DNA of 64,000 bases, from positions 127,943-191,942 of the forward strand of contig JADFWU010000001.1 in the NCBI GenBank assembly GCA_015234045.1. The letters are read 5' to 3'. Every line of letters starts with the position of its first letter. The stretch's first letter is position 1. This DNA is from Magnetococcales bacterium (GTDB lineage Bacteria > Pseudomonadota > Magnetococcia > Magnetococcales > JADFWU01). Below, one piece after another: positions 1 to 64,000 of the stretch. Made by a program: the position numbers and the translations under genes. The notes under the pieces are model-generated. The model had not been told where the DNA came from and searched no databases. It saw only the letters and a list, made by a program, of their open reading frames with translations.

Positions 1-195
1 AAAGCCAATACATACTATCGCGATAGAAAGAGTGAAAGAGGGTGATTGTTAACGCACGCTCACAAAGAGTTTGTTTTCAGAAATGAGAAAATAGCCTATA
101 ATTGCGCAGGCATATATTTATATCGAAACGGGTTATGAATTCTGAAAGCGTTTCAGAGCCAATTTTCCTGAGTCACTGTATTGATAAGGAAGACC

Positions 196-633
196 ATGGA
201 TATCAGTAATAATTTAAGGAAAGCAGGCCTTAAAGCGACGCTTCCACGCCTGAAAATTCTAGGCTTATTCAATCGCAATCCCAAAATGCATCTCTCCGCT
301 GAAGAGGTTTATAAAAAACTTCTCAATGATGGTGATGAGATCGGATTGGCAACAGTCTATCGGGTTTTGACACAGTTTGAAGGTGCAGATTTGTTAGTGC
401 GGCACTTTTTCGAAGGAGGTAAAGCTGTCTTTGAACTCAACCGTGGTATTCACCACGATCACCTTGTCTGTTTGCAGTGTGGTAAGGTTGAGGAGTTCTT
501 AGATGATGTGATTGAAGATCGTCAGAGAAAATTGGTCAATGAGATGGGATTCACGCTTAAGGATCACTCGTTGTATATCTTTGCAGACTGTAATAAATCT
601 GACTGTCCGAACAAACCAAATCGGGATGACTAG
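196..633 (+). CDS. fur: Ferric uptake regulator, Fur family
   Basis: Lies in ORF 181..633. From ATG 196 the N-terminus MDISNNLRKAGLKATLPRLKILGLF parallels the E. coli Fur N-terminus. HHDH and CLQCG metal-site motifs are present, plus an extra C-terminal CNKSDC pair. Confidence 0.9.
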   Translation: MDISNNLRKAGLKATLPRLKILGLFNRNPKMHLSAEEVYKKLLNDGDEIGLATVYRVLTQFEGADLLVRHFFEGGKAVFELNRGIHHDHLVCLQCGKVEEFLDDVIEDRQRKLVNEMGFTLKDHSLYIFADCNKSDCPNKPNRDD

Positions 634-675
634 ACGCTGTTTTTTTGACTGATGATGATTTAGTGGTTTCGTCTA

Positions 676-818
676 AAATTTGAACAGTCAGCCGTTCCAG
701 CCCTGGTGATGTTTTTGCTCTGATGATCTGCTTCGCATATCAAAAGCGGCGCAAAAATATCATCAGGGCTTCCAGTCAGGTTGTGATTCATTGTCTAATT
801 TCGGATCGAAATCACGAT
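676..818 (+). repeat. Intergenic repeat copy A, a candidate structured RNA; second copy at 19617..19759
   Basis: Hand alignment to 19617..19759 in the same orientation gives roughly 85% identity over ~140 nt. An 18-bp stem, 701-718 pairing with 751-768, closes fully if two G.U pairs are allowed on the + strand. A second nested hairpin lies at 784-815. Confidence 0.6.
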
Positions 819-820
819 AC

Positions 821-857
821 AAAAAAAGGCGGACAATTAATATGTCCGCCTTTTTTT
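821..857. terminator. Bidirectional rho-independent terminator
   Basis: aaaaaaa-GGCGGACA-attaata-TGTCCGCC-ttttttt. A perfect 8-bp GC-rich stem (828-835 / 843-850) is flanked by an A-run and a T-run. It sits between the convergent fur/repeat A unit and the dynamin-like gene. Confidence 0.75.
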
Positions 858-881
858 GTAATTGACCACACTCTAACTTAA

Positions 882-2426
882 CTAGGCATCACTTTTTGTT
901 TGTTCTTTCTTTTTAGAGGAAAGATCAAGATCAGCACTGCCTGTGGGCACTTCCAACACAATCTTAGGGTTGGATGCACCGGCGTGTCCTGAGGGATTAG
1001 TGAATTGGTCGTTGAGATTCTGGACGAAGATATCTGTATCCTTCAGAACCTTTAGAATCTTCTTGTTGGACCGTTTGCTCCAGCCAGCGGGCCGTTTATT
1101 GAAAACGGAACGCCAGATTTCCGTACTACGGCCAAAGCAGCCTCGGACCATAGACAGTGTATCATTGTCCTTGATGGTTTTTTCCAAGGTGCGGCTCACA
1201 CGCCAACCGGCAAATTTGCGTACAAGATGGTGTAGATAGCCTATGACACCGAGAACACCCACACCAGCGGCGACCGAGAGCATTTTATAGGTCATGTCCC
1301 AGCCCATCCACATATCAAGCGTGGGGAGTTGGGGGAGTTGCTCCATGGTTAAAAGCATGCCGCCAATGCCTAGTGCCAGGAGACCAAAGACGATGGCATC
1401 CATTACCAGGACGTTTTTACGCCATTTGGTTAGCAGATTGGTCACAATCGGAGCGGCTTCATCCTGAAGCGTACGGGCAGTTTGTTCAAGCACACCGATG
1501 ATTCGATAAGCCCGTTCCACTTCAACACGATGGATACGGCGGCCAATCTCTTCCATGTCTGCGGCGCGTTTCTCTTCATAGCGCTTGCGCGTTGATGGGT
1601 CATCGATGGGGTTGGCTGCATCAAGATTATAGATTTGATAGAAACGTCCAGCAGTCAGTCCTGACTGAGCCAGAGCGCGTTGCCAAGCGGCAACCACATC
1701 TTCCAGATTGTCATCTCTGGCGGTGCAATCCACCTGATTGAGAATGAACAGGAATTTGTTGGAATCAGACCGATGTATGGTTTTAGCTACCAGGTGATCC
1801 AGGGTATCCTTCATGGCACCGGGTTCCGGGTGACGGGCATCGAAAAACACCAGTACCAGATCCGACAGATCCATGATGTGATCGGTGATACGCAACGTTG
1901 AATTGCGTTGGGCATCGGCATCAAAACCAGGGGAGTCAATGACGATTTTACCGCGTAGTCGCTCGGTTGGGCAGGTTTTCAGTTGCAGGTAGGCATCAAT
2001 CCGCTTGCCTTCGCCTTTAACCACCTGATCAATTTCACGACTGATCTGATAGAAGGGAAAGCGCGGGTCCGCATCCAATGCAATGCCGGGCAGGGTGTGT
2101 ACCTGACCTTCTTTGCTATAGCAAACAACGGTAAATTTATCGTCAACCGCTTGATTACCGGTCCGTTGAATAGGAACCTCAAGAAAGCTGTTGATGAATG
2201 ATGACTTACCCGATGAAAAAGTGCCAAGGATAGAAATCAGTGGCCACCAGGGTACACGGGTAGCGAAGGATTCATCCCGCTTAAGTACGCCCATCCGATA
2301 GGCGACTTTGTCCAATTCCCGAAAGCCTTGTACCACTTGCAAGAGGACAGGATTTTCCTGTTTAAGGTGTTTTTCCAGACTGTATATGCGCCGTTCCAGT
2401 TGGCTGCTCATACTTCCAATCAGCAT
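882..2426 (-). CDS. Dynamin-family GTPase (bacterial dynamin-like protein) with a C-terminal membrane hairpin
   Basis: P-loop GTFSSGKSSFINS, DSPG (G3) and NQVD (G4) motifs are present. Two hydrophobic segments lie near the C-terminus (AIVFGLLALGIGGMLL and VAAGVGVLGVIGYL). I place the start at ATG 2426, preceded by GGAGAA. The further 90 codons of ORF 882..2696 do not look like protein. Confidence 0.7.
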   Translation of the reverse strand: MLIGSMSSQLERRIYSLEKHLKQENPVLLQVVQGFRELDKVAYRMGVLKRDESFATRVPWWPLISILGTFSSGKSSFINSFLEVPIQRTGNQAVDDKFTVVCYSKEGQVHTLPGIALDADPRFPFYQISREIDQVVKGEGKRIDAYLQLKTCPTERLRGKIVIDSPGFDADAQRNSTLRITDHIMDLSDLVLVFFDARHPEPGAMKDTLDHLVAKTIHRSDSNKFLFILNQVDCTARDDNLEDVVAAWQRALAQSGLTAGRFYQIYNLDAANPIDDPSTRKRYEEKRAADMEEIGRRIHRVEVERAYRIIGVLEQTARTLQDEAAPIVTNLLTKWRKNVLVMDAIVFGLLALGIGGMLLTMEQLPQLPTLDMWMGWDMTYKMLSVAAGVGVLGVIGYLHHLVRKFAGWRVSRTLEKTIKDNDTLSMVRGCFGRSTEIWRSVFNKRPAGWSKRSNKKILKVLKDTDIFVQNLNDQFTNPSGHAGASNPKIVLEVPTGSADLDLSSKKKEQTKSDA

Positions 2427-2711
2427 AGGGGGTTCTCCAGGGCTGCATGAACGCTTTAGATCAATCAGGTAAATATCGCATGATTTTTTTTCAATTGCGA
2501 GAGATTGCGATAAATTTTCCCGCAGAAATGGCAATAGGAGACCGTATCCGTGGAATTTGGTACGTCGTCCATGGAAATCTATACTTATGCATCTTAAGCT
2601 AATCAGCAACAGAGAGGTAGAGATGATGCTATCTTCCGACCTCGAAGCCGATGAGACGACTTTCACGGTATATCCAAAAACAGAAGATAATCCCATGGTG
2701 AATGAAACGCG

Positions 2712-3047
2712 ATGAAAAAATCGACTATCACGGTGTTACTGTTGACTTTTACGCTGATTGTTGTCGGCATGGAGTTGTTAGTATTTAATTTATTTAAGGA
2801 TAAACAGCAGATTCTTATCGCCGACAAGGCTGTTCCTATATATAAAGGATGGTTAGAGGAAACGGATAAAATCAAAATTGGTCAACTGGAAGCAGGTGTC
2901 CAGGTGCCGGTTGTGAAGATTCGCTACGGTAAAGAGTATATGGCACTGCCCCAGGGATTTATGGTGATTCAGATCCAGATGGATGAAGAAAAAACCGGAT
3001 GGGTCTTTTATGAAGATGGATTGAAAATGTTGAATGCTGAAAAATAA
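2712..3047 (+). CDS. Hypothetical small membrane-anchored protein
   Basis: 111-aa ORF with an N-terminal hydrophobic anchor (ITVLLLTFTLIVVGMELLVF). It is divergent from the dynamin-like gene. I recognise no family. Confidence 0.4.
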   Translation: MKKSTITVLLLTFTLIVVGMELLVFNLFKDKQQILIADKAVPIYKGWLEETDKIKIGQLEAGVQVPVVKIRYGKEYMALPQGFMVIQIQMDEEKTGWVFYEDGLKMLNAEK

Positions 3048-3086
3048 AAATTAATAGAGTCAGGCGTTATTTGGAGGTATGGAAGA

Positions 3087-4385
3087 ATGAGCAAGGAAAC
3101 GTTGACCATTCGTGACAATCGTACCGGCCAGGAGATGGTGTTGCCAATTCAACAAGGCACGTCCGGTCCTCCAGTTGTAGACATTACGAAGCTATACAAA
3201 AATTTCGGGTTGTTTACATTTGATCCGGGCTTTCGTGCAACGGCATCTTGTGAAAGTAAAATCACTTTTATTGATGGTGATCAGGGCATACTGCTTTATC
3301 GTGGCTATCCCATTGATCAGTTGGCAGAGAAAAGTACCTTTTTAGAAGTGTGCTACTTGCTGATGCATGGTGAATTGCCCAATCAGAACCAATTTGACGA
3401 CTATGTCAAACTGGTTACTGAGCACACCATGTTGCACGAACAGATTCTCAACTTCTATCGGGGATATCGTCGGGATGCCCATCCCATGGCGATTATGGTT
3501 GGTGTCGTGGGTGCGCTTTCGGCGTTTTATCATGATTCCCTGGACGTGCATGATCCACGGCATCGTGAGATTTCAGCATTTCGTCTGATTGCCAAGATTC
3601 CCACCATTGCTGCCGCTTCTTACAAATATTCCATCGGTCAGCCCTTTGTTTATCCGAGGAATGATCTGAGCTATTCGGAAAATTTCCTGCACATGCTGTT
3701 TTCTGGACCGTGTCAGGAGTACACAGTTTCTCCGGCGATGGCGCGGGCCATGGATATCATCATGATTCTGCATGCGGATCATGAACAGAATGCCTCAACA
3801 TCCACCGTGCGTTTAGCGGGTTCGTCACTGGCTAATCCGTTTGCCGCTATTTCAGCGGGTATTGGCGCACTGTGGGGACCCGCCCATGGTGGTGCCAATG
3901 AGGCGGTGTTGAACATGTTGCATCAGATCGGTGATGAAGACAATATCGGGGCGTTTGTCAAACGGGCAAAAGATCCCAACGATCCGTTCAGATTGATGGG
4001 CTTTGGTCATCGGGTCTATAAAAACTATGATCCACGCGCCAAAGTTCTGCAAAAAGCGGCTTATGATGTTCTTGAGGAAGTTGGCCGGCATGATGATCCT
4101 TTGTTGAAGATCGCTCAGAAGCTGGAAAAAATTGCGTTGGAAGATGACTATTTTGTCAAACGTAAGCTCTATCCCAACGTTGATTTTTATTCGGGAATCA
4201 TCCTCAGTGCCATGGGATTACCAACCTCAATGTTTACGGTAATCTTTGCCGTATCGCGCACCATCGGTTGGATCAGTCAGTGGATGGAGATGATTTCTCA
4301 AGAGGGGCAAGCCATTGGACGGCCACGTCAGTTGTATACTGGTACAGCACAACGGGACTATATTCCTCTGGACAAAAGAGCGTAA
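3087..4385 (+). CDS. gltA: Citrate synthase (type II)
   Basis: 432 aa with the characteristic motifs [23 protein letters not shown] and [21 protein letters not shown]-type RBS lies upstream. Confidence 0.95.
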
Positions 4386-4584
4386 TTATCCTTAATCAAA
4401 AGTCTGTTCCATTGACAGGATCAACGGAAATCCGCATGATTTTCGTTTGCTTTGGTTGATAACCGCCTCACAATGGGTCACCCTGGCCCGAAAGTGTTCA
4501 ATGGGGTGGTTTTTCTACACAATAAACTGTTGTCGATTCAGTGGCAGGGTCGAACGGCTTTCAATCAGGTTGTATCAGGAGTGG

Positions 4585-6282
4585 ATGGTGAAGTTGACGG
4601 GTGCTGAAATCATCGTAAAGTGCCTTCAGGAGTTGAATGCCAAAACCGTTTTCGGATATCCCGGCGGTTCGGTGCTCAATATCTATGATGAGATCTATAA
4701 ATGCGACACACTGACTCATGTGCTGACTCGGCATGAGCAGGGTGCTGTTCATGCGGCGGATGGCTATGCCCGTGCTACTGGTGAAGTGGGGGTGGTCCTG
4801 GTGACCTCTGGCCCTGGTGCTACCAATGCTGTTACGGGATTGGCAACCGCGCATATGGACTCCATTCCCATGGTGTGTCTGTCCGGTCAGGTTCCGTCTG
4901 CATTGATCGGCAATGATGCCTTTCAAGAAGCGGATACCGTGGGTATTACCCGTTCCTGCACCAAGCATAATTACTTGGTAAAAGATGTTACTCAGCTGGC
5001 TCGGGTCATTCGTGAAGCGTTCTATATTGCGCGTACCGGTCGTCCTGGTCCGGTTTTGGTAGACATTCCCAAGGATGTCACCAGCAATGTGGCAGACTAT
5101 GAGGATATGGGCGGCAAGGTAGATATCCCATCCTATAAGCCCAAAGTACGCGGACATCGCCGTCAGATTGCCCGGGCTTATGATTATCTGGTTCGCGCTG
5201 AGCGGCCTATGATCTATACCGGTGGTGGTGTCATCCTGGCCAATGCATCGAAAGAGTTGGCCACCTTTGCCCATATCATTGGAGCACCATTAACCAGTAC
5301 GTTGATGGGGTTGGGCGGTTTTCCGGCCAGTGACACGCAGTTTGTCGGTATGTTGGGCATGCATGGCACCTACGAAGCCAATATGGGTGTGTCGCGCTGT
5401 GATCTGCTCATCGCCATTGGTGCCCGCTTTGATGATCGTGTGACGGGCAAAATCGATGAGTTTGCTCCCGATGCGAAAATCATCCACATTGATGTGGATC
5501 CGACATCCATTTCCAAAAATGTTACAGTGGATTTGCCTGTTGTCGGCGATATCAAACATGTGCTTAAAGAGTTGAATCATCAGCTGGAGAATTCTGAATT
5601 TGACAAGCAGAAACAGGATTATACCGCATGGTGGTCTGAAATTGACGCATGGCGTAAACGGGATTGTCTAGCCTTTCCGCAAAGCGATGACGTGATTCAG
5701 CCACAATATGTGATCCAGCAACTCCATGAATTGACCAAAGGTGAGTCAATTTTGGTCACTGATGTGGGGCAGCATCAGATGTGGGCAGCTCAGTACTATC
5801 CACAAGAAGCACCGCGTAGGTGGCTGACATCTGGCGGTTTGGGCACCATGGGCTATGGCCTGCCCGCTGCTATGGGTGCAAAAATGGCTTTTCCTGATGA
5901 GCCGGTTGTTCTGGTAAGTGGCGAAGGCTCGTTCCAGATGAATATCCAGGAGATGGCCACCTTGATGCAGTATAATCTGCCGATCAAAATTGCCATCATC
6001 AATAACAATTTCCTGGGCATGGTGCGACAGTGGCAGGAGTTCTTTTATGAAAGCCGCTACGCAGAATCAGACATGACCTTTACGCCAGATTTTATCAAAT
6101 TGGCACAAGCGTACAGCGCGACCGGATTTCGGGCCAGTAAGCCTTCTGAAGTTGGGCCAACGATCAAAAAAGCCCTGGAGACTGAAGGTACAGTGATCAT
6201 GGACTTCCGGGTTAATCGTGAAGCCAATGTCTATCCCATGGTGCCCGCTGGAGCGGCGCTTAACCAGATGATTCTTCTGTAA
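4585..6282 (+). CDS. ilvB: Acetolactate synthase large subunit, biosynthetic type
   Basis: Thiamine-diphosphate enzyme motifs are present (GYPGGSVLNIYD, HEQGAVHAADGYAR, GLGTMGYGLPAAMGA). I moved the start to ATG 4585 (MVKLTGAEIIV), which follows AGGAG. The upstream part of ORF 4447.. is not homologous-looking. Confidence 0.95.
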   Translation: MVKLTGAEIIVKCLQELNAKTVFGYPGGSVLNIYDEIYKCDTLTHVLTRHEQGAVHAADGYARATGEVGVVLVTSGPGATNAVTGLATAHMDSIPMVCLSGQVPSALIGNDAFQEADTVGITRSCTKHNYLVKDVTQLARVIREAFYIARTGRPGPVLVDIPKDVTSNVADYEDMGGKVDIPSYKPKVRGHRRQIARAYDYLVRAERPMIYTGGGVILANASKELATFAHIIGAPLTSTLMGLGGFPASDTQFVGMLGMHGTYEANMGVSRCDLLIAIGARFDDRVTGKIDEFAPDAKIIHIDVDPTSISKNVTVDLPVVGDIKHVLKELNHQLENSEFDKQKQDYTAWWSEIDAWRKRDCLAFPQSDDVIQPQYVIQQLHELTKGESILVTDVGQHQMWAAQYYPQEAPRRWLTSGGLGTMGYGLPAAMGAKMAFPDEPVVLVSGEGSFQMNIQEMATLMQYNLPIKIAIINNNFLGMVRQWQEFFYESRYAESDMTFTPDFIKLAQAYSATGFRASKPSEVGPTIKKALETEGTVIMDFRVNREANVYPMVPAGAALNQMILL

Positions 6283-6292
6283 GGGGCAGACC

Positions 6293-6787
6293 ATGAAGCA
6301 CATTATTTCAGTTCTGGTTGAGAATGAATCGGGCGTGCTTTCCCGGGTTGCCGGGTTGTTTTCTGCGCGTGGATTCAATATTGAAAGCTTGACTGTGGCA
6401 CCGGTGGATGACGGTAAACAGAGCCGTATCACGCTGGTAACCATTGGAAATGATCAAATCGTTGAACAGATTACCAAACAGCTGAATAAGCTGATTCCTG
6501 TGATTCGTGTGGCAAATCTGAATGAACGCGCACATGTCGAACGGGAGTTGATGTTGGTGAAAGTGGCAGCAGAACAGGAAAATCGGGCTGAAGTGCTGCG
6601 CATTGCAGATATCTTCCGTTCCCGTGTTATTGATGCCACCACCAGCTCGTTCATCATTGAAGTCACAGGCAACAGCCGTAAACTGGATGCCTGTTATAAT
6701 CTTCTGCAACCCTTGGGCGTTGTGGAGATGGTACGTACTGGTAAAGTAGCCATGTCCCGTGGTGAAAAAGGATTGGAAAAACGATAG
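6293..6787 (+). CDS. ilvH: Acetolactate synthase small (regulatory) subunit
   Basis: 164 aa with the ACT-domain N-terminus MKHIISVLVENESGVLSRVAGLFSARGFNIESL. It lies directly downstream of ilvB. Confidence 0.9.
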   Translation: MKHIISVLVENESGVLSRVAGLFSARGFNIESLTVAPVDDGKQSRITLVTIGNDQIVEQITKQLNKLIPVIRVANLNERAHVERELMLVKVAAEQENRAEVLRIADIFRSRVIDATTSSFIIEVTGNSRKLDACYNLLQPLGVVEMVRTGKVAMSRGEKGLEKR

Positions 6788-7867
<1,080 letters not shown>

Positions 7868-7891
7868 TAGTGTGAATGGATAAAAAAGGTG

Positions 7892-7930
7892 GGCTGGGAA
7901 GGGATCTCTCTTTCCAGCCTGCTTTCTATC
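7892..7930 (+). terminator. Putative terminator after ilvC
   Basis: GGCTGGGAA (7892-7900) pairs with TTTCCAGCC (7911-7919), with one G.U pair, and is followed by a T-rich tail. Confidence 0.45.
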
Positions 7931-8030
7931 AAATCAGTCTTGTCATGAGAGTTTGTTTGGTGCTGAAATTGAATCGGTTCTCATGACACGATTTTAAACT
8001 GATCAGTAACTGTGTTGAGGTATTGAGTTC

Positions 8031-8678
8031 ATGGCATTTCGTAGTCCTGTTGCTGTGGAGGGTTTACCTTTTATCGGTATCTTCATCCTGGTGTCCGCAT
8101 TGGCACAGTGGTTGGCACCGGCACCTTGGGTAGGCATTCCGTTTTGGGTGTTGTCTGTATGGTGTATTTGGTTTTTTCGTGATCCAGATCGTGAAGGACC
8201 GGATGATGCCAATTTGGTTATTGCGCCAGCCGATGGTCGGGTTGTTGCCATTGAAGAGGTCGTTTCCGCACCGCTGTCGAACCGGCCAGCGCGTAAAGTG
8301 TCTATTTTTATGAATGTGTTTAGTGTTCATGTTAATAGAGCGCCGGTAGCGGGTCAGATCATTGGTCAGGCCTACCATGCTGGACGCTTTCTGAATGCCG
8401 CTTTGGATAAGGCATCCAAAGAGAATGAGCGGATGGAGTTGCTGTTTGAAACCAAAGAAGGTGACTCAATCGGCTGTGTTCAAGTGGCGGGTTTGGTCGC
8501 ACGCCGTATCATTTGTCGGGTAGAAGAGGGCGCACGGCTTGAACGTGGTGAACGGTTTGGTCTGATTCGCTTCGGTTCGCGGGTGGATCTTTATCTTCCG
8601 CTTTCTGCTCAGATTTCCGTGACCCTTGGGGATAAGACACGGGCTGGCGAGTCAGTTGTTGCTCGCCTGTTACGATAG
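8031..8678 (+). CDS. psd: Phosphatidylserine decarboxylase proenzyme (short form)
   Basis: 215 aa. FGSRVD supplies the G-S self-cleavage motif near the C-terminus. An N-terminal membrane segment is present, and the gene is adjacent to pssA. Confidence 0.85.
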   Translation: MAFRSPVAVEGLPFIGIFILVSALAQWLAPAPWVGIPFWVLSVWCIWFFRDPDREGPDDANLVIAPADGRVVAIEEVVSAPLSNRPARKVSIFMNVFSVHVNRAPVAGQIIGQAYHAGRFLNAALDKASKENERMELLFETKEGDSIGCVQVAGLVARRIICRVEEGARLERGERFGLIRFGSRVDLYLPLSAQISVTLGDKTRAGESVVARLLR

Positions 8679-8697
8679 GTAGAGGTGCTTTGATACC

Positions 8698-9486
8698 GTG
8701 GAACGAAAAATCAAACGGGTCCATATCCTTCCCAACCTGCTGACCACTGGTAGCCTGTTTTTTGGCTTTTTCGCCATCATGGCTGGGATAACTGGTCAGT
8801 ATGAGCAGGGTGCGCTTGCTATTGTCATTGCATCGGTCTTCGATGCTCTGGATGGTCGCGTTGCCCGTGCCACGGGTGGTTCTTCTGCGTTTGGCAAAGA
8901 GTATGACAGCCTGTCCGATTTTCTTTCTTTTGGTATTGCACCGGCGGTATTGGTACATCAATGGGTGTTGATGCCGTTTAATCGTGTTGGTTTTGCGGCA
9001 GTTTTCCTATACAGCGTGTGCAGTGCATTACGGTTGGCACGGTTCAATGTTCAGCAACACAGACAGGATGAACGGGTTTCAAGGCGCTATTTTCAAGGTC
9101 TGCCTGTACCTGCTGCGGCCATTATCTTGGCAGCTACTGTGTTGTTTTATGTAGAACTGGGTGTGGTGCCTGAAGGGGATGGTAGTCAAATTAGTCCATG
9201 GCGTTGGTTGCCTTTGGTTGCTGTTTTTCTGTTAGCTATTCTGATGGTTAGCACCGTTCATTTCCGTAGTTTTAAAGATTTCTCTTGGCACCGTGAACGA
9301 CCCTTCTTTACCTTGGTTGCGGTTGTTATCACCATTTCTGTTTTTACTATTGATACGCATACCACGCTGTTTTTGGTTGGCTGTGGTTATCTCTTCTCCG
9401 GTTTCCATAGCCATCGGGAGTACCGACGGCTTCTTGCAGAAGGCAAGGAGATTGAAGAAGATGAAGTGCATGATCTGACGCTTTGA
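8698..9486 (+). CDS. pssA: CDP-diacylglycerol--serine O-phosphatidyltransferase
   Basis: CDP-alcohol phosphatidyltransferase motif DALDGRVAR...G.EYDSLSD is present in a polytopic membrane protein. The start codon is GTG. Confidence 0.85.
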
Positions 9487-9499
9487 AAACGGTGAACGC

Positions 9500-11059
9500 A
9501 TGACCGCTGATCGGGTTTATATTTTTGATACCACCCTTCGGGATGGTGAGCAGTCTCCAGGTGCCTCCATGAATGTGGAGGAAAAGCTCCGCATTGCCCA
9601 ACAGCTGGAACGGCTGAATGTGGATATCATTGAAGCGGGTTTTCCTATCGCTTCAAAGGGTGATTTCGAGGCGGTGCGTCTGGTTGCTGAAAAGGTACGT
9701 GGATGCAGTATCGCCGGATTGGCGCGTGCAAAAGATGCTGATATTGATCGGGCATGGGAAGCGCTGAAAGTTGCCGAAGATCCGCGCATTCATACTTTTA
9801 TTGCTACAAGCCCTATTCATATGCAGCACAAGTTGCGTATGGAACCGGAACAGGTGGTGGAAGCCGCCGTGGCTGCGGTCAAGCGGGCAGCGGGTTATAC
9901 CAGCAATGTAGAGTGGTCGGCTGAGGATGCGGGGCGCACAGAGATTGATTTTCTATGTCGGATCGTTGAAGCTGTGATCAAGGCTGGTGCTACGACGATT
10001 AATATCCCGGATACGGTTGGGTATACCTTGCCATTTGAGTTTGGTGAGCGGATCAGTGCGTTGGTTGAGCGTGTGCCCAATATGCACAAAGCGATCATCT
10101 CAGTTCACTGTCACAACGATCTTGGTTTGGCGGTTGCCAACTCTCTCTCTGCTGTTACAAATGGTGCGCGTCAGGTGGAGTGTACCATCAACGGTATGGG
10201 TGAGCGGGCAGGAAATGCGGCGTTGGAAGAGGTGGTTATGGCCATCCAGACACGCCGGGATATCATGCCGTTTAAGACCAATGTCGATGCGACAGAAATC
10301 ACACGGGCATCCAAATTGGTGAGCACGATTACTGGTTTTCCGGTTCAGCCTAATAAGGCGATTGTTGGTGCCAATGCATTTGCCCATGAGTCGGGTATTC
10401 ATCAGGATGGTGTGCTTAAGAAAGCCACCACTTATGAGATTATGACACCGGAGTCGGTTGGTTTGACGACCAATCGAATGGTGTTGGGCAAGCATTCCGG
10501 TCGTCATGCGTTTCGTGATCGGTTGAATCAGTTAGGCTATCGACTGGATGATGATCAGCTTGCGCGGGTATTTATCCGCTTTAAAGCGTTGTGCGATCAG
10601 AAAAAAGAGCTGTTTGATGAAGATCTGGAAGCGTTGGTGGATGATGAAGTCATCCGTCTGCGCGACTATTACCATGTGAAACGGCTGCATGTTTCCTACA
10701 GCCCTGACAAAAACCCGGTTGCTACCGTTGAGGTGGCTTCACCGGATGATGAAAGCTTGAGACAAGGCACGCATTGGGGCGCGTCGGGTATGGTTGATTC
10801 CGCCCTGAAGGCGGTTAAAGCCGCAATTCCTGAGATGTCTGATTCAAAATTGGTGTTCTATCAAGTACATTCCATTACCGGTGGTACGGATGCCCAAGCT
10901 GAAGTCACAGTACGTGTGGAACTAGAAGAGAAAACGGTAAACGGGCAGGGCGCTGACTGTGATGTTGTCATGGCTTCTGTCAAAGCATTTATCAATGCAT
11001 TGAACAAATTGGCCTATAAACGGGATAAGGGAAGAAATAAACCGCGTTCCGGTGTATAA
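9500..11059 (+). CDS. leuA: 2-isopropylmalate synthase
   Basis: [14 protein letters not shown] and [14 protein letters not shown] motifs are present, along with the C-terminal LeuA allosteric domain. Confidence 0.95.
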
Positions 11060-11117
11060 TTGGCACACAGCTTGAAATGGATAGAGACAGCCATATTATC
11101 CGATTAAGGAGACGATT

Positions 11118-11549
11118 ATGACCATCCGTCGCGTGGATAAGACCACAACCGGGGCTGTCAGTAACAAAAAATCCCGTGAAACCGAAGCTTCAGGGGAAAA
11201 TTTTGCCCAGTTACTGGAAGGTGTTGCCGCCATGCGTGGCGGAAATCCGGTCGATGCTGTGGGTTCTGTAACGCCGGTTGGTGATGAAGGCGGTCAGAAG
11301 CGTCAGCAATTGGACCGTGCTGGTGAGTTGTTGGACTCTTTGGAAGAGATTGGCCGTGAGTTGACCGCGCGTCCTGGTGAGCGTGAATCAGAGATGCGGT
11401 CGCGTTTGCGTCAGACACGGGATGAAGCACTACGCACACTGAACGATTCGGCAACAACCAGTCGAGGCGAGGAGCGTGAGCTTCTGCATCGGACAGCGGT
11501 GATGGCGACAGTCGAGTTGGCCAAGAGTGACCGGGGCGACTATAATTGA
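11118..11549 (+). CDS. Hypothetical protein, possibly a FliX-like flagellar assembly regulator
   Basis: 143 aa, low-complexity and charged, with a strong AAGGAG RBS. The size and the C-terminal ...AVMATVELAK pattern resemble my memory of Caulobacter FliX. I have not verified this. Confidence 0.3.
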   Translation: MTIRRVDKTTTGAVSNKKSRETEASGENFAQLLEGVAAMRGGNPVDAVGSVTPVGDEGGQKRQQLDRAGELLDSLEEIGRELTARPGERESEMRSRLRQTRDEALRTLNDSATTSRGEERELLHRTAVMATVELAKSDRGDYN

Positions 11550-11574
11550 GTTATAGATAAGTATCTGGGATAGG

Positions 11575-11601
11575 TTTGGAAAGGGGGTTTCCCTTTCCAA
11601 A
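11575..11601. other. Perfect 11-bp hairpin downstream of the 11118..11549 CDS
   Basis: TTTGGAAAGGG-ggttt-CCCTTTCCAAA. No clear U-tract follows on either strand, so a terminator role is uncertain. Confidence 0.35.
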
Positions 11602-11943
11602 CAGCTGTCTTAAAGGTGCTGATGGAAAATCTCATCTGATGCCGATGGGTATCCCAATAAGATATTCTGCATCACTGAGTAAAAAGCGACTACAATTCCA
11701 AGTAAATTCCAATCATCCAGCCTCTCTGCCTGTAACACCTTCCAAGAGAGCACACTTAACTGTAATATCTTTGCCGGAACAGCCTCGTTTTACGGCTGAG
11801 TTCTGTATTGTCTGTTTGCTGCGGCTTCCTTGTTGAGGCAAGTATTGCCAAACAGTGAAGATCACACGTTACGGATGAAGATTGAATTTCTTTGTCCATC
11901 TTGTTGAAATTACTCCTGAAAGATCGCATAGCGAAACCGCGAA

Positions 11944-13740
11944 ATGACGCTGGATAAAATTCGTAACTTTTCCATTATCGCTCACATTGACCATGGTAAG
12001 AGCACCCTGGCTGACCGGCTGATTGAATTCACCGGAACGCTGACGGCGCGACAGATGACCGCACAGGTCCTCGACAGCATGGACATTGAGCGGGAACGAG
12101 GCATTACCATCAAAGCTCAGTCAGTGCGTTTGCACTACACGGCTAAGGATGGTGAGACCTATATACTCAATCTGATCGACACACCGGGTCATGTGGACTT
12201 TTCCTATGAGGTGTCCCGCTCGTTGGCGGCCTGTGAAGGGGCGTTGTTGATTGTGGATGCAGCCCAGGGTGTTGAGGCCCAGACCATGGCCAATGTCTAT
12301 CTGGCATTGGATAACGATCTTGAGATCATTCCGGTGTTGAATAAGGTTGATCTGCCATCTGCTGAACCGGATCGGGTACGCCAGCAGATTGAGGATGTGA
12401 TCGGTCTGGATGCCAGTGGTGCTATTGAAGCGTCTGCCAAGTCCGGCATCGGGATTGAAGAGATCCTTGAGGCAATTGTTACATTGATACCGCCACCAAC
12501 CGGCGATCCCGATGCACGGCTGAAAGCACTGATTGTTGACTCCTGGTACGATAACTATCTGGGTGTTGTTGCTTTGGCGCGTGTCTATGATGGTCGTATG
12601 GCCAAAAATAGTAAAATTCGCTTGATGAGCAATAAGCGGGATTTCCATTTGGATCGGGTAGGTACGTTCCAGCCCATGTTGACTGACCAAAAAGAGTTGA
12701 GTGCTGGTGAAGTGGGTTTTGTGGTCGCGGGCATCAAAGAGGTTTCTGATGCGCGGGTGGGTGATACCATCACCGATGCACGCAATCCAGCCGATGAACA
12801 GCTGCCTGGATTTCAGGAAGTGAAATCCATGGTGTTTGCCGGTCTTTATCCGGTGGATTCCGGTCAATATGAAGATCTGAAAGTTGCTCTGGAAAAACTC
12901 ACTCTCAATGATGCGGCCATCTCCTTTGAAGCGGAGAGTTCACCGGCGTTGGGATTTGGTTTCCGTTGTGGATTTCTGGGTATGCTTCACATGGAGATTA
13001 TCCAGGAGCGATTGGAACGTGAATTTGATTTGGCACTGGTTACTACAGCGCCGACGGTGGTCTATAAGGTAATTCTGACCGATGGTACCACCCATGAAAT
13101 TCATAACCCCTCGGACATGCCAAACACCACCAAGCGTCAGGAGATTTTGGAACCGTATCTGATCACCAGTATTATGGTTCCTTCTGAGCATATGGGTTCT
13201 GTAATGCAGCTCTGCACGGAACGGCGGGGCACTCAACGGGATATGTCTTATATCTCTGAAACGCGGGTACTGCTACAGTATGAAATGCCCATGAGTGAAG
13301 TGGTGGTGGATTTTCATGACCGTTTGAAATCCATGTCACGTGGCTATGCTTCTTTGGACTATGAGTTTTTGGAGTATCGTCCTTCTGATCTGGTTAAAGT
13401 GGATGTCATGATCAACGGCGATCCTGTTGATGCATTGTCAGTGATTGTGCATCGGGATTCCAGTCAATCCCGTGGTCGTGAGTTGGCCAAGAAGATCAAG
13501 GAAATTGTCCATCGACAGATGTTTGACGTGGCGATTCAATCAGCCATTGGCTCTAAGATTATTGCCCGTGAGACAGTGAAGGCATTGAGAAAAAATGTTA
13601 CTGCCAAATGTTACGGTGGTGATGTCAGCCGAAAACGGAAACTGCTTGAGCGACAAAAAGCCGGTAAAAAACGCATGAAGCAGATTGGTAGAGTTGAAAT
13701 TCCACAGGAAGCTTTCTTAGCTGTCCTCAAAGTGGATTGA
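11944..13740 (+). CDS. lepA: Elongation factor 4 (translational GTPase LepA)
   Basis: [28 protein letters not shown] and NKVD motifs are present, with the LepA C-terminal domain. Confidence 0.97.
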
Positions 13741-13755
13741 GCGAGCGATTCGAAT

Positions 13756-14619
13756 ATGAGCTGGATCAATAGAAGATATAGAGTGCACAGTTTACTGATT
13801 TTAATCAGTGGGTTTTTCATGTTGGGCAGCTATGTCATCATGGGAGATTCAACCGAGTCTGAAGGCATGCGCTGGGGTGTTGTTGCTGGTGGTGGCTTGC
13901 TTATCTTTGGTGTGTATCTTTGGTTTGCTGGTGAGTCCTTTCTGAAAGAGCGGCAACAGACGCGGGAATATTATGAAGCCATTTTTATGGCCGTTGGTAT
14001 TGCTTTGTTTGTGCGGACATTTATTGTAGAACCGTTCAAAATTCCTTCGGGTTCAATGATTCCAACACTATTGGTGGGCGATTATCTGTTTGTAAATAAA
14101 ATGTCCTATGGTCACCGGATTCCTTTTTTGAAAAGTCGGGTATTTATGGGAGATGGTCCACAGCGTGGTGATATTGTTGTCTTTGAATATCCACAAAATC
14201 CAGCAAAAGATTATATCAAGCGTATTGTCGGTCTGCCGGGTGATCATATTGTCTATAATGATAAAAAACTGTACATTAATGGTCAGTTGATAAGTACAGA
14301 CAATGCGGAACAATACACTTATATGGCAGAGCGTGGCCGGTCTGTAAATGCGGTTAAATATACCGAGACTCTGGATGGACAGCAGCACAATATATTGTTG
14401 GAACCTGAGCGTTATACAGGGTTTCTTCAGGTAGATCAGGTGGTTCCACCACGCCACTATTTTGCTGTTGGCGATAATCGTGACAATAGTAATGATAGTC
14501 GCTTTTGGGGTTTCGTGCCTGAGCATAGACTGTTGGGAAGGGCGTTTGTGCTTTGGGGATCTTGGGATCACTATGAAGGCAGTGTCCGCTGGGATCGGAT
14601 AGGAAACGCTATTGAATAA
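13756..14619 (+). CDS. lepB: Signal peptidase I
   Basis: IPSGSMIPTL (catalytic Ser), KRIVGLPGD (Lys box) and GDNRDNSNDSR motifs are present. Confidence 0.9.
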   Translation: MSWINRRYRVHSLLILISGFFMLGSYVIMGDSTESEGMRWGVVAGGGLLIFGVYLWFAGESFLKERQQTREYYEAIFMAVGIALFVRTFIVEPFKIPSGSMIPTLLVGDYLFVNKMSYGHRIPFLKSRVFMGDGPQRGDIVVFEYPQNPAKDYIKRIVGLPGDHIVYNDKKLYINGQLISTDNAEQYTYMAERGRSVNAVKYTETLDGQQHNILLEPERYTGFLQVDQVVPPRHYFAVGDNRDNSNDSRFWGFVPEHRLLGRAFVLWGSWDHYEGSVRWDRIGNAIE

Positions 14620-14636
14620 TGGATTAGGCATACACT

Positions 14637-15041
14637 ATGGCTCTAATGCAACGTATTCGTCTATTTAGTCAATTGAGTGATAAGGCTCGAGCCAACATTA
14701 AATTGTATGGTTTGTTGACCTTTTTTCTTTTATTGATGTTTTCTGCAATGGCTATCTCTCCAGCTATTTATGAATATTCATTGTTGCGTGATTTGGCGGA
14801 TCGCATTGCCAGGGATTATGCCTCGTTCAGTCAAGAGCAGGTTGAAGAGTCTATCGAAATAGAGTTTGAACGTTTTAGGTTGGATATTCCGGTGGATGTC
14901 ATGCAGGTATATCCGGTTGCCAATAAAGGGTATAGCGTGGTAATTGACTATCAAATACCGCTGCATTTGGGTTATGGTGAGTATGTTATTTCAATTGATT
15001 CGTTTAAGCATTTTCGATTCCATTATCAGGTCGATCCATGA
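14637..15041 (+). CDS. DUF4845-like small membrane protein
   Basis: 134 aa with a single N-terminal TM. It occupies the conserved slot between lepB and rnc that DUF4845 proteins occupy in many proteobacteria. Confidence 0.5.
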   Translation: MALMQRIRLFSQLSDKARANIKLYGLLTFFLLLMFSAMAISPAIYEYSLLRDLADRIARDYASFSQEQVEESIEIEFERFRLDIPVDVMQVYPVANKGYSVVIDYQIPLHLGYGEYVISIDSFKHFRFHYQVDP

Positions 15042-15793
15042 GTGATGTTGATTCATCAGATGAAAAATCCATCGAGCTTGCAGACTGGTTTTTTGAGCAG
15101 TTTTCCTACCGATTCAGTGATCCAAATCTTCTGCTTCAGGCTTTGACCCATCGTTCTTTTCCTGCGCCAAAAATTGATGAAGAGAGTGTTGTAGATCCTG
15201 CTGTTTGGCATAATGAGCGCCTTGAATTTTTAGGGGATGCCGTGCTCAATCTTGCCATTTCCGAAATTCTTTATCTCCGTTTTCCTGAAGCACCAGAAGG
15301 TGAGTTGTCTCACTTTCGCTCAACATTGGTAAATACTCGATCATTGGGTAGTTTTGGTAAGCAATGGCAGTTTGGTAAATATCTGCGCCTTGGGCGTGGT
15401 GAAGATATGAGCGGTGGGCGGGAAAAAGTGTCCATTCTCAGTGATTGTGTTGAGGCGATTCTCGGTGCTGTACACCTGGATGGCGGTTTCGCTGAGGCCA
15501 GCTTGGTGATCAAGAAAATTTTCTTGCCACAAATTGAGATGTTAAAATCCGGGCAGTTGGGCAAGGATTATAAATCGATGCTGCAAGAGTGTTTGCAAGC
15601 TGAAGGGCGAACATTGCCAAACTATAAAGTTGAGGATGTCAGTGGTGCGCCTCATGAGCGTACATTTACTGTCTCATGCAAAGTGGATGGTGAGATGGAT
15701 GTTGGTGTTGGGAAAGGGCGCTCAAAACGAAATGCAGAGCAGAATGCAGCCCATGCCATGTTGGCGGAGTTAACTCTTTTGGACACTGAGTAA
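15038..15793 (+). CDS. rnc: Ribonuclease III
   Basis: NERLEFLGDAVL signature and a C-terminal dsRBD are present. The start overlaps the upstream stop by 4 nt. Confidence 0.93.
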   Translation: MSDVDSSDEKSIELADWFFEQFSYRFSDPNLLLQALTHRSFPAPKIDEESVVDPAVWHNERLEFLGDAVLNLAISEILYLRFPEAPEGELSHFRSTLVNTRSLGSFGKQWQFGKYLRLGRGEDMSGGREKVSILSDCVEAILGAVHLDGGFAEASLVIKKIFLPQIEMLKSGQLGKDYKSMLQECLQAEGRTLPNYKVEDVSGAPHERTFTVSCKVDGEMDVGVGKGRSKRNAEQNAAHAMLAELTLLDTE

Positions 15794-16734
15794 TGGGCGC
15801 TCAAAGTGCGTCTAATACTGCGGCCTTTCGATCAGGTTTTATAGCTGTTATTGGTCGGCCCAATATGGGTAAGTCCACATTTTTGAATCGTGTTCTTGGT
15901 CAAAAAGTCGCTATTGTCACACCAAAGGCACAAACAACGCGCAGTCGGATTCTTGGTGTGTGTCATCGTAAAAACTGTCAGATGGTTTTTCTTGATACGC
16001 CTGGCATTCATCATGCTGGTGGCAACCGCCTAAACCAAACCATGGTCAAGACAGCCTATGATGCCTGTCGAGAAGTGGATCATATTTTATTATTGGTTGA
16101 TCTGCCTGATGGCATGAAAGAAGCGGACTTTGATATTGTTGATCAACTGATTAAACGGCCTGGCACAACGCCGACCATTACATTGTTGATCAATAAAATT
16201 GATGATCTTTCTGCCGATGAACGACACGCATTTGATTTTGCATTGCGTGAGATTGATCCTGAAATATCCGCGCTGTTTGACCGTATTATTCCCATTTCGG
16301 CCAAACATGGTAATGGTGTCAAAGATGTACTGACACACTTGAAAAACAAGATGCCGGTTGGTCCGCACTATTTTCCTGAAGATCAGATTACAGATCAGCC
16401 TGAGCGGTTTATTGCAGCGGAAATTGTTCGCGAGAAGCTATTCCTCAATCTTCGCCAGGAGTTACCCTATGATTTGGCTGTGGTGACTGAATCCTATAAG
16501 GAAGAGGGTAAGATACTCCATCTTCATGTAGCGATTTGGGTGACCCGTGATTCGCAAAAAGGGATGGTGATTGGTCGAAAAGGCGCGATTTTGAAAAAAG
16601 TGGGTGAAGCCGCACGCAAAGAGATGGAACGCCTGCTCAATACCCGAATCTATTTGCAGTTATGGGTTCAGGTCAAAAAGGATTGGAGTCGCCGGGACAG
16701 CATGCTCAGAGAGTTGGGCTATCTGGATTCCTGA
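15793..16734 (+). CDS. era: GTPase Era
   Basis: GRPNMGKST, DTPG and NKID motifs are present, with a C-terminal KH domain. Confidence 0.95.
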   Translation: MGAQSASNTAAFRSGFIAVIGRPNMGKSTFLNRVLGQKVAIVTPKAQTTRSRILGVCHRKNCQMVFLDTPGIHHAGGNRLNQTMVKTAYDACREVDHILLLVDLPDGMKEADFDIVDQLIKRPGTTPTITLLINKIDDLSADERHAFDFALREIDPEISALFDRIIPISAKHGNGVKDVLTHLKNKMPVGPHYFPEDQITDQPERFIAAEIVREKLFLNLRQELPYDLAVVTESYKEEGKILHLHVAIWVTRDSQKGMVIGRKGAILKKVGEAARKEMERLLNTRIYLQLWVQVKKDWSRRDSMLRELGYLDS

Positions 16735-16736
16735 TC

Positions 16737-17519
16737 ATGCAGTTTTCTCAACCCGCACTTGTTTTACGCCGTACTCCCTATCAAAACAGTTCCATGATAC
16801 TCAATATATTGACCCGAGAAGAGGGCCGATTAGGTCTAATGGCTAAAGGACTGCGCCGGTCAAAAAGTCCCAACCGTGCTTCTCTGGCTGGGTATCATAC
16901 TGTTCTTGTTCACTATAAAAAAAAACAAAACAGTGGGTTAGCGCTCCTGAATAGTGCTGAAATTATTCGAGGACGGCATGTTGTTGGGATGCGCTCGGCG
17001 GCAGTGTCAGCGGTTCATGTGATTTATGAAACGCTTTATAGAAATATGCCTGAGCATGATCCTGACGCTATGTTGTTTGATATCGTGACTGAATATCTGG
17101 ATGGTTTGGATCAAGGAAATTCCGTGCTTGAACATACAGCACTGGTACTCGGAAAAATCCTAAAACAACTCGGTTATGGTTGGGATCTGTCTCATTGTGT
17201 GGGGTGTGGTGTTGAACAGGGATTCAACTATTTTTCGGTGCGTCGTGGTGGCGTGCTCTGTAACGCATGTGGACAACCACATAAGAATCGCCTTTTTCAG
17301 CTCTCCTCAGCCCTTTGTCAGATAATGAGATCACTGGAATATCCATTGGAACATAAGCTACTATCTGCGCGAGAGTGGCAGGTGTTTTATGGGATCGGTC
17401 AAGCCTGTATGGCCTTTCACAGCAGTAGGAAAATGGTGTCGGATAAACTGTTTCGCCAAGTGGTTGATATACCGTTGTCACTTGGCCCATGGAACGCGCA
17501 TGATACGCAACGGGATTGA
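16737..17519 (+). CDS. recO: DNA repair protein RecO
   Basis: The N-terminal OB-fold pattern starts at ATG 16737 (MQFSQPALVLRRTPYQNSSMIL). A CxxC...CxxC zinc motif is present (CVGCG...CNACG). Confidence 0.85.
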   Translation: MQFSQPALVLRRTPYQNSSMILNILTREEGRLGLMAKGLRRSKSPNRASLAGYHTVLVHYKKKQNSGLALLNSAEIIRGRHVVGMRSAAVSAVHVIYETLYRNMPEHDPDAMLFDIVTEYLDGLDQGNSVLEHTALVLGKILKQLGYGWDLSHCVGCGVEQGFNYFSVRRGGVLCNACGQPHKNRLFQLSSALCQIMRSLEYPLEHKLLSAREWQVFYGIGQACMAFHSSRKMVSDKLFRQVVDIPLSLGPWNAHDTQRD

Positions 17520-17570
17520 TCATTCTGTCATTCCGACAAAATGCTTATATTTGAATGAGGAAGCGGAAAC

Positions 17571-17747
17571 ATGTTGGATAAAAAATTGTTGGAAATGTTG
17601 GTGTGTCCTCAGTGTAAAGGAACACTGAGTCTTGATCGTCAAGCGCAAGAGCTGGTATGTGAGAAAGAACAGTTGGCCTTTCCCATCCGTGATGATATTC
17701 CAGTCATGTTAATTGATGAAGCGCGTCAGATCCCCGATGAAGTTTAA
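17571..17747 (+). CDS. Trm112/UPF0434 (YcaR-like) small zinc-ribbon protein
   Basis: 58-aa ORF missing from the supplied track because it is under 60 aa. Sequence: [53 protein letters not shown], which matches the Trm112 family pattern. Confidence 0.75.
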
Positions 17748-18056
17748 GCTGGCTGTTTCTTAAGGAAAAAACATGTCAGTTCAGTCGTGATTTAGGAATA
17801 ATTTACATTTACTTTAGGCTGAGTTTAAGGTAAATAAGTAAAAAAGTTCGATAAAGATCGAATTAAGGGCGCACATCCTCACTATAGAAAGGATGGTTGC
17901 CAACTCAATGGGTCGTGATATCTATTTCGTCTTCCATGAAGAATGAAACACTGCTCTTTATTAGTAGTATCAAAGCGCTTTGTTTAAAGAAATCACTATT
18001 GCGATCAAATAGTAATTTGGGTAACTGGACCCACTTTCGTGTCAGTGGAGAACACT

Positions 18057-19487
18057 ATGGAATTGATTCTCATCGGAAAGCTGGTGGCAATTTTGCTACT
18101 GGTCATAGGCAACGCCTTCTTTGTCGGCTCAGAGGTGGCGATTACGGCCGCACGTCCGAGTCGTATTCGCCAAATGGCGGCAGAAGGTCACAAACGCGCA
18201 GCAATTGTTAAGCTTCTTCATGACGAACCCAGCCGGTTCTATGCCGTTACACAGATTGGTATTACGTTGGTTTCCATGGCACTTGGTGCTGTTGGTATGG
18301 ATGCCATCTCGGAAGTGATTGGGCCCGGTATGAAAGGGCTGTTTGGCATGTTTGGTGATACCGAGGGTGTCATTCATGCGGCTGAGGTTACCGCTTGGGC
18401 AATCTCCTTCGTAATCGTCTCATTCCTGCATGTTGTGGGCGGTGAGTTGGCTCCTAAGGTATTGGCTTATAACAAATCTATCCAGATGAGTTGTGCGTTG
18501 GGTTGGATTGTTAATGGTCTCTACAAAATGTGGATCCCAATTATCTGGGTTATGAATCACTCTTCCAACTATCTCCTGATTGCCTGTGGTCAAGGCGATA
18601 TCGTTGGTGGTGACGGCCACGGACATGGCGCAACAACCATGAGTCGTGATGAGTTGACCATGGTGATCAGTGCTTCCACCAGTTCAGGCAGTATCAACAA
18701 AGATATGGGACGCATGTTGAGCGGTGTGTTTGATTTAGAAGAAGATACTGTCGATCAAGTGATGGTTCCCAAGCCTGATGTCGATGGTTTGCCAGAAACA
18801 GCAACCATGGCTGAAGCGCTTTCATTCTTCAGTAAAAGAAATCACCGTCGGTACCCAATCTTTGATAAGAATCGTGATCGTGTGATTGGTGTGATGGCGA
18901 TTAAACAGCTGATGCATATTTTGCAAGAAGAGAAGGGCAACTATGCAGCGTTTCTAAAAAGACCCATCTCCGACTTCATGCGTCGTGATCCTTTCATCCT
19001 GCCCTCAGGCACCAAGCTGAGCCAAGCATTGAAAGAGTTTGAAACCCATCGCCGTCAGTTCGGTATGGTCATTGATGAGTATGGCACCATGGTTGGTGTG
19101 TTGACACCTGAAAGCATTACCACTCGTTTGGTCGGTGAGCTGACAGATGAATTTGCACCGGGTACACAAAGTATTCAGAAGCTGGTCGGCAGTCAGTGGG
19201 AAATCGCTGGTAGTTTCAAAGTGGCTAACCTGGAAATGGCGCTTGACTTTCCATTTCCCCATGCACACAGTGATTATGTGACAATCGGTGGCCTGATGTT
19301 CAATAAGCTTGGTCGTATACCTGAAGTGGGTGACGTGGTTCAACTGGATAATGGGCGTATGCAGGTTCTGGAAATTAATAATATGCGTATTTCCAGAGTG
19401 TTGTTCCAACGTCTGGCTATTGATGAAAGCGGCCAATGGAAACTGGCTGACAGGGATTCCGTTGCTGAGATTCAAGAGGCAGCCTAA
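18057..19487 (+). CDS. CNNM/HlyC-CorC family transporter (DUF21, CBS pair, CorC_HlyC)
   Basis: An N-terminal 4-TM DUF21 domain is followed by a CBS pair and a C-terminal transporter-associated domain. The start could be ATG 18057 or ATG 18039. Confidence 0.85.
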   Translation: MELILIGKLVAILLLVIGNAFFVGSEVAITAARPSRIRQMAAEGHKRAAIVKLLHDEPSRFYAVTQIGITLVSMALGAVGMDAISEVIGPGMKGLFGMFGDTEGVIHAAEVTAWAISFVIVSFLHVVGGELAPKVLAYNKSIQMSCALGWIVNGLYKMWIPIIWVMNHSSNYLLIACGQGDIVGGDGHGHGATTMSRDELTMVISASTSSGSINKDMGRMLSGVFDLEEDTVDQVMVPKPDVDGLPETATMAEALSFFSKRNHRRYPIFDKNRDRVIGVMAIKQLMHILQEEKGNYAAFLKRPISDFMRRDPFILPSGTKLSQALKEFETHRRQFGMVIDEYGTMVGVLTPESITTRLVGELTDEFAPGTQSIQKLVGSQWEIAGSFKVANLEMALDFPFPHAHSDYVTIGGLMFNKLGRIPEVGDVVQLDNGRMQVLEINNMRISRVLFQRLAIDESGQWKLADRDSVAEIQEAA

Positions 19488-19516
19488 TACGGTTTGCGGA
19501 TTGATGTTGGATTTTG

Positions 19517-19556
19517 AAAAAAACCTGTCTAGGTTATCCTGGTACAGGTTTTTTTC
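19517..19556 (+). terminator. Rho-independent terminator after the CNNM gene
   Basis: aaaaaaACCTGT...ACAGGTttttttc. The stem is followed by a T-run at 19550-19555. Confidence 0.55.
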
Positions 19557-19616
19557 ATTTCTGCGATGGTGTGATGCATCATATTTGGGTGGGTTTATGG
19601 TGGTTTTGAATTGAAA

Positions 19617-19759
19617 TAACTTTGAATAGTAAGTGGTTCCGGACCTGGAGATGTCTTTGCTCTGATGATCTGCTTCGCATATCAATAGCGGCGCAAAAAC
19701 ATGACCAGGGCTTCCACTCAGGTTGTGATCCATTGTCAAATTTTGGATCGAAATGACTA
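19617..19759 (+). repeat. Intergenic repeat copy B (paralog of 676..818)
   Basis: Same orientation as copy A and roughly 85% identical by hand alignment. It contains the identical core TGCTCTGATGATCTGCTTCGCATATCAA. Confidence 0.6.
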
Positions 19760-20256
19760 TAAGGAAACTTGGGGGAAGTCTGGATGGGTTTGTATTGGGA
19801 AAGAATGAAAAGATCCTAAAAGAATCTGTCGAAAAGTGCATCAGGGCCACGAAAAAAACCGGAAGAGCCAAAAAAATAATCATCCCATTCGCTGGTTAAT
19901 ATTGGTCCGTCTGTTGCGTTCAGAAAGGGTTACACGCAATAGGCATGCGCCTCTTTCTGAGTCTTGCGGACGAATCAGTATATTGCGTAATTGGGATAAT
20001 CGATTTTTCCTTGGCACTAATAGCCATAGTGAACGAAATTTCGTCTACTGAAAGCTATTTTGATACCAAGTAGGAGTTACGCAGTTGCCAGTTGAAACAG
20101 GCATCAAAGCGAGTACCATCATTCCCGCTTCTGCGAGAATGATGGGTTCAAAATTCATTCAACTGCGTAACGCCTACTGTGAACCTGTTTATGAGTGCCT
20201 CAATAGGCTCTTCATGAATTGGTTCAGGTGCCTGCCACTTCCACATGACTGGGCCG

Positions 20257-20526
20257 CTAAACCCAACGAGGCTCCCACATGCCATCACCATTGGGTGATG
20301 ATCCATAATCAGCACCGAGAGGATAGTCTCTATCCAATCCGCCCATGCTGTTATTGCTTCCTGCTTCACAGGCCAACCACTCATCTTCCGGTGTTGCAGA
20401 GAGAATGGTTACACCAAGAAGAGGATCCATCCGATTGATACGATATTGGAATTCAGCTAATTTATTTTCATCAACCAAGTATTTACGCACTTCTTTACCA
20501 TCAAACATATCGACTAGATACCGCAT
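20257..20526 (-). CDS. Hypothetical 89-aa protein, possibly the 5' part of a frameshifted gene running to 20148
   Basis: ATG 20526 is preceded by a strong AAGGAG RBS. A second protein-like frame (20148..20384, ...IMDHHPMVMACGSLVGFSGPVMWKW...) overlaps its 3' half. That frame ends just before a 9-bp hairpin (20116-20124 / 20137-20145). Confidence 0.4.
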   Translation of the reverse strand: MRYLVDMFDGKEVRKYLVDENKLAEFQYRINRMDPLLGVTILSATPEDEWLACEAGSNNSMGGLDRDYPLGADYGSSPNGDGMWEPRWV

Positions 20527-20583
20527 GGTGTTTCTCCTTATTTTCGAGTCGCTAAACGACATCCCTATTCAGGGAGAGCGACC

Positions 20584-20694
20584 TCAGTCCGTTGATTCAA
20601 GGGCGATAATGCCCAGTAGAACAATTGCACCCAATAGAAGAAGTGAGACTGCTATAACGATGTCACACCTCCGTTGAGGCTTGTCCCTGTTCAT
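20584..20694 (-). CDS. Candidate 36-aa single-TM peptide
   Basis: Not in the supplied track. Sequence: MNRDKPQRRCDIVIAVSLLLLGAIVLLGIIALESTD, a basic N-terminus followed by one hydrophobic helix. It lies 57 nt upstream of the 20526 gene on the same strand. No convincing SD is present. Confidence 0.25.
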   Translation of the reverse strand: MNRDKPQRRCDIVIAVSLLLLGAIVLLGIIALESTD

Positions 20695-21048
20695 TTTTGG
20701 TCATTCGAACCGTTTGATAGTAATGAATGCATTGAATGTGCCAACTATTATTAGTGTTTTAAATCAATGAGTTGAATAAAATGCTAATATGTTGACGGAA
20801 AATTATGACAAAAAATCGCCGGAAAAATACGGCAGATTTGGCAGTTATTGAGTGTGTGTGGACGTAGGCTGTTTGGCTTGAGTGCTAATTTAAAATATGA
20901 CGATATGGAGGTGTGTCTGTCGATCGTTTTGTATCAAATAGATTAACAAGTAATTACTAGTTAAATTATTGCTGTATATTTATTGTTAATTTTTTTGGTC
21001 GTTATATTATTGTTTGGAATGAATTTTCATTAATTTAAACCTGTAAAG

Positions 21049-21076
21049 TTGACATGAAAATATTATAAGATATGAT
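21049..21076 (+). promoter_or_regulatory. Near-consensus sigma70-type promoter
   Basis: TTGACA (21049-21054), a 16-nt spacer, then TATGAT (21071-21076). It lies ~45 nt upstream of the 21121 start inside a very AT-rich spacer. Confidence 0.4.
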
Positions 21077-21120
21077 CTGTTTTTTTCCATATCCCTCAAT
21101 TTGAGTGAAGGTGAAGAGTG

Positions 21121-22668
21121 ATGGCAGAAGATGATCTTACCGTAGGGCCGGATAAGCCTCTTCAACTGGGTGATGATATTTCGCGCCCACAACATAAAGC
21201 GCCAAAGAAAGTAAATCGCGCCTTTAAAGCCATGAAGCGTAACTTTCTTCTCGTATCCGTTATCTATGGTACAAGTGTTCTGGGAACACTTGTCTACTCA
21301 TTGATTCACTTGGCCTTTTGGATGATTCCTGGCTTGATTGCTGGCGGAATTTTTGTGGTGATGGCGCTCTATTTTTACTATGACCACATCCTTCATCCAC
21401 TGATCCGCCAAGATCCAGATGAAGAGACTATGGATATGATGCTGGAAGAGATGCGTCGTTCCGGTAGTTCGCCTGGTTTGTTCTATTGGTTTTTTATTCC
21501 ATTGTTTTTGCAAAATATTACCTTGTTTGGCTTTGGAGCGATTCTCTCTCTATCCAGTCCGTTGAATGGTACGCCTTTTACTCATCCTTATCAGTTTGGC
21601 AAAGTGTATACGCGTACGTCATCTTATTTTAATTTGGGTAATAATTTGGACCGGCCTAACATTAAAGCCGAGGATCTTGTTGAGCAAAGCAAAGTCAAAG
21701 ATGCCATTCTTGATGAAATGATGGATCGACACTTTCAAGCACGTTTCACCAATGATCAGATTCAACTCTATCCTTTCCCATCTCGCACCAGTTTTCTTCA
21801 TGTATTTGTAAAAAATGGTGCTAAACCGCGCCAACTTGCCGAGATGATCGTTTATTTGATTCCATTTTTAATATCTGGTGCATTTGGGTTTTTGGGTGTA
21901 TTGCTTTACACGTTGAAGGATTTATCTCAAAGAATTGTCACAAATGATATCTATGATAAAACTTTTGCTGCATATGCAATCCGATTTTTATTTGCGCCAA
22001 ATATCGGGATGGTTATTGCGTATTTCCTGATGGATGATTGGCCAGTAGCATTGGCACCGGTGCTGTTTTTCTACATTGGTTTCTTTCCACAGCGTGCCAT
22101 GCAGTTCATAGAAGCACGTGCCATGAAGTTTATGGGACGTTCAGAAGGAGGTAATGAAAGGGCGGGATCAGTCAGTCTGGATAATCTGCAAGGAATGGAT
22201 GAATACACCATCCAGCGTTTTGAAGAGGTTGGTATTCGCAATGCTCAGTCGTTGGCATATTCTGATCTGACAATTCTGCATAAGCAGTTGAGAAGTATTA
22301 GACGTTTGAAATTAGCGGATTATGTTGCTCAGGCGTTGTTGGTCGTTCATGTACAGGATAAACTCATTGATATTGCACGGTTTGGTATCCGAGACATCAT
22401 TTCATTGCAAGAGGTGCTGAAAAGCGAGAAAGAGAAGGAAAGGCTGAAACAGACCGCACCTGATTTGGCACCACTTATTGAGGTAATGGATAGTTTGCTG
22501 ACAGAAGAAACACTGAAAAACAGAATCGCTTCAATCAAAAATTTCATTCGTTCAGCACAGGATCAGGAGAATGCGTCAGAGCGTTTTCAACGCCAATTCC
22601 GTCGAATTGATAAGCATAGCAGTACTGTCAACTTAGTGAAGAAAGCCTCAGAAATTACTTTACCCTAG
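21121..22668 (+). CDS. Hypothetical polytopic membrane protein (~6 TM) with a helical cytoplasmic C-terminal domain
   Basis: 515 aa. Hydrophobic segments lie near residues 45-90, 120-145, 245-270 and 290-335. The C-terminal third has two helix-hairpin-helix-like stretches (EEVGIRNAQSLA, IARFGIRDIISLQ) and a coiled-coil tail. I recognise no family. Confidence 0.6.
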   Translation: MAEDDLTVGPDKPLQLGDDISRPQHKAPKKVNRAFKAMKRNFLLVSVIYGTSVLGTLVYSLIHLAFWMIPGLIAGGIFVVMALYFYYDHILHPLIRQDPDEETMDMMLEEMRRSGSSPGLFYWFFIPLFLQNITLFGFGAILSLSSPLNGTPFTHPYQFGKVYTRTSSYFNLGNNLDRPNIKAEDLVEQSKVKDAILDEMMDRHFQARFTNDQIQLYPFPSRTSFLHVFVKNGAKPRQLAEMIVYLIPFLISGAFGFLGVLLYTLKDLSQRIVTNDIYDKTFAAYAIRFLFAPNIGMVIAYFLMDDWPVALAPVLFFYIGFFPQRAMQFIEARAMKFMGRSEGGNERAGSVSLDNLQGMDEYTIQRFEEVGIRNAQSLAYSDLTILHKQLRSIRRLKLADYVAQALLVVHVQDKLIDIARFGIRDIISLQEVLKSEKEKERLKQTAPDLAPLIEVMDSLLTEETLKNRIASIKNFIRSAQDQENASERFQRQFRRIDKHSSTVNLVKKASEITLP

Positions 22669-22701
22669 GCGGTACGCAGTCGAATGAGTTTTGTACCCGT
22701 C

Positions 22702-23223
22702 TTATCCCCAAATAAGCGTGCCTTGACTCTGTTCTTCAACGGTCGGAAAACTGGGCTTAAATCGCCAATGATAGGAAACACCATGTTTGATTTGTGCGTC
22801 CATGGCAACGGGTTCGATTGTGTTAAGTCCTTGGTTAAGCTGAATCTGAAGTTGAGAAGAGGGGTGTTTTCCAGTCGATGGTGTCAGTGTCAGAGATCCG
22901 CCAAGTGACTTTCCATCAGTGGCGACATAGATATAAAAAGCAGGCGTATCCTGAGCCGAAAATCTGTGTGCCGAATTACCAAGAACTGAATATTTTGGCA
23001 CTCTTGATAGTGGGTTGCGAATAGCTGAATCAATCCGCATGCTTGGTACGCCTTGAATCGAATTCCAGGATATCAAGTCTGTAATGTGGCTCTGTGTTTT
23101 GGTGGACGGTGTTCTGATAGATGGAATTAAGGTCGATGGTGACAAAATCACAGCATTGGTATTGGTTGCTGGTTGAACCAGAACCATTGTGAGGAGAACG
23201 GAAGCGATTAGGCTTTTTTGCAT
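22702..23223 (-). CDS. Secreted protein, DUF928-like
   Basis: A signal peptide is present (MQKSLIASVLLTMVLVQPATNTNA). The stretches TPAFYIYVA and GVSYHWRF resemble the DUF928 pattern as I remember it. It lies directly downstream of a CHASE2 kinase on the same strand. Confidence 0.45.
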   Translation of the reverse strand: MQKSLIASVLLTMVLVQPATNTNAVILSPSTLIPSIRTPSTKTQSHITDLISWNSIQGVPSMRIDSAIRNPLSRVPKYSVLGNSAHRFSAQDTPAFYIYVATDGKSLGGSLTLTPSTGKHPSSQLQIQLNQGLNTIEPVAMDAQIKHGVSYHWRFKPSFPTVEEQSQGTLIWG

Positions 23224-23427
23224 AGTTTTTCCGTCCAGATAAAGGGCCGAGCATTGAATTCAGTATGCTTCGGTACTTTGAAATACGTAGGACTCGGTTA
23301 AACCGCTTATGCCTATTGCCTTTAGATAGAGTCGTTATCCTATTAATAACAAACTGCCAACGACTGACACCATGGAAACCATATCAACGACACTACCATT
23401 TGTACAGCAAAAGCTTATCACAAAAAA

Positions 23428-26166
23428 CTATACCAAGCTGGAGTTAGGGTCAACAAAAAAATCTTCTAAGAGTTTGATTCGGCGTTTGGCTGGGATAAGG
23501 TCGTTATTTGTCAGATCGTTTGCCAGTGCGTCGGCCAGTTGAGCATATTCATGGTGGCCAAGTTGTGAGAGATTCTCTTCAAGAGAGCGTGCCAGTATCA
23601 CAGCGGATGCCATAGAGTGACTTTGAATTCTGGTATTGATATCAGTCACTTTTTCTTTACATTCAGCCAAAACGACCTGACGAAAACCGGTCAAAGACTG
23701 CATGGATTCCTCATCACGTTGTTGGGATGACCTGTCTTTGTTTGAGAGTAAAGAGAGCGTTTTATCCTGTTGTTGGCAGCTTTGATGATGATCAAGGGCC
23801 ATTGTCCAAAGGCGTTCAGGTGGAATTTTGCAAGAGAGAATATGTTCTGGCGGCACCTCATCGGGCAATATGGAACCCAGTGGTAAGTCGGTCATAAGGC
23901 GAATATTTGGTTGTGGCATGCTGTCTTGGTCACGCTGTTTGATCTGGATATAGGCTTTCTCGTCAATGAGGATCATCTCACGAGGATTGAAAGGTAATGC
24001 GCAATGCAGAGGGTCGATGTGACTCACTTGGCAACCAAGCGAGCTAAGGGTTCTGGTTAACTGTCGTCTTGTTTCTGCATTGTTCAGTCCGATCCGTACA
24101 ACAATTGGAACATGAACACCGGGGTTGATAGCAGGAGGCTGATCTAATCCGCCGTGGGCAGGGGGGTCTGTTGCTGGAACAGTGATACGTACGGTGGTTC
24201 CATTATTGAGTTTGCTCTCTATATGAATTGTTCCCCCATTTTTTTCAACGACTTCCTGACAAAGAATAAGGCCAAGTCCTGTGCCTGGTTCATCATCAGT
24301 ACCTGGAGTTGAGTTGTAGCGATCCAATTGAAAAAGTTGTGCTAATTTTTCCTGTGAAATACCGATGCCGGTATCACGGATCATGATCTCAACCAGGGCA
24401 ATGTCACGTTTAGGGCCTTGTGGTTGAATTCTGGCGGAGAGGGTTATTTCGCCGCCAGAAGGGGTAAACTTTAGTGCATTGGAAATGATATTGCGTAACG
24501 CTACGAGAAACAGGTCCCTGTCACATAAAATCCAGTAGCCGGACAGGTCTATCTGGTTAATTTTAATGTTTTTTTCTTCAATAAAAGCACGATATACATC
24601 AATCGTGTCCTCAATTGCTTGAGAGAGAGGATTGGCGGTTGGCTCGTAGCTATCAGCATGGCCCATTTGCAGTTTGGACCAATCTAAAAGATTATCCAAT
24701 AGGGTTGCGGTATTTTGGGCTGAATGCTCAATTTGGGTGGCAATCCGATGGATCTCTTTGATTGATGGGTTGTTTTCCTGAGAGACAATAGTGAGAAGCT
24801 CTGACAGACGTATGAGTGGCATGAAAGGAACGCGCAGATCATGAGAAACTATGGAGAAAAATCGATTTTTGCGTTGATTGATCTCTTCCAGATGTTGAGC
24901 ATGTTCTGCCAATAACTCATTTTTAACTCTGATTTTTTCTTGAGTTAGGATCAATTCCTGTCTCAATTTACGTTCTTTATAGACCACATGAATCAAAGAA
25001 AATAGAGAGCCAATAATGAAAGCGACTGCCGGCAGTATCCAAGGTAACCATACATGGTAGTGAAATGCGGTGCTCACAGAGAGTGATAGCAGAAAGAGAC
25101 CGCTGCTTAAGAGGGCCAAAAACAGCAGAAGTGTCTTGTAACGACTACCAACCAATAGACCGCATACTGACCAAAAAATAAGCCAGATTGCTTCAATCCA
25201 ATCAGGCATACTGATTGTGGGAGTGTCTTTTCCAAGGGCAAAATTAACCAGTTGGTTGGTAATGGTTGCTTGAAGTACAACACCATGGGTAACCTCACCC
25301 AATAGTGGCTTGTGCATCAACGGAGTGAATGCGAGATCCTTGATGCTGGTAGCAGTGGCACCAATAATAACTATCTTATCTTTGATAGCATGTGTGGGAA
25401 CTTTGTTTGTTAAGAGATCGGAAAGGGAATAGATTGGCAGTGTGTTTGGGGTATCAACATAATTGAGTAGAATCTGATAACCTCTATTGTCGGCATCAAC
25501 ATAGGGGCCATCATTCGGCATGAGAGGAAGGAGTTTGGCATTTCCAAATTGAATAGCGTTATCCTTGTTGCTCAAAAGATGGAGCTTGACACCCAGTGAT
25601 TTCATGTAGCGTAAGGCTAATTGAAGCGCGAAACTGGTACCATTTCGGCCTGTGTCATTGTGTAAAAAAATCATGCTGCGTCGGACTATGCCATCATAAT
25701 CAAGAACTATATCAGAGAAGCCAACCTGAGTTTTAGTAGTAAGATATTCCGGTGCAGCAATTCGGTCCTTTTCTGTGTTGCCAAATTTTTCGACCAAAAT
25801 AATATGATCATTGCTGGTTAAAATCTCCTTCAGTTTAGTGCTTCCTGGAGGGTGAGCGTGTTCACGGTAAATATCGAGACCAATAACGCGGGGGGTTTTC
25901 TCCAGAATATTAAATAAAGCTTGGGCAACGACTTCATCATTGAGTCGCCAACCCAGAGTGTTCATATCATTTTCAGTAATGCCGATAACGGTCAGCGGTG
26001 GACTCTGCTTAGGAGGAGAAGAGCGCCAGCGGACCAATTGATCATAGCCTGCAAGTTCTATCCACTGAAACCAGCCTTGTGAACTTGAAATAAGCACAAG
26101 CAAGCAGAAAAGAAGCGCTGCTGAAATCAGAATTGTACGGTTTGAATTCTCTTGATTAGATAACAT
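23428..26166 (-). CDS. CHASE2-domain sensor histidine kinase with a C-terminal degenerate receiver/Hpt-like extension
   Basis: An N-terminal TM is followed by an extracytoplasmic CHASE2-like region (ELAGYDQLVRWR..., VIGLDIY) and three TMs. Then come HisKA (SIVSHDLRVP) and HATPase_c (DTGIGI, GTGLGL). About 250 further residues follow, with no clear phospho-acceptor Asp. Confidence 0.85.
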   Translation of the reverse strand: MLSNQENSNRTILISAALLFCLLVLISSSQGWFQWIELAGYDQLVRWRSSPPKQSPPLTVIGITENDMNTLGWRLNDEVVAQALFNILEKTPRVIGLDIYREHAHPPGSTKLKEILTSNDHIILVEKFGNTEKDRIAAPEYLTTKTQVGFSDIVLDYDGIVRRSMIFLHNDTGRNGTSFALQLALRYMKSLGVKLHLLSNKDNAIQFGNAKLLPLMPNDGPYVDADNRGYQILLNYVDTPNTLPIYSLSDLLTNKVPTHAIKDKIVIIGATATSIKDLAFTPLMHKPLLGEVTHGVVLQATITNQLVNFALGKDTPTISMPDWIEAIWLIFWSVCGLLVGSRYKTLLLFLALLSSGLFLLSLSVSTAFHYHVWLPWILPAVAFIIGSLFSLIHVVYKERKLRQELILTQEKIRVKNELLAEHAQHLEEINQRKNRFFSIVSHDLRVPFMPLIRLSELLTIVSQENNPSIKEIHRIATQIEHSAQNTATLLDNLLDWSKLQMGHADSYEPTANPLSQAIEDTIDVYRAFIEEKNIKINQIDLSGYWILCDRDLFLVALRNIISNALKFTPSGGEITLSARIQPQGPKRDIALVEIMIRDTGIGISQEKLAQLFQLDRYNSTPGTDDEPGTGLGLILCQEVVEKNGGTIHIESKLNNGTTVRITVPATDPPAHGGLDQPPAINPGVHVPIVVRIGLNNAETRRQLTRTLSSLGCQVSHIDPLHCALPFNPREMILIDEKAYIQIKQRDQDSMPQPNIRLMTDLPLGSILPDEVPPEHILSCKIPPERLWTMALDHHQSCQQQDKTLSLLSNKDRSSQQRDEESMQSLTGFRQVVLAECKEKVTDINTRIQSHSMASAVILARSLEENLSQLGHHEYAQLADALANDLTNNDLIPAKRRIKLLEDFFVDPNSSLV

Positions 26167-26649
26167 GGCTCAATAAAGTTGATCATAGTCAAAAAAAGTA
26201 ATTTACAATAGAACTTATCAATCTTACAATCTGCTACTGATTCCGGCTGGCAATTTAACCATGATTAATTATGAACTATTGGCAAGCAGAAAGCCAATGC
26301 TAGGATCTATAGAAATGTAAATTAGTTGAGGAAAATTGTAGATGTTAAGTGTTTACTGTACTTGGTGTTGTATTTAAATGATTCATGGATTTGTATATTT
26401 AATGTGATTCGGTTTGTTTCTGAGATACGCAGTTTAATGCGTATTGATGGCTGTTATTCTCGCCTCTGCGGGAATGACGAGTTCACGACCTAATGCGTGT
26501 TTCAACTGACAACTGCGTATCTCATATTATTGTAAAAAATTCTTTTTTAACAGTCTATAAGGGCAGAGTTGTTCACGTAAAGAGGGTAGATGTTTGATGA
26601 GTAATAATCTTGGTGGTTCTGACTATAGTCAACTTCGTTTTACGCGCTT

Positions 26650-28311
26650 ATGATCCATAGTGACCTATTGAATTCAGCGCCATTTTCTGGACAAGAGACG
26701 GATATCCTGATTGCAGATGACTCGGCGGCAACGCGCTTGCTGTTGGAGTATATGGTGAAAAAATGGGGATATCGTGTCTTTTCTGCTCGTGATGGTGTGC
26801 AGGCTCTTGAAATTCTTTCTGCGCCTAATCCACCACGTTTGGCACTATTAGATTGGATGATGCCAAATTTGGATGGCCTTGGCGTTATCAAAAAAGTTGC
26901 AGAAGATCCGAATATTCCGTTTATATACAGTATTCTTATTACCAATCGTTCTGAACCGGAAGATATGATCACTGCTCTGAATGCTGGTGCAGATGATTTT
27001 CTTGCCAAGCCTATTCAGGTTGAAGAGTTGAATAGCCGCATTAAGGTTGGTCAACGGACCATAGGTTATCAGTTGCGCCAGGAGGAGAGCATGCAACTGA
27101 TGGCTGTTCAGAAACAGGATCTGAAACAGGCTAAGGAAAAGGCTGAACTGGCTGATCTTGCTAAAACACGCTTTTTAAGATGGGTTAGCCATGATCTGAG
27201 CCAGCCGCTTTCCTCAATGGGCATGTTTATCGAGCAGATGGGCGCTGTACGTGATCTCTCTGAAATGCGAAATCAGATGCGTGGTATCAGCAGTTCCTAC
27301 CAAACGTTATCCGAACTTCTCAACAGTTTGCTGACACTGGATCATGTAGAACGTAAATTTGTCGAACATGGTGCGGTTGAACCACAGATCTCTTCCATAG
27401 ATTTAGGGGTGTTGTTTAATCGTCTAGCCCTTGAGTATGTTCCTTTGGCACAGTTGCAGGGAATTAAGCTGCGCGTTGTGCCAACAAGAGCGGTAGTGCA
27501 GTCAGATGCAGGATTTTTAGAACGTATTATCCGCAATTTAGTCACCAATGCCGTTCGATATACGCGGCAAGGCGGTGGTGTTTTGTTGGGGTGTCGTGCG
27601 CGAGGTGATGCATTCCGTATCGAAGTTTGGGATACGGGAGAAGGTATTCCCGCTGAGAAGCAACAAAAGATTTTCCGTGAATTTGATCGCTTGGATTCAA
27701 ATACCTCAGCCCATAAACACGCTTCCACTGCAACGCTTGATTCTGGTTTAGGGCTTGGTCTGGCCATAGTAAAATCACTGGTCCAGATTCTTCATTATCC
27801 ATTGGAGTTGCGTTCTGAACCGGGACGAGGAAGTCGATTTTCCATCACTGTCCCTGTGGGTGATCCTGATAATATCAAACCAGTTTGGTCGCTGGATCTT
27901 CAAAACACCGGTGCTATTCCAAAGGATTCACTGATTGTGGTTGTAGATGATGATCAGGATGTGCGTACCAATGTGCTTTCTCTTCTGGATAAATGGTCAT
28001 GCCAAGGTGTGGGTGTTGAGTCGCGTTCAGAGGCGTTTGCCAAGTTTGACCAGTTGGGTCGGCAACCTGACTTTATTATCAGCGATTATCATCTCTTAAA
28101 TGATGAAATTGGCACAGATGTTATCAAGGCTATATTAGCCCATTTCAACGCTGAAATTCCTGCACTGATCATTACCAGTCACACAGCGCCTGACTTTCTC
28201 AAGAAGCTCCAAAAATCGGGGTTTGATTACCTCACCAAGCCGGTTTCTCCGGCTAAACTCCGCAGTTATCTCAAGAGTAAATTGTCCCAACAGGTCAGGT
28301 TTTCGGCCTGA
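26650..28311 (+). CDS. Hybrid histidine kinase (REC-HisKA-HATPase-REC)
   Basis: N-terminal REC (ILIADDS...LLDWMMPNLDG), HisKA (WVSHDLSQP), HATPase (WDTGEGI, GLGLGLAIV) and C-terminal REC (VVVDDD...IISDYHL) are all present. Confidence 0.85.
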   Translation: MIHSDLLNSAPFSGQETDILIADDSAATRLLLEYMVKKWGYRVFSARDGVQALEILSAPNPPRLALLDWMMPNLDGLGVIKKVAEDPNIPFIYSILITNRSEPEDMITALNAGADDFLAKPIQVEELNSRIKVGQRTIGYQLRQEESMQLMAVQKQDLKQAKEKAELADLAKTRFLRWVSHDLSQPLSSMGMFIEQMGAVRDLSEMRNQMRGISSSYQTLSELLNSLLTLDHVERKFVEHGAVEPQISSIDLGVLFNRLALEYVPLAQLQGIKLRVVPTRAVVQSDAGFLERIIRNLVTNAVRYTRQGGGVLLGCRARGDAFRIEVWDTGEGIPAEKQQKIFREFDRLDSNTSAHKHASTATLDSGLGLGLAIVKSLVQILHYPLELRSEPGRGSRFSITVPVGDPDNIKPVWSLDLQNTGAIPKDSLIVVVDDDQDVRTNVLSLLDKWSCQGVGVESRSEAFAKFDQLGRQPDFIISDYHLLNDEIGTDVIKAILAHFNAEIPALIITSHTAPDFLKKLQKSGFDYLTKPVSPAKLRSYLKSKLSQQVRFSA

Positions 28312-28329
28312 ATAAGAGTTCTATACACG

Positions 28330-30630
28330 CTATCTTTGCCGCCGGTGTTTTTGAGCGTGGTATTTTTTCCAGTTTTTTGGCTTGGTAAATTTTTTTCCTT
28401 TTGAACGGCGGTGACCGCGCTCAGGTAGGAGTTTCATGTGGCGCCACGACTTGCCAAGCAGTAGGTCAATCTCATTATTGATCTTTTGTCTTTTGTGAAT
28501 GGCTGTATGGAGATCTGGTAACAGGTCTGGAAATCGATAGTGCAACCAGCAGTAGAGGTTCACCACTTTCATAGCGGTTTCAAGCTGGCTGAGACGATGG
28601 GTGTCTTCGCCGACCACTCGAGGTAGAATGCTTTCCAAAGAGAGTTTCCAACCGCGTGCGATGGCTTCGGTCATGCGTTCAAATGCGGATACTGCTTGGG
28701 TTGCACCCAAATGGACCGGTGCAGCGGACAGAGCAAACCGGGTGGCCAGATCAAGGGATTTATAGCGGTCTGTGATACGGGCCAAGGTGGTTTGACCGTC
28801 CAGATCGGTCATGGCGTAGAGCGTTGGATCAGGTTTGACAGCTTGGGAAAATTGGGTCAGCAGTCGTGCCAGTTTTGGCTGTTTATATTCCGAAATATCA
28901 GCCATTGCCATTAGATGATCAAGGTTGGGCGCAAGATGAGCGCGTGTGACATCGGGCGGATTCTTTTGGTAGGCCATCCGAATATTGTGCATGGTAATCT
29001 GGAATGATCCAACAAAGCCGATCTCATTTTGGCCATAGCGGCCTGCACGTCCGGCAATCTGGCGCACTTCCATTGGAGTGAGCGGATGCTCTTGATGGTT
29101 GTATTTTTTGGCATCTTGGGTAAACAGAATAGTACGGATGGGCAGGTTCAATCCCATGCCAATGGCATCTGTCGCGGCCAGGAAAGGGGCATCACCATCG
29201 GAGAACCGTTTTGCTTGCATTCGGCGTACTTCGGGTGGTAGAGCGCCATAAAGCACGGCACAGCTTTTACCGGTTTCCGACTCGATCTTCTGTTTCATCC
29301 TCAGAACACCGGAACGGGAAAAAGCGATTATTGCCGTGCCAGGCTCAAGATCTTTATAGGTTTTGATCGGTTTTTGGATCAGCGTCAATGGGGTCAGACG
29401 TTCCAATCTGACGATGTCATAAGGATCACCGGTAAGTTTAAGCAGTTTTTTAATGGCTGGTAGGGCTTCGGGCGCAGCGATCACACACACTTCATCTGCT
29501 TGTGCGCCAAGAATGGCTTGCGTCCAGGCCCAACCTCGATCCGGGTCGCCCAGCATTTGGGCTTCATCAATGACGCAGATATCGTACTCATGCTTCAATG
29601 CCAGCATTTCAATGGTACTGGCAGTATGTCTGGCCGCTTCATCCTGAATGCGTTCTTCACCTGTGATCATGTTACAGGGCACATTCCATTCCCATAGGGT
29701 TTCAGCCACTTCCAGTGCTAGAAGACGCAGTGGTGCCAAATAGGCACCGCTTTTCGCCTCTGCAAGACGGCGCAGGGCTTGATAGGTTTTTCCAGAGTTG
29801 GTAGGGCCGAGATAAAGGGTGAACTTACGGGTTCTGTTACGGGCTGGAAACAGGTTGTGAAACTCATGAATCCGAGTTGCATTGTTGAAATTTCTTTGCA
29901 GACGTTCTCTTTCTAATCGCTTGAAAAATCGACCATAAATGGCATAGTACGGCGTGATGATTTCAGGATCTTTATTCTTCTGATCCGCGTCAACAATACG
30001 CTGATAAACTGTTTTGGCCAGTTCGTGATCATCAGGGTCTTCCAGCTCTGCAAGAAAAGCGTGAAAGCGGGTTTTCTGATAGTGATCAAGCGCATTTTTC
30101 CATGCCTCATGATCAATAGGCGGGAGTGTCAGTTCCAATCTGATGGCGGCTCGATTCAGCCGAATGCGATGGGGTTCCAGTTTATCACGGCGGTCGATGA
30201 GAATCGGCCATTCATATTCAGCGCCAGGAACTGATTCAATGGTGGTTTCACTGATCCAGCGGGCGAGATGCGTATTCAGATCCTGCCACTCTTGCAGCCA
30301 AGCGTCACACTCCTCTTGAAGTGCTTCACGACGGCGTTCAAAATTCTCTTCTTCATTAATGGTTTGTTCTCTACTATACAGTTTGCATTCCATACCATTT
30401 TTTAAATAGGTATGAACTGGCTCTTGATCTTCAGGTACATAACGTTTTTTTCTGCGCCATGACTTACGTGTCTGCAAAATATCGATATCCGAACGATGCC
30501 ATATATTGACACCATCAACGGTTTTAATAGGTTCGCAACCCGGTTTGGGTCGATGCCGTTCACCGAGCAGGTTTTCGGGTATTGTTTCCAGTAGTGAATC
30601 TTCGAATGGTGATTTCAATGTCTTCTTCAA
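28330..30630 (-). CDS. SUV3-like superfamily-2 ATP-dependent RNA helicase
   Basis: Motif I GPTNSGKT, motif II VIDEAQ and motif VI QIAGRAGR are present, with a SUV3-type C-terminal region. There is a ~250-aa N-terminal extension and a very basic tail. The start codon is TTG. Confidence 0.75.
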   Translation of the reverse strand: MKKTLKSPFEDSLLETIPENLLGERHRPKPGCEPIKTVDGVNIWHRSDIDILQTRKSWRRKKRYVPEDQEPVHTYLKNGMECKLYSREQTINEEENFERRREALQEECDAWLQEWQDLNTHLARWISETTIESVPGAEYEWPILIDRRDKLEPHRIRLNRAAIRLELTLPPIDHEAWKNALDHYQKTRFHAFLAELEDPDDHELAKTVYQRIVDADQKNKDPEIITPYYAIYGRFFKRLERERLQRNFNNATRIHEFHNLFPARNRTRKFTLYLGPTNSGKTYQALRRLAEAKSGAYLAPLRLLALEVAETLWEWNVPCNMITGEERIQDEAARHTASTIEMLALKHEYDICVIDEAQMLGDPDRGWAWTQAILGAQADEVCVIAAPEALPAIKKLLKLTGDPYDIVRLERLTPLTLIQKPIKTYKDLEPGTAIIAFSRSGVLRMKQKIESETGKSCAVLYGALPPEVRRMQAKRFSDGDAPFLAATDAIGMGLNLPIRTILFTQDAKKYNHQEHPLTPMEVRQIAGRAGRYGQNEIGFVGSFQITMHNIRMAYQKNPPDVTRAHLAPNLDHLMAMADISEYKQPKLARLLTQFSQAVKPDPTLYAMTDLDGQTTLARITDRYKSLDLATRFALSAAPVHLGATQAVSAFERMTEAIARGWKLSLESILPRVVGEDTHRLSQLETAMKVVNLYCWLHYRFPDLLPDLHTAIHKRQKINNEIDLLLGKSWRHMKLLPERGHRRSKGKKFTKPKNWKKYHAQKHRRQR

Positions 30631-30735
30631 GAATATTAGAAGTAGCGTTTATCCGGTTAACAGCAGTACTCTATAATTTTTACCATAATTCGAGCGCTTG
30701 GCAAGTGGCGCATAGCGCGGAGGGGTTGAAAAACA

Positions 30736-31410
30736 ATGAATAGCAAGGCGCTAATCCGAATTGTTGTCGTACTTGTGTTGATTGGTGCTATTGCTTGGGC
30801 AGCGACCTTTCGTGATGAGTTGAGCCCGGAAGCCATCCAGGCTTGGGTTTCATCGTTTGGATATTGGGGACCAGTTGTATTTATTGGTATCTATGCCATC
30901 GCTTCGGTGTTGTTTTTGCCGGGATCGGTGTTGACGTTGACCGGTGGTGCGCTGTTTGGTCCGGTGTTAGGCACGCTCTATAATCTTTCAGGGGCGACAA
31001 TTGGTGCAACTTTGGCATTTTTAATTGCCCGGTATTTAGCGTCTGATTGGGTTGAGCAAAAGGCCGGTGGGCGTTTGAAGCGATTATTTGATGGTGTGGA
31101 GCAAGAGGGATGGAAATTTGTTGCCTTTGTGCGCTTGGTGCCGGTGTTTCCTTTTAATTTATTAAACTATGCGTTGGGATTGACTAAAATCCGACTGTCT
31201 CACTATATCATTGCGTCATTTATCTGTATGTTGCCTGGTGGGTTTGCGTATACCTATTTGGGGTTTGCAGGCAAAGAGGCATTGGCAGGCGGTGATGATC
31301 TGTTGCAAAAGGGTCTATTGGCGTTGGGCTTGTTGGCTGCTGTGGCGTTTCTGCCGTCAATGATTAAACGTATGCGAAAGCAGACAGACGCAGAAAAGGT
31401 GGTGGATTGA
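30736..31410 (+). CDS. TVP38/TMEM64 (DedA-related, VTT domain) membrane protein
   Basis: 224 aa and polytopic, with the typical LPGSVLTLTGGALFG and RLVPVFPFNLLNY motifs. Confidence 0.75.
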   Translation: MNSKALIRIVVVLVLIGAIAWAATFRDELSPEAIQAWVSSFGYWGPVVFIGIYAIASVLFLPGSVLTLTGGALFGPVLGTLYNLSGATIGATLAFLIARYLASDWVEQKAGGRLKRLFDGVEQEGWKFVAFVRLVPVFPFNLLNYALGLTKIRLSHYIIASFICMLPGGFAYTYLGFAGKEALAGGDDLLQKGLLALGLLAAVAFLPSMIKRMRKQTDAEKVVD

Positions 31411-32330
31411 TGGCCAGAATCGGTGTTGATCTGGGTGGCACCAAAATTGAGGCCGTGGTGCTTTCCGGTGCTGGTGAAATCCTGGCTCGGGAACGCACGG
31501 ACACGCCACAAGGTGACTATCAGAAAACGGTTCAGGCCGTGGTGGACCTGGTCAAACAGGTTGAAGCGTTAGCCGGTGTGTCGGGGAGTGTTGGGGTTGG
31601 TGCGCCGGGTGCGGTATCTCATCGTACTGGACGGCTGAAAAATGCCAATTCGGTTTGTTTGATTGATCAGCCATTGAGGGAAGATTTATCACACCATCTG
31701 CAACGTCCGGTTCGTCTGGCCAATGATGCGGACTGTTTTGCACTGTCTGAAGCGGTTGATGGAGCGGCGGCTGGTGCTGGTGTGGTTTTTGGTGTGATTC
31801 TGGGTACTGGGGTTGGCGGTGGTGTGGTGGTCAATGGTGCGCTGTTGAATGGTCCTAACGCTATTGCGGGAGAGTGGGGCCATAATGCACTGCCTTGGAC
31901 TGGTCATGATGAGATTCCGGGCAATCGTTGCTATTGTGGTCGAGAAGGGTGTATTGAGACGTTTCTTTCCGGGCCTGGTATGGCGCGTCACTATGAGATA
32001 TTGACCGGTCAACGTGACATTTCTTCGAAAGATATTATCAAAGCGGTTGAACAGGGCGATGTGACGGCTATGTCCTATATGGAACAGTATGCTGATCGAT
32101 TGTCGCGTGCTTTGTCGAGTGTGATTAATTTGATTGATCCTCATGTGATTGTGTTGGGTGGTGGTTTGTCCAATATTGATTGGCTTTATCAACGGGTGCC
32201 GGAAGTGTGGGATGCGTATGTTTTTTCCGATCAGGTGGAAACCCGGCTGGTAAAAGCCCGTTATGGAGATTCCAGTGGTGTGCGTGGGGCGGCTTGGTTA
32301 TGGCCCAAAGGGTGCGATGATGTCCGGTAA
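31407..32330 (+). CDS. ROK-family sugar kinase (NagK/Mak-like)
   Basis: DLGGTK ATP-binding N-terminus and the ROK zinc motif CYCGREGCIE are present. The start overlaps the upstream stop by 4 nt. Confidence 0.8.
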   Translation: MMARIGVDLGGTKIEAVVLSGAGEILARERTDTPQGDYQKTVQAVVDLVKQVEALAGVSGSVGVGAPGAVSHRTGRLKNANSVCLIDQPLREDLSHHLQRPVRLANDADCFALSEAVDGAAAGAGVVFGVILGTGVGGGVVVNGALLNGPNAIAGEWGHNALPWTGHDEIPGNRCYCGREGCIETFLSGPGMARHYEILTGQRDISSKDIIKAVEQGDVTAMSYMEQYADRLSRALSSVINLIDPHVIVLGGGLSNIDWLYQRVPEVWDAYVFSDQVETRLVKARYGDSSGVRGAAWLWPKGCDDVR

Positions 32331-32340
32331 TCCGTGGATT

Positions 32341-33093
32341 ATGCAGTTGACAATATTGGGTAGTGGCACTGGTATTCCTTCATTGCTGAGACATGCTCCG
32401 GGCTATCTTATTCAGACTGATGCTATGAATGTTCTGGTGGATTGCGGTAGCGGTACTTTATTGCAGTTGGAGCGGGCAGGGGTTTCTTTTACGGCGCTGG
32501 ATTTGATCTGTATCACGCATACCCATGCGGATCATATTGGTGATCTTTGGGCATTGGTACATGGATTGCGTTTTCCGCATGTTGACCGACAACGGAAGCT
32601 GACTATCATGGGACCGCCTGGATTCTCGCGTTTTTTTGATCAATTTGTCGCACCGGTTTCTGGTCGTCCCAAAGCGTTTCCCTTTGAAATCATTGATGCT
32701 GCACAGGATCAACAGCTCGGCGCACTACGCATAGTGACAACGGCAACTGTGCATAGTGATCGCTTAGAGAGTATTGCGTACCGATTTGAAAAAAACGGCC
32801 ATGTTGCGGTTATTTCCGGGGATTGTGACTTTGATGACGGTATTATCCATCTCGCCAAAGGCGCGGATCAATTGGTATTGGACTGCTCGTCACTGAATGC
32901 CGGAAAAATCGGCGGACATCTAAGTGCCGGTGAGTGTGGAAAAGTGGCCCAACAGGCGGGTGCCGTCTCTCAGGTGATACTGTCACACCTCTATCCAATA
33001 GACGCACCAGAAATAGAGCGTATTCAAGAGTGTCGGCACCACTATGACGGCAAGGTCATCCTTGCTGAAGATCTTCTCACACTGAATGTTTAG
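32341..33093 (+). CDS. MBL-fold metallo-hydrolase (RNase Z-like)
   Basis: The HTHADH motif is present. The start at ATG 32341 (MQLTILGSGTG) matches the family N-terminus. Confidence 0.75.
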   Translation: MQLTILGSGTGIPSLLRHAPGYLIQTDAMNVLVDCGSGTLLQLERAGVSFTALDLICITHTHADHIGDLWALVHGLRFPHVDRQRKLTIMGPPGFSRFFDQFVAPVSGRPKAFPFEIIDAAQDQQLGALRIVTTATVHSDRLESIAYRFEKNGHVAVISGDCDFDDGIIHLAKGADQLVLDCSSLNAGKIGGHLSAGECGKVAQQAGAVSQVILSHLYPIDAPEIERIQECRHHYDGKVILAEDLLTLNV

Positions 33094-33098
33094 ACACT

Positions 33099-33467
33099 AT
33101 GGTTCTAAAACACCAACATCTGATCATCCAAGCTGGATGCCTCAAGCCATTAACCAGTACTGAAGCCGGAATTCAGTGGGTTAGCCAACTCACCGAAGAG
33201 ATCGGCATGACGCTGTTTATGCCGCCACAGGCTGGATATTCTGAAATGGCAGGCAACCGAGGCTTAACCGTCTTAGCCGCCATAACCACCAGCCATATTG
33301 CCTTGCATCTATGGGATGAAGAAAAGCCGGCACAGCTTCAGCTTGATATCTATTCATGTAAGCATTTTGAACTGGATGTGGTGTTTGACTATTTAAAAAA
33401 GACAGTTCAGCCGGTTGATATGCACCACAAATTTTTGGATCGGAGCGGGGGTTTGAAGGAGTGTTGA
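33099..33467 (+). CDS. S-adenosylmethionine decarboxylase-like (SpeH/class 1 fold) protein
   Basis: AAITTSHIALHLWDE aligns by eye to the prokaryotic AdoMetDC processing-site block ..ESHI.IHTWPE. The downstream DIYSC matches the D..tC block. Confidence 0.55.
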   Translation: MVLKHQHLIIQAGCLKPLTSTEAGIQWVSQLTEEIGMTLFMPPQAGYSEMAGNRGLTVLAAITTSHIALHLWDEEKPAQLQLDIYSCKHFELDVVFDYLKKTVQPVDMHHKFLDRSGGLKEC

Positions 33468-33488
33468 GCGCCTACATACCCATTCAAC

Positions 33489-34058
33489 TTATAATAGTGA
33501 AAAACTTCTTAGTAGCGCCGCCATTTTTTCATCCTGACCAGCTTGTTTCCGCAATGCATTAAGAAGGCGTGTCAAACGTGATCCTTCTGGATGTTGCAGA
33601 TCAAGATCATGATGGAGATCTCTTTCCAGGCGTTCCAGCCGTTCTTGAACCGGTTTCATCATGGTTCGACGATCCCAGGCAATATAGCCAAACAGCGCAA
33701 CAATCAATGTTACAAACGTGCCAAACAGCGCCAATATATTATTGTTTATCAGGGTAAAACGCTCATTTATATCGCTGCGGAGATCATCAATACGCTTGTT
33801 AACACCATCAAAACGCTTATTCACATCATCAATGCGATTATTCACATCATCAAAACGCTTATTCACACCATCAAAGCGCTTGTTCACATCATCAATACGC
33901 TTGTTCACATCATCAAAGCGCTTGTTGATATCCTTTTGCCCCTGTTTAAGGGTAGACAACGATTCAATGATTTCCCGATCACTGATACGCGGCGCAATTT
34001 CCACGGCTGAAGCAGAAACGGTGAACAGCATCAATATAGTAATCATCACAATTCGCAT
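33489..34058 (-). CDS. Heptad-repeat coiled-coil membrane protein
   Basis: An N-terminal hydrophobic signal/anchor is followed by about seven tandem NKR(F/I)DDV heptads. One TM follows (ILALFGTFVTLIVALFGYIAW), then a conserved-looking C-terminal tail. Confidence 0.6.
   Translation of the reverse strand: MRIVMITILMLFTVSASAVEIAPRISDREIIESLSTLKQGQKDINKRFDDVNKRIDDVNKRFDGVNKRFDDVNNRIDDVNKRFDGVNKRIDDLRSDINERFTLINNNILALFGTFVTLIVALFGYIAWDRRTMMKPVQERLERLERDLHHDLDLQHPEGSRLTRLLNALRKQAGQDEKMAALLRSFSLL
33783..33933. repeat. Tandem 21-bp coding repeat (about 7 units)
   Basis: CACATCATCAA(A/T)(A/G)CGCTT(A/G)TT-type units are read directly from the sequence. They encode the NKRFDDV heptads on the - strand. 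Confidence 0.85.
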
Positions 34059-34199
34059 GATAACTCCAACCGAAAAACGCGGGGAATGCCCGGGGAACCA
34101 CAGGCACCCATTAAAAATGCGTATGTTTAGCCAAACGTACTCATCTTGGAATCGGAAGATATATAGGCTCCTCGCTGTTTCACGTGGGTAGCGTGAACT

Positions 34200-34537
34200 T
34201 TAATTTACTACCAATCAGATATGATTGCCAAATCAAAAAGGACAGCCTATCCAGCGACCAACTATGCGCTGGGTTTTTCAAATGTTCACAGGCATTCATT
34301 TGCTCCTTATCAACGAACAAAACCAAGTCGTTTTGAATTTGAGTGAACAGCATATGCTGGTCCTGACACTCATAGGAAAAGCATATAAGGAGCTTTATTC
34401 ATAAACGCTCCTCAGGAGGGTGCGGAATGTCAGGCATCATCCATTGGATAAAAGGCAAAATAACCTTACCATAGATGGCCACGCTGAGTCACATGATGCG
34501 GACAATTTGGTGTAACCACTTGCGTTATTCTTGCCAT
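34200..34537 (-). pseudogene. Decayed IS200/COG1943-type (RAYT-like) transposase gene, copy 1
   Basis: Reverse translation from ATG 34537 gives MARITQVVTPNCPHHVTQRGHLW*, the family's N-terminal HHVTQRGN block. Recognisable fragments follow only in other frames. Multiple stops and frameshifts are present. Confidence 0.6.
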
Positions 34538-34550
34538 GATTTGTTTTTTT

Positions 34551-34600
34551 GTGCTCACCAAAAAAATAGTAGGGTGCTCCCTATTCTTAATAAGTTGATG
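34551..34600 (-). repeat. REP-like motif copy a (inverted orientation)
   Basis: GTGCTCACCAAAAAAATAGTAGGGTGCTCCCTATTCTT is homologous to 35411..35452. It sits immediately upstream of pseudogene copy 1. Confidence 0.5.
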
Positions 34601-34607
34601 AACACAG

Positions 34608-34988
34608 TCAGTGATTTACAGGCTTGGCAAAACTTTCAAAGCACAGGCTGGAATGAACATCTATAAAGGAATCAAGAGTCAACTCAAGAGATATATATTC
34701 TTTCTCCTTCTTGAGGCGAACTCTGAGCTTATGCAGATTTTTTTCAAAAAATTCTGATGGTACAACCAGGACATGAAATGTGGAACTTGGGTGATCATGC
34801 AATAAGAGCCAAATATCAGAGCAAGCGCTACTTTCTTCGATTTTTTGAACTGGAATCTCAATCCAATAGACAACCTTCGATGCTGATTTAGTCACCTTAG
34901 AGGAATGAATGCATTTCTCATTTGGCAATCGGCTAATGTAAGATTTTAGTTGCTGTATTGCTGTCGCTCTACCCATTACTTGCCCCAT
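34608..34988 (-). CDS. Hypothetical protein (126 aa)
   Basis: An ORF only. It is low in GC and sits between REP-like copies a and b. I recognise no family. Confidence 0.3.
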   Translation of the reverse strand: MGQVMGRATAIQQLKSYISRLPNEKCIHSSKVTKSASKVVYWIEIPVQKIEESSACSDIWLLLHDHPSSTFHVLVVPSEFFEKNLHKLRVRLKKEKEYISLELTLDSFIDVHSSLCFESFAKPVNH

Positions 34989-35036
34989 TCACGAACCGAT
35001 ATGTGTCCGCCTTTTTGAACGGTGACTCTGAAAATC

Positions 35037-35105
35037 AGGGGATACCTTACCGATTTCCCTTAGTCACCTATAATATTATTTGTTGGATAGTGGTTTTCTA
35101 CAACT
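35037..35105 (+). repeat. REP-like motif copy b
   Basis: AAATCAGGGGATACCTTACCGATTTCCCTTAG...ATAATATTATTTG is homologous to 36453..36517. It is the reverse complement of copy c, and it overlaps the 3' end of pseudogene copy 2. Confidence 0.6.
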
Positions 35106-35398
35106 CTCCCAAGTTTTAGCGGTCTTTCTAATTGAACATCCAAACGATCCAAAAAGCGATTACTGTCAATCTCCAATAGCTTTGCCTAACGCGGCTGCCG
35201 TTGTTGGCACTGCAATCAAATGGGTATGATTCGGCATAATAGCCCCATATCTCCACTTTAAATCGTAGACATCACTCTGCTATCAACTCCAAATAAGCTT
35301 GATAATCCTCATCTATAAAAAAGGTCTGTTGCCAACGATTACCACATTGAGTTATATGATACGGACAACCTTGCAACCTCTCGCGCTATTTTTGCCAT
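35040..35398 (-). pseudogene. Decayed IS200/COG1943-type (RAYT-like) transposase gene, copy 2
   Basis: Reverse strand from ATG 35398 reads MAKIAREVA, then a frameshift, then GCPYHITQCGNRWQQTFFIDEDYQAYLELIAE*. Further on come VEIWGY and, after another frameshift, MPNHTHLIAVP, the conserved HxH region. At least three frame disruptions are present. Confidence 0.65.
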
Positions 35399-35410
35399 AG
35401 TTTATTTATT

Positions 35411-35452
35411 GTACTCACAAAGAAAATAGGTAAAGTGTCCCCTGATTTTTTC
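35411..35452 (-). repeat. REP-like motif copy c (inverted orientation)
   Basis: GTACTCACAAAGAAAATAGGTAAAGTGTCCCCTGATTTTTTC. Its reverse complement matches copies b and d. Confidence 0.6.
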
Positions 35453-35536
35453 GCCAAGAAATTAACAAAAGTTAGTGGGTGATCTGATCAGCACTGAAGA
35501 TTCATGTACTGATCAGATTCATTAAATTTAACCAAA

Positions 35537-36163
35537 CTATTTTATCAAGATGGATGCTGCCGTCCAAAGAGAGGGTACTGCCAGAACGAGGAAGAAAATA
35601 CCGCTTATTCTGTGAAGCATTTGCTCAGGGATTTTTCTAAGCAACTTACTACCAGCTACTACACCAAGAGCGGAGATAAATATCAACGCCGCTGTTCCAC
35701 CAATCCATACCGATATAGGTTCATAACCACCAGATAAAGCTGCTACGGCAATTTGGGTCTTGTCGCCAAACTCTGCCATGAAAATTAATATGAAGGTTGT
35801 TAATAGAACACTACGACCTGTCTTTTCAACAATGTCATCATCATCGTCATCATCATCATTACTACGCAACATTTGAATACCAAAGATAGCGAATAGTAAG
35901 CCTACTATTAGTGCTACTATCCACTCGGGAACCCAAGCCGCTATTGAAGCACCAAACGTCACTGCCAACAGATTGAGGATGATAAACGCCAGCGAAACAC
36001 CAATTAGCACTGGGAAACCACGGTGTCGCGCAGCCAATGTCATGCAGACAAGTTGGCTTTTGTCACCAATTTCAGCCAGCGAAATTAACGCAAATGTCGC
36101 TCCCATTATGGAAGCATTTGAAAGATTAGATTGTGAACCGGAGATAAATAATTCGATGTCCAT
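35537..36163 (-). CDS. GDT1/TMEM165 (UPF0016) family cation (Ca2+/Mn2+) transporter
   Basis: Two E-x-G-D-K-(S/T) motifs are present (AEIGDKSQL, AEFGDKTQI) in a two-repeat 6-TM protein. The central loop contains eight consecutive Asp. Confidence 0.8.
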   Translation of the reverse strand: MDIELFISGSQSNLSNASIMGATFALISLAEIGDKSQLVCMTLAARHRGFPVLIGVSLAFIILNLLAVTFGASIAAWVPEWIVALIVGLLFAIFGIQMLRSNDDDDDDDDIVEKTGRSVLLTTFILIFMAEFGDKTQIAVAALSGGYEPISVWIGGTAALIFISALGVVAGSKLLRKIPEQMLHRISGIFFLVLAVPSLWTAASILIK

Positions 36164-36452
36164 AGGGGCTCTTTACAAAGGGCTGGTCTTAACAAAACAC
36201 GTAGGCGCAACCGCACGACCAGCCCTTAGCTGTATGCAATCACGCCTAAAGTCTTGCCAAACCAATTATGGCCGCGTATGCCATGGCGAAATGAATAGCC
36301 AAGTATGTTGACATACGCCCTCTATATAAGATGAGGAAGCTACTCCCCTTAGGCACAGCTGATACTAATGTATTGCCTTACATTGGTCAACCAATCAGCC
36401 TAAAACCACTTAAGCAAGTCTGATCAACTAATAGGTAAAAGGTGGTGAGTTT

Positions 36453-36517
36453 GATTTAAATCCGGGGACACCTTACCGATTTCCCTTGGGTATCCATCAA
36501 TAATATTTATTTATTCT
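36453..36517 (+). repeat. REP-like motif copy d (solo)
   Basis: AAATCCGGGGACACCTTACCGATTTCCCTTGG...AATAATATTTATTTATTC. It abuts or overlaps the queG stop codon. Confidence 0.6.
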
Positions 36518-37452
36518 GACCGATTTTCAATACAAATGGCTAAATTCCTCCGAAATCGCTCCAATCCAATCCGCTTCACCGGTGATTGCCTAAACCTTTC
36601 TCTAAACTGTTCATCATCAAGCTGTTGAAGTTGTTCAAGCGGTGGATTAATCAACTCTTTTCTGGGTAGAAAATCAGGATTTTCAGTAGTAGGACCAAAC
36701 CGATTAAACGGGCATGCGACAAGGCAATCATCGCAACCGTATAGCCGGTTTTTCATGGGTTTATGAAATTCTTCAGGAATGGCGCCTTGATGTTCAATGG
36801 AGAGATAGGCGAGGCATTTTGAGGCGTCCAGTTGATAGGGTGTCAGTGCTTTTGTGGGACAAGCATCAATGCAGCGGGTGCAGGTGCCGCAGTGGTCTGG
36901 GGTTGGTGGATCTGGTGGTAGGGTGATTGATAGAAACAATTCGGCCAGAAACAGCCAGCAACCGTATTGACGATTGACCAATAAAGTGTTTTTGCCTTGC
37001 CAGCCGAGACCGGCGGCAGCGGCCAGGGGTTTTTCCAGAACTGGGGCGGTGTCCACGAAAATCCGGCCTTGGATGGTTTGTCCTGTTTGGGTCTCAATCC
37101 AGCGGGCCAGACGGCGGACGCGCTTTTTTATTCGGTCATGATAATCTCGATTGCGCGCATAGGCGGAAATAATGCCGCAGGAGGGATCAGCCAGACCAGC
37201 AAGCGGATCATCCGGTGGTTTGTAGTTCGTGCCCAGCACCAGAATAGTGCCGAGATTCTCCATAAGTTGCCGTGGATCTTCACGTTTTTGACGATTACGT
37301 GTCATCCAGGACATGGAACCATGACATCCTTGATCAAGCCACGTTTGCAGATGATCATGGTGTGGGGGCGGCGCTACAGGGGCAAAAGCAGCCACTTGAA
37401 AGCCTTCCTCAAGCGCTTGTTTGCGCAACGCCTCTTTTAGTTCATGTGTCAC
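36511..37452 (-). CDS. queG: Epoxyqueuosine reductase
   Basis: Two 4Fe-4S ferredoxin motifs are present (CGTCTRCIDACP, CDDCLVACP), with a QueG-type N-terminal region. Confidence 0.85.
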   Translation of the reverse strand: MTHELKEALRKQALEEGFQVAAFAPVAPPPHHDHLQTWLDQGCHGSMSWMTRNRQKREDPRQLMENLGTILVLGTNYKPPDDPLAGLADPSCGIISAYARNRDYHDRIKKRVRRLARWIETQTGQTIQGRIFVDTAPVLEKPLAAAAGLGWQGKNTLLVNRQYGCWLFLAELFLSITLPPDPPTPDHCGTCTRCIDACPTKALTPYQLDASKCLAYLSIEHQGAIPEEFHKPMKNRLYGCDDCLVACPFNRFGPTTENPDFLPRKELINPPLEQLQQLDDEQFRERFRQSPVKRIGLERFRRNLAICIENRSE

Positions 37453-37549
37453 GTTGCTAAACTGCTCCGGTTTGTTGTCAATACCACATCAGTGCCAGTG
37501 ATGTTTATGAAGAGGCTGTGTTCAGTCTCATGACCAGGAGGAGTATCCC

Positions 37550-38647
37550 ATGTCTGAAGCCGCTCCGGTGCCTTTGGAACCCCTTTATGCACTTTCTGAT
37601 GAAGCGTTGGTTACGCGCATTGAAGCTGCCAAAAAAAGCTTGGGTGACAGCTGTGTGATTCTCGGCCACCACTATCAGCGTGAAGAAGTGTATCAATTTG
37701 CTGATCTAACCGGTGATTCATTAAAGCTTTCCCGACTGGCCCAACAACGTCCCAATGCCCGCTACATTGTTTTTTGCGGTGTTCATTTTATGGCTGAGGT
37801 GGCTGATATTCTGTCCAGCCCGGATCAAACCGCTATTCTACCCGATCTTGCCGCCGGATGCTCCATGGCGGATATGGCGGATCTTCCCGCAGTTGAAGAA
37901 GCTTGGAAAGCTTTGGGCACGGTTATTGACGTTGAGAATACGGTAACACCTGTAACTTATGTCAATTCTACCGCTGATCTGAAAGCTTTTTGTGGCGAAC
38001 ATGGTGGCACGGTGTGTACATCATCCAATGCTCAATTAGTATTGGAATGGGCTTTTTCCCAGCGAGAAAAGACGCTGTTTTTCCCAGACCAGCATTTAGG
38101 CCGCAACACAGGTTATCTAATGGATATTCCATTGGAACAGATGGTGGTTTACAAGCCCAGCGAACCCATGGGCGGTTTGACTGAACAACAGATCAAGCAG
38201 GCCAAGATTATTCTATGGGATGGGTATTGCTCAGTGCATCAGATGTTTCTACCGGAACATGTGGATTATTATCGGGAAAAATATCCAGGCATCAAAGTGA
38301 TTGTCCATCCTGAGAGTGCATTGGAGGTTTGCCAAAAAGCAGACGCTCAAGGTTCTACGGAACTGATCCAAAAAATGGTCCGGGAATCACCATCAGGCAG
38401 CCAATGGGCTGTTGGAACGGAGTTTAACTTGGTCAATCGGTTGAATCATGAGATGCCGGATAAGGATATTTTTTATCTTTGTCCGACAATCTGCATGTGT
38501 TCTACGATGTTCCGCATTGATCTCCAACATCTTTGTTGGACGTTGGAGAATCTGGTTGCCGGTCATATCGTCAATCCGATCACCGTGCCTGAGCGTGAGA
38601 CCGCATTGGCAAAGACCGCTCTTGAACGCATGCTTGCGATCATGTGA
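37550..38647 (+). CDS. nadA: Quinolinate synthase A (long form)
   Basis: FCGVHFMAE, conserved Cys ligands and overall NadA-like sequence are present. Confidence 0.9.
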   Translation: MSEAAPVPLEPLYALSDEALVTRIEAAKKSLGDSCVILGHHYQREEVYQFADLTGDSLKLSRLAQQRPNARYIVFCGVHFMAEVADILSSPDQTAILPDLAAGCSMADMADLPAVEEAWKALGTVIDVENTVTPVTYVNSTADLKAFCGEHGGTVCTSSNAQLVLEWAFSQREKTLFFPDQHLGRNTGYLMDIPLEQMVVYKPSEPMGGLTEQQIKQAKIILWDGYCSVHQMFLPEHVDYYREKYPGIKVIVHPESALEVCQKADAQGSTELIQKMVRESPSGSQWAVGTEFNLVNRLNHEMPDKDIFYLCPTICMCSTMFRIDLQHLCWTLENLVAGHIVNPITVPERETALAKTALERMLAIM

Positions 38648-38656
38648 AAATCGGTA

Positions 38657-38779
38657 ATGGCTGATTTACAACAGGCGATTGCACTGGCCGTACGCGCCCA
38701 TCACGATCAGATGGATAAGGCAGGAGCGCCTTATATAATGCATCCGCTACGCCTAATGATGCAGATGACAGACGTTTAA
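38657..38779 (+). pseudogene. Truncated N-terminal remnant (40 aa) of an HD-domain hydrolase (small alarmone hydrolase / YpgQ-like)
   Basis: Not in the supplied track. MADLQQAIALAVRAHHDQMDKAGAPYIMHPLRLMMQMTDV* carries the AH.GQ.DK.G.PYI.HPL block of HD hydrolases. It stops after 40 codons, where the family is ~180 aa. Confidence 0.45.
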
Positions 38780-38835
38780 TAAAATACCGAACTTGGTGGG
38801 AATTTCTAAAAAACATATGACACGGAGTTAATCTG

Positions 38836-40356
38836 GTGAAAGCGGGTTTCAAAGTCTTTCGGGATGCGGTGCATAACATGATCTCTCTGTGTCGGGAGAC
38901 AACAGCACCAGCCGCTGATCCGGTGGACTGGGGCGATGCGCTGCTGTTAGATCTTATTGATACACCAGAGATGCAGCGACTGCGCCGTATTCAACAATTA
39001 GGGCCTGCGTCACGGGTCTATCCTTCCGCAGAACACAGTCGATTTTCTCATGCACTGGGTGTGATGCATCTGACAAAGCGGATTCTTGATGCTTTATTGA
39101 GCCGCGAGCCTGGTCTGTTGAATCGGGAAGAGCTTCTTCAAGTCAAGGTGGCCGCCTTACTGCATGATATTGGGCATGGTCCATACTCGCATCTTTTTGA
39201 AATGAGTCATCCAAGGCTGGGTTCGCATGAGTCATGGAGTTGGCGGATTGTTTCGGAATCCAAAGGAGTCGGGCAGGCCATACACAGTTTTTGTATGGCG
39301 CGTAACCTGGATGGCGCGCGTTTTTTTCAGGGCTTGAAATCCTTGATGGGTGGTATTGAACAGCCAGCCGGAAACATGCGTTTAGGTCGGCAGATAATTG
39401 CCAGTCAGTTGGATGCTGATCGAATGGATTATCTGCTTCGAGATGCCCACTTTTCAGGTGTTTCGTACGGTGTATACGATCTTGAATGGCTATTGCACAG
39501 TCTGCGCGTGCAGCAAATGGATGGTTTGCCGAGACTCTGTGTAGATATCGGACGCGGACCCGCAGCACTGGAGAGTTACATCACCGCACGGGATCACATG
39601 TATCGTCAGGTCTATGATCATAAGACGGTACGCGCTTTTGAGGCGTTGATGACCCATATTTTCCAGACCATCTACTGGCACTGGCAGGAACACGGTCAAC
39701 CGCCGTCTGATTTGCCTGATATTCTTCACCGATTTTTGCAACATCTTCATGAAGAGCGTGATGCGCCATCAGTAGATGAGTATCTGGCATTGGATGATGC
39801 GGTGTTGGAATATGCATTGGGCATTTTGGCATCAAAAAACGATCCGCAGAGCGATACAGAAGCGGAATTGGTTTGGAAAGCGCGGCTATGGCGGGTTCGA
39901 AAGCCAGTCTATCGGCAAATATTTTGGCGCGTGGCTGGCAAAAGGGCGGAGAGTAGTCGGGTAGGCGTATCGGATCTGATCGTTGATCCACAGTTGGCCG
40001 ATCATTTGGAAACCTTTCTCAGCGCCATTGCTGATCAGACCATGAAAGTCGTTGAACCGAATGGACAAGAACGGCGTGTTCCACTGAGATTGCTGGTCTA
40101 TTTGGACCGTTTATCACGTTCGCCCTATGCCCATCTCCAGTATGATCCTGGTCAGGCGGAACCAGTCTATGTACTGGACAGTGCTGGTCAGGTGGTTCCG
40201 GCTGAGTCTGCATCCAGTCAGATCAATTTTCTCGGTCAGAATCGTCGGCGTGTTGCGCGACTGTTTGTTGATCCGCGTGCGGAGCAGGCTGTTACCATTC
40301 TGCTTCGCGAACAGCTGGGTGAACCGGACCTTTGGCCGGTGATTCCTGGATCGTGA
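38836..40356 (+). CDS. HD-superfamily phosphohydrolase, SAMHD1/COG1078-like (putative dNTP triphosphohydrolase family)
   Basis: The N-terminus FRDAVHNMISL, SRFSHALGVMHL and AALLHDIGHGPYSH (HD motif) are present, then DADRMDYLLRD. A ~300-aa C-terminal region follows. The start codon is GTG. Confidence 0.8.
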   Translation: MKAGFKVFRDAVHNMISLCRETTAPAADPVDWGDALLLDLIDTPEMQRLRRIQQLGPASRVYPSAEHSRFSHALGVMHLTKRILDALLSREPGLLNREELLQVKVAALLHDIGHGPYSHLFEMSHPRLGSHESWSWRIVSESKGVGQAIHSFCMARNLDGARFFQGLKSLMGGIEQPAGNMRLGRQIIASQLDADRMDYLLRDAHFSGVSYGVYDLEWLLHSLRVQQMDGLPRLCVDIGRGPAALESYITARDHMYRQVYDHKTVRAFEALMTHIFQTIYWHWQEHGQPPSDLPDILHRFLQHLHEERDAPSVDEYLALDDAVLEYALGILASKNDPQSDTEAELVWKARLWRVRKPVYRQIFWRVAGKRAESSRVGVSDLIVDPQLADHLETFLSAIADQTMKVVEPNGQERRVPLRLLVYLDRLSRSPYAHLQYDPGQAEPVYVLDSAGQVVPAESASSQINFLGQNRRRVARLFVDPRAEQAVTILLREQLGEPDLWPVIPGS

Positions 40357-41567
40357 AACCGTTCTCTCTCTGCATTGTCAGATTACAGCTATTTTTCAAA
40401 GGCTGTTTTGTTGGTCAATCTGGCGCGATTACACCACTGTTGCTGGCGGCTATTGCTGGCGTTGTCGGAATGATCTTACCGCTTATGCCGATTCCCATTG
40501 AGAAAAATGTACGCTACCAACTGCCGGTTGGGACTGTTATTTCATCGAATCAACTGATGGAACAGCTATCCGTAGTGCCGGTGGTTCTGGTCGGTGAGAC
40601 CCATGATCAGGTGGCGCATCACCGTGTTCAACTTGATGTGTTGAAGGGATTGCACGCGCGTGGCCAAAACATTGCCGTAGGCATGGAGATGTTCCATCGG
40701 GATCAACAATCTGTTTTAGAGGCTTGGACTGCTGGCAAGTTGAGTGAGTCGGCTTTTCTGGATCAAACCGAATGGTATTTCAACTGGGGTATGGATCCAG
40801 ATCTGTACTGGCCGATTTTGCGCTGGTTGCGTGATGAAAAAATTGATCTGTTCGCACTCAATGTGCCGAGAAACAGTATTCGCACGGTAAGAATGATGGG
40901 ATTGGAGGGGCTCTCCGAGTCTCAAAGAGAGTATATCCCACCGATCCAACCGGCCACACAATCCTATCGGAACAGGTTGCATACACTGTTTGAACAGCAT
41001 GCTGCCATGATGAAAATGGCACGCAGTAATGTGGTGTTTGACCGGTTTGTACTGGCGCAAACCGTGTGGGATGGTGTCATGGCTTCTGCTATTGTTGACT
41101 ATCGAAAACAGCATCCTGAGTCAACTGTCATTGGGTTGGTTGGTTCGGGGCATTTGCGTTTTGCTGAAGGCATACCGCATCAGCTGAAAGGATTGGGGCA
41201 ACAGGATCATAGGACGGTGTTACCATGGGGTGATGATGAGACTTGGCCAGCGCCTCAAGTCAGTGATTATATCTGGGGCGTTGTTGGTGATCTACCGTGG
41301 CCGGAACCGATACGTTTGGGAGTGGGTTTGCCTGAACAGGACGACCCGTTATCCGGCGTTGTCATTACATCGGTATCGGAAAACAGTATCGGAGAGAAAT
41401 TAGGTTTGAATGCGCAGGATCGTATTATAAAAATCAATGGAATGTCAATAACAGGCCGACACATGATGGTGCGGTTGATTCGTAGTCTGGAAGAAGATAG
41501 CGTGCTTTCCGTAACGTTCGAAAGAGAAGGTGTGCAAAACGTGAATACGCTGGAATCAATTCGGTAG
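40353..41567 (+). CDS. ChaN/Tiki-superfamily (DUF399) protein with a C-terminal PDZ domain
   Basis: VVLVGETHDQVAHHRVQ is the typical ChaN N-terminal block. The C-terminus is PDZ-like (GVVITSVSENSIGEKLGLNAQDRIIKING). A hydrophobic N-terminus is present. GTG 40353 overlaps the upstream TGA (GTGA); TTG 40332 is an alternative start. Confidence 0.6.
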   Translation: MKPFSLCIVRLQLFFKGCFVGQSGAITPLLLAAIAGVVGMILPLMPIPIEKNVRYQLPVGTVISSNQLMEQLSVVPVVLVGETHDQVAHHRVQLDVLKGLHARGQNIAVGMEMFHRDQQSVLEAWTAGKLSESAFLDQTEWYFNWGMDPDLYWPILRWLRDEKIDLFALNVPRNSIRTVRMMGLEGLSESQREYIPPIQPATQSYRNRLHTLFEQHAAMMKMARSNVVFDRFVLAQTVWDGVMASAIVDYRKQHPESTVIGLVGSGHLRFAEGIPHQLKGLGQQDHRTVLPWGDDETWPAPQVSDYIWGVVGDLPWPEPIRLGVGLPEQDDPLSGVVITSVSENSIGEKLGLNAQDRIIKINGMSITGRHMMVRLIRSLEEDSVLSVTFEREGVQNVNTLESIR

Positions 41568-41778
41568 AAATGTTGCGCTGGCGGAGGAGGGGTGTATTAT
41601 TGGAATAATCTGATTTATTGTTACATTATCCACCATGAAAACGGTATGGCAAATTTCATGAACAATTGAAGAAAATTGTCTTTCTTTCTTCTATTAATCG
41701 CATTTCAATGAAAATGTTGGACTCAGTGTTAAGTGGTTTCTTACCAGGCAATAAATAAGAGATCACAGGGGAGAGTAC

Positions 41779-43629
41779 ATGAAACGCTGGCTGATGTTAT
41801 TTGTCTCAGTCATCTCTGTACTGATAGGGATCTATCCGGTTATCAGTAGCAGTCAGGCGCAGACAAATGAGGATGTAAATAATCCTTATCGTTCCAGCCA
41901 TGCGTTGATTATTGGCGGGTCCAGCTATGGTGCTGGCTGGCCTACGTCCATACGATTTCGGCGAAAAATGCAGAAGTTAGGCTGGTTCCTCCATGAACAG
42001 GGATTTCGAGTCACTACTATAGAAGAACCTGTTTCTGATAATTTTGTTGAAGCATTTCACTCCTTTTTCAAAACCTTTTCCAGTCATCCTGACCACCAGA
42101 TATTGATCTATTTCGGTGGTCATAGTGTGGTGTTGCCAGATCGTGAAGAGAGTTATCTGGTGCCCATGGATGCGCCTCCACCAGATGTTGACCGTGACAC
42201 TTTTTTAAAAAAAGCGTTACCGTTTTCCAAGTTGTTCGAGTGGAGTCGTAAACTGTCTGCACGCCATGTATTGTTTGTTGTAGAGGGTCCTGTTTTTCAT
42301 GAGATTTTCCGTCGTGAACAGGGGGATCAACGTTCTCATGCGCTTGGTAGTGAATCCATGAATGCCAGTCGTGAGGTGCTTTCGCGTTTGCCAGCATTTC
42401 GGACAGAGGGAAAGCCTTTTTTAGCGGATGGATTGGTACAAGGATTAGCCGGCGGTCGTGCAGACCAGAATGGCGATGGTTATATTACCGGCGCGGAGTT
42501 GGCTTGGTATCTCAGGCAGGATCTCGGCGGTGGTTTTCCTGTCAATTATGGCCGTCTCGGAGTGGATGGCGCTTTTCCAGGGCAGTGGTTGTTCACGGTT
42601 AAAGGACCCTATGCACCCGCTGTTCAACAAACTGTAGCCGTGGTAGCAGAACAACAAACCGTTGCCCAAATAGTGCCTGAACCAACTCAGCAACAGCACC
42701 CTCTCAAGTCAACACGACCGACACCTCAACGTGTCCAGAATAACAAACCCGTTCAGGGAGGTTCCAATTCGCTGTTGGCTTCCGTACATAAAGAGGTGAG
42801 CAAAGTCCAATCCATCGCTCCTTCTCAAATGACTCAACAGGAAACAGAGCACGCTTCAAAAGTGACTCAACAGGAAACAGAGCACGCTTCAAAAGTGACT
42901 CAACAGGAAATAGAGCGCTCTTCAGCACCCAAAGTTTGGAAAGAAGCACTTACGCAGATGAGCTTCAGTTTTGCTCCTGGTGGATGTTTCTTCGTTGGTA
43001 GTCCTGTTACGGAAGTGGGCCGGGATAAAGACGAATATATTAAAGAGGTGTGTGTTGATCCATTTTGGATTGCACAACATGAGGTGACACAGGGGCAATG
43101 GAATCATTTCATGTCTGGCGACCCTTCGCGCTTGAAACTGGGGCCACAGTGGCCGGTTGATGGTGTCAGTTGGTTTCAGGCTAAGAAATTCATTGAGCTG
43201 ATGAATGATAAAACAGGTGGTGGATTTCGGCTACCAACAGAGGCCGAATGGGCGTATGCCTGTCGTCTGGGACAACAGGAGCAACGCTATGCAGGTAGTA
43301 ATACTGTAAGCCAAATTGCATGGTACGGAAAAAACAGTGCGTCAGGTCCTAAAAAGGTTGGCCGGAAACAGCCTAATGGTTTGGGATTGTTTGATATGAG
43401 TGGCAATGTCTGGGAGTGGGTTGAAGACCACTATCAGAGTGATTATTTCAAAACTGCACCGAAACATAATCCTGTTAATTTAAGTATCACTCATCGTTCA
43501 AAACGGGCTTTGCGCGGTGGCGCTTATAACAGCAAGGAAAAACATTTGCGTTGTGCAAACCGTTTCCCTTATCCACCGGAAAAATCATTAAATAGCATTG
43601 GATTTAGGTTGGCTCGGACAGTGCGATAA
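41779..43629 (+). CDS. Secreted caspase-like (peptidase C14 fold) / FGE-sulfatase (SUMF1) domain fusion protein
   Basis: A signal peptide is present. The caspase His block is ILIYFGGHS, but the expected D-x-C block reads FVVEGPVF. A Gln/Thr-rich linker carries 11-aa repeats. The C-terminal FGE-sulfatase motifs are RLPTEAEWAYACR, GNVWEWVEDHY, RGGAY and GFRLAR. Confidence 0.75.
   Translation: MKRWLMLFVSVISVLIGIYPVISSSQAQTNEDVNNPYRSSHALIIGGSSYGAGWPTSIRFRRKMQKLGWFLHEQGFRVTTIEEPVSDNFVEAFHSFFKTFSSHPDHQILIYFGGHSVVLPDREESYLVPMDAPPPDVDRDTFLKKALPFSKLFEWSRKLSARHVLFVVEGPVFHEIFRREQGDQRSHALGSESMNASREVLSRLPAFRTEGKPFLADGLVQGLAGGRADQNGDGYITGAELAWYLRQDLGGGFPVNYGRLGVDGAFPGQWLFTVKGPYAPAVQQTVAVVAEQQTVAQIVPEPTQQQHPLKSTRPTPQRVQNNKPVQGGSNSLLASVHKEVSKVQSIAPSQMTQQETEHASKVTQQETEHASKVTQQEIERSSAPKVWKEALTQMSFSFAPGGCFFVGSPVTEVGRDKDEYIKEVCVDPFWIAQHEVTQGQWNHFMSGDPSRLKLGPQWPVDGVSWFQAKKFIELMNDKTGGGFRLPTEAEWAYACRLGQQEQRYAGSNTVSQIAWYGKNSASGPKKVGRKQPNGLGLFDMSGNVWEWVEDHYQSDYFKTAPKHNPVNLSITHRSKRALRGGAYNSKEKHLRCANRFPYPPEKSLNSIGFRLARTVR
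42831..42920. repeat. Tandem 33-bp coding repeat (2.7 units)
   Basis: GACTCAACAGGAAACAGAGCACGCTTCAAAAGT occurs twice exactly, plus a diverged partial unit. It encodes TQQETEHASKV. Confidence 0.85.
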
Positions 43630-43636
43630 ATGGTCA

Positions 43637-44227
43637 TCATTTGAGTGGACGTTGGATGCTCAGAATAATCCTGGCAGGGTGGTCGTCATTGATTTGCCAG
43701 AGCAGGCCCCGCTCTTTTAGTCTGGGAAATAATAACTGGGGCATGCGGGCAAGATGCGCTGTCAGTTCTTCACCGGGTTTGAGAAATGTACAGGCTTCCA
43801 AGATACGTACCATAGGTTGTGGTGGTGGCAGGTCAATCAGATCCAGAAAACCATGACAGGGGCGTTGGTCCGAAAGATCAGCTGAATGTCTGCCTTTGGG
43901 TAATCGTTTGGCAATGGGGCTGTGTTGGTGAATAAAACCACTGTGAAACAGCGTTTCTTCCTTTAAAATGAGTATTGCAAAGCCACGGTCTGTCATTACA
44001 CGATACAGTGGGAACGGTTCAAAAGGGGTAAGCAGTTCTAACACGCCATCTTCCGGCAAACGATTGATCAGTGACATGATGGAGGCGAAGGGGTCTTGTC
44101 CTGTTTCCAGAATCGGACGACTATCCAGAAATAGGCGTTTTTGCACATCTATACTGTTTATAAAGGCATGCCATGTGTTGGCATCCAGATATGTTGGCTT
44201 ATCTACAATCAATTGAGTCATGAGCAT
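43637..44227 (-). CDS. Tandem DUF2249-like (TusA-fold) protein
   Basis: Two ~70-aa units show the pattern LD.R...P...I......L..G..L.L....P.PL. The family call is from memory only. Confidence 0.4.
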   Translation of the reverse strand: MLMTQLIVDKPTYLDANTWHAFINSIDVQKRLFLDSRPILETGQDPFASIMSLINRLPEDGVLELLTPFEPFPLYRVMTDRGFAILILKEETLFHSGFIHQHSPIAKRLPKGRHSADLSDQRPCHGFLDLIDLPPPQPMVRILEACTFLKPGEELTAHLARMPQLLFPRLKERGLLWQINDDHPARIILSIQRPLK

Positions 44228-44281
44228 AGAATATCATTATTATCTTTTTTTTGAAAAAAAATTGGGTGAGGCCGGCAGCCT

Positions 44282-44986
44282 ATGTCACAGTTAAATAAAG
44301 CGGTAAACAAAACAGTAAATAAAACCGCGCGTGCGGATCCTTTTGCGGCATTTATGAAGCTTAAGGGCAAGCCGTGTTTGATGATTGGTGGACAGGGTGA
44401 GGCAGCGGATAAAATCCAGGTGCTCTTACGGGCTGGTGCGGAAGTTACACTGGTTGCCGAAACAATGAGTTCAGAGATGTCACAGGTTCTAAAAGAACAT
44501 CCGGTAAATTGGCAACAAGTACCCTTTGCTCCACACCATCTGGATGGGGTTTGGTTGGTGGTCAGCACATTGACCGATGTTGTGCAGAATCGGACGCTGT
44601 TTGAGTTGGCCAGTGAACGTCAGATTTGGCTCAATGTGGTGGATCAACCTAAGAACTGCACCATTATTTGGCCAGCATTGGTGCATCGTTCTCCGATCAC
44701 CGTTGCCATTTCAACAGGCGGTGCAAGTCCCGCTTTGGCGGGATATCTACGCGCGTTAATCGAAAACCTTATTCCTCCTTCAATGGGTGAGTTGGCTTAT
44801 TGGCTCTCTGGTTGGCGGCGGCGTGTTGGGCCGAAATTGCCGGACCTGGCAGCGCGTGGTCAATTTTGGCGCGTGTTGTTTGAAAAAGGTCTACCGGATT
44901 GCTTCCTGAACGGTGATGTGAAAAATGCAGAGAAAATGATACGAAAACAGGCGGATATCTGGTCGGTTAAACTGGATGATTCATAA
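44282..44986 (+). CDS. Precorrin-2 dehydrogenase / sirohydrochlorin ferrochelatase (siroheme synthase N-terminal domain only)
   Basis: LKGKPCLMIGGQGEAADKIQVLLRAGAEVTLVA parallels the NAD-binding N-terminus of CysG/SirC/Met8. No methyltransferase domain is present. Confidence 0.7.
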   Translation: MSQLNKAVNKTVNKTARADPFAAFMKLKGKPCLMIGGQGEAADKIQVLLRAGAEVTLVAETMSSEMSQVLKEHPVNWQQVPFAPHHLDGVWLVVSTLTDVVQNRTLFELASERQIWLNVVDQPKNCTIIWPALVHRSPITVAISTGGASPALAGYLRALIENLIPPSMGELAYWLSGWRRRVGPKLPDLAARGQFWRVLFEKGLPDCFLNGDVKNAEKMIRKQADIWSVKLDDS

Positions 44987-45134
44987 TACCTCATTGACAT
45001 GGTCGCACTTTAGATCATGGAGTGTTGAATTGACCTCAATTTTTAGTATGATTATATTCACAGGTAGATATAAATAGAAAATATGCCTGGATTAATGTTC
45101 GTTTGTTAACGTCGTCTGATAGCTGGAGATCGCC

Positions 45135-45527
45135 ATGACTGAATCGAGCACTCTGTTTTCCGAACAGTCGCCAATTCTGGATCAGGACCGGCTGACTGAA
45201 CTATTGGAAGAGGTTGGAGACGAGGAGACGTTGGCGGCAATTTTTTCACTGTTTTTAGCGAAGCTTGCAGAGCGCGTCAGTGAGATTAAAAAGGCACTGA
45301 CAGATCAAAATGCCGAAGCGCTGCAAACAACAGCCCACACGTTGAAAGGGGCTTGTCAAAATATCGGAGCAACCCGAATGGCTGAAGGGTGTCTGAGTTT
45401 GGAAATGGCCGGGCGGAATAGTAGTATTCCCAGTCATCCTAACTTGATGGAACAGCTTTCCAATGAATCGAATGTCTTGGATTCGGTTCTGGAAGCTCAG
45501 ATAGAAAAGCTGGAAGCAGTTGGTTAG
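45135..45527 (+). CDS. Stand-alone Hpt phosphotransfer protein
   Basis: The canonical AHTLKGACQNIGA histidine block is present. Confidence 0.7.
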   Translation: MTESSTLFSEQSPILDQDRLTELLEEVGDEETLAAIFSLFLAKLAERVSEIKKALTDQNAEALQTTAHTLKGACQNIGATRMAEGCLSLEMAGRNSSIPSHPNLMEQLSNESNVLDSVLEAQIEKLEAVG

Positions 45528-45674
45528 TTGATGCGTGTAATTTAGTTGTTGGCTTTGATTGATTTATTACCCAAACTGTTGTTACTTCGGGTAACCCCAT
45601 GCTATTACCTGAAAAAATGATTGTTTGGCTGTCGTTATAAATGATCCCGAAGGGATCTTTCTGGGGGAAACTTC

Positions 45675-45986
45675 ATGAGTGCTGAAACTGGTCCGATAGT
45701 GGTACATCCCGACCCGGATCTTGAGGATATCATTCCTGGCTATCTGGATAATCGTCGTAATGAATTGCCTGCCTTGAAAACGGCTTTGGCTGATAACGAT
45801 TTCGAAACATTGAAAATCCTGGGACATCGTATGAAAGGTTCCGGGGCTGGATATGGTTTTGATGGTATTACTGATATCGGCTTTATCATTGAGATGGGTG
45901 CGCGGGACGAAAATAGTGAGGCCATTGCTTCGGGTATTGAGCAATTGCTTTCCTATCTGGAACGGGTTGAAGTGGTTTATGAGTAG
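45675..45986 (+). CDS. Stand-alone Hpt-like phosphotransfer protein
   Basis: The block ILGHRMKGSGAGYGF is present in a ~100-aa helical protein. The longer antisense ORF 45582..46070 lacks any protein-like pattern. Confidence 0.6.
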   Translation: MSAETGPIVVHPDPDLEDIIPGYLDNRRNELPALKTALADNDFETLKILGHRMKGSGAGYGFDGITDIGFIIEMGARDENSEAIASGIEQLLSYLERVEVVYE

Positions 45987-46056
45987 CAGTAGATCCGCTG
46001 ATGTGGTGATCTTTCGGGCTACATTTTTACTTTGAGATTGATATAGGCTTTTCCTT

Positions 46057-47793
46057 ATGGCGAGTGCCATGTCCGGTTATGATAGCCCGCATATTTTAAT
46101 TATTGATGACTCGCCTGATGATCGTCTGTTGCTTCGGACTATTCTGACGAAATCGGGTTATAAGAATCTTCGCATGGCAGAGTCTGCCAAAGCGGCTTTT
46201 CGAATAATGGGTATTGAGGGAAATGATCCCACAGAAGCCAGAGTGGATATTATCCTTCTGGATGTCATGATGCCCGCAATGGATGGTCTTGAAGCGCTGG
46301 AGAAAATTAAATCCACGCCTTCAGTATGTGATATTCCTGTGGTAATGGTCACGGGAAACACCAGAGTAAAAGATCTTGCCGCGGCTTTTTCTTTGGGGGC
46401 TATGGACTATATCAATAAGCCCTATAACAAGATGGAGTTGCTGGCGCGGATCAGTGCTGTTGTCTCTGTCCAGAGGGCTGGAAGGCAGGTTAAAGCCAGT
46501 GAGCAGCGACTCCGTGATTTGACCTCAGCACTGGCCGAAGGGCTAATGAGCACGGACAAAGAGGGCAATATTCTTTTTCTTAATCCGGCTGGTGAAACGT
46601 TGCTTGGATGGCAAGAGTCTGACGTTGTAGGCAAACAGATTGTTGATCTGTTATGTATCCGCAATGAAGGCCATCTTGATATGCGTTGTGCGTTTCTAGA
46701 ACAGATCCTTTCTCATTCCATATCCCAGTTGACTGGTGAAGTCACTTTTACCAGAAAAGACAAATCCCGATTTCCTGTTTCATATACTGCTGCAAGCATG
46801 ATGAATGAAAATGAGGTCATAGGCAGTGTGATCTCATTCAAGGATGTTACGCACAGGAAAAAAGCCGAGGCGCGTTTGCGTTTGGCTGCCAGTGTCATGG
46901 ATAACAGTCAGGAAGGGATCATGATTGTCTCTCCTGATGCAAAGATCCAAGAGGTGAACCCTGCTTTTTCTGTGATTACTGGTTATAGCCGTGAAGAGGC
47001 GTTGGGTAATAACCCGAGCATGCTGAAATCCGGTCGTCATGACGCGACCTTTTTTAATGAATTGTGGAACACTCTGGTGGTGGATGATTGTTGGAAAGGT
47101 GAGATCTGGAACCGCCGTAAATGTGGCGAAGTCTATCCTCAATGGCTGAGTATCTCAACCATCCGTGATGATCGGGATCGCATCACCCATTATGTTGGGC
47201 TTTTCTCTGATATCACTGCTCGCAAAGAGGCTGAACAACGGCTGACACATCAAGCCTATCATGATTTACTGACTGGTTTGCCCAACCGTATGCTGTTACA
47301 GGATCGTTTGCGAAAGGCGATTGACCAAGCCACACGAAAAAGCAGTTATGTCGGCATTTTATATATGGATTTGGACCGATTCAAGCCCATCAATGACACG
47401 TTAGGTCATGAGGCGGGTGATTCGGTACTGCGGATTATTTCCGAACGTTTGAAAAAACTGGTTCGCGCCAGTGATACTGCTGCACGGGTAGGTGGTGACG
47501 AATTTGTTGTGGTATTGGACGAGGTAAGCGGTGCTGAAGATGTAACGCCAGTAGCTGATAAGATTATCCAGTCAATTTCCCAGGAAATTCATCTGGATGA
47601 TGGAGAAATCTGTTCTGTTGGCACCAGTGTGGGCATGGTACTGTTTCCAAAGGATGGCGACGATCCTGATTTATTACTCAAACGTGCTGATGAAGCGATG
47701 TATGCAGCAAAACGTGCTGGCCGACAGTGTTGGCGTTGGTGGAGTGAAGAGTTGTCCAATATTAAAGAAGGGTCTGGAGGGGCGCGTTCGTGA
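46057..47793 (+). CDS. Response regulator-PAS-PAS-GGDEF diguanylate cyclase
   Basis: REC (ILIIDDS...LLDVMMPAMDG), two PAS units and an intact GGDEF motif (RVGGDEFVV) are present. Confidence 0.85.
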   Translation: MASAMSGYDSPHILIIDDSPDDRLLLRTILTKSGYKNLRMAESAKAAFRIMGIEGNDPTEARVDIILLDVMMPAMDGLEALEKIKSTPSVCDIPVVMVTGNTRVKDLAAAFSLGAMDYINKPYNKMELLARISAVVSVQRAGRQVKASEQRLRDLTSALAEGLMSTDKEGNILFLNPAGETLLGWQESDVVGKQIVDLLCIRNEGHLDMRCAFLEQILSHSISQLTGEVTFTRKDKSRFPVSYTAASMMNENEVIGSVISFKDVTHRKKAEARLRLAASVMDNSQEGIMIVSPDAKIQEVNPAFSVITGYSREEALGNNPSMLKSGRHDATFFNELWNTLVVDDCWKGEIWNRRKCGEVYPQWLSISTIRDDRDRITHYVGLFSDITARKEAEQRLTHQAYHDLLTGLPNRMLLQDRLRKAIDQATRKSSYVGILYMDLDRFKPINDTLGHEAGDSVLRIISERLKKLVRASDTAARVGGDEFVVVLDEVSGAEDVTPVADKIIQSISQEIHLDDGEICSVGTSVGMVLFPKDGDDPDLLLKRADEAMYAAKRAGRQCWRWWSEELSNIKEGSGGARS

Positions 47794-48245
47794 GGGCCGT
47801 TGTCCAAAGGGTGCTTGAAGCATCGGTGATGGTGGATGGTGTAAGTGTCGGCCAGATTGATAAAGGGTGTCTTGTTTTTTTGGCCATTGAAAAGGGTGAT
47901 GGAGATGACCAGTTGGATAAGATGGTCAGAAAAGTGGCCCGTCTGCGGATCTTTCCCGATGATGCTGGTAGGATGAATCTATCTGTCAAAGAAGCGGGTG
48001 GTGCGTTGCTGGTTGTGTCTCAATTCACTTTGGCTGCGGATATGAAAAAAGGCTATCGCCCTTCATTTGGTAAGGCAGAACAGCCTGAATTGGCTGAAGA
48101 AATGGTTAAGCGTTTTTGCACTATCATCACCGATGAAGAGGGTATTGTTGTTGAACAGGGTCAGTTTGGTGCTGACATGAAAGTACATCTGGTCAATGAT
48201 GGGCCTGTGACCATATGGTTGGATTTTCCACCGATTTCTGCATGA
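47790..48245 (+). CDS. dtd: D-aminoacyl-tRNA deacylase
   Basis: MRAVVQRVLEASVMVDG parallels the E. coli Dtd N-terminus, and the SQFTL motif is present. The GTG start overlaps the upstream TGA (GTGA). Confidence 0.92.
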   Translation: MRAVVQRVLEASVMVDGVSVGQIDKGCLVFLAIEKGDGDDQLDKMVRKVARLRIFPDDAGRMNLSVKEAGGALLVVSQFTLAADMKKGYRPSFGKAEQPELAEEMVKRFCTIITDEEGIVVEQGQFGADMKVHLVNDGPVTIWLDFPPISA

Positions 48246-48290
48246 TTTTCATTTCCTTATAGAAATATTCCTCTGTGAGTTTGTTTCCGC

Positions 48291-50420
48291 TCATATCTTA
48301 TTCTGTCCAATCTGGGCACTGATTCTCTGAATTTCTTCAATGAGGTGTTTTTTCTTGATGGGTTTGACCAGATGAGCATCGCATCCGACAGCTAGGCTTT
48401 TGCGTTTTTCTGATGCAAGGGCGTGAGCGCTCAGGGCGATGATAGGCAGTGGGGGGTGTCCCAGTTTTTTTTCCCAGGCACGGATCTTTCTTGTCGCCGA
48501 ATAGCCATCCATGACAGGCATCTGAATATCCATAAGTACCAGGTCAATGCCGCCTTTTTTGATGCGTTCGACTGCTTCCAGGCCATTGACGACACCCTCC
48601 AATTGCCAGGGTGTTTTCTTGAGGTACGTTTGAATGAGAATTTGGTTGTCCTCTGAATCTTCTACAAGGAGAATATTCATGGGTAAAAGGGCAAGGGATT
48701 GTGACAGGGGATTATCATGCGGTGAGGATGCTGGGGTTTCGGTAGGGGGTAGTGGGAGAGTGATATGGAAGGTTGAGCCTTGATTTAGCGTACTCTCTAC
48801 GCTGATGGAGCCGTCCATCATTTCCACCAGATTATGTGAAATAGCCAATCCCAAGCCCGTACCGCCGTAACGTCGTGAAATACTGGAATCCGCCTGGGTA
48901 AATTTGTCGAAGACCTGCGCCAGATGTTCCGGAGCAATTCCCACACCGGTATCAGTGATTGAGAGATTAAATTGTTTGGTCGAATGGTCATAGTGCACAT
49001 TAAAGGTAATTTGGCCCTTATCGGTAAATTTAACCGCATTGGTCAATAGGTTCATCAAAATCTGTCGTAGGCGCCCTTCGTCACCCATCACCCAAGGGGG
49101 AAGGTGTGTCATCTTATTGTAGGTGAAGACCAATCCCTTCTCTTCTGCTTGGATTCTCATAATATTGATGATTAAAGAAAACAGGGCTCCGGGTTGGAGT
49201 GGTCGTTGCTCCAATTGGACTGCGCCAGCCTCTATCTTGGAAAGGTCGAGTATATCATTGATCAAAGTGATAAGGTGGTCGCCGGCCTTGTTGACCATGG
49301 ACAGCTGATCCCGTTGTTCATCGGTCAAGATGCTTTCTTGTAAAACATCGCTCATGCCAAGGAGTACGTTAAGGGGAGTTCGGATCTCGTGACTCATTAC
49401 GGCCAGGAATTCACTTTTTGCCTGATTGGCTTTACGGACTTCTTCAATGGCTTTAGTCTGAGCTGCTTGTGCTTTCTCCTTAGCTACCCTGTCCTGACGG
49501 GCTGTGATGATCTGGGCGCAGGCTGATACCACTGGTGTGATGGTTTTTAGTAGTGTTTCATCATAGCCACCGGCACGATTGGCCAAGCCGATTTCTCCGA
49601 CCAATAGGTCGCCATATTTGACAGGGATGCCCAGGAAAGCGTGGAGTTTCGGGTGTCCCAATGGTGTACCTTTGCTGCGTGGATCTTGTTCTGGATTGTT
49701 GGCAATAACTGGTTTTCCGCTGGTGATAACATGGCCGATGAGGTTATTCAGATTGGTGAAAATCAACCCTTTGGTTTGGCTCTCATTGTAGATACGTCTT
49801 GTCTCTTCATTCCAAGAGACATTGGAAAAAGCATGTAATTTCAGAAATGGTTTGTCCTGGTCATCTTTTAAGACATCGCCGATGAAACCATATTCGCTTT
49901 CGGTGAGGGTCAGAATATCCCTGAGAAGCGCATCGAACATTGCTAATGGATTGGATTCGCGGATGAAATGCTCACGCAACCTGTCGATACATTCAATGAT
50001 ATTGGTTTTTTCCTGCAAGGATTTGATGATTTCTTGACGTTCAATGGCGTAATGGATGGCTCGAGAGAGTGTCAAGGAGGTGAGTTCATTCTTGGAGATA
50101 TAATCCTGGGCACCTTCTGTGATTGCGTTAAGACTTACGGATTTGTCCGTATGGCCTGTCAAAACCACGATTGGCACTTTAGGCAGCCATTGATGGATAT
50201 GGCGAATGGTTTCCAGTCCATGACTGTCAGGAAGGGTGAGGTCCAGCAGTATGACATCCCAGTGGGAAGGGCTTGACAGAGCCTGTTCAACCTCAGCCAA
50301 GCTCTCGAACATATCCAGGGAAGCAACTTTTTGGTCGCTCTGTTGAAGAACCTCACGGATCAAGCGGGCATCTCCTGGATTGTCTTCTACCAGCAGAATA
50401 TGTCGTGCTTGGCTATTCAC
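48291..50420 (-). CDS. Hybrid histidine kinase (REC-GAF-HisKA-HATPase-REC)
   Basis: REC ([10 protein letters not shown]), a GAF region, HisKA ([11 protein letters not shown]), HATPase ([15 protein letters not shown]) and C-terminal REC ([10 protein letters not shown]...LMDIQMP) are present. The likely start is GTG 50420, overlapping the upstream RR stop by 8 nt. Confidence 0.85.
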
Positions 50421-50874
50421 AGCATTTATCCTCAGGTAGTTGAACCACTGTGAACCAGAAGGCCTCAATATTGGTGATTACTTTCATAAACTGATTGAAG
50501 TCTAAGGGCTTTTTGATATAGCAGTTGGCATGAAGGTCATAGGCCATATCGATATCTTCATTCGCATTGGATGTTGTTAATACCACCACAGGAATACGTT
50601 TTAGTGTCTCGTTAGACTTAATTTCAGACAACACATCCCGACCATCTTTTTTCGGTAAATTGAGATCCAACAGGATTAGATTTGGGCGGGTTGCTTGCTC
50701 GAAAGGGGGGTGACGCAGGAGGTATGACATGGCCTGTTCACCATCTTCAACATGATTTATCCGTAGAAGAAGCTTGCTTTCCTTGAAGCTTTCCTCGGCG
50801 AGACGCGCATCACCGGGATTGTCCTCTATCAGCAATATCTCAATGGGATTGACGTTCTGTCCGGTAATATTCAT
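50413..50874 (-). CDS. Single-domain response regulator (Rcp1-like)
   Basis: [25 protein letters not shown] and C-terminal FW..V.LP patterns are present. Confidence 0.85.
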
Positions 50875-52424
50875 CGGGTTATATCCTGTTTAAACGGCAA
50901 AATAAAATAGAAGCGACTACCTTTTCCATGTGTAGACTCAACTCTTAGTACTTCACCATGACGCTTTACGATTCGCTTGCAGACGGCGAGACCGATGCCG
51001 GAACCAGGGAATTTAGTGCGTCCATGGAGCCGTTTAAACATGGTGAAAATCTGCTGCTGATCTTTTTTGGCAATGCCAATGCCATTATCACTGACGTTGA
51101 TTTGCCAACCTGTTTTGGTTTTTTCAGCAGTGATGTTGATCTCTGGAGGTGCATTACCGTGAAATTTGAGAGCATTGGTTAACAGGTTCTGCAAGAGCCG
51201 AAAAATCTGGTTTTGATCGCAATAAACCACGGGCAGTTCTGTCGCAACGATTTTGGCTCCGCAATCCTCAATCTGCAAGCTTAGATTGGCCGTTACATCC
51301 TTAATGATCGTGTTCATATCAGTGTTATTGAAGGTCTCGCCTTGAGTCTCAACCCGAGAGTATTGCAATAATCCATCAATCATGGCTGACATGCGGTGAG
51401 CACCATCCACTGCGAAATTAATGAATTCATTAGCATCCTGGTCCAGCTTTCCCTGATAGCGGCGGGAGATCAACTGAAGATAGCTGGAGACCATACGCAA
51501 CGGCTCTTGTAAGTCATGGGATGCGACATAAGCAAAATCCTGAAGATCACGATTCGATGCGTTAAGCCGTGCTTCCACTTGTTTGCGGGTTTCTATCTCC
51601 TGATTGAGCAATTCTGTTTTTTGCTCCAACTCCTGGGTACGGATCTGGACATGATGCTCCAGTCTGTTATGGGTTAAATGGATTTCATGAGCCATTTTTT
51701 CCATATTTCGAGCCAACGCGCCCAACTCATCCTGGCTATGGACACCTATCTTTTGGATCTGTTGTTTGTTGGCGATCAGTGTCGCGGCAGAATGCAATTG
51801 ATCCACCGGATTCAGTATGAATTTCCTGATTAATATGATTATCGTGATGGTGATTATGGCCATGACCAGTAATGCTACGGTGAGGGTGCTGTTGCGGATC
51901 TTACTCAGCGACGTTTGAATGTCCTGGCCATCCAATACCAGAATAATGATCCAGTTCCAGGGTTTGAACTGCTTGGATATGCAGATGATATCCTGTTCTT
52001 GCTTGGAATGGCGCAATAGTGTTTGGAGTCGGTGGGATGTGGCACAAATATCCAGTTGGCTTTTGAAGCCGGGTCTGATTTCGTCGCTGTTTGGATGCTC
52101 TGTTGTATGAAGGAGTTGGCCTTCAGGTGAGACAATAAACAGATGACCTTCCTGGCGGGCTGTGATCTGGTCAGCGGCTTTCATTGCTTCCTGTTGATAC
52201 TGGTTGACGAAAGAGCTGATCTCTGTGGCACCAAGTGTTTCCAACAGGTTATAACGATGGAGGATTTCGCTATGCACATAGCTCTCTAACATGGTCTTCA
52301 AGTAGAGCGATGTGGTTTGATTGACCATTTTGATCGCAGCATTGTAGTGCCACCAGCCCAGCCCGATGATGGCAAACAGTGGCAGTGGCAGTATTGCCAG
52401 CATTAATTTGGCTCTCAGAGTCAT
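50871..52424 (-). CDS. Sensor histidine kinase (2 TM, periplasmic domain, HAMP, HisKA, HATPase)
   Basis: TMs flank a ~150-aa periplasmic region. HAMP is present, then HisKA (VASHDLQEPLR) and HATPase (DNGIGI, GSGIGLAV). Confidence 0.85.
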   Translation of the reverse strand: MTLRAKLMLAILPLPLFAIIGLGWWHYNAAIKMVNQTTSLYLKTMLESYVHSEILHRYNLLETLGATEISSFVNQYQQEAMKAADQITARQEGHLFIVSPEGQLLHTTEHPNSDEIRPGFKSQLDICATSHRLQTLLRHSKQEQDIICISKQFKPWNWIIILVLDGQDIQTSLSKIRNSTLTVALLVMAIITITIIILIRKFILNPVDQLHSAATLIANKQQIQKIGVHSQDELGALARNMEKMAHEIHLTHNRLEHHVQIRTQELEQKTELLNQEIETRKQVEARLNASNRDLQDFAYVASHDLQEPLRMVSSYLQLISRRYQGKLDQDANEFINFAVDGAHRMSAMIDGLLQYSRVETQGETFNNTDMNTIIKDVTANLSLQIEDCGAKIVATELPVVYCDQNQIFRLLQNLLTNALKFHGNAPPEINITAEKTKTGWQINVSDNGIGIAKKDQQQIFTMFKRLHGRTKFPGSGIGLAVCKRIVKRHGEVLRVESTHGKGSRFYFILPFKQDITR

Positions 52425-53500
52425 TGGTGGATATCCAAAAATAGATTGGGTCCGGCCAACTCCAATAAATCAGAGGGAGGCAAAAAACCCAGATTGCGGA
52501 TTGCCGCAATGTTCAACCCCAAATCAATTTCTTTGGGAGGAACGATGGGAAACTGATTTGGAGATGTACCATTCAGAATGGCAAATGCCATAATTGCCGC
52601 TTCTTTGCCAGTAGCATCATCGCTGGGTGTAATATGTATCAGGGCACCCATATGGACAATTTCGAAATTGGTCCCATAGGCAACCGTATGGGAAGAGTGT
52701 TGCCGAAATTGACGAAGAAACTCCGGTCGTTCACCTAAAGGGCCGCTGGGATGCCACCAGTAATCTACCTGGTCTTCAAGTTCGATAATGTATTGATGTG
52801 TTTCAACCAATAATGCTGGAAGTTCAGCAGGAATCGGTCGATAAGGGATCTCTCGGGTAATGAAGGTCACGTTGTCGAAGGCTTTGGCTGCTTCTTTCAG
52901 AAGCGCGGCATCACCTTTGGCTGAGGGGTAGCTGGTATGAATGAAACCAAATCGAATCGGGCGGTTATGATTGTCACGATCGAGAATTTTAAGCACCACA
53001 CGAATTTTTGTTTTCCGATCTGCTGAGTGAACCTTTCCTGTGATGCCTTGAACATCCACTCTTCCCAGATTGGGTACGATTTTAGCGCCAACGGGATCAG
53101 AAACAGTAAAAAATATTTGGGGAATAGATCGATTCTGTAATAAAAGTTCATGGCACACCTGGGATGCCATAGTGGCACTGGTGACCACGATATCAACGGG
53201 TTGAGTGTTTAAAACCTTTTCCAACATGGTACGAGTACGGGCACGGTCACCGTTGGGTTGGAGTAGGGTTATGGTCAAATTTTTTCCATCCACATAGCCC
53301 ATTTCTTCCAGATGGTATAGAAAGGCCTTGGTATGATTTAAAACTGGAATGACGGGCATGCTTTGGACCAATACCAAGTGTTTCTGGGGCAATTGTGTTG
53401 TAGATTGGGGTGCTGCACAGACGCTGTTCGTTACCAGGGCAAGAGTTGCCCATAATAGTCCAATGATGAAGGTCTTAAGATCATCCGCTATTCGTTGCAT
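52421..53500 (-). CDS. Periplasmic ABC-type substrate-binding-like protein (PF04392-like)
   Basis: A signal peptide is present. LEEMGYVDGKNLTI and the overall pattern resemble the 'ABC transporter substrate binding protein' family that is often found upstream of kinases. No permease or ATPase gene is nearby. Confidence 0.55.
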   Translation of the reverse strand: MQRIADDLKTFIIGLLWATLALVTNSVCAAPQSTTQLPQKHLVLVQSMPVIPVLNHTKAFLYHLEEMGYVDGKNLTITLLQPNGDRARTRTMLEKVLNTQPVDIVVTSATMASQVCHELLLQNRSIPQIFFTVSDPVGAKIVPNLGRVDVQGITGKVHSADRKTKIRVVLKILDRDNHNRPIRFGFIHTSYPSAKGDAALLKEAAKAFDNVTFITREIPYRPIPAELPALLVETHQYIIELEDQVDYWWHPSGPLGERPEFLRQFRQHSSHTVAYGTNFEIVHMGALIHITPSDDATGKEAAIMAFAILNGTSPNQFPIVPPKEIDLGLNIAAIRNLGFLPPSDLLELAGPNLFLDIHQ

Positions 53501-53556
53501 CTTTCAACCCCCTTTAAATTGGATTGTAGATGAAAGTTCTCTAATATTTCATTCTG

Positions 53557-55257
53557 TTATACGCTGGGCAGTGTGAAATGGAACGAAGCACCTTGATTCT
53601 TTTCTGATTCAACCCAGATTCGACCGTGGTGGTGTTCAACAACTTTTTTGCAAATGGCTAAGCCAATACCTGTACCTTCGCCTTCGGTAGGTCCCTGAAG
53701 GCGGATAAACAACCCAAATATCTGGCTTTGATGACGCGGTGCGATGCCTTGTCCCTTATCTGAAATAATAAATTTGATCTGTTTGCCTTGCTCACTTGCA
53801 GTGATTGTTATCTCAGGAGGTGATTCCCCCGAATTTTCCAAAGCGTTGCGCAGCAGGTGATGGAATAGCAGACGTAATTCACCGGGATTGACATGGACCC
53901 AGGGAAGGTCGTTTATAACCACATTGGCCCCGGTTTGTTGTATGGTCTCCTGGAGTGCGGTTAACTCTTTATTCAGGGTTGCCCTGGTATCGACATCCGA
54001 GGAGGTCGCTGTGGGAACGCCCACTTGGGCGTAGACCAATAACCCATCTAAAAGCCGTTGCAGACGTTTGGCGCCGGAAACAGCGTAATCAATATATTCA
54101 CCTGCCTGTTTGTCCAGTTTTTTGCTGTAACGCTGGGAGAGAAGTTGAGTGAAGCTGGCGATGAGGCGCAGAGGCTCTTTCAGTTGATGGGCGGCAACCC
54201 GGGCATATTGGCGCAGTTCTTCATTGGAGCGGCGGATAGCATCTTCCGCTGCTTTGCGTTTGGTAATATCCAACAGGTTGATGACATAGTATTGGACCAC
54301 CGAGGCTCCGGTTTCCTCGTTGTTATCACTATCATAATGGCCATCAGTGCTTTCCAGAACCGGTTCTTCAACCCAGGTGATGTCCACATAGACGGGAAAG
54401 GTTGAACCATCACTGTGTACATGCCGTGACTCAAAGGTATGGTGGCCGTTGGCTCGGGCATTGGCCAAGTAGTCAACAACGGACTCCCGTTCTTCGTGGG
54501 TGAAAATTTCGGCAAACGGTCTTCCAATAAGCGCATCGTCAGTCATTCCATGCAAGCGGTTAAAGGCTGGATTCATCATCTCCATGAACGTGGTATTGGC
54601 ATCCACTACGCCCACGCCCCACTGACCAAACTCAAATACATGGGACCAGCGGCGCAGTTGGTCCTGATAACGGGCAAATCGCAACGCTACTGAAGCTAAT
54701 TCACCAAAAGTTGTTGCTATTTTGGCATCCTCATCGGTAAAGTCACCCTCTTTGTTGGCCATGCCGATAAGTCCAACGGTTTTGTCATTGAGTACGATAG
54801 GTGCAAACATGACATTTTTCAAAAAGACATGGCCTTCGGGCATAAAACGCATCCAATCACTTTTGAAAAAATCGTTGTCATATACAGCACTGTTGGTCTC
54901 ATAACAGACTGCCCGTAATCCACGGATCGGCATGGGAAGATTGGGATCTACCGTACAAGGCATGCCACCCGCTTCCAAAAACAGAACTTCATTCTCTTGC
55001 CCATCCTCTGACAGCATGGCTACATAACCAGAACGGGCACCGGTGAGTTCACAACAGGTGTCAAAAATGGATCGGGCTGAATCGGAAAATGTGTGGGAAA
55101 GGGGGATGGCTTTGGCAGCACGCAGCAGGGCTTCACTCTCTACATTCTTCTGGTGGGCGGTATTCAAAGCCAGGCGGGTCTTTTGTAGTTCGGCTAATAA
55201 TGCTTCGTGACTAAAATTAGAAAAGTCATCCAAGGTATGATGATCATTGGTAGTCAT
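53557..55257 (-). CDS. Cytoplasmic GAF-PAS sensor histidine kinase
   Basis: A GAF-like N-terminal region, PAS, HisKA (VAAHQLKEPLR) and HATPase (DKGQGI, GTGIGLAI) are present. No TM is evident. Confidence 0.85.
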   Translation of the reverse strand: MTTNDHHTLDDFSNFSHEALLAELQKTRLALNTAHQKNVESEALLRAAKAIPLSHTFSDSARSIFDTCCELTGARSGYVAMLSEDGQENEVLFLEAGGMPCTVDPNLPMPIRGLRAVCYETNSAVYDNDFFKSDWMRFMPEGHVFLKNVMFAPIVLNDKTVGLIGMANKEGDFTDEDAKIATTFGELASVALRFARYQDQLRRWSHVFEFGQWGVGVVDANTTFMEMMNPAFNRLHGMTDDALIGRPFAEIFTHEERESVVDYLANARANGHHTFESRHVHSDGSTFPVYVDITWVEEPVLESTDGHYDSDNNEETGASVVQYYVINLLDITKRKAAEDAIRRSNEELRQYARVAAHQLKEPLRLIASFTQLLSQRYSKKLDKQAGEYIDYAVSGAKRLQRLLDGLLVYAQVGVPTATSSDVDTRATLNKELTALQETIQQTGANVVINDLPWVHVNPGELRLLFHHLLRNALENSGESPPEITITASEQGKQIKFIISDKGQGIAPRHQSQIFGLFIRLQGPTEGEGTGIGLAICKKVVEHHHGRIWVESEKNQGASFHFTLPSV

Positions 55258-55571
55258 GATAGCTCCCCCTGCTGTTTTTCAACCATGCAGTAATCTGGTC
55301 TATATGGCTGTCAGAGCAGGACTGTATTAACGATATGTTAAAGTATATTGTGCACTATCAATTCAATAGTATTGAACTAATGGGTTAGAGATGCAAATGG
55401 AGATTGAGGTTCCCATAAAAATTGTTAATTCAGGCTCTTTCGAAAACGCTCAGATCTGCAAGAAATTTTACGGGGTTCAACTGTGGTTTGCTCGGTTAGG
55501 GATAGGGGTATTGTCTAGGAGGATTATGAAGCAATTAATTGTTATTAATAAATATATTTATTATTACTGTC

Positions 55572-58500
55572 TCATTCAATCGAGCCAAAACCGCCGCCGC
55601 CCGGTGTGCTGATCTCCAATGTGTCGTGGCAAGCGACTTCTCCTTGATACCGTCCTGGCAGTATTTCTTCTGTACCATCAGCGCGAATTAATCGATTGAT
55701 ACCCATTTTTCCAGGCTGGCCGCCATTGAGTCCGAATGGTGTGCAGTTACGCCGTTGAGAGAGTAGAGTAATGCTCAATGGCTCCAGAAAATAAAATCGC
55801 CTGACCACACCATCACCGCCATGCCATCGACCCAATCCGCCGGATTTGTTGCGTAGAGAGAACGCTGTCAATAACAGCTTGGGAAAGCGGTATTCCAATA
55901 CTTCCGGGTCGGTGATTCGGGTGTTGGTCATGTGGACCTGAACGCCGGAGGCACCGTGCGCTCCTTCAATGGCACCGGAACCACCAGCAATGGTTTCATA
56001 GTACTGTGTGCCTGTTCCATCAGGGCGACCAAACAGAAAGTTGTTCATGGTGCCTTGAGAAGCAGCGGCTACGCCTAACGCACCATACAGCACATCTACA
56101 ACACGTTGAGAGGTTTCCACATTGCCGCCGGAAACCGCAGCGCCAGGGCGTGGATTGAGTAGACTATCATTCGGTATACGGATTTCTATGGGATCAAGAC
56201 AGCCATCATTAAGTGGAATATCGTCCTGAATCAGGGTGCGAAATACATACAGAACTGCTGCACGAACAACGGCTTTTGGCGCGTTCAGATTTTCAGTATG
56301 GGTGGCACCACTCCCATTGAAATCTACGATTGCGTGGACTTTTTTGTCTTGGGTATCACGTGTGAGTGTGAGTGTTACGGAGATGATTTCACAGTCATCC
56401 AGATGATCTTTAAAGGGTTTGACCAATCTATCATTCTTGCCGAGTAGTCTATCCAATGCATGAGTCATTGCAGCGGCGGCATTCTCTCTCATATGGTCCA
56501 TATAGGCGGTGATTACGTCATCACCGTATCGATCACACAGGGTATTCAGTTCTGACAGACCACGATTGTTTGCCGCAATCTGAGCGCGAAGGTCAGAGAG
56601 GCGTTCAGAGAGATTGCGGGCTGGCCAGGGTTTGGTATTGAGGGTCTGCATGATTGCGGTTTCTTGCAGTTGACCATCACGCACCGCCAGAAGATTGGAA
56701 AATACCACACCCTCTTCAATCAAAGTGGTGGCAAACGGTGGCATGGAACCGGGTACAGTGCCGCCAATATCTGCATGATGGCCGCGACTGGCGACAAAAA
56801 AGGCGGGTTTTCCTTGACGAAATAGTGGTGAAATCACTGTTACATCAGGAAGGTGTGAACCACCATGCAGCGGATCGTTGGTGATATAAGCATCACCGGA
56901 TTGCAGTTTGTTTCCTTTGGTCTGGCTGTGTTGAATCAGAGAATAAACTGTCTCGCCCATGGCACCGAGATGAACCGGAATATGTGGTGCATTGGCAATC
57001 AATCGACCCTGTTGATCAAAGATCGCACAGGAAAAATCCCAGCGTTCCTTGATGTTGACAGAGTGGGCGGTACGGGCCAACGTTTCGCCCATCTGGCTGG
57101 CAATACCCATGAAACGGTGGTTAAACAGTGCCAATAGGATTGGATCATGTTTGGTTGTGACATGTTCTTGATATTGCTTCTGCTTGGTCAGTGTGAGCAG
57201 ACCATCACCGTTACGGCTGGCATCAAAGCCTGGTTCAACAACAATGACCGAATGGGGTTCGATAATCAGCGCAGGTCCGGTAATGATCTGATCAATTGGC
57301 AGATCATCCCGTTGATAGAGCGGTGTTGACACGGGGCCGTCACTGTCAAACCAGACGTGTTGATGCTCTACAGCGTGTAGTGTGTTTCCTGAAGTTATGG
57401 TCTGGCTTTGGTGTTGGTGGGTATTTTCAGAGATTAGAATCACCTCTACTCTGAGATTAACCAATTCCGGCGGCGTGTCTGAGGCACTAAAGCCATAATA
57501 TTGCCGATGCAGATTGCGAAAGCGTTGGATCAGGCGGGATGGATCACTATGAAACGGAATCGTCAGTGGTGTTTCAGTTCCAGGTGTGCGTAAGTCCACC
57601 AATATTTGACGATCAAAACGAGGCTGTGCGGCAGCGGATGTCATGACCAACTCTTCGAGGAGTTGTTGTTCCAGAGTATGACAGATGGTTTGTGCTTCCG
57701 TGTTGATTTTGTTCAGCTCAGTTGCACTGGTTCCCGTCATTCGGGTTGCAATGTGTTGGCGGCTGTGTCGTGCATTGGCAATGCCCCAGGCGGAGAGCAG
57801 GCCAGCCAAAGGGTGGATGCGTATTTGAACCATATCCAGAATTGACGCTATTGCACAGGCATGTTGACCGCCTGCGCCACCGAATGAGACCAGACCATGT
57901 TGGCGCAGATCAAAACCACGGGCTACAGAGAGCGCTTTAACCGGTCGGCTCATGGTCTCATTGGCAACTTGGAGAAATCCCAATGCCAAGGCTTCTGGAC
58001 TTAACTTATTACCTGTTTTTTCGGTGATAATTTTGGAAATCTCGATAAAACGAGTGTGAGAGGCAGTGGCATCCAGTGCACTATTACGTTGAGGGCCAAA
58101 GGCTTTGGGAAAACGATGGGCTACGATACGACCAAGAACAACATTGGCATCGGTAATGGTGGCGGGTCCGCCCAGGCCGTAACAGGCTGGACCCGGATTA
58201 GCGCCGGCAGAGTCTGGACCAACGGTGAGTTTTCGTCCGTCAAAGCTCAGAATAGAGCCACCACCAGCGGCAACGGTCTCCACATGCAGCATTGCTGCCT
58301 GATAGCGAATACCGGCGGTTTCCACCTCTAAAGTACGTTCCAAGGCACCATCATAGCGACACACATCGGTAGATGTGCCACCCATGTCAAAGCCGATGGA
58401 TTGACTATCTCCTGTGGTCTCAGCTAGAGCTTGAACACCAAGTACACCGCCCGCTGGACCGGATAAAATGGCATCTTTACCAGAAAATCCTTCAGGTGGC

Positions 58501-59264
58501 AGAAGCGTGCCGGCACTGCTCATGAAATGGATTGGAATATCGCCGGTCCATTGGCGAACCTGACGAATATAGCGTTTGAGAACCGGTGTCAGATAGGCAT
58601 CAACAAGGGTCGTTTGACCACGACCAACCGCTTGAATCAGTGATAGCGTTGCATGAGAAGGAGAGACCTGTTCAAATCCCGCATGACGTGCAATTTCAGC
58701 AGCCTGTTGTTCATGCTGTGGATTTTTCCAGCTGTGCAGAAAAACAATCGCAATGGCTTTAATACCGTGTGACTTGAATGACTGTAAGGCGGTTTTGATA
58801 GCATCCGTATTCAGGGATTCCAGGCACTTACCTTGAGCATTCATCCGTTCAGGGATTTCAGCTACAGCTTGGTAGAGTTTTTCGGTTTTTTTAATTGCCA
58901 GAGCAAATAGTTCGGGTCGTTGTTGGGTGCCAATTTCCAGAAGATCACGAAAACCTTTGGTAATTAACAGGCCGACCGGGCTGCCTTTGCGCTCTAGTAG
59001 GGCATTGGTTGCTACTGTTGTACCAAGCCGAATCCAGGCGACCTTACGCGCTGGTATGATCTCATTCTGACCTAAACCAAGCAGTCTACGAATACCTTCA
59101 ATGGCGGCATCCGGGTAGGTGCTGGATTGAGAAAGCAGTTTGCAGGCATGGTGCTGACCGTCCGGAGCAATGCCAATGATATCAGTAAAGGTGCCGCCAC
59201 GGTCTACGGCAAAACGCCACCGGTTGGAACCGGTGGCGTTAGTGGTATTTGTCTTGGTTTGCAT
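55572..59264 (-). CDS. Fused hydantoinase/oxoprolinase (HyuA-HyuB), ATP-hydrolysing 5-oxoprolinase family
   Basis: 1230 aa. The N-terminus [13 protein letters not shown] is typical of Hydantoinase_A. The C-terminal half is Hydantoinase_B-like. Confidence 0.9.
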
Positions 59265-59306
59265 AAAAAAGCGTGTATCCGATAGGTAGATGCACTGCTT
59301 GAAGGA

Positions 59307-59837
59307 TTAACTCTTTGTGGATTTTGATATACCAGGCGTACTGGCTGCACCCACCGTACCGACATTGGGTAGTGGTGGTGGTGTCAATCGGCCTGTGTCA
59401 CTCTTGTTCTTGTCGTTTTTATCGTCTTTCTGTTTATCTGCCTTGGTCGCAGCTTTCTGAGCGGTGTCTGCTGTTTCTTTACCTGTCTCTTTCAACTGGC
59501 TTTCACCTTGAAACAGGCTTCCACGTTCGATAACCAAAACACGGGAAGAGATGTTACCTGAAACATTACCACCAGATAGAATCTCTATTTCACCGCAATC
59601 AGCGGTGCCTTCAAAACGACCGGTAACAATCAGTTTCTTGGAATGAATCTCACCGTCAACTTTACCTGTTTTACCAATGGTAATCAGGCTGTTGGAACGA
59701 ATCTGGCCAGAGAATTCTCCATCCACATGTAGTTTGCATTCAATGGAGATCTCACCTGTTATTTTTGTGCCAGCTGCAATGACGGTGGTGTTGGATTTGT
59801 CAATTTTCGGTTCACTAGCTTTATTAAAGATTGCCAT
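59307..59837 (-). CDS. Bactofilin
   Basis: The beta-helical repeat pattern is present (TVIAAGTKITGEI...LHVDGEFSGQI...VDGEI...VTGRFEG...). The N-terminus MAIFNK is followed by a Lys/Asp-rich disordered tail. Confidence 0.85.
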   Translation of the reverse strand: MAIFNKASEPKIDKSNTTVIAAGTKITGEISIECKLHVDGEFSGQIRSNSLITIGKTGKVDGEIHSKKLIVTGRFEGTADCGEIEILSGGNVSGNISSRVLVIERGSLFQGESQLKETGKETADTAQKAATKADKQKDDKNDKNKSDTGRLTPPPLPNVGTVGAASTPGISKSTKS

Positions 59838-60829
59838 TTAACGCCCTTTTCCTTAAACACGACCTCATAATTGTCCAGGCTCCATTTCATAAACCGATCA
59901 GGATTCAGGGTATTATGGATAAAGCGCACTTCGTAATGAAGATGTGGACCGCTGCTCATTCCGGTGTTGCCAGTTTTGGCTATGATATCGCCTTTTTTAA
60001 CAAATTCACCATTGTCCACCAATACTTCGCTCAGATGACCATAGGAGGTTCTGAAACCATAATTGTGTCGCAAGATGACCAAGTTACCGTAGCCACTTTT
60101 CTTATGGAATCCACCAAATTCCACAACGCCATCACCGGTTGCGATGACCGGTGTACCAGTCTCAGCCCGAAGATCAACACCGGCATGAAACTCCTTACGC
60201 TTCAGCGTAGGATGGATGCGCGAACCGTAACTGCTGGTCACTCCCTTATAAGCTAATGGGTAACCATTGGGAACATTTGCAAGCATCTGCTGTTTTTGTG
60301 AGATGGTTGTACCGGCTTTTACAACCCGGTCCATCAGAGAACTGCCTTCTCTGGCAGAGACACCGATCAGACCTTCAAGGTCACCAATTCTTGAGCCGAT
60401 TGCCTGATTTTCTTTTTCGCGCCGATCAAGGATCAAACGCAGTTCTTGTTCTCGTTGAGCGATGACCAGACGGGCCAATTCCATCCGTTCAGGCAAGGTC
60501 AGATTGGGTGTTGCTTCCACACCAACCATTTGTTCGATAAAGTCTACTTTGTTGTCGAGTTCGTCAAACTCTTCCAACTTGCTGTTGATGGTGCGAGACA
60601 GATCGACATTTTCGTCTTGGAGTTGCGCCAAGCGTGCTTCAACATTCTGTTTTTTTGTTTGCAATTCAAAAAGGGAGCCCTGGAGATAAAAAATAAGTCC
60701 TAGGGTTAGCACCACCAGACCCAAGGCACCCAAAAGAAAATACCGGATGATATACCGAGTATTTTCGGGAACCTCAAAGTGTCGGGAGCCTGATGGCTCT
60801 GTGATAGTGACTGTGAATCGTTGACTCAT
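59759..60829 (-). CDS. Bitopic M23 (LytM-type) metallopeptidase with a coiled-coil region
   Basis: The HAGVD (HxxxD) and GPHLHYE (HxH) zinc motifs are intact. One N-terminal TM is followed by a long coiled coil. I place the start at ATG 60829 (MSQRF). Confidence 0.85.
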   Translation of the reverse strand: MSQRFTVTITEPSGSRHFEVPENTRYIIRYFLLGALGLVVLTLGLIFYLQGSLFELQTKKQNVEARLAQLQDENVDLSRTINSKLEEFDELDNKVDFIEQMVGVEATPNLTLPERMELARLVIAQREQELRLILDRREKENQAIGSRIGDLEGLIGVSAREGSSLMDRVVKAGTTISQKQQMLANVPNGYPLAYKGVTSSYGSRIHPTLKRKEFHAGVDLRAETGTPVIATGDGVVEFGGFHKKSGYGNLVILRHNYGFRTSYGHLSEVLVDNGEFVKKGDIIAKTGNTGMSSGPHLHYEVRFIHNTLNPDRFMKWSLDNYEVVFKEKGVKWQSLIKLVNRKLTNPTPPSLQLAQK

Positions 60830-61159
60830 GCGTAAGCACCGTCCTCTGATCCTGCAAAGATGGAACACATCCGAACAATGATAGCAGATCCATCATTGGT
60901 TCGTCACTTAGGATAATGCACTACTTATCGGTTTCAGGTGGCTATTCTGAAGGGATTTCTCTCAGAGGAAAAGCTTTTTTTTTCGATTTAAAATCCGATA
61001 GATGGGAATTTGACATAATGATTGATGTGAATTGAAAGATTGAGATAAACAGAGACTATCCATTTTGTCACTAAGTCTGGAAAATAAGCCGAAAAAATAA
61101 AAAATTGTCTCAGAATGTTTGAGAGGACGCCAAAATAATCGGCGAAAGTAAAAAATTAA

Positions 61160-62845
61160 TTAATTCTTCAATTCAGTTAAGATCTGTCGAACATCGGCGA
61201 GGTAGCCCATGGTCTTTTCGTGATCCTTTTTGCGTGCAGCCATGACAAGACGCAGCAAAGTAGGGCGTAATCCATCGGATTGAATGCGTTCAGCTGCATT
61301 TTTTAACCAGGTTCCTGCACGATCAGCAATATCTTCGTTGCCATCCGTAACAGCCTTTTCGAATAGCGCCAACTGCGATAAAGCGGCGGTATGAAGGGCA
61401 TCATCGGAGAGTTGATCAGGGTTCTGGATATCACCATCCATAGCAGGTGGTTGATCCAAAAGAACTTCTTCATGTACTGTTGCGTTCACGGATGTTTCAT
61501 TGGCGCGAATGGGCGTTTGCAGATAAAAAACGCTGCCGAAATTTTCCGCACTGACAAATCCCAACTGACCGCCCAATAGTTGAGTGAGTTTTTGTGCCAG
61601 GCTGAGGCCAAGCCCGGTGCCGCCAAATTGGCGTGTGGCATCGCCGTCACCTTGTATGAAGGTCTGGAATATCTGGCCTTTTCGTTGTTCGGCAATACCG
61701 ATACCACTGTCTTCAACAGAAAATCGAATGGTCGGTTCCTGCATTTTTTCTGAAATACTATAGCAAACTACCGAGATATCCACGACAACTCTACCGTGTT
61801 CAGTAAATTTTACCGCATTATCGCATAACTGGCTTACAATGGCCCGAAGGCGTTGGATGTCACCGATAAACATATCAGGCACATCGTGACGCACCCGCCC
61901 AAGAAAGCCGAGTCCTTTTTGGGCGGCTTTGTCAGAGAATACCTGGAAAAGTTGCTTCATTTCACTACGCATGAAAAAGGGCTTGGGCTTGAGTTTCAGG
62001 TTTCCGCTTTCCAGATGTGCAAAGTCCAACAGGCTGTTGATCAGGTCCAAAAGCCGATGAGATGATTGACTGACAATGTCGAGATTATGTTTATGTTCCT
62101 GATCAATATCCGCTGAGAGGACAAGTTCAGTCATGCCGATAATGGCGTTGAGCGGCGTACGCAATTCATGAGTCATGTTGTTGATAAAATTGGTTTTGGC
62201 GTGATTGGCCTCTTCCAACTGTTTGGTGCGCTCTTGAACTTTCTCTTCCAACTGCTCATTCAGTGCTTTAAGTGCCAGCTGTGTTTCTGAGAGCTGACGA
62301 TTGCGTTGTACAGCGTTTTCGTAGGTGGATACCAATAGATTGAGAATCTGACGGCGATTGGCGGTAACGAGATGTTCCTGATCAACAAACTGAACCACCA
62401 AGCCATCCGGCTGGCCTTCCTGGGTAGGTACTGTGCGGATTGGATGGTGAAGCAGGGTTTGGATACGCTCGAGTAGATCTTCGTCATCCCAAGGTTTGGT
62501 CAGATAGTTATCAGCACCCGCGCTTAAGCCTCGAATAACCTCTTGAGGATCGGCCAAACTGGTGAGAATCATCACCGGAATGTCCTTTAAAGTGCTGTCC
62601 AGCTTTATCTGACGGCACATCTGATACCCATCCATATTGGGCATGTTGATGTCACTGATAATCAGATGAGGTACAACTGCTGTCGCTTGTTCCAGACCGT
62701 GCTGACCATCATCGGCGGTATGTACCACAAAGCCATGCTTTTGAAGCAGGCGTTGCAGCATGACCCGTTGGATCGGGCTGTCTTCCACTATTAAAATAAT
62801 ATGGTCAGCATGTGCTGCGTTGCTGGTATCGTCTGAAGTAGCCAT
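61160..62845 (-). CDS. Hybrid histidine kinase (REC-HisKA-HATPase with a helical C-terminal extension)
   Basis: REC (ILIVEDSPIQ...IISDINMPNMDG), HisKA (MTHELRTPLN) and HATPase (DSGIGI, GTGLGLSLA) are present. About 110 helical C-terminal residues follow. Confidence 0.85.
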   Translation of the reverse strand: MATSDDTSNAAHADHIILIVEDSPIQRVMLQRLLQKHGFVVHTADDGQHGLEQATAVVPHLIISDINMPNMDGYQMCRQIKLDSTLKDIPVMILTSLADPQEVIRGLSAGADNYLTKPWDDEDLLERIQTLLHHPIRTVPTQEGQPDGLVVQFVDQEHLVTANRRQILNLLVSTYENAVQRNRQLSETQLALKALNEQLEEKVQERTKQLEEANHAKTNFINNMTHELRTPLNAIIGMTELVLSADIDQEHKHNLDIVSQSSHRLLDLINSLLDFAHLESGNLKLKPKPFFMRSEMKQLFQVFSDKAAQKGLGFLGRVRHDVPDMFIGDIQRLRAIVSQLCDNAVKFTEHGRVVVDISVVCYSISEKMQEPTIRFSVEDSGIGIAEQRKGQIFQTFIQGDGDATRQFGGTGLGLSLAQKLTQLLGGQLGFVSAENFGSVFYLQTPIRANETSVNATVHEEVLLDQPPAMDGDIQNPDQLSDDALHTAALSQLALFEKAVTDGNEDIADRAGTWLKNAAERIQSDGLRPTLLRLVMAARKKDHEKTMGYLADVRQILTELKN

Positions 62846-62859
62846 GGTCTATTTAGTGA

Positions 62860-63921
62860 CTATGTGTTGAGCAAACGTAACAGAGAGTCTGCGACATCCT
62901 GAATAGGTAATATTTTCTCAGCTGCACCCAATTGAATAGCTTGATTGGGCATACCAAATACAACGCAGGTCTCTTCATCCTGGGCAATGGTGTGTGCGCC
63001 ACTATTTCGCATGGCGTGCAGTCCGTCCGCACCATCGCGTCCCATACCGGTGAGCAGAACACCAATGGCTGATGCGCCAAACTGTTTAGCCACAGAAAAA
63101 AAGGTCTTATCAATGGCCGGGATATGGTGTTCGGCTTCATTGCCATGCTTCGACACGAAGCAACCGTTATCATCCAAAGTGAGATGGCGATCTTCGGGTG
63201 GAAAATAGATTGTGCCCGGTTGGGGATGTCTACCATGTTGGGCAATTTCAACGTTGAGCGGCGTATGGCTGTCAAGCCAACTGACCATTTCGTTGAGAAA
63301 TCCAGTACTGATGTGCTGAATACAGAGTATCGGAACTGGAAGATTACCGGGCAGTTCAGAAAAAATCTTTGCCAATGCTTGTGGACCACCAGTTGATGCA
63401 CCGATGGTGATCAGCCGAATATTTCTTGAACCGATTTTATGAGCTATATCACGCTTGGGGAGGGCATTATCAGTTGTAATGGTAGGGAGTACACGATTTT
63501 TCCGTGAATGACGGCGAATGGGCACTACACCTGATAGTACCTTGATTTTTCGTGTCAACTCCCGGCAGAGTCTGCGATTGTTTCCGTCCAAACCGCTACG
63601 AGGTTTGGGAAACACATCAACTGCACCAGCTTCCAGAAATTGAAAAACATTATGATTGTTGTCTGACTGAACAGAAATACTGATCGCCAGAATAGGCAGA
63701 GGCGCAATGCGCATGATCTCACGTGTCAGGGCGAGGCCATCCATTTTCGGCATGTGCAGGTCTGTACAGATCACCTGTGGTTTCAGGTGGGGGATCTGTT
63801 GCAGGGCATCCTTGCCGTCTGAAGCGGTGCCAACGACTTCAATCTCCGTCGAGGTGGCCAGCATCTTCTTCAGTACGCCTAAAGCCACTCGGGAGTCATC
63901 CACAAGCATTACCCGAATCAC
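62860..63921 (-). CDS. cheB: Chemotaxis response regulator protein-glutamate methylesterase
   Basis: An N-terminal REC is followed by the CheB esterase motifs GASTGGPQAL and GMGRDGA. The start codon is GTG. Confidence 0.9.
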   Translation of the reverse strand: MIRVMLVDDSRVALGVLKKMLATSTEIEVVGTASDGKDALQQIPHLKPQVICTDLHMPKMDGLALTREIMRIAPLPILAISISVQSDNNHNVFQFLEAGAVDVFPKPRSGLDGNNRRLCRELTRKIKVLSGVVPIRRHSRKNRVLPTITTDNALPKRDIAHKIGSRNIRLITIGASTGGPQALAKIFSELPGNLPVPILCIQHISTGFLNEMVSWLDSHTPLNVEIAQHGRHPQPGTIYFPPEDRHLTLDDNGCFVSKHGNEAEHHIPAIDKTFFSVAKQFGASAIGVLLTGMGRDGADGLHAMRNSGAHTIAQDEETCVVFGMPNQAIQLGAAEKILPIQDVADSLLRLLNT

Positions 63922-64000
63922 ACAAGTCTCCTCAAAGTTTCCAATAATTTCTTCTGTTCAAATGAACCTTTACTGATATAAGCATTGGCTCCTGCTTCCA
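63918..64000 (-). CDS. Partial CDS: C-terminal end of a receiver domain (probably a CheA-REC or CheV/CheY-type chemotaxis protein)
   Basis: The reverse strand reads ...EAGANAYISKGSFEQKKLLETLRRLV*. Its stop overlaps the cheB GTG (GTGA). The gene is truncated by the window edge. Confidence 0.4.
   Translation of the reverse strand, partial: EAGANAYISKGSFEQKKLLETLRRLV

Follow-up and report, generated by a model that had tools for sequence, protein, structure and literature searches.

We suggest, with a probability of roughly 0.6, that the gene at positions 41779-43629 of the 64-kb stretch of Magnetococcales DNA analysed here (the window) encodes a stand-alone, lineage-specific member of a widespread exported orthocaspase-FGE family, in which the protease was killed by compensating frameshifts. 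The product is identical to NCBI MBF0620426.1, annotated as 'SUMF1/EgtB/PvdO family nonheme iron enzyme' in a Magnetococcales MAG; its 616 residues are arranged as a signal-peptide-like segment, a caspase fold, a disordered linker and an FGE-sulfatase fold. An earlier note on this DNA had described a caspase-fold domain that lacks its nucleophile Cys and is joined by a repeat-bearing linker to a complete FGE-sulfatase fold, an architecture which Pfam, TRF, alignments and fold searches bear out. The architecture is not undescribed, caspase-FGE-sulfatase fusions having been on record since 2012 (PMC3501461). The features of the gene are as follows.

41779..43629, + strand: whole open reading frame, 616 aa plus stop, ATG start
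41779..41856, + strand: signal-peptide-like N-terminus, aa 1-26 (MKR, hydrophobic core, SQA/Q); sequence inspection, hydrophobicity, AF2 helix
41890..42603, + strand: caspase-fold (Peptidase C14, orthocaspase-like) domain, aa ~38-275, predicted to be catalytically dead; Pfam, phmmer, AF2, Foldseek
42121..42123, + strand: codon of His115, the retained His of the catalytic dyad; His at this column in 149/149 representatives
42286..42300, + strand: putative compensated-frameshift site, GG TCC TGT TTT TCA T; in frame G-P-V-F-H, shifted by 2 nt S-C-F-S
42463..42501, + strand: EF-hand-type loop DQNGDGYITGAEL, aa 229-241, within the caspase-like domain; exact PROSITE PS00018 match
42607..42933, + strand: disordered Q/V/S/P/A/T-rich linker, aa ~277-385; composition, pLDDT < 50 at residues 277-381
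42830..42924, + strand: 33-bp tandem repeat, 2.9 copies (TQQETEHASKV twice, then TQQEIERSSA); TRF
42934..43626, + strand: FGE-sulfatase-fold (C-type-lectin-like) domain, complete, without the FGE catalytic Cys pair; Pfam, PDB matches, Foldseek

Domains and export

The start codon is preceded at a distance of 5 nt by GGGGAGAG, which would make a good Shine-Dalgarno sequence. The signal peptide proposed earlier is supported by inspection: the N-terminus is laid out in n-, h- and c-regions like a Sec signal peptide (MKR, then LMLFVSVISVLIGIYPVI, then SSSQA/Q), its Kyte-Doolittle maximum over 12 aa reaches a mean of 3.01, and the AF2 model places a helix at residues 2-22. A similar hydrophobic N-terminus is found in 132 of the 149 family representatives. 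The protein is thus probably exported via Sec, though the segment may serve as an uncleaved membrane anchor instead of a cleavable signal peptide.

For the N-terminal domain, the Pfam match (PF00656, Peptidase_C14; 23.4 bits, cut-off 21.4) covers the N-terminal half only (aa 41-138), while the caspase-like domain as a whole is backed by family alignments and by fold search. The AF2 model of this domain has a pLDDT of 87 and a pTM of 0.88, and in Foldseek its best PDB matches are the MALT1 paracaspase (E = 1e-9, TM ~0.6) and caspase-9, with further matches to caspase-1, caspase-4 and GSU0716; by AF2, Foldseek and Pfam, this is a caspase-hemoglobinase fold. Over its entire length the domain can be aligned to homologues annotated as p20 only; orthocaspases are set apart from metacaspases by lacking the p10 domain of the latter. 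Among 50%-identity cluster representatives, phmmer finds 2906 relatives of the domain, the nearest at no more than ~36% identity, and over its full length the protein aligns to dozens of caspase-FGE proteins at 25-31% identity.

The loop DQNGDGYITGAEL belongs to a conserved feature, a PS00018 match being present somewhere in the protein in 128 of the 149 family representatives. Metacaspases are Ca2+-regulated, and by analogy the conserved loop hints that the caspase-FGE family may be so as well.

The disordered linker stands where many homologues have one or more PEGA domains. TRF reports a period of 33 with 95% matches for its repeat, which had been described as an exact duplication; this is correct for copies one and two (42830-42895), which are identical, and not for the third, which has three mismatches.

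The C-terminal FGE-sulfatase domain is complete, as the earlier note had it, with aa 398-613 spanning profile positions 7-255 of 255 (PF03781, 147 bits, E = 8e-43). Its sequence matches in the PDB are TvpA (the best), FGE, PvdO and PorK, and its Foldseek matches are PvdO, TvpA and FGE (FGE structures at E ~ 1e-17), which establishes the FGE-sulfatase fold. In the phmmer alignment, with residues mapped by hand, Cys336 of human FGE lies opposite Ser585, and a gap of three residues stands opposite Cys341, while the structural Cys alone is retained (C592); as the catalytic, copper-binding Cys pair is absent, the domain is not an FGE enzyme. The proteins that it resembles most closely in sequence and fold, TvpA (PDB 2Y3C), PvdO (5HHA) and PorK/GldK, carry non-enzymatic binding domains of the FGE-sulfatase/C-type-lectin fold and are likewise not known to have the Cys336/Cys341 pair. 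Membership of these families is another matter: the domain scores far below the equivalog cut-offs of GldK, PvdO and EgtB, and the protein, unlike PorK, is not a lipoprotein of the T9SS ring.

The recoded nucleophile motif

Of the two dyad residues of an active Peptidase C14 or orthocaspase, the domain keeps the His and lacks the Cys. The His block ILIYFGGHS pointed out earlier is present, and its H115 aligns to the invariant family His (149/149). At the Cys column stands Pro171, against Cys in 147 of the 149 nearest cluster representatives, and the replacement recurs in alignments of 17 and 67 sequences; the family motif LF-FDSCFSG reads LFVVEGPVFH in the window. No Cys occurs anywhere in residues 1-402. 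Explicit alignment therefore upholds what had been noted by eye, the loss of the nucleophile and a likely pseudo-protease, and with a p20-homologous domain and a substituted dyad residue the protein is a pseudo-orthocaspase in the sense of PMC6426788. We infer that the caspase-like domain is no longer able to cleave peptide bonds. Over the whole domain, 11 of 19 family-conserved positions are kept and eight are lost; the PVRQFITAG segment of the family reads ASREVLSRL, and G116S, P196A, G204L and S213P are in-frame changes at other family-conserved positions of the active-site region.

The family motif S-C-F-S is still legible in the DNA as TCC TGT TTT TCA (42288-42299), 2 nt out of frame with respect to the Pro171 codon (42289-42291), and a 2-nt shift aligns these codons precisely with that motif. 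The assembled sequence at the site reads GAGGGTCCTGTTTTTCATGAG; at the same place a homologue (L013) has GAC TCC TGC TTT TCG GGT, where the window has GAG GG TCC TGT TTT TCA T. With SCFSG put back, the family-HMM score of the sequence goes up from 179.1 bits to 198.4. We also replaced each 5-residue window of the domain by its alternative-frame reading: the motif site came first of 749, at +14.0 bits, against an average of -6.1 bits (sd 6.0) for the variants. A second out-of-frame candidate, RESLF at aa 211-215, gained 7.2 bits, which is within the noise of the scan. When codons were shuffled synonymously so as to keep the peptide GPVFH, an equally good out-of-frame match arose in 4 of 100 shuffles, so that the DNA-level evidence for a frameshift, given the peptide, amounts to only p ~ 0.04. 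This null is conservative in that it conditions on GPVF (only GGN CCN GTN TTY), which is itself the 2-nt shadow of SCFS, and it is from this property of the peptide that the frameshift argument draws its strength.

The catalytic Cys was thus apparently lost through two small compensating frameshifts. Two nucleotides would have been gained before the motif and two lost after it, the two indels bracketing 12 nt, and the pair would have recoded the nucleophile motif from (D/E)-S-C-F-S-G to E-G-P-V-F-H. Compensatory frameshift pairs are a documented evolutionary route (PMC8935012), and the pairs of Biba et al. 2022 likewise consist of two nearby indels, of lengths that are not multiples of three, by which the frame is regained with a short stretch recoded. 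The stretch recoded here differs from those in being the catalytic motif of an enzyme domain, with a pseudoenzyme rather than a neutral sequence change as the presumed outcome.

The indels are known from the single existing assembly, and restoration of the frame yields a perfect family motif; both could accordingly be assembly or sequencing errors, the real gene reading E-S-C-F-S-G (GAGTCCTGTTTTTCAGGTGAG) and encoding an active secreted orthocaspase-FGE protein. We consider this very improbable, because it needs two separate 2-nt errors, 12 nt apart and exactly compensating, neither of which is a simple homopolymer-length error (GGG for G; GG missing after TCA), and because G116S, P196A, G204L and S213P are changed as well, in frame.

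Genomic neighbourhood

The earlier note had placed the gene in an undescribed, envelope-directed system together with the preceding HD and ChaN-PDZ genes, perhaps related to conflict or diversified by a DGR. In favour of this, the three genes lie next to one another and share a strand, FGE/FGS domains are known both from conflict systems and as DGR targets (PMC7159879), and TvpA is the best PDB sequence match of the C-terminal domain. Comparison with relatives speaks against it: HD and ChaN-PDZ sit in a block QueG(-)-NadA-HD-ChaN-PDZ that is conserved in three other Magnetococcales MAGs, none of which carries the caspase-FGE gene there, and what follows the block differs in each MAG (hemerythrin-HD_5; Metallophos-NACHT; hydrolase). 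Across four ChaN-PDZ orthologue loci no conserved linkage of the caspase-FGE gene to HD or ChaN-PDZ is seen, and the genes that flank three full-length homologues from other phyla are unrelated, with HD and ChaN-PDZ absent. In the window itself a 211-bp gap separates ChaN-PDZ from the caspase-FGE gene.

The envelope-directed character of the block is also improbable for its HD member. This protein, of 506 aa, resembles dGTPases by weak matches only, and by eye its N-terminus (MKAGFKVFRDAVHN...) has no signal-peptide-like hydrophobic segment, so that it is probably not envelope-directed. The HD-gene scar that had been reported at 38657 is real: it preserves codons 1-40 of a small HD gene, which at the same position, between NadA and HD, encodes 146-150 aa in two of the three relatives.

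As for diversification, blastn with the gene as query, run on the 64-kb window, returned the gene itself and its internal 33-bp repeat only, and no reverse transcriptase was seen among the flanking genes scanned. A DGR variable protein of the TvpA/Mtd type was therefore rejected for the 64-kb window, which has no template-repeat copy; in this the protein differs from TvpA, and the earlier idea of a DGR target finds no support there. Nor are STAND, vWA or MoxR NTPases present within ~10 kb of the gene, or in the protein by Pfam, and the linkage to vWA-MoxR, STAND/NACHT or GTPase genes that marks NTPase-centred conflict systems (PMC7159879) or STAND sensors (PMC13581612) is missing. Membership of a known defence system was likewise rejected, with no PADLOC match for the caspase-FGE protein and a weak dGTPase match only for its HD neighbour. 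The undescribed system is thus already largely refuted, and we give it hardly any credence. The caspase-FGE gene does not form a system with its neighbours, and the 'block' of HD, ChaN-PDZ and caspase-FGE genes was a false lead that can be removed.

Related families and the fate of the protein

By frequency, the metacaspase-FGE-sulfatase fusion already ranked fifth among metacaspase fusions in 2012, when a Bac_PepC14|FGE-sulfatase protein of Trichodesmium whose catalytic dyad is not fully conserved was also listed (PMC3501461); metacaspase/orthocaspase-FGE-sulfatase fusions have been noted in archaea too (PMC6426788). With the bacterial fusions of Asplund-Samuelsson et al. 2012 (PMC3501461) the present protein shares the order of N-terminal hydrophobic segment, caspase p20-like domain and FGE-sulfatase domain, as well as the conserved His block and the EF-hand-like DGYxTGxEL loop. 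It differs from other members in carrying Pro for the catalytic Cys, within an FDSCFSG motif that is recoded throughout, and in having a disordered repeat linker and no PEGA domain. In the literature searched, we found no experimental study of the exported orthocaspase-FGE-sulfatase family.

Dyad-substituted 'pseudo-orthocaspases' make up ~8.6% of bacterial caspase homologues, in mainly alphaproteobacterial and cyanobacterial clades, the highlighted variants having Tyr and Ser for His and Cys (PMC6426788). Like these proteins (Klemencic et al. 2019, PMC6426788) and SyOC of Synechocystis (PMC7889975), the caspase-FGE protein has a p20-type domain with a substituted dyad and is presumably non-proteolytic. 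Unlike the highlighted variants, it keeps its His and has exchanged Cys for Pro, and in contrast to the described clades it represents an isolated loss within an otherwise Cys-positive clade (147/149), whose mutational route, a compensated frameshift, can apparently be read in the DNA.

The protein is a singleton, the only member of its 90% cluster, with no orthologue among 15 billion proteins. A DNA-pattern scan of metagenome contigs, tolerating 0-4 nt at the upstream indel site, gave no match to the gene; a search of GTDB representative genomes for orthologues or other strains found distant relatives only; an exact look-up of the protein turned up no contig; and tblastn with five family members detected no paralogue in the window, matching only the gene itself. 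The nearest relatives, at ~36% identity in the N-terminal domain, are too distant for an estimate of purifying selection by dN/dS. Family-conserved positions are kept at 44 of 48 in the C-terminal domain, compared with 11 of 19 in the N-terminal one. Pairwise identities give no significant acceleration specific to the N-terminal domain (the N/C ratio is the 15th lowest of 67), the query being divergent in both domains relative to the family in the same 67-sequence comparison.

To judge from its sequence, the protein most likely either binds without catalysis or is a relic in decay. As a relic, it would have been killed by the first frameshift, since the shifted frame meets TGA right after SCFS; the second indel would have opened the frame again by accident, leaving the gene to drift without function. 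This would suit a singleton that has lost eight of its 19 most conserved N-domain positions, PVRQFITAG (now ASREVLSRL) among them, and that lies at the edge of a variable locus, and the truncated gene remnant 3 kb upstream indicates that gene decay happens in the region. We nonetheless think decay rather unlikely, as the frame is open over 616 codons behind a good candidate Shine-Dalgarno sequence, the FGE-like domain is well conserved (44/48), both domains give high-confidence models and the EF-hand loop is still an exact PS00018 match.

If the protein is still functional, it would act by binding. The dead protease domain would have kept its fold, its dyad His and its EF-hand-like loop, and the FGE-like domain would be a ligand-recognition module, joined through the flexible, repeat-bearing linker to a caspase-like scaffold that is itself inert; the protein might, for example, trap substrates or serve active paralogues as a decoy. 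We tentatively put forward, as a possibility and not as our expectation, a functional exported pseudoenzyme born in one short step: a protein of the periplasm or cell surface that works with its lectin-like FGE domain as a trap, decoy or regulator and whose caspase-like domain may bind substrate-like peptides and, through the EF-hand loop, Ca2+, leaving the peptides uncut.

What is new is the route by which the Cys was apparently lost, a compensated +2/-2 frameshift that would have recoded SCFSG to GPVFH, and this is neat but modest. The significance is modest too, the exported orthocaspase-FGE-sulfatase family being large and recognised since 2012. We believe that the gene may nonetheless offer a clean natural case in which compensating frameshifts have made a pseudoenzyme out of an enzyme domain and the ancestral catalytic codons can still be read in another frame, useful as a teaching case and as a natural 'catalytic-dead' control for the study of the caspase-FGE family. 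Should the protein prove to be a functional pseudoenzyme, it would be a natural dominant-negative version of a widespread, uncharacterised family of secreted orthocaspases.

The caspase-like domain and its missing cysteine

The caspase-FGE ORF starts with an ATG codon that has GGGGAGAG 5 nt upstream, and its product is identical to MBF0620426.1 (named at NCBI 'SUMF1/EgtB/PvdO family nonheme iron enzyme'), which is encoded on a 324,607-nt contig of a Magnetococcales MAG and is the single member of its 90%-identity cluster. By inspection, the N-terminus (MKR, then LMLFVSVISVLIGIYPVI, then SSSQA-Q) is organised like a Sec signal peptide, and a comparable hydrophobic N-terminus is present in 132 of the 149 nearest cluster representatives of the N-domain family; we infer that the protein is probably exported. 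The full-length AF2 model shows two confident domains and a disordered connector (pLDDT < 50 at residues 277-381) enriched in Q, V, S, P, A and T.

Features of the caspase-FGE gene
41779-43629, + strand: ORF of the caspase-FGE gene, 616 aa
42463-42501 (aa 229-241): EF-hand-type loop, DQNGDGYITGAEL, an exact match to PROSITE PS00018 that is missed by Pfam
42830-42924: 33-bp repeat in the disordered connector, 2.9 copies

The earlier note's description of the sequence holds in all points, save that it called the repeat exact: copies 1 and 2 are identical, while copy 3 carries three mismatches.

The Pfam match to Peptidase_C14 covers only aa 41-138 (23.4 bits, profile positions 3-102 of 233). A phmmer search with aa 29-283, run exhaustively against 1.84 billion cluster representatives, returned 2906 relatives at E <= 0.001, the top ones at 28-37% identity. 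Modelled alone, the N-domain reaches a pLDDT of 87 and a pTM of 0.88; its top PDB match is the MALT1 paracaspase (E = 1e-9, TM ~0.6), with further matches to caspases 9, 1 and 4 and to the bacterial caspase-like protein GSU0716. When the columns of the catalytic His-Cys dyad were counted in an alignment of the 149 best phmmer relatives, the His column held His in 149/149, and the query retains it as H115; in the Cys column 147/149 had Cys, where the query carries Pro171. All seven positions of the family motif F-D-S-C-F-S-G are changed in the query, which reads V-E-G-P-V-F-H, and the result at the Cys site was repeated in full-length alignments of 17 and of 67 sequences. Residues 1-402 contain no Cys, so that no other nucleophile is available in register. 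The domain keeps the caspase fold but is predicted to be catalytically dead, which supports the earlier note's reading of a likely pseudo-protease.

The EF-hand-type loop is kept in the query, and a PS00018 match occurs somewhere in the protein in 128 of the 149 representatives, which suggests that this family of secreted caspase-like domains may bind Ca2+.

A probable compensated frameshift at the catalytic motif

Translation of 42241-42423 in three frames shows that the frame shifted by 2 nt reads R-G-S-C-F-S-stop, precisely at the motif site.

Codons at the motif site
42288-42299, out of frame by 2 nt: TCC TGT TTT TCA (S-C-F-S)
Window, in frame: GAG GGT CCT GTT TTT CAT GAG ATT TTC (E-G-P-V-F-H-E-I-F)
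Full-length homologue on metagenomic contig L013: GAC TCC TGC TTT TCG GGT ACG GTT TTC (D-S-C-F-S-G-T-V-F)

The spacing between His163 and Phe177 in the query equals that of the family, and the simplest history is thus an ancestral motif that gained 2 nt and lost 2 nt. The ancestor would have read GAG TCC TGT TTT TCA GGT GAG (E-S-C-F-S-G-E); 2 nt (GG) would have been inserted before TCC and 2 nt deleted after TCA, the precise indel positions being putative.

In a frame scan, every stretch of five residues in the domain was exchanged in turn for its alternative-frame translation, and the variants were scored with a family HMM built without the query. The motif site ranked 1st of 749 (+14.0 bits; variants' mean -6.1 bits, sd 6.0), and with SCFSG restored the family HMM score rose from 179.1 to 198.4 bits. 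When codons were shuffled synonymously, leaving the peptide unchanged, an equal gain was reached in 4/100, a figure that is not small, yet the shuffle null is conservative. The only encoding of G-P-V-F is GGN CCN GTN TTY, which in the +2 frame must read [STPA]-[CRSG]-[FLIV]-[SP]; the peptide read in frame is therefore itself a shadow of SCFS, and the shuffle tests four third positions only, all four of which are T, as needed. By a rough estimate, separate substitutions in the motif that the family conserves best would yield exactly this peptide with a probability of the order of 1e-5. Evolution through compensatory frameshift pairs has been documented (PMC8935012). An assembly artefact concealing an active enzyme would require two 2-nt errors that compensate exactly, neither of them a simple homopolymer miscount, and we consider it improbable.

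Genomic neighbourhood

Genes around the caspase-FGE gene
Upstream: QueG (- strand), NadA, 40-codon remnant, 506-aa HD protein, ChaN-PDZ protein
38657-38779, + strand: the 40-codon ORF, MADLQQAIALAVRAHHDQMDKAGAPYIMHPLRLMMQMTDV*, N-terminal piece of a small HD-domain protein
Downstream: DUF2249 (- strand), sirohaem-synthase-like gene, Hpt proteins, response-regulator-PAS-GGDEF gene

The caspase-FGE gene follows the ChaN-PDZ gene after a 211-bp gap, and the earlier note had named the block that it forms with the HD and ChaN-PDZ genes as its best candidate for an undescribed, envelope-directed system. ChaN-PDZ orthologues are common in Magnetococcales. The order QueG(-)-NadA-HD-ChaN-PDZ (cf. 36511-41567 in the window) is kept in three other MAGs (loci L014, L015 and L017). 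In L014 and L015 a small HD gene (146-150 aa) separates NadA from HD, and in L015 a cNMP-binding gene separates HD from ChaN-PDZ. In none of the three does a caspase-FGE gene follow ChaN-PDZ; its place is taken by hemerythrin-HD_5 genes, a 1265-aa Metallophos-NACHT protein or a hydrolase. A fourth ChaN-PDZ locus, on a short contig, has a different context. The neighbours of three full-length caspase-FGE homologues in other phyla are EF-G and acetyl-CoA synthetase-type genes, an AbgT transporter and PKD/T9SS-tail proteins, or a cluster of more caspase, PEGA, FGE and DUF4384 paralogues. PADLOC gave no match, and STAND, vWA and MoxR genes are absent within about 10 kb of the gene. With the block kept in three MAGs without the gene, and homologues' neighbours unrelated, the proposed system is very improbable; the conserved block is a housekeeping one, and the gene is an addition at its variable edge that is specific to this lineage.

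The 'scar' at 38657 aligns by eye to residues 1-40 of the small HD protein of L014 and L015; it is a real remnant of a gene, as claimed, and is unrelated to the caspase-FGE gene.

Several other details were observed. The site directly after ChaN-PDZ is variable in L014, L015, L017 and the window, and looks like an accessory-gene hotspot. The longest ChaN-PDZ ORF, which has a TTG start, shares 25 nt (40332-40356) with the end of the HD gene, while the NCBI model has 404 aa and hence a later start; the overlap in relatives is 4 nt, which fits translational coupling. Positions 8001-18052 of L013 encode Peptidase_C14-PEGA-FGE-sulfatase, Peptidase_C14-PEGA, lone FGE-sulfatase and lone Peptidase_C14 proteins, two DUF4384 proteins and a sigma-70-r4-like gene, a cluster which suggests that in some organisms the family works as a multi-gene set. 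A 12-bp tandem repeat (44287-44325, + strand, 3.2 copies, 74% matches) at the 5' end of the sirohaem-synthase-like gene encodes NKAVNKTVNKT, and a GDT1/UPF0016-family cation transporter (35537-36163, - strand) has a nine-Asp run (NDDDDDDDDDIVEK) in the loop joining its two repeats.

The FGE-like domain and known relatives

By Pfam, the FGE-sulfatase domain is complete (aa 398-613, 147 bits, profile 7-255 of 255). In the PDB, the sequence that matches it best belongs to the DGR variable protein TvpA (E = 4e-21), and FGEs, PvdO and PorK/GldK come next; the top fold matches are PvdO, TvpA and FGE. In the alignment to human FGE, catalytic Cys336 faces Ser585, Cys341 falls in a gap, and the structural Cys (C592) alone is retained. 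Because both catalytic Cys are absent and every NCBIfam equivalog score is far under its cut-off, the domain is predicted to be a non-enzymatic C-type-lectin-like module, whose role is most plausibly binding. The window holds no template-repeat copy of the gene, and thus there is no evidence for a DGR here.

Of the positions that at least 90% of 66 full-length homologues have in common, the query retains 44/48 in the FGE-like domain and 11/19 in the caspase-like domain, where the losses concentrate near the active-site region (G116S, D169E, C171P, and PVRQFITAG to ASREVLSRL). By overall pairwise identity the N-domain does not stand out; both domains are divergent, and the N/C ratio is the 15th lowest of 67. 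That the gene is a drifting relic is possible, if doubtful.

FGE-sulfatase is the fifth commonest domain fused to bacterial metacaspase homologues (4.9%), only 84% of which have an intact dyad, and in a Trichodesmium Bac_PepC14|FGE-sulfatase protein the two dyad residues are not both conserved (Asplund-Samuelsson et al., PMC3501461). Substituted dyads were found in 858/9,994 bacterial orthocaspases, about 8.6% of bacterial caspase homologues, and named pseudo-orthocaspases (Klemencic et al., PMC6426788). The use of FGE/FGS domains for binding, both in conflict systems and in DGRs, has been described (PMC7159879, PMC13581612); those conflict systems are NTPase-linked, whereas the caspase-FGE gene has no NTPase link. 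The gene is thus one more case of two types already described, the pseudo-orthocaspases and the orthocaspase-FGE-sulfatase architecture; its new aspect is that the mutational route is still legible. We suggest, with a probability of about 0.6, that the product is an exported, catalytically dead orthocaspase-FGE-like protein which acts, if at all, by binding.
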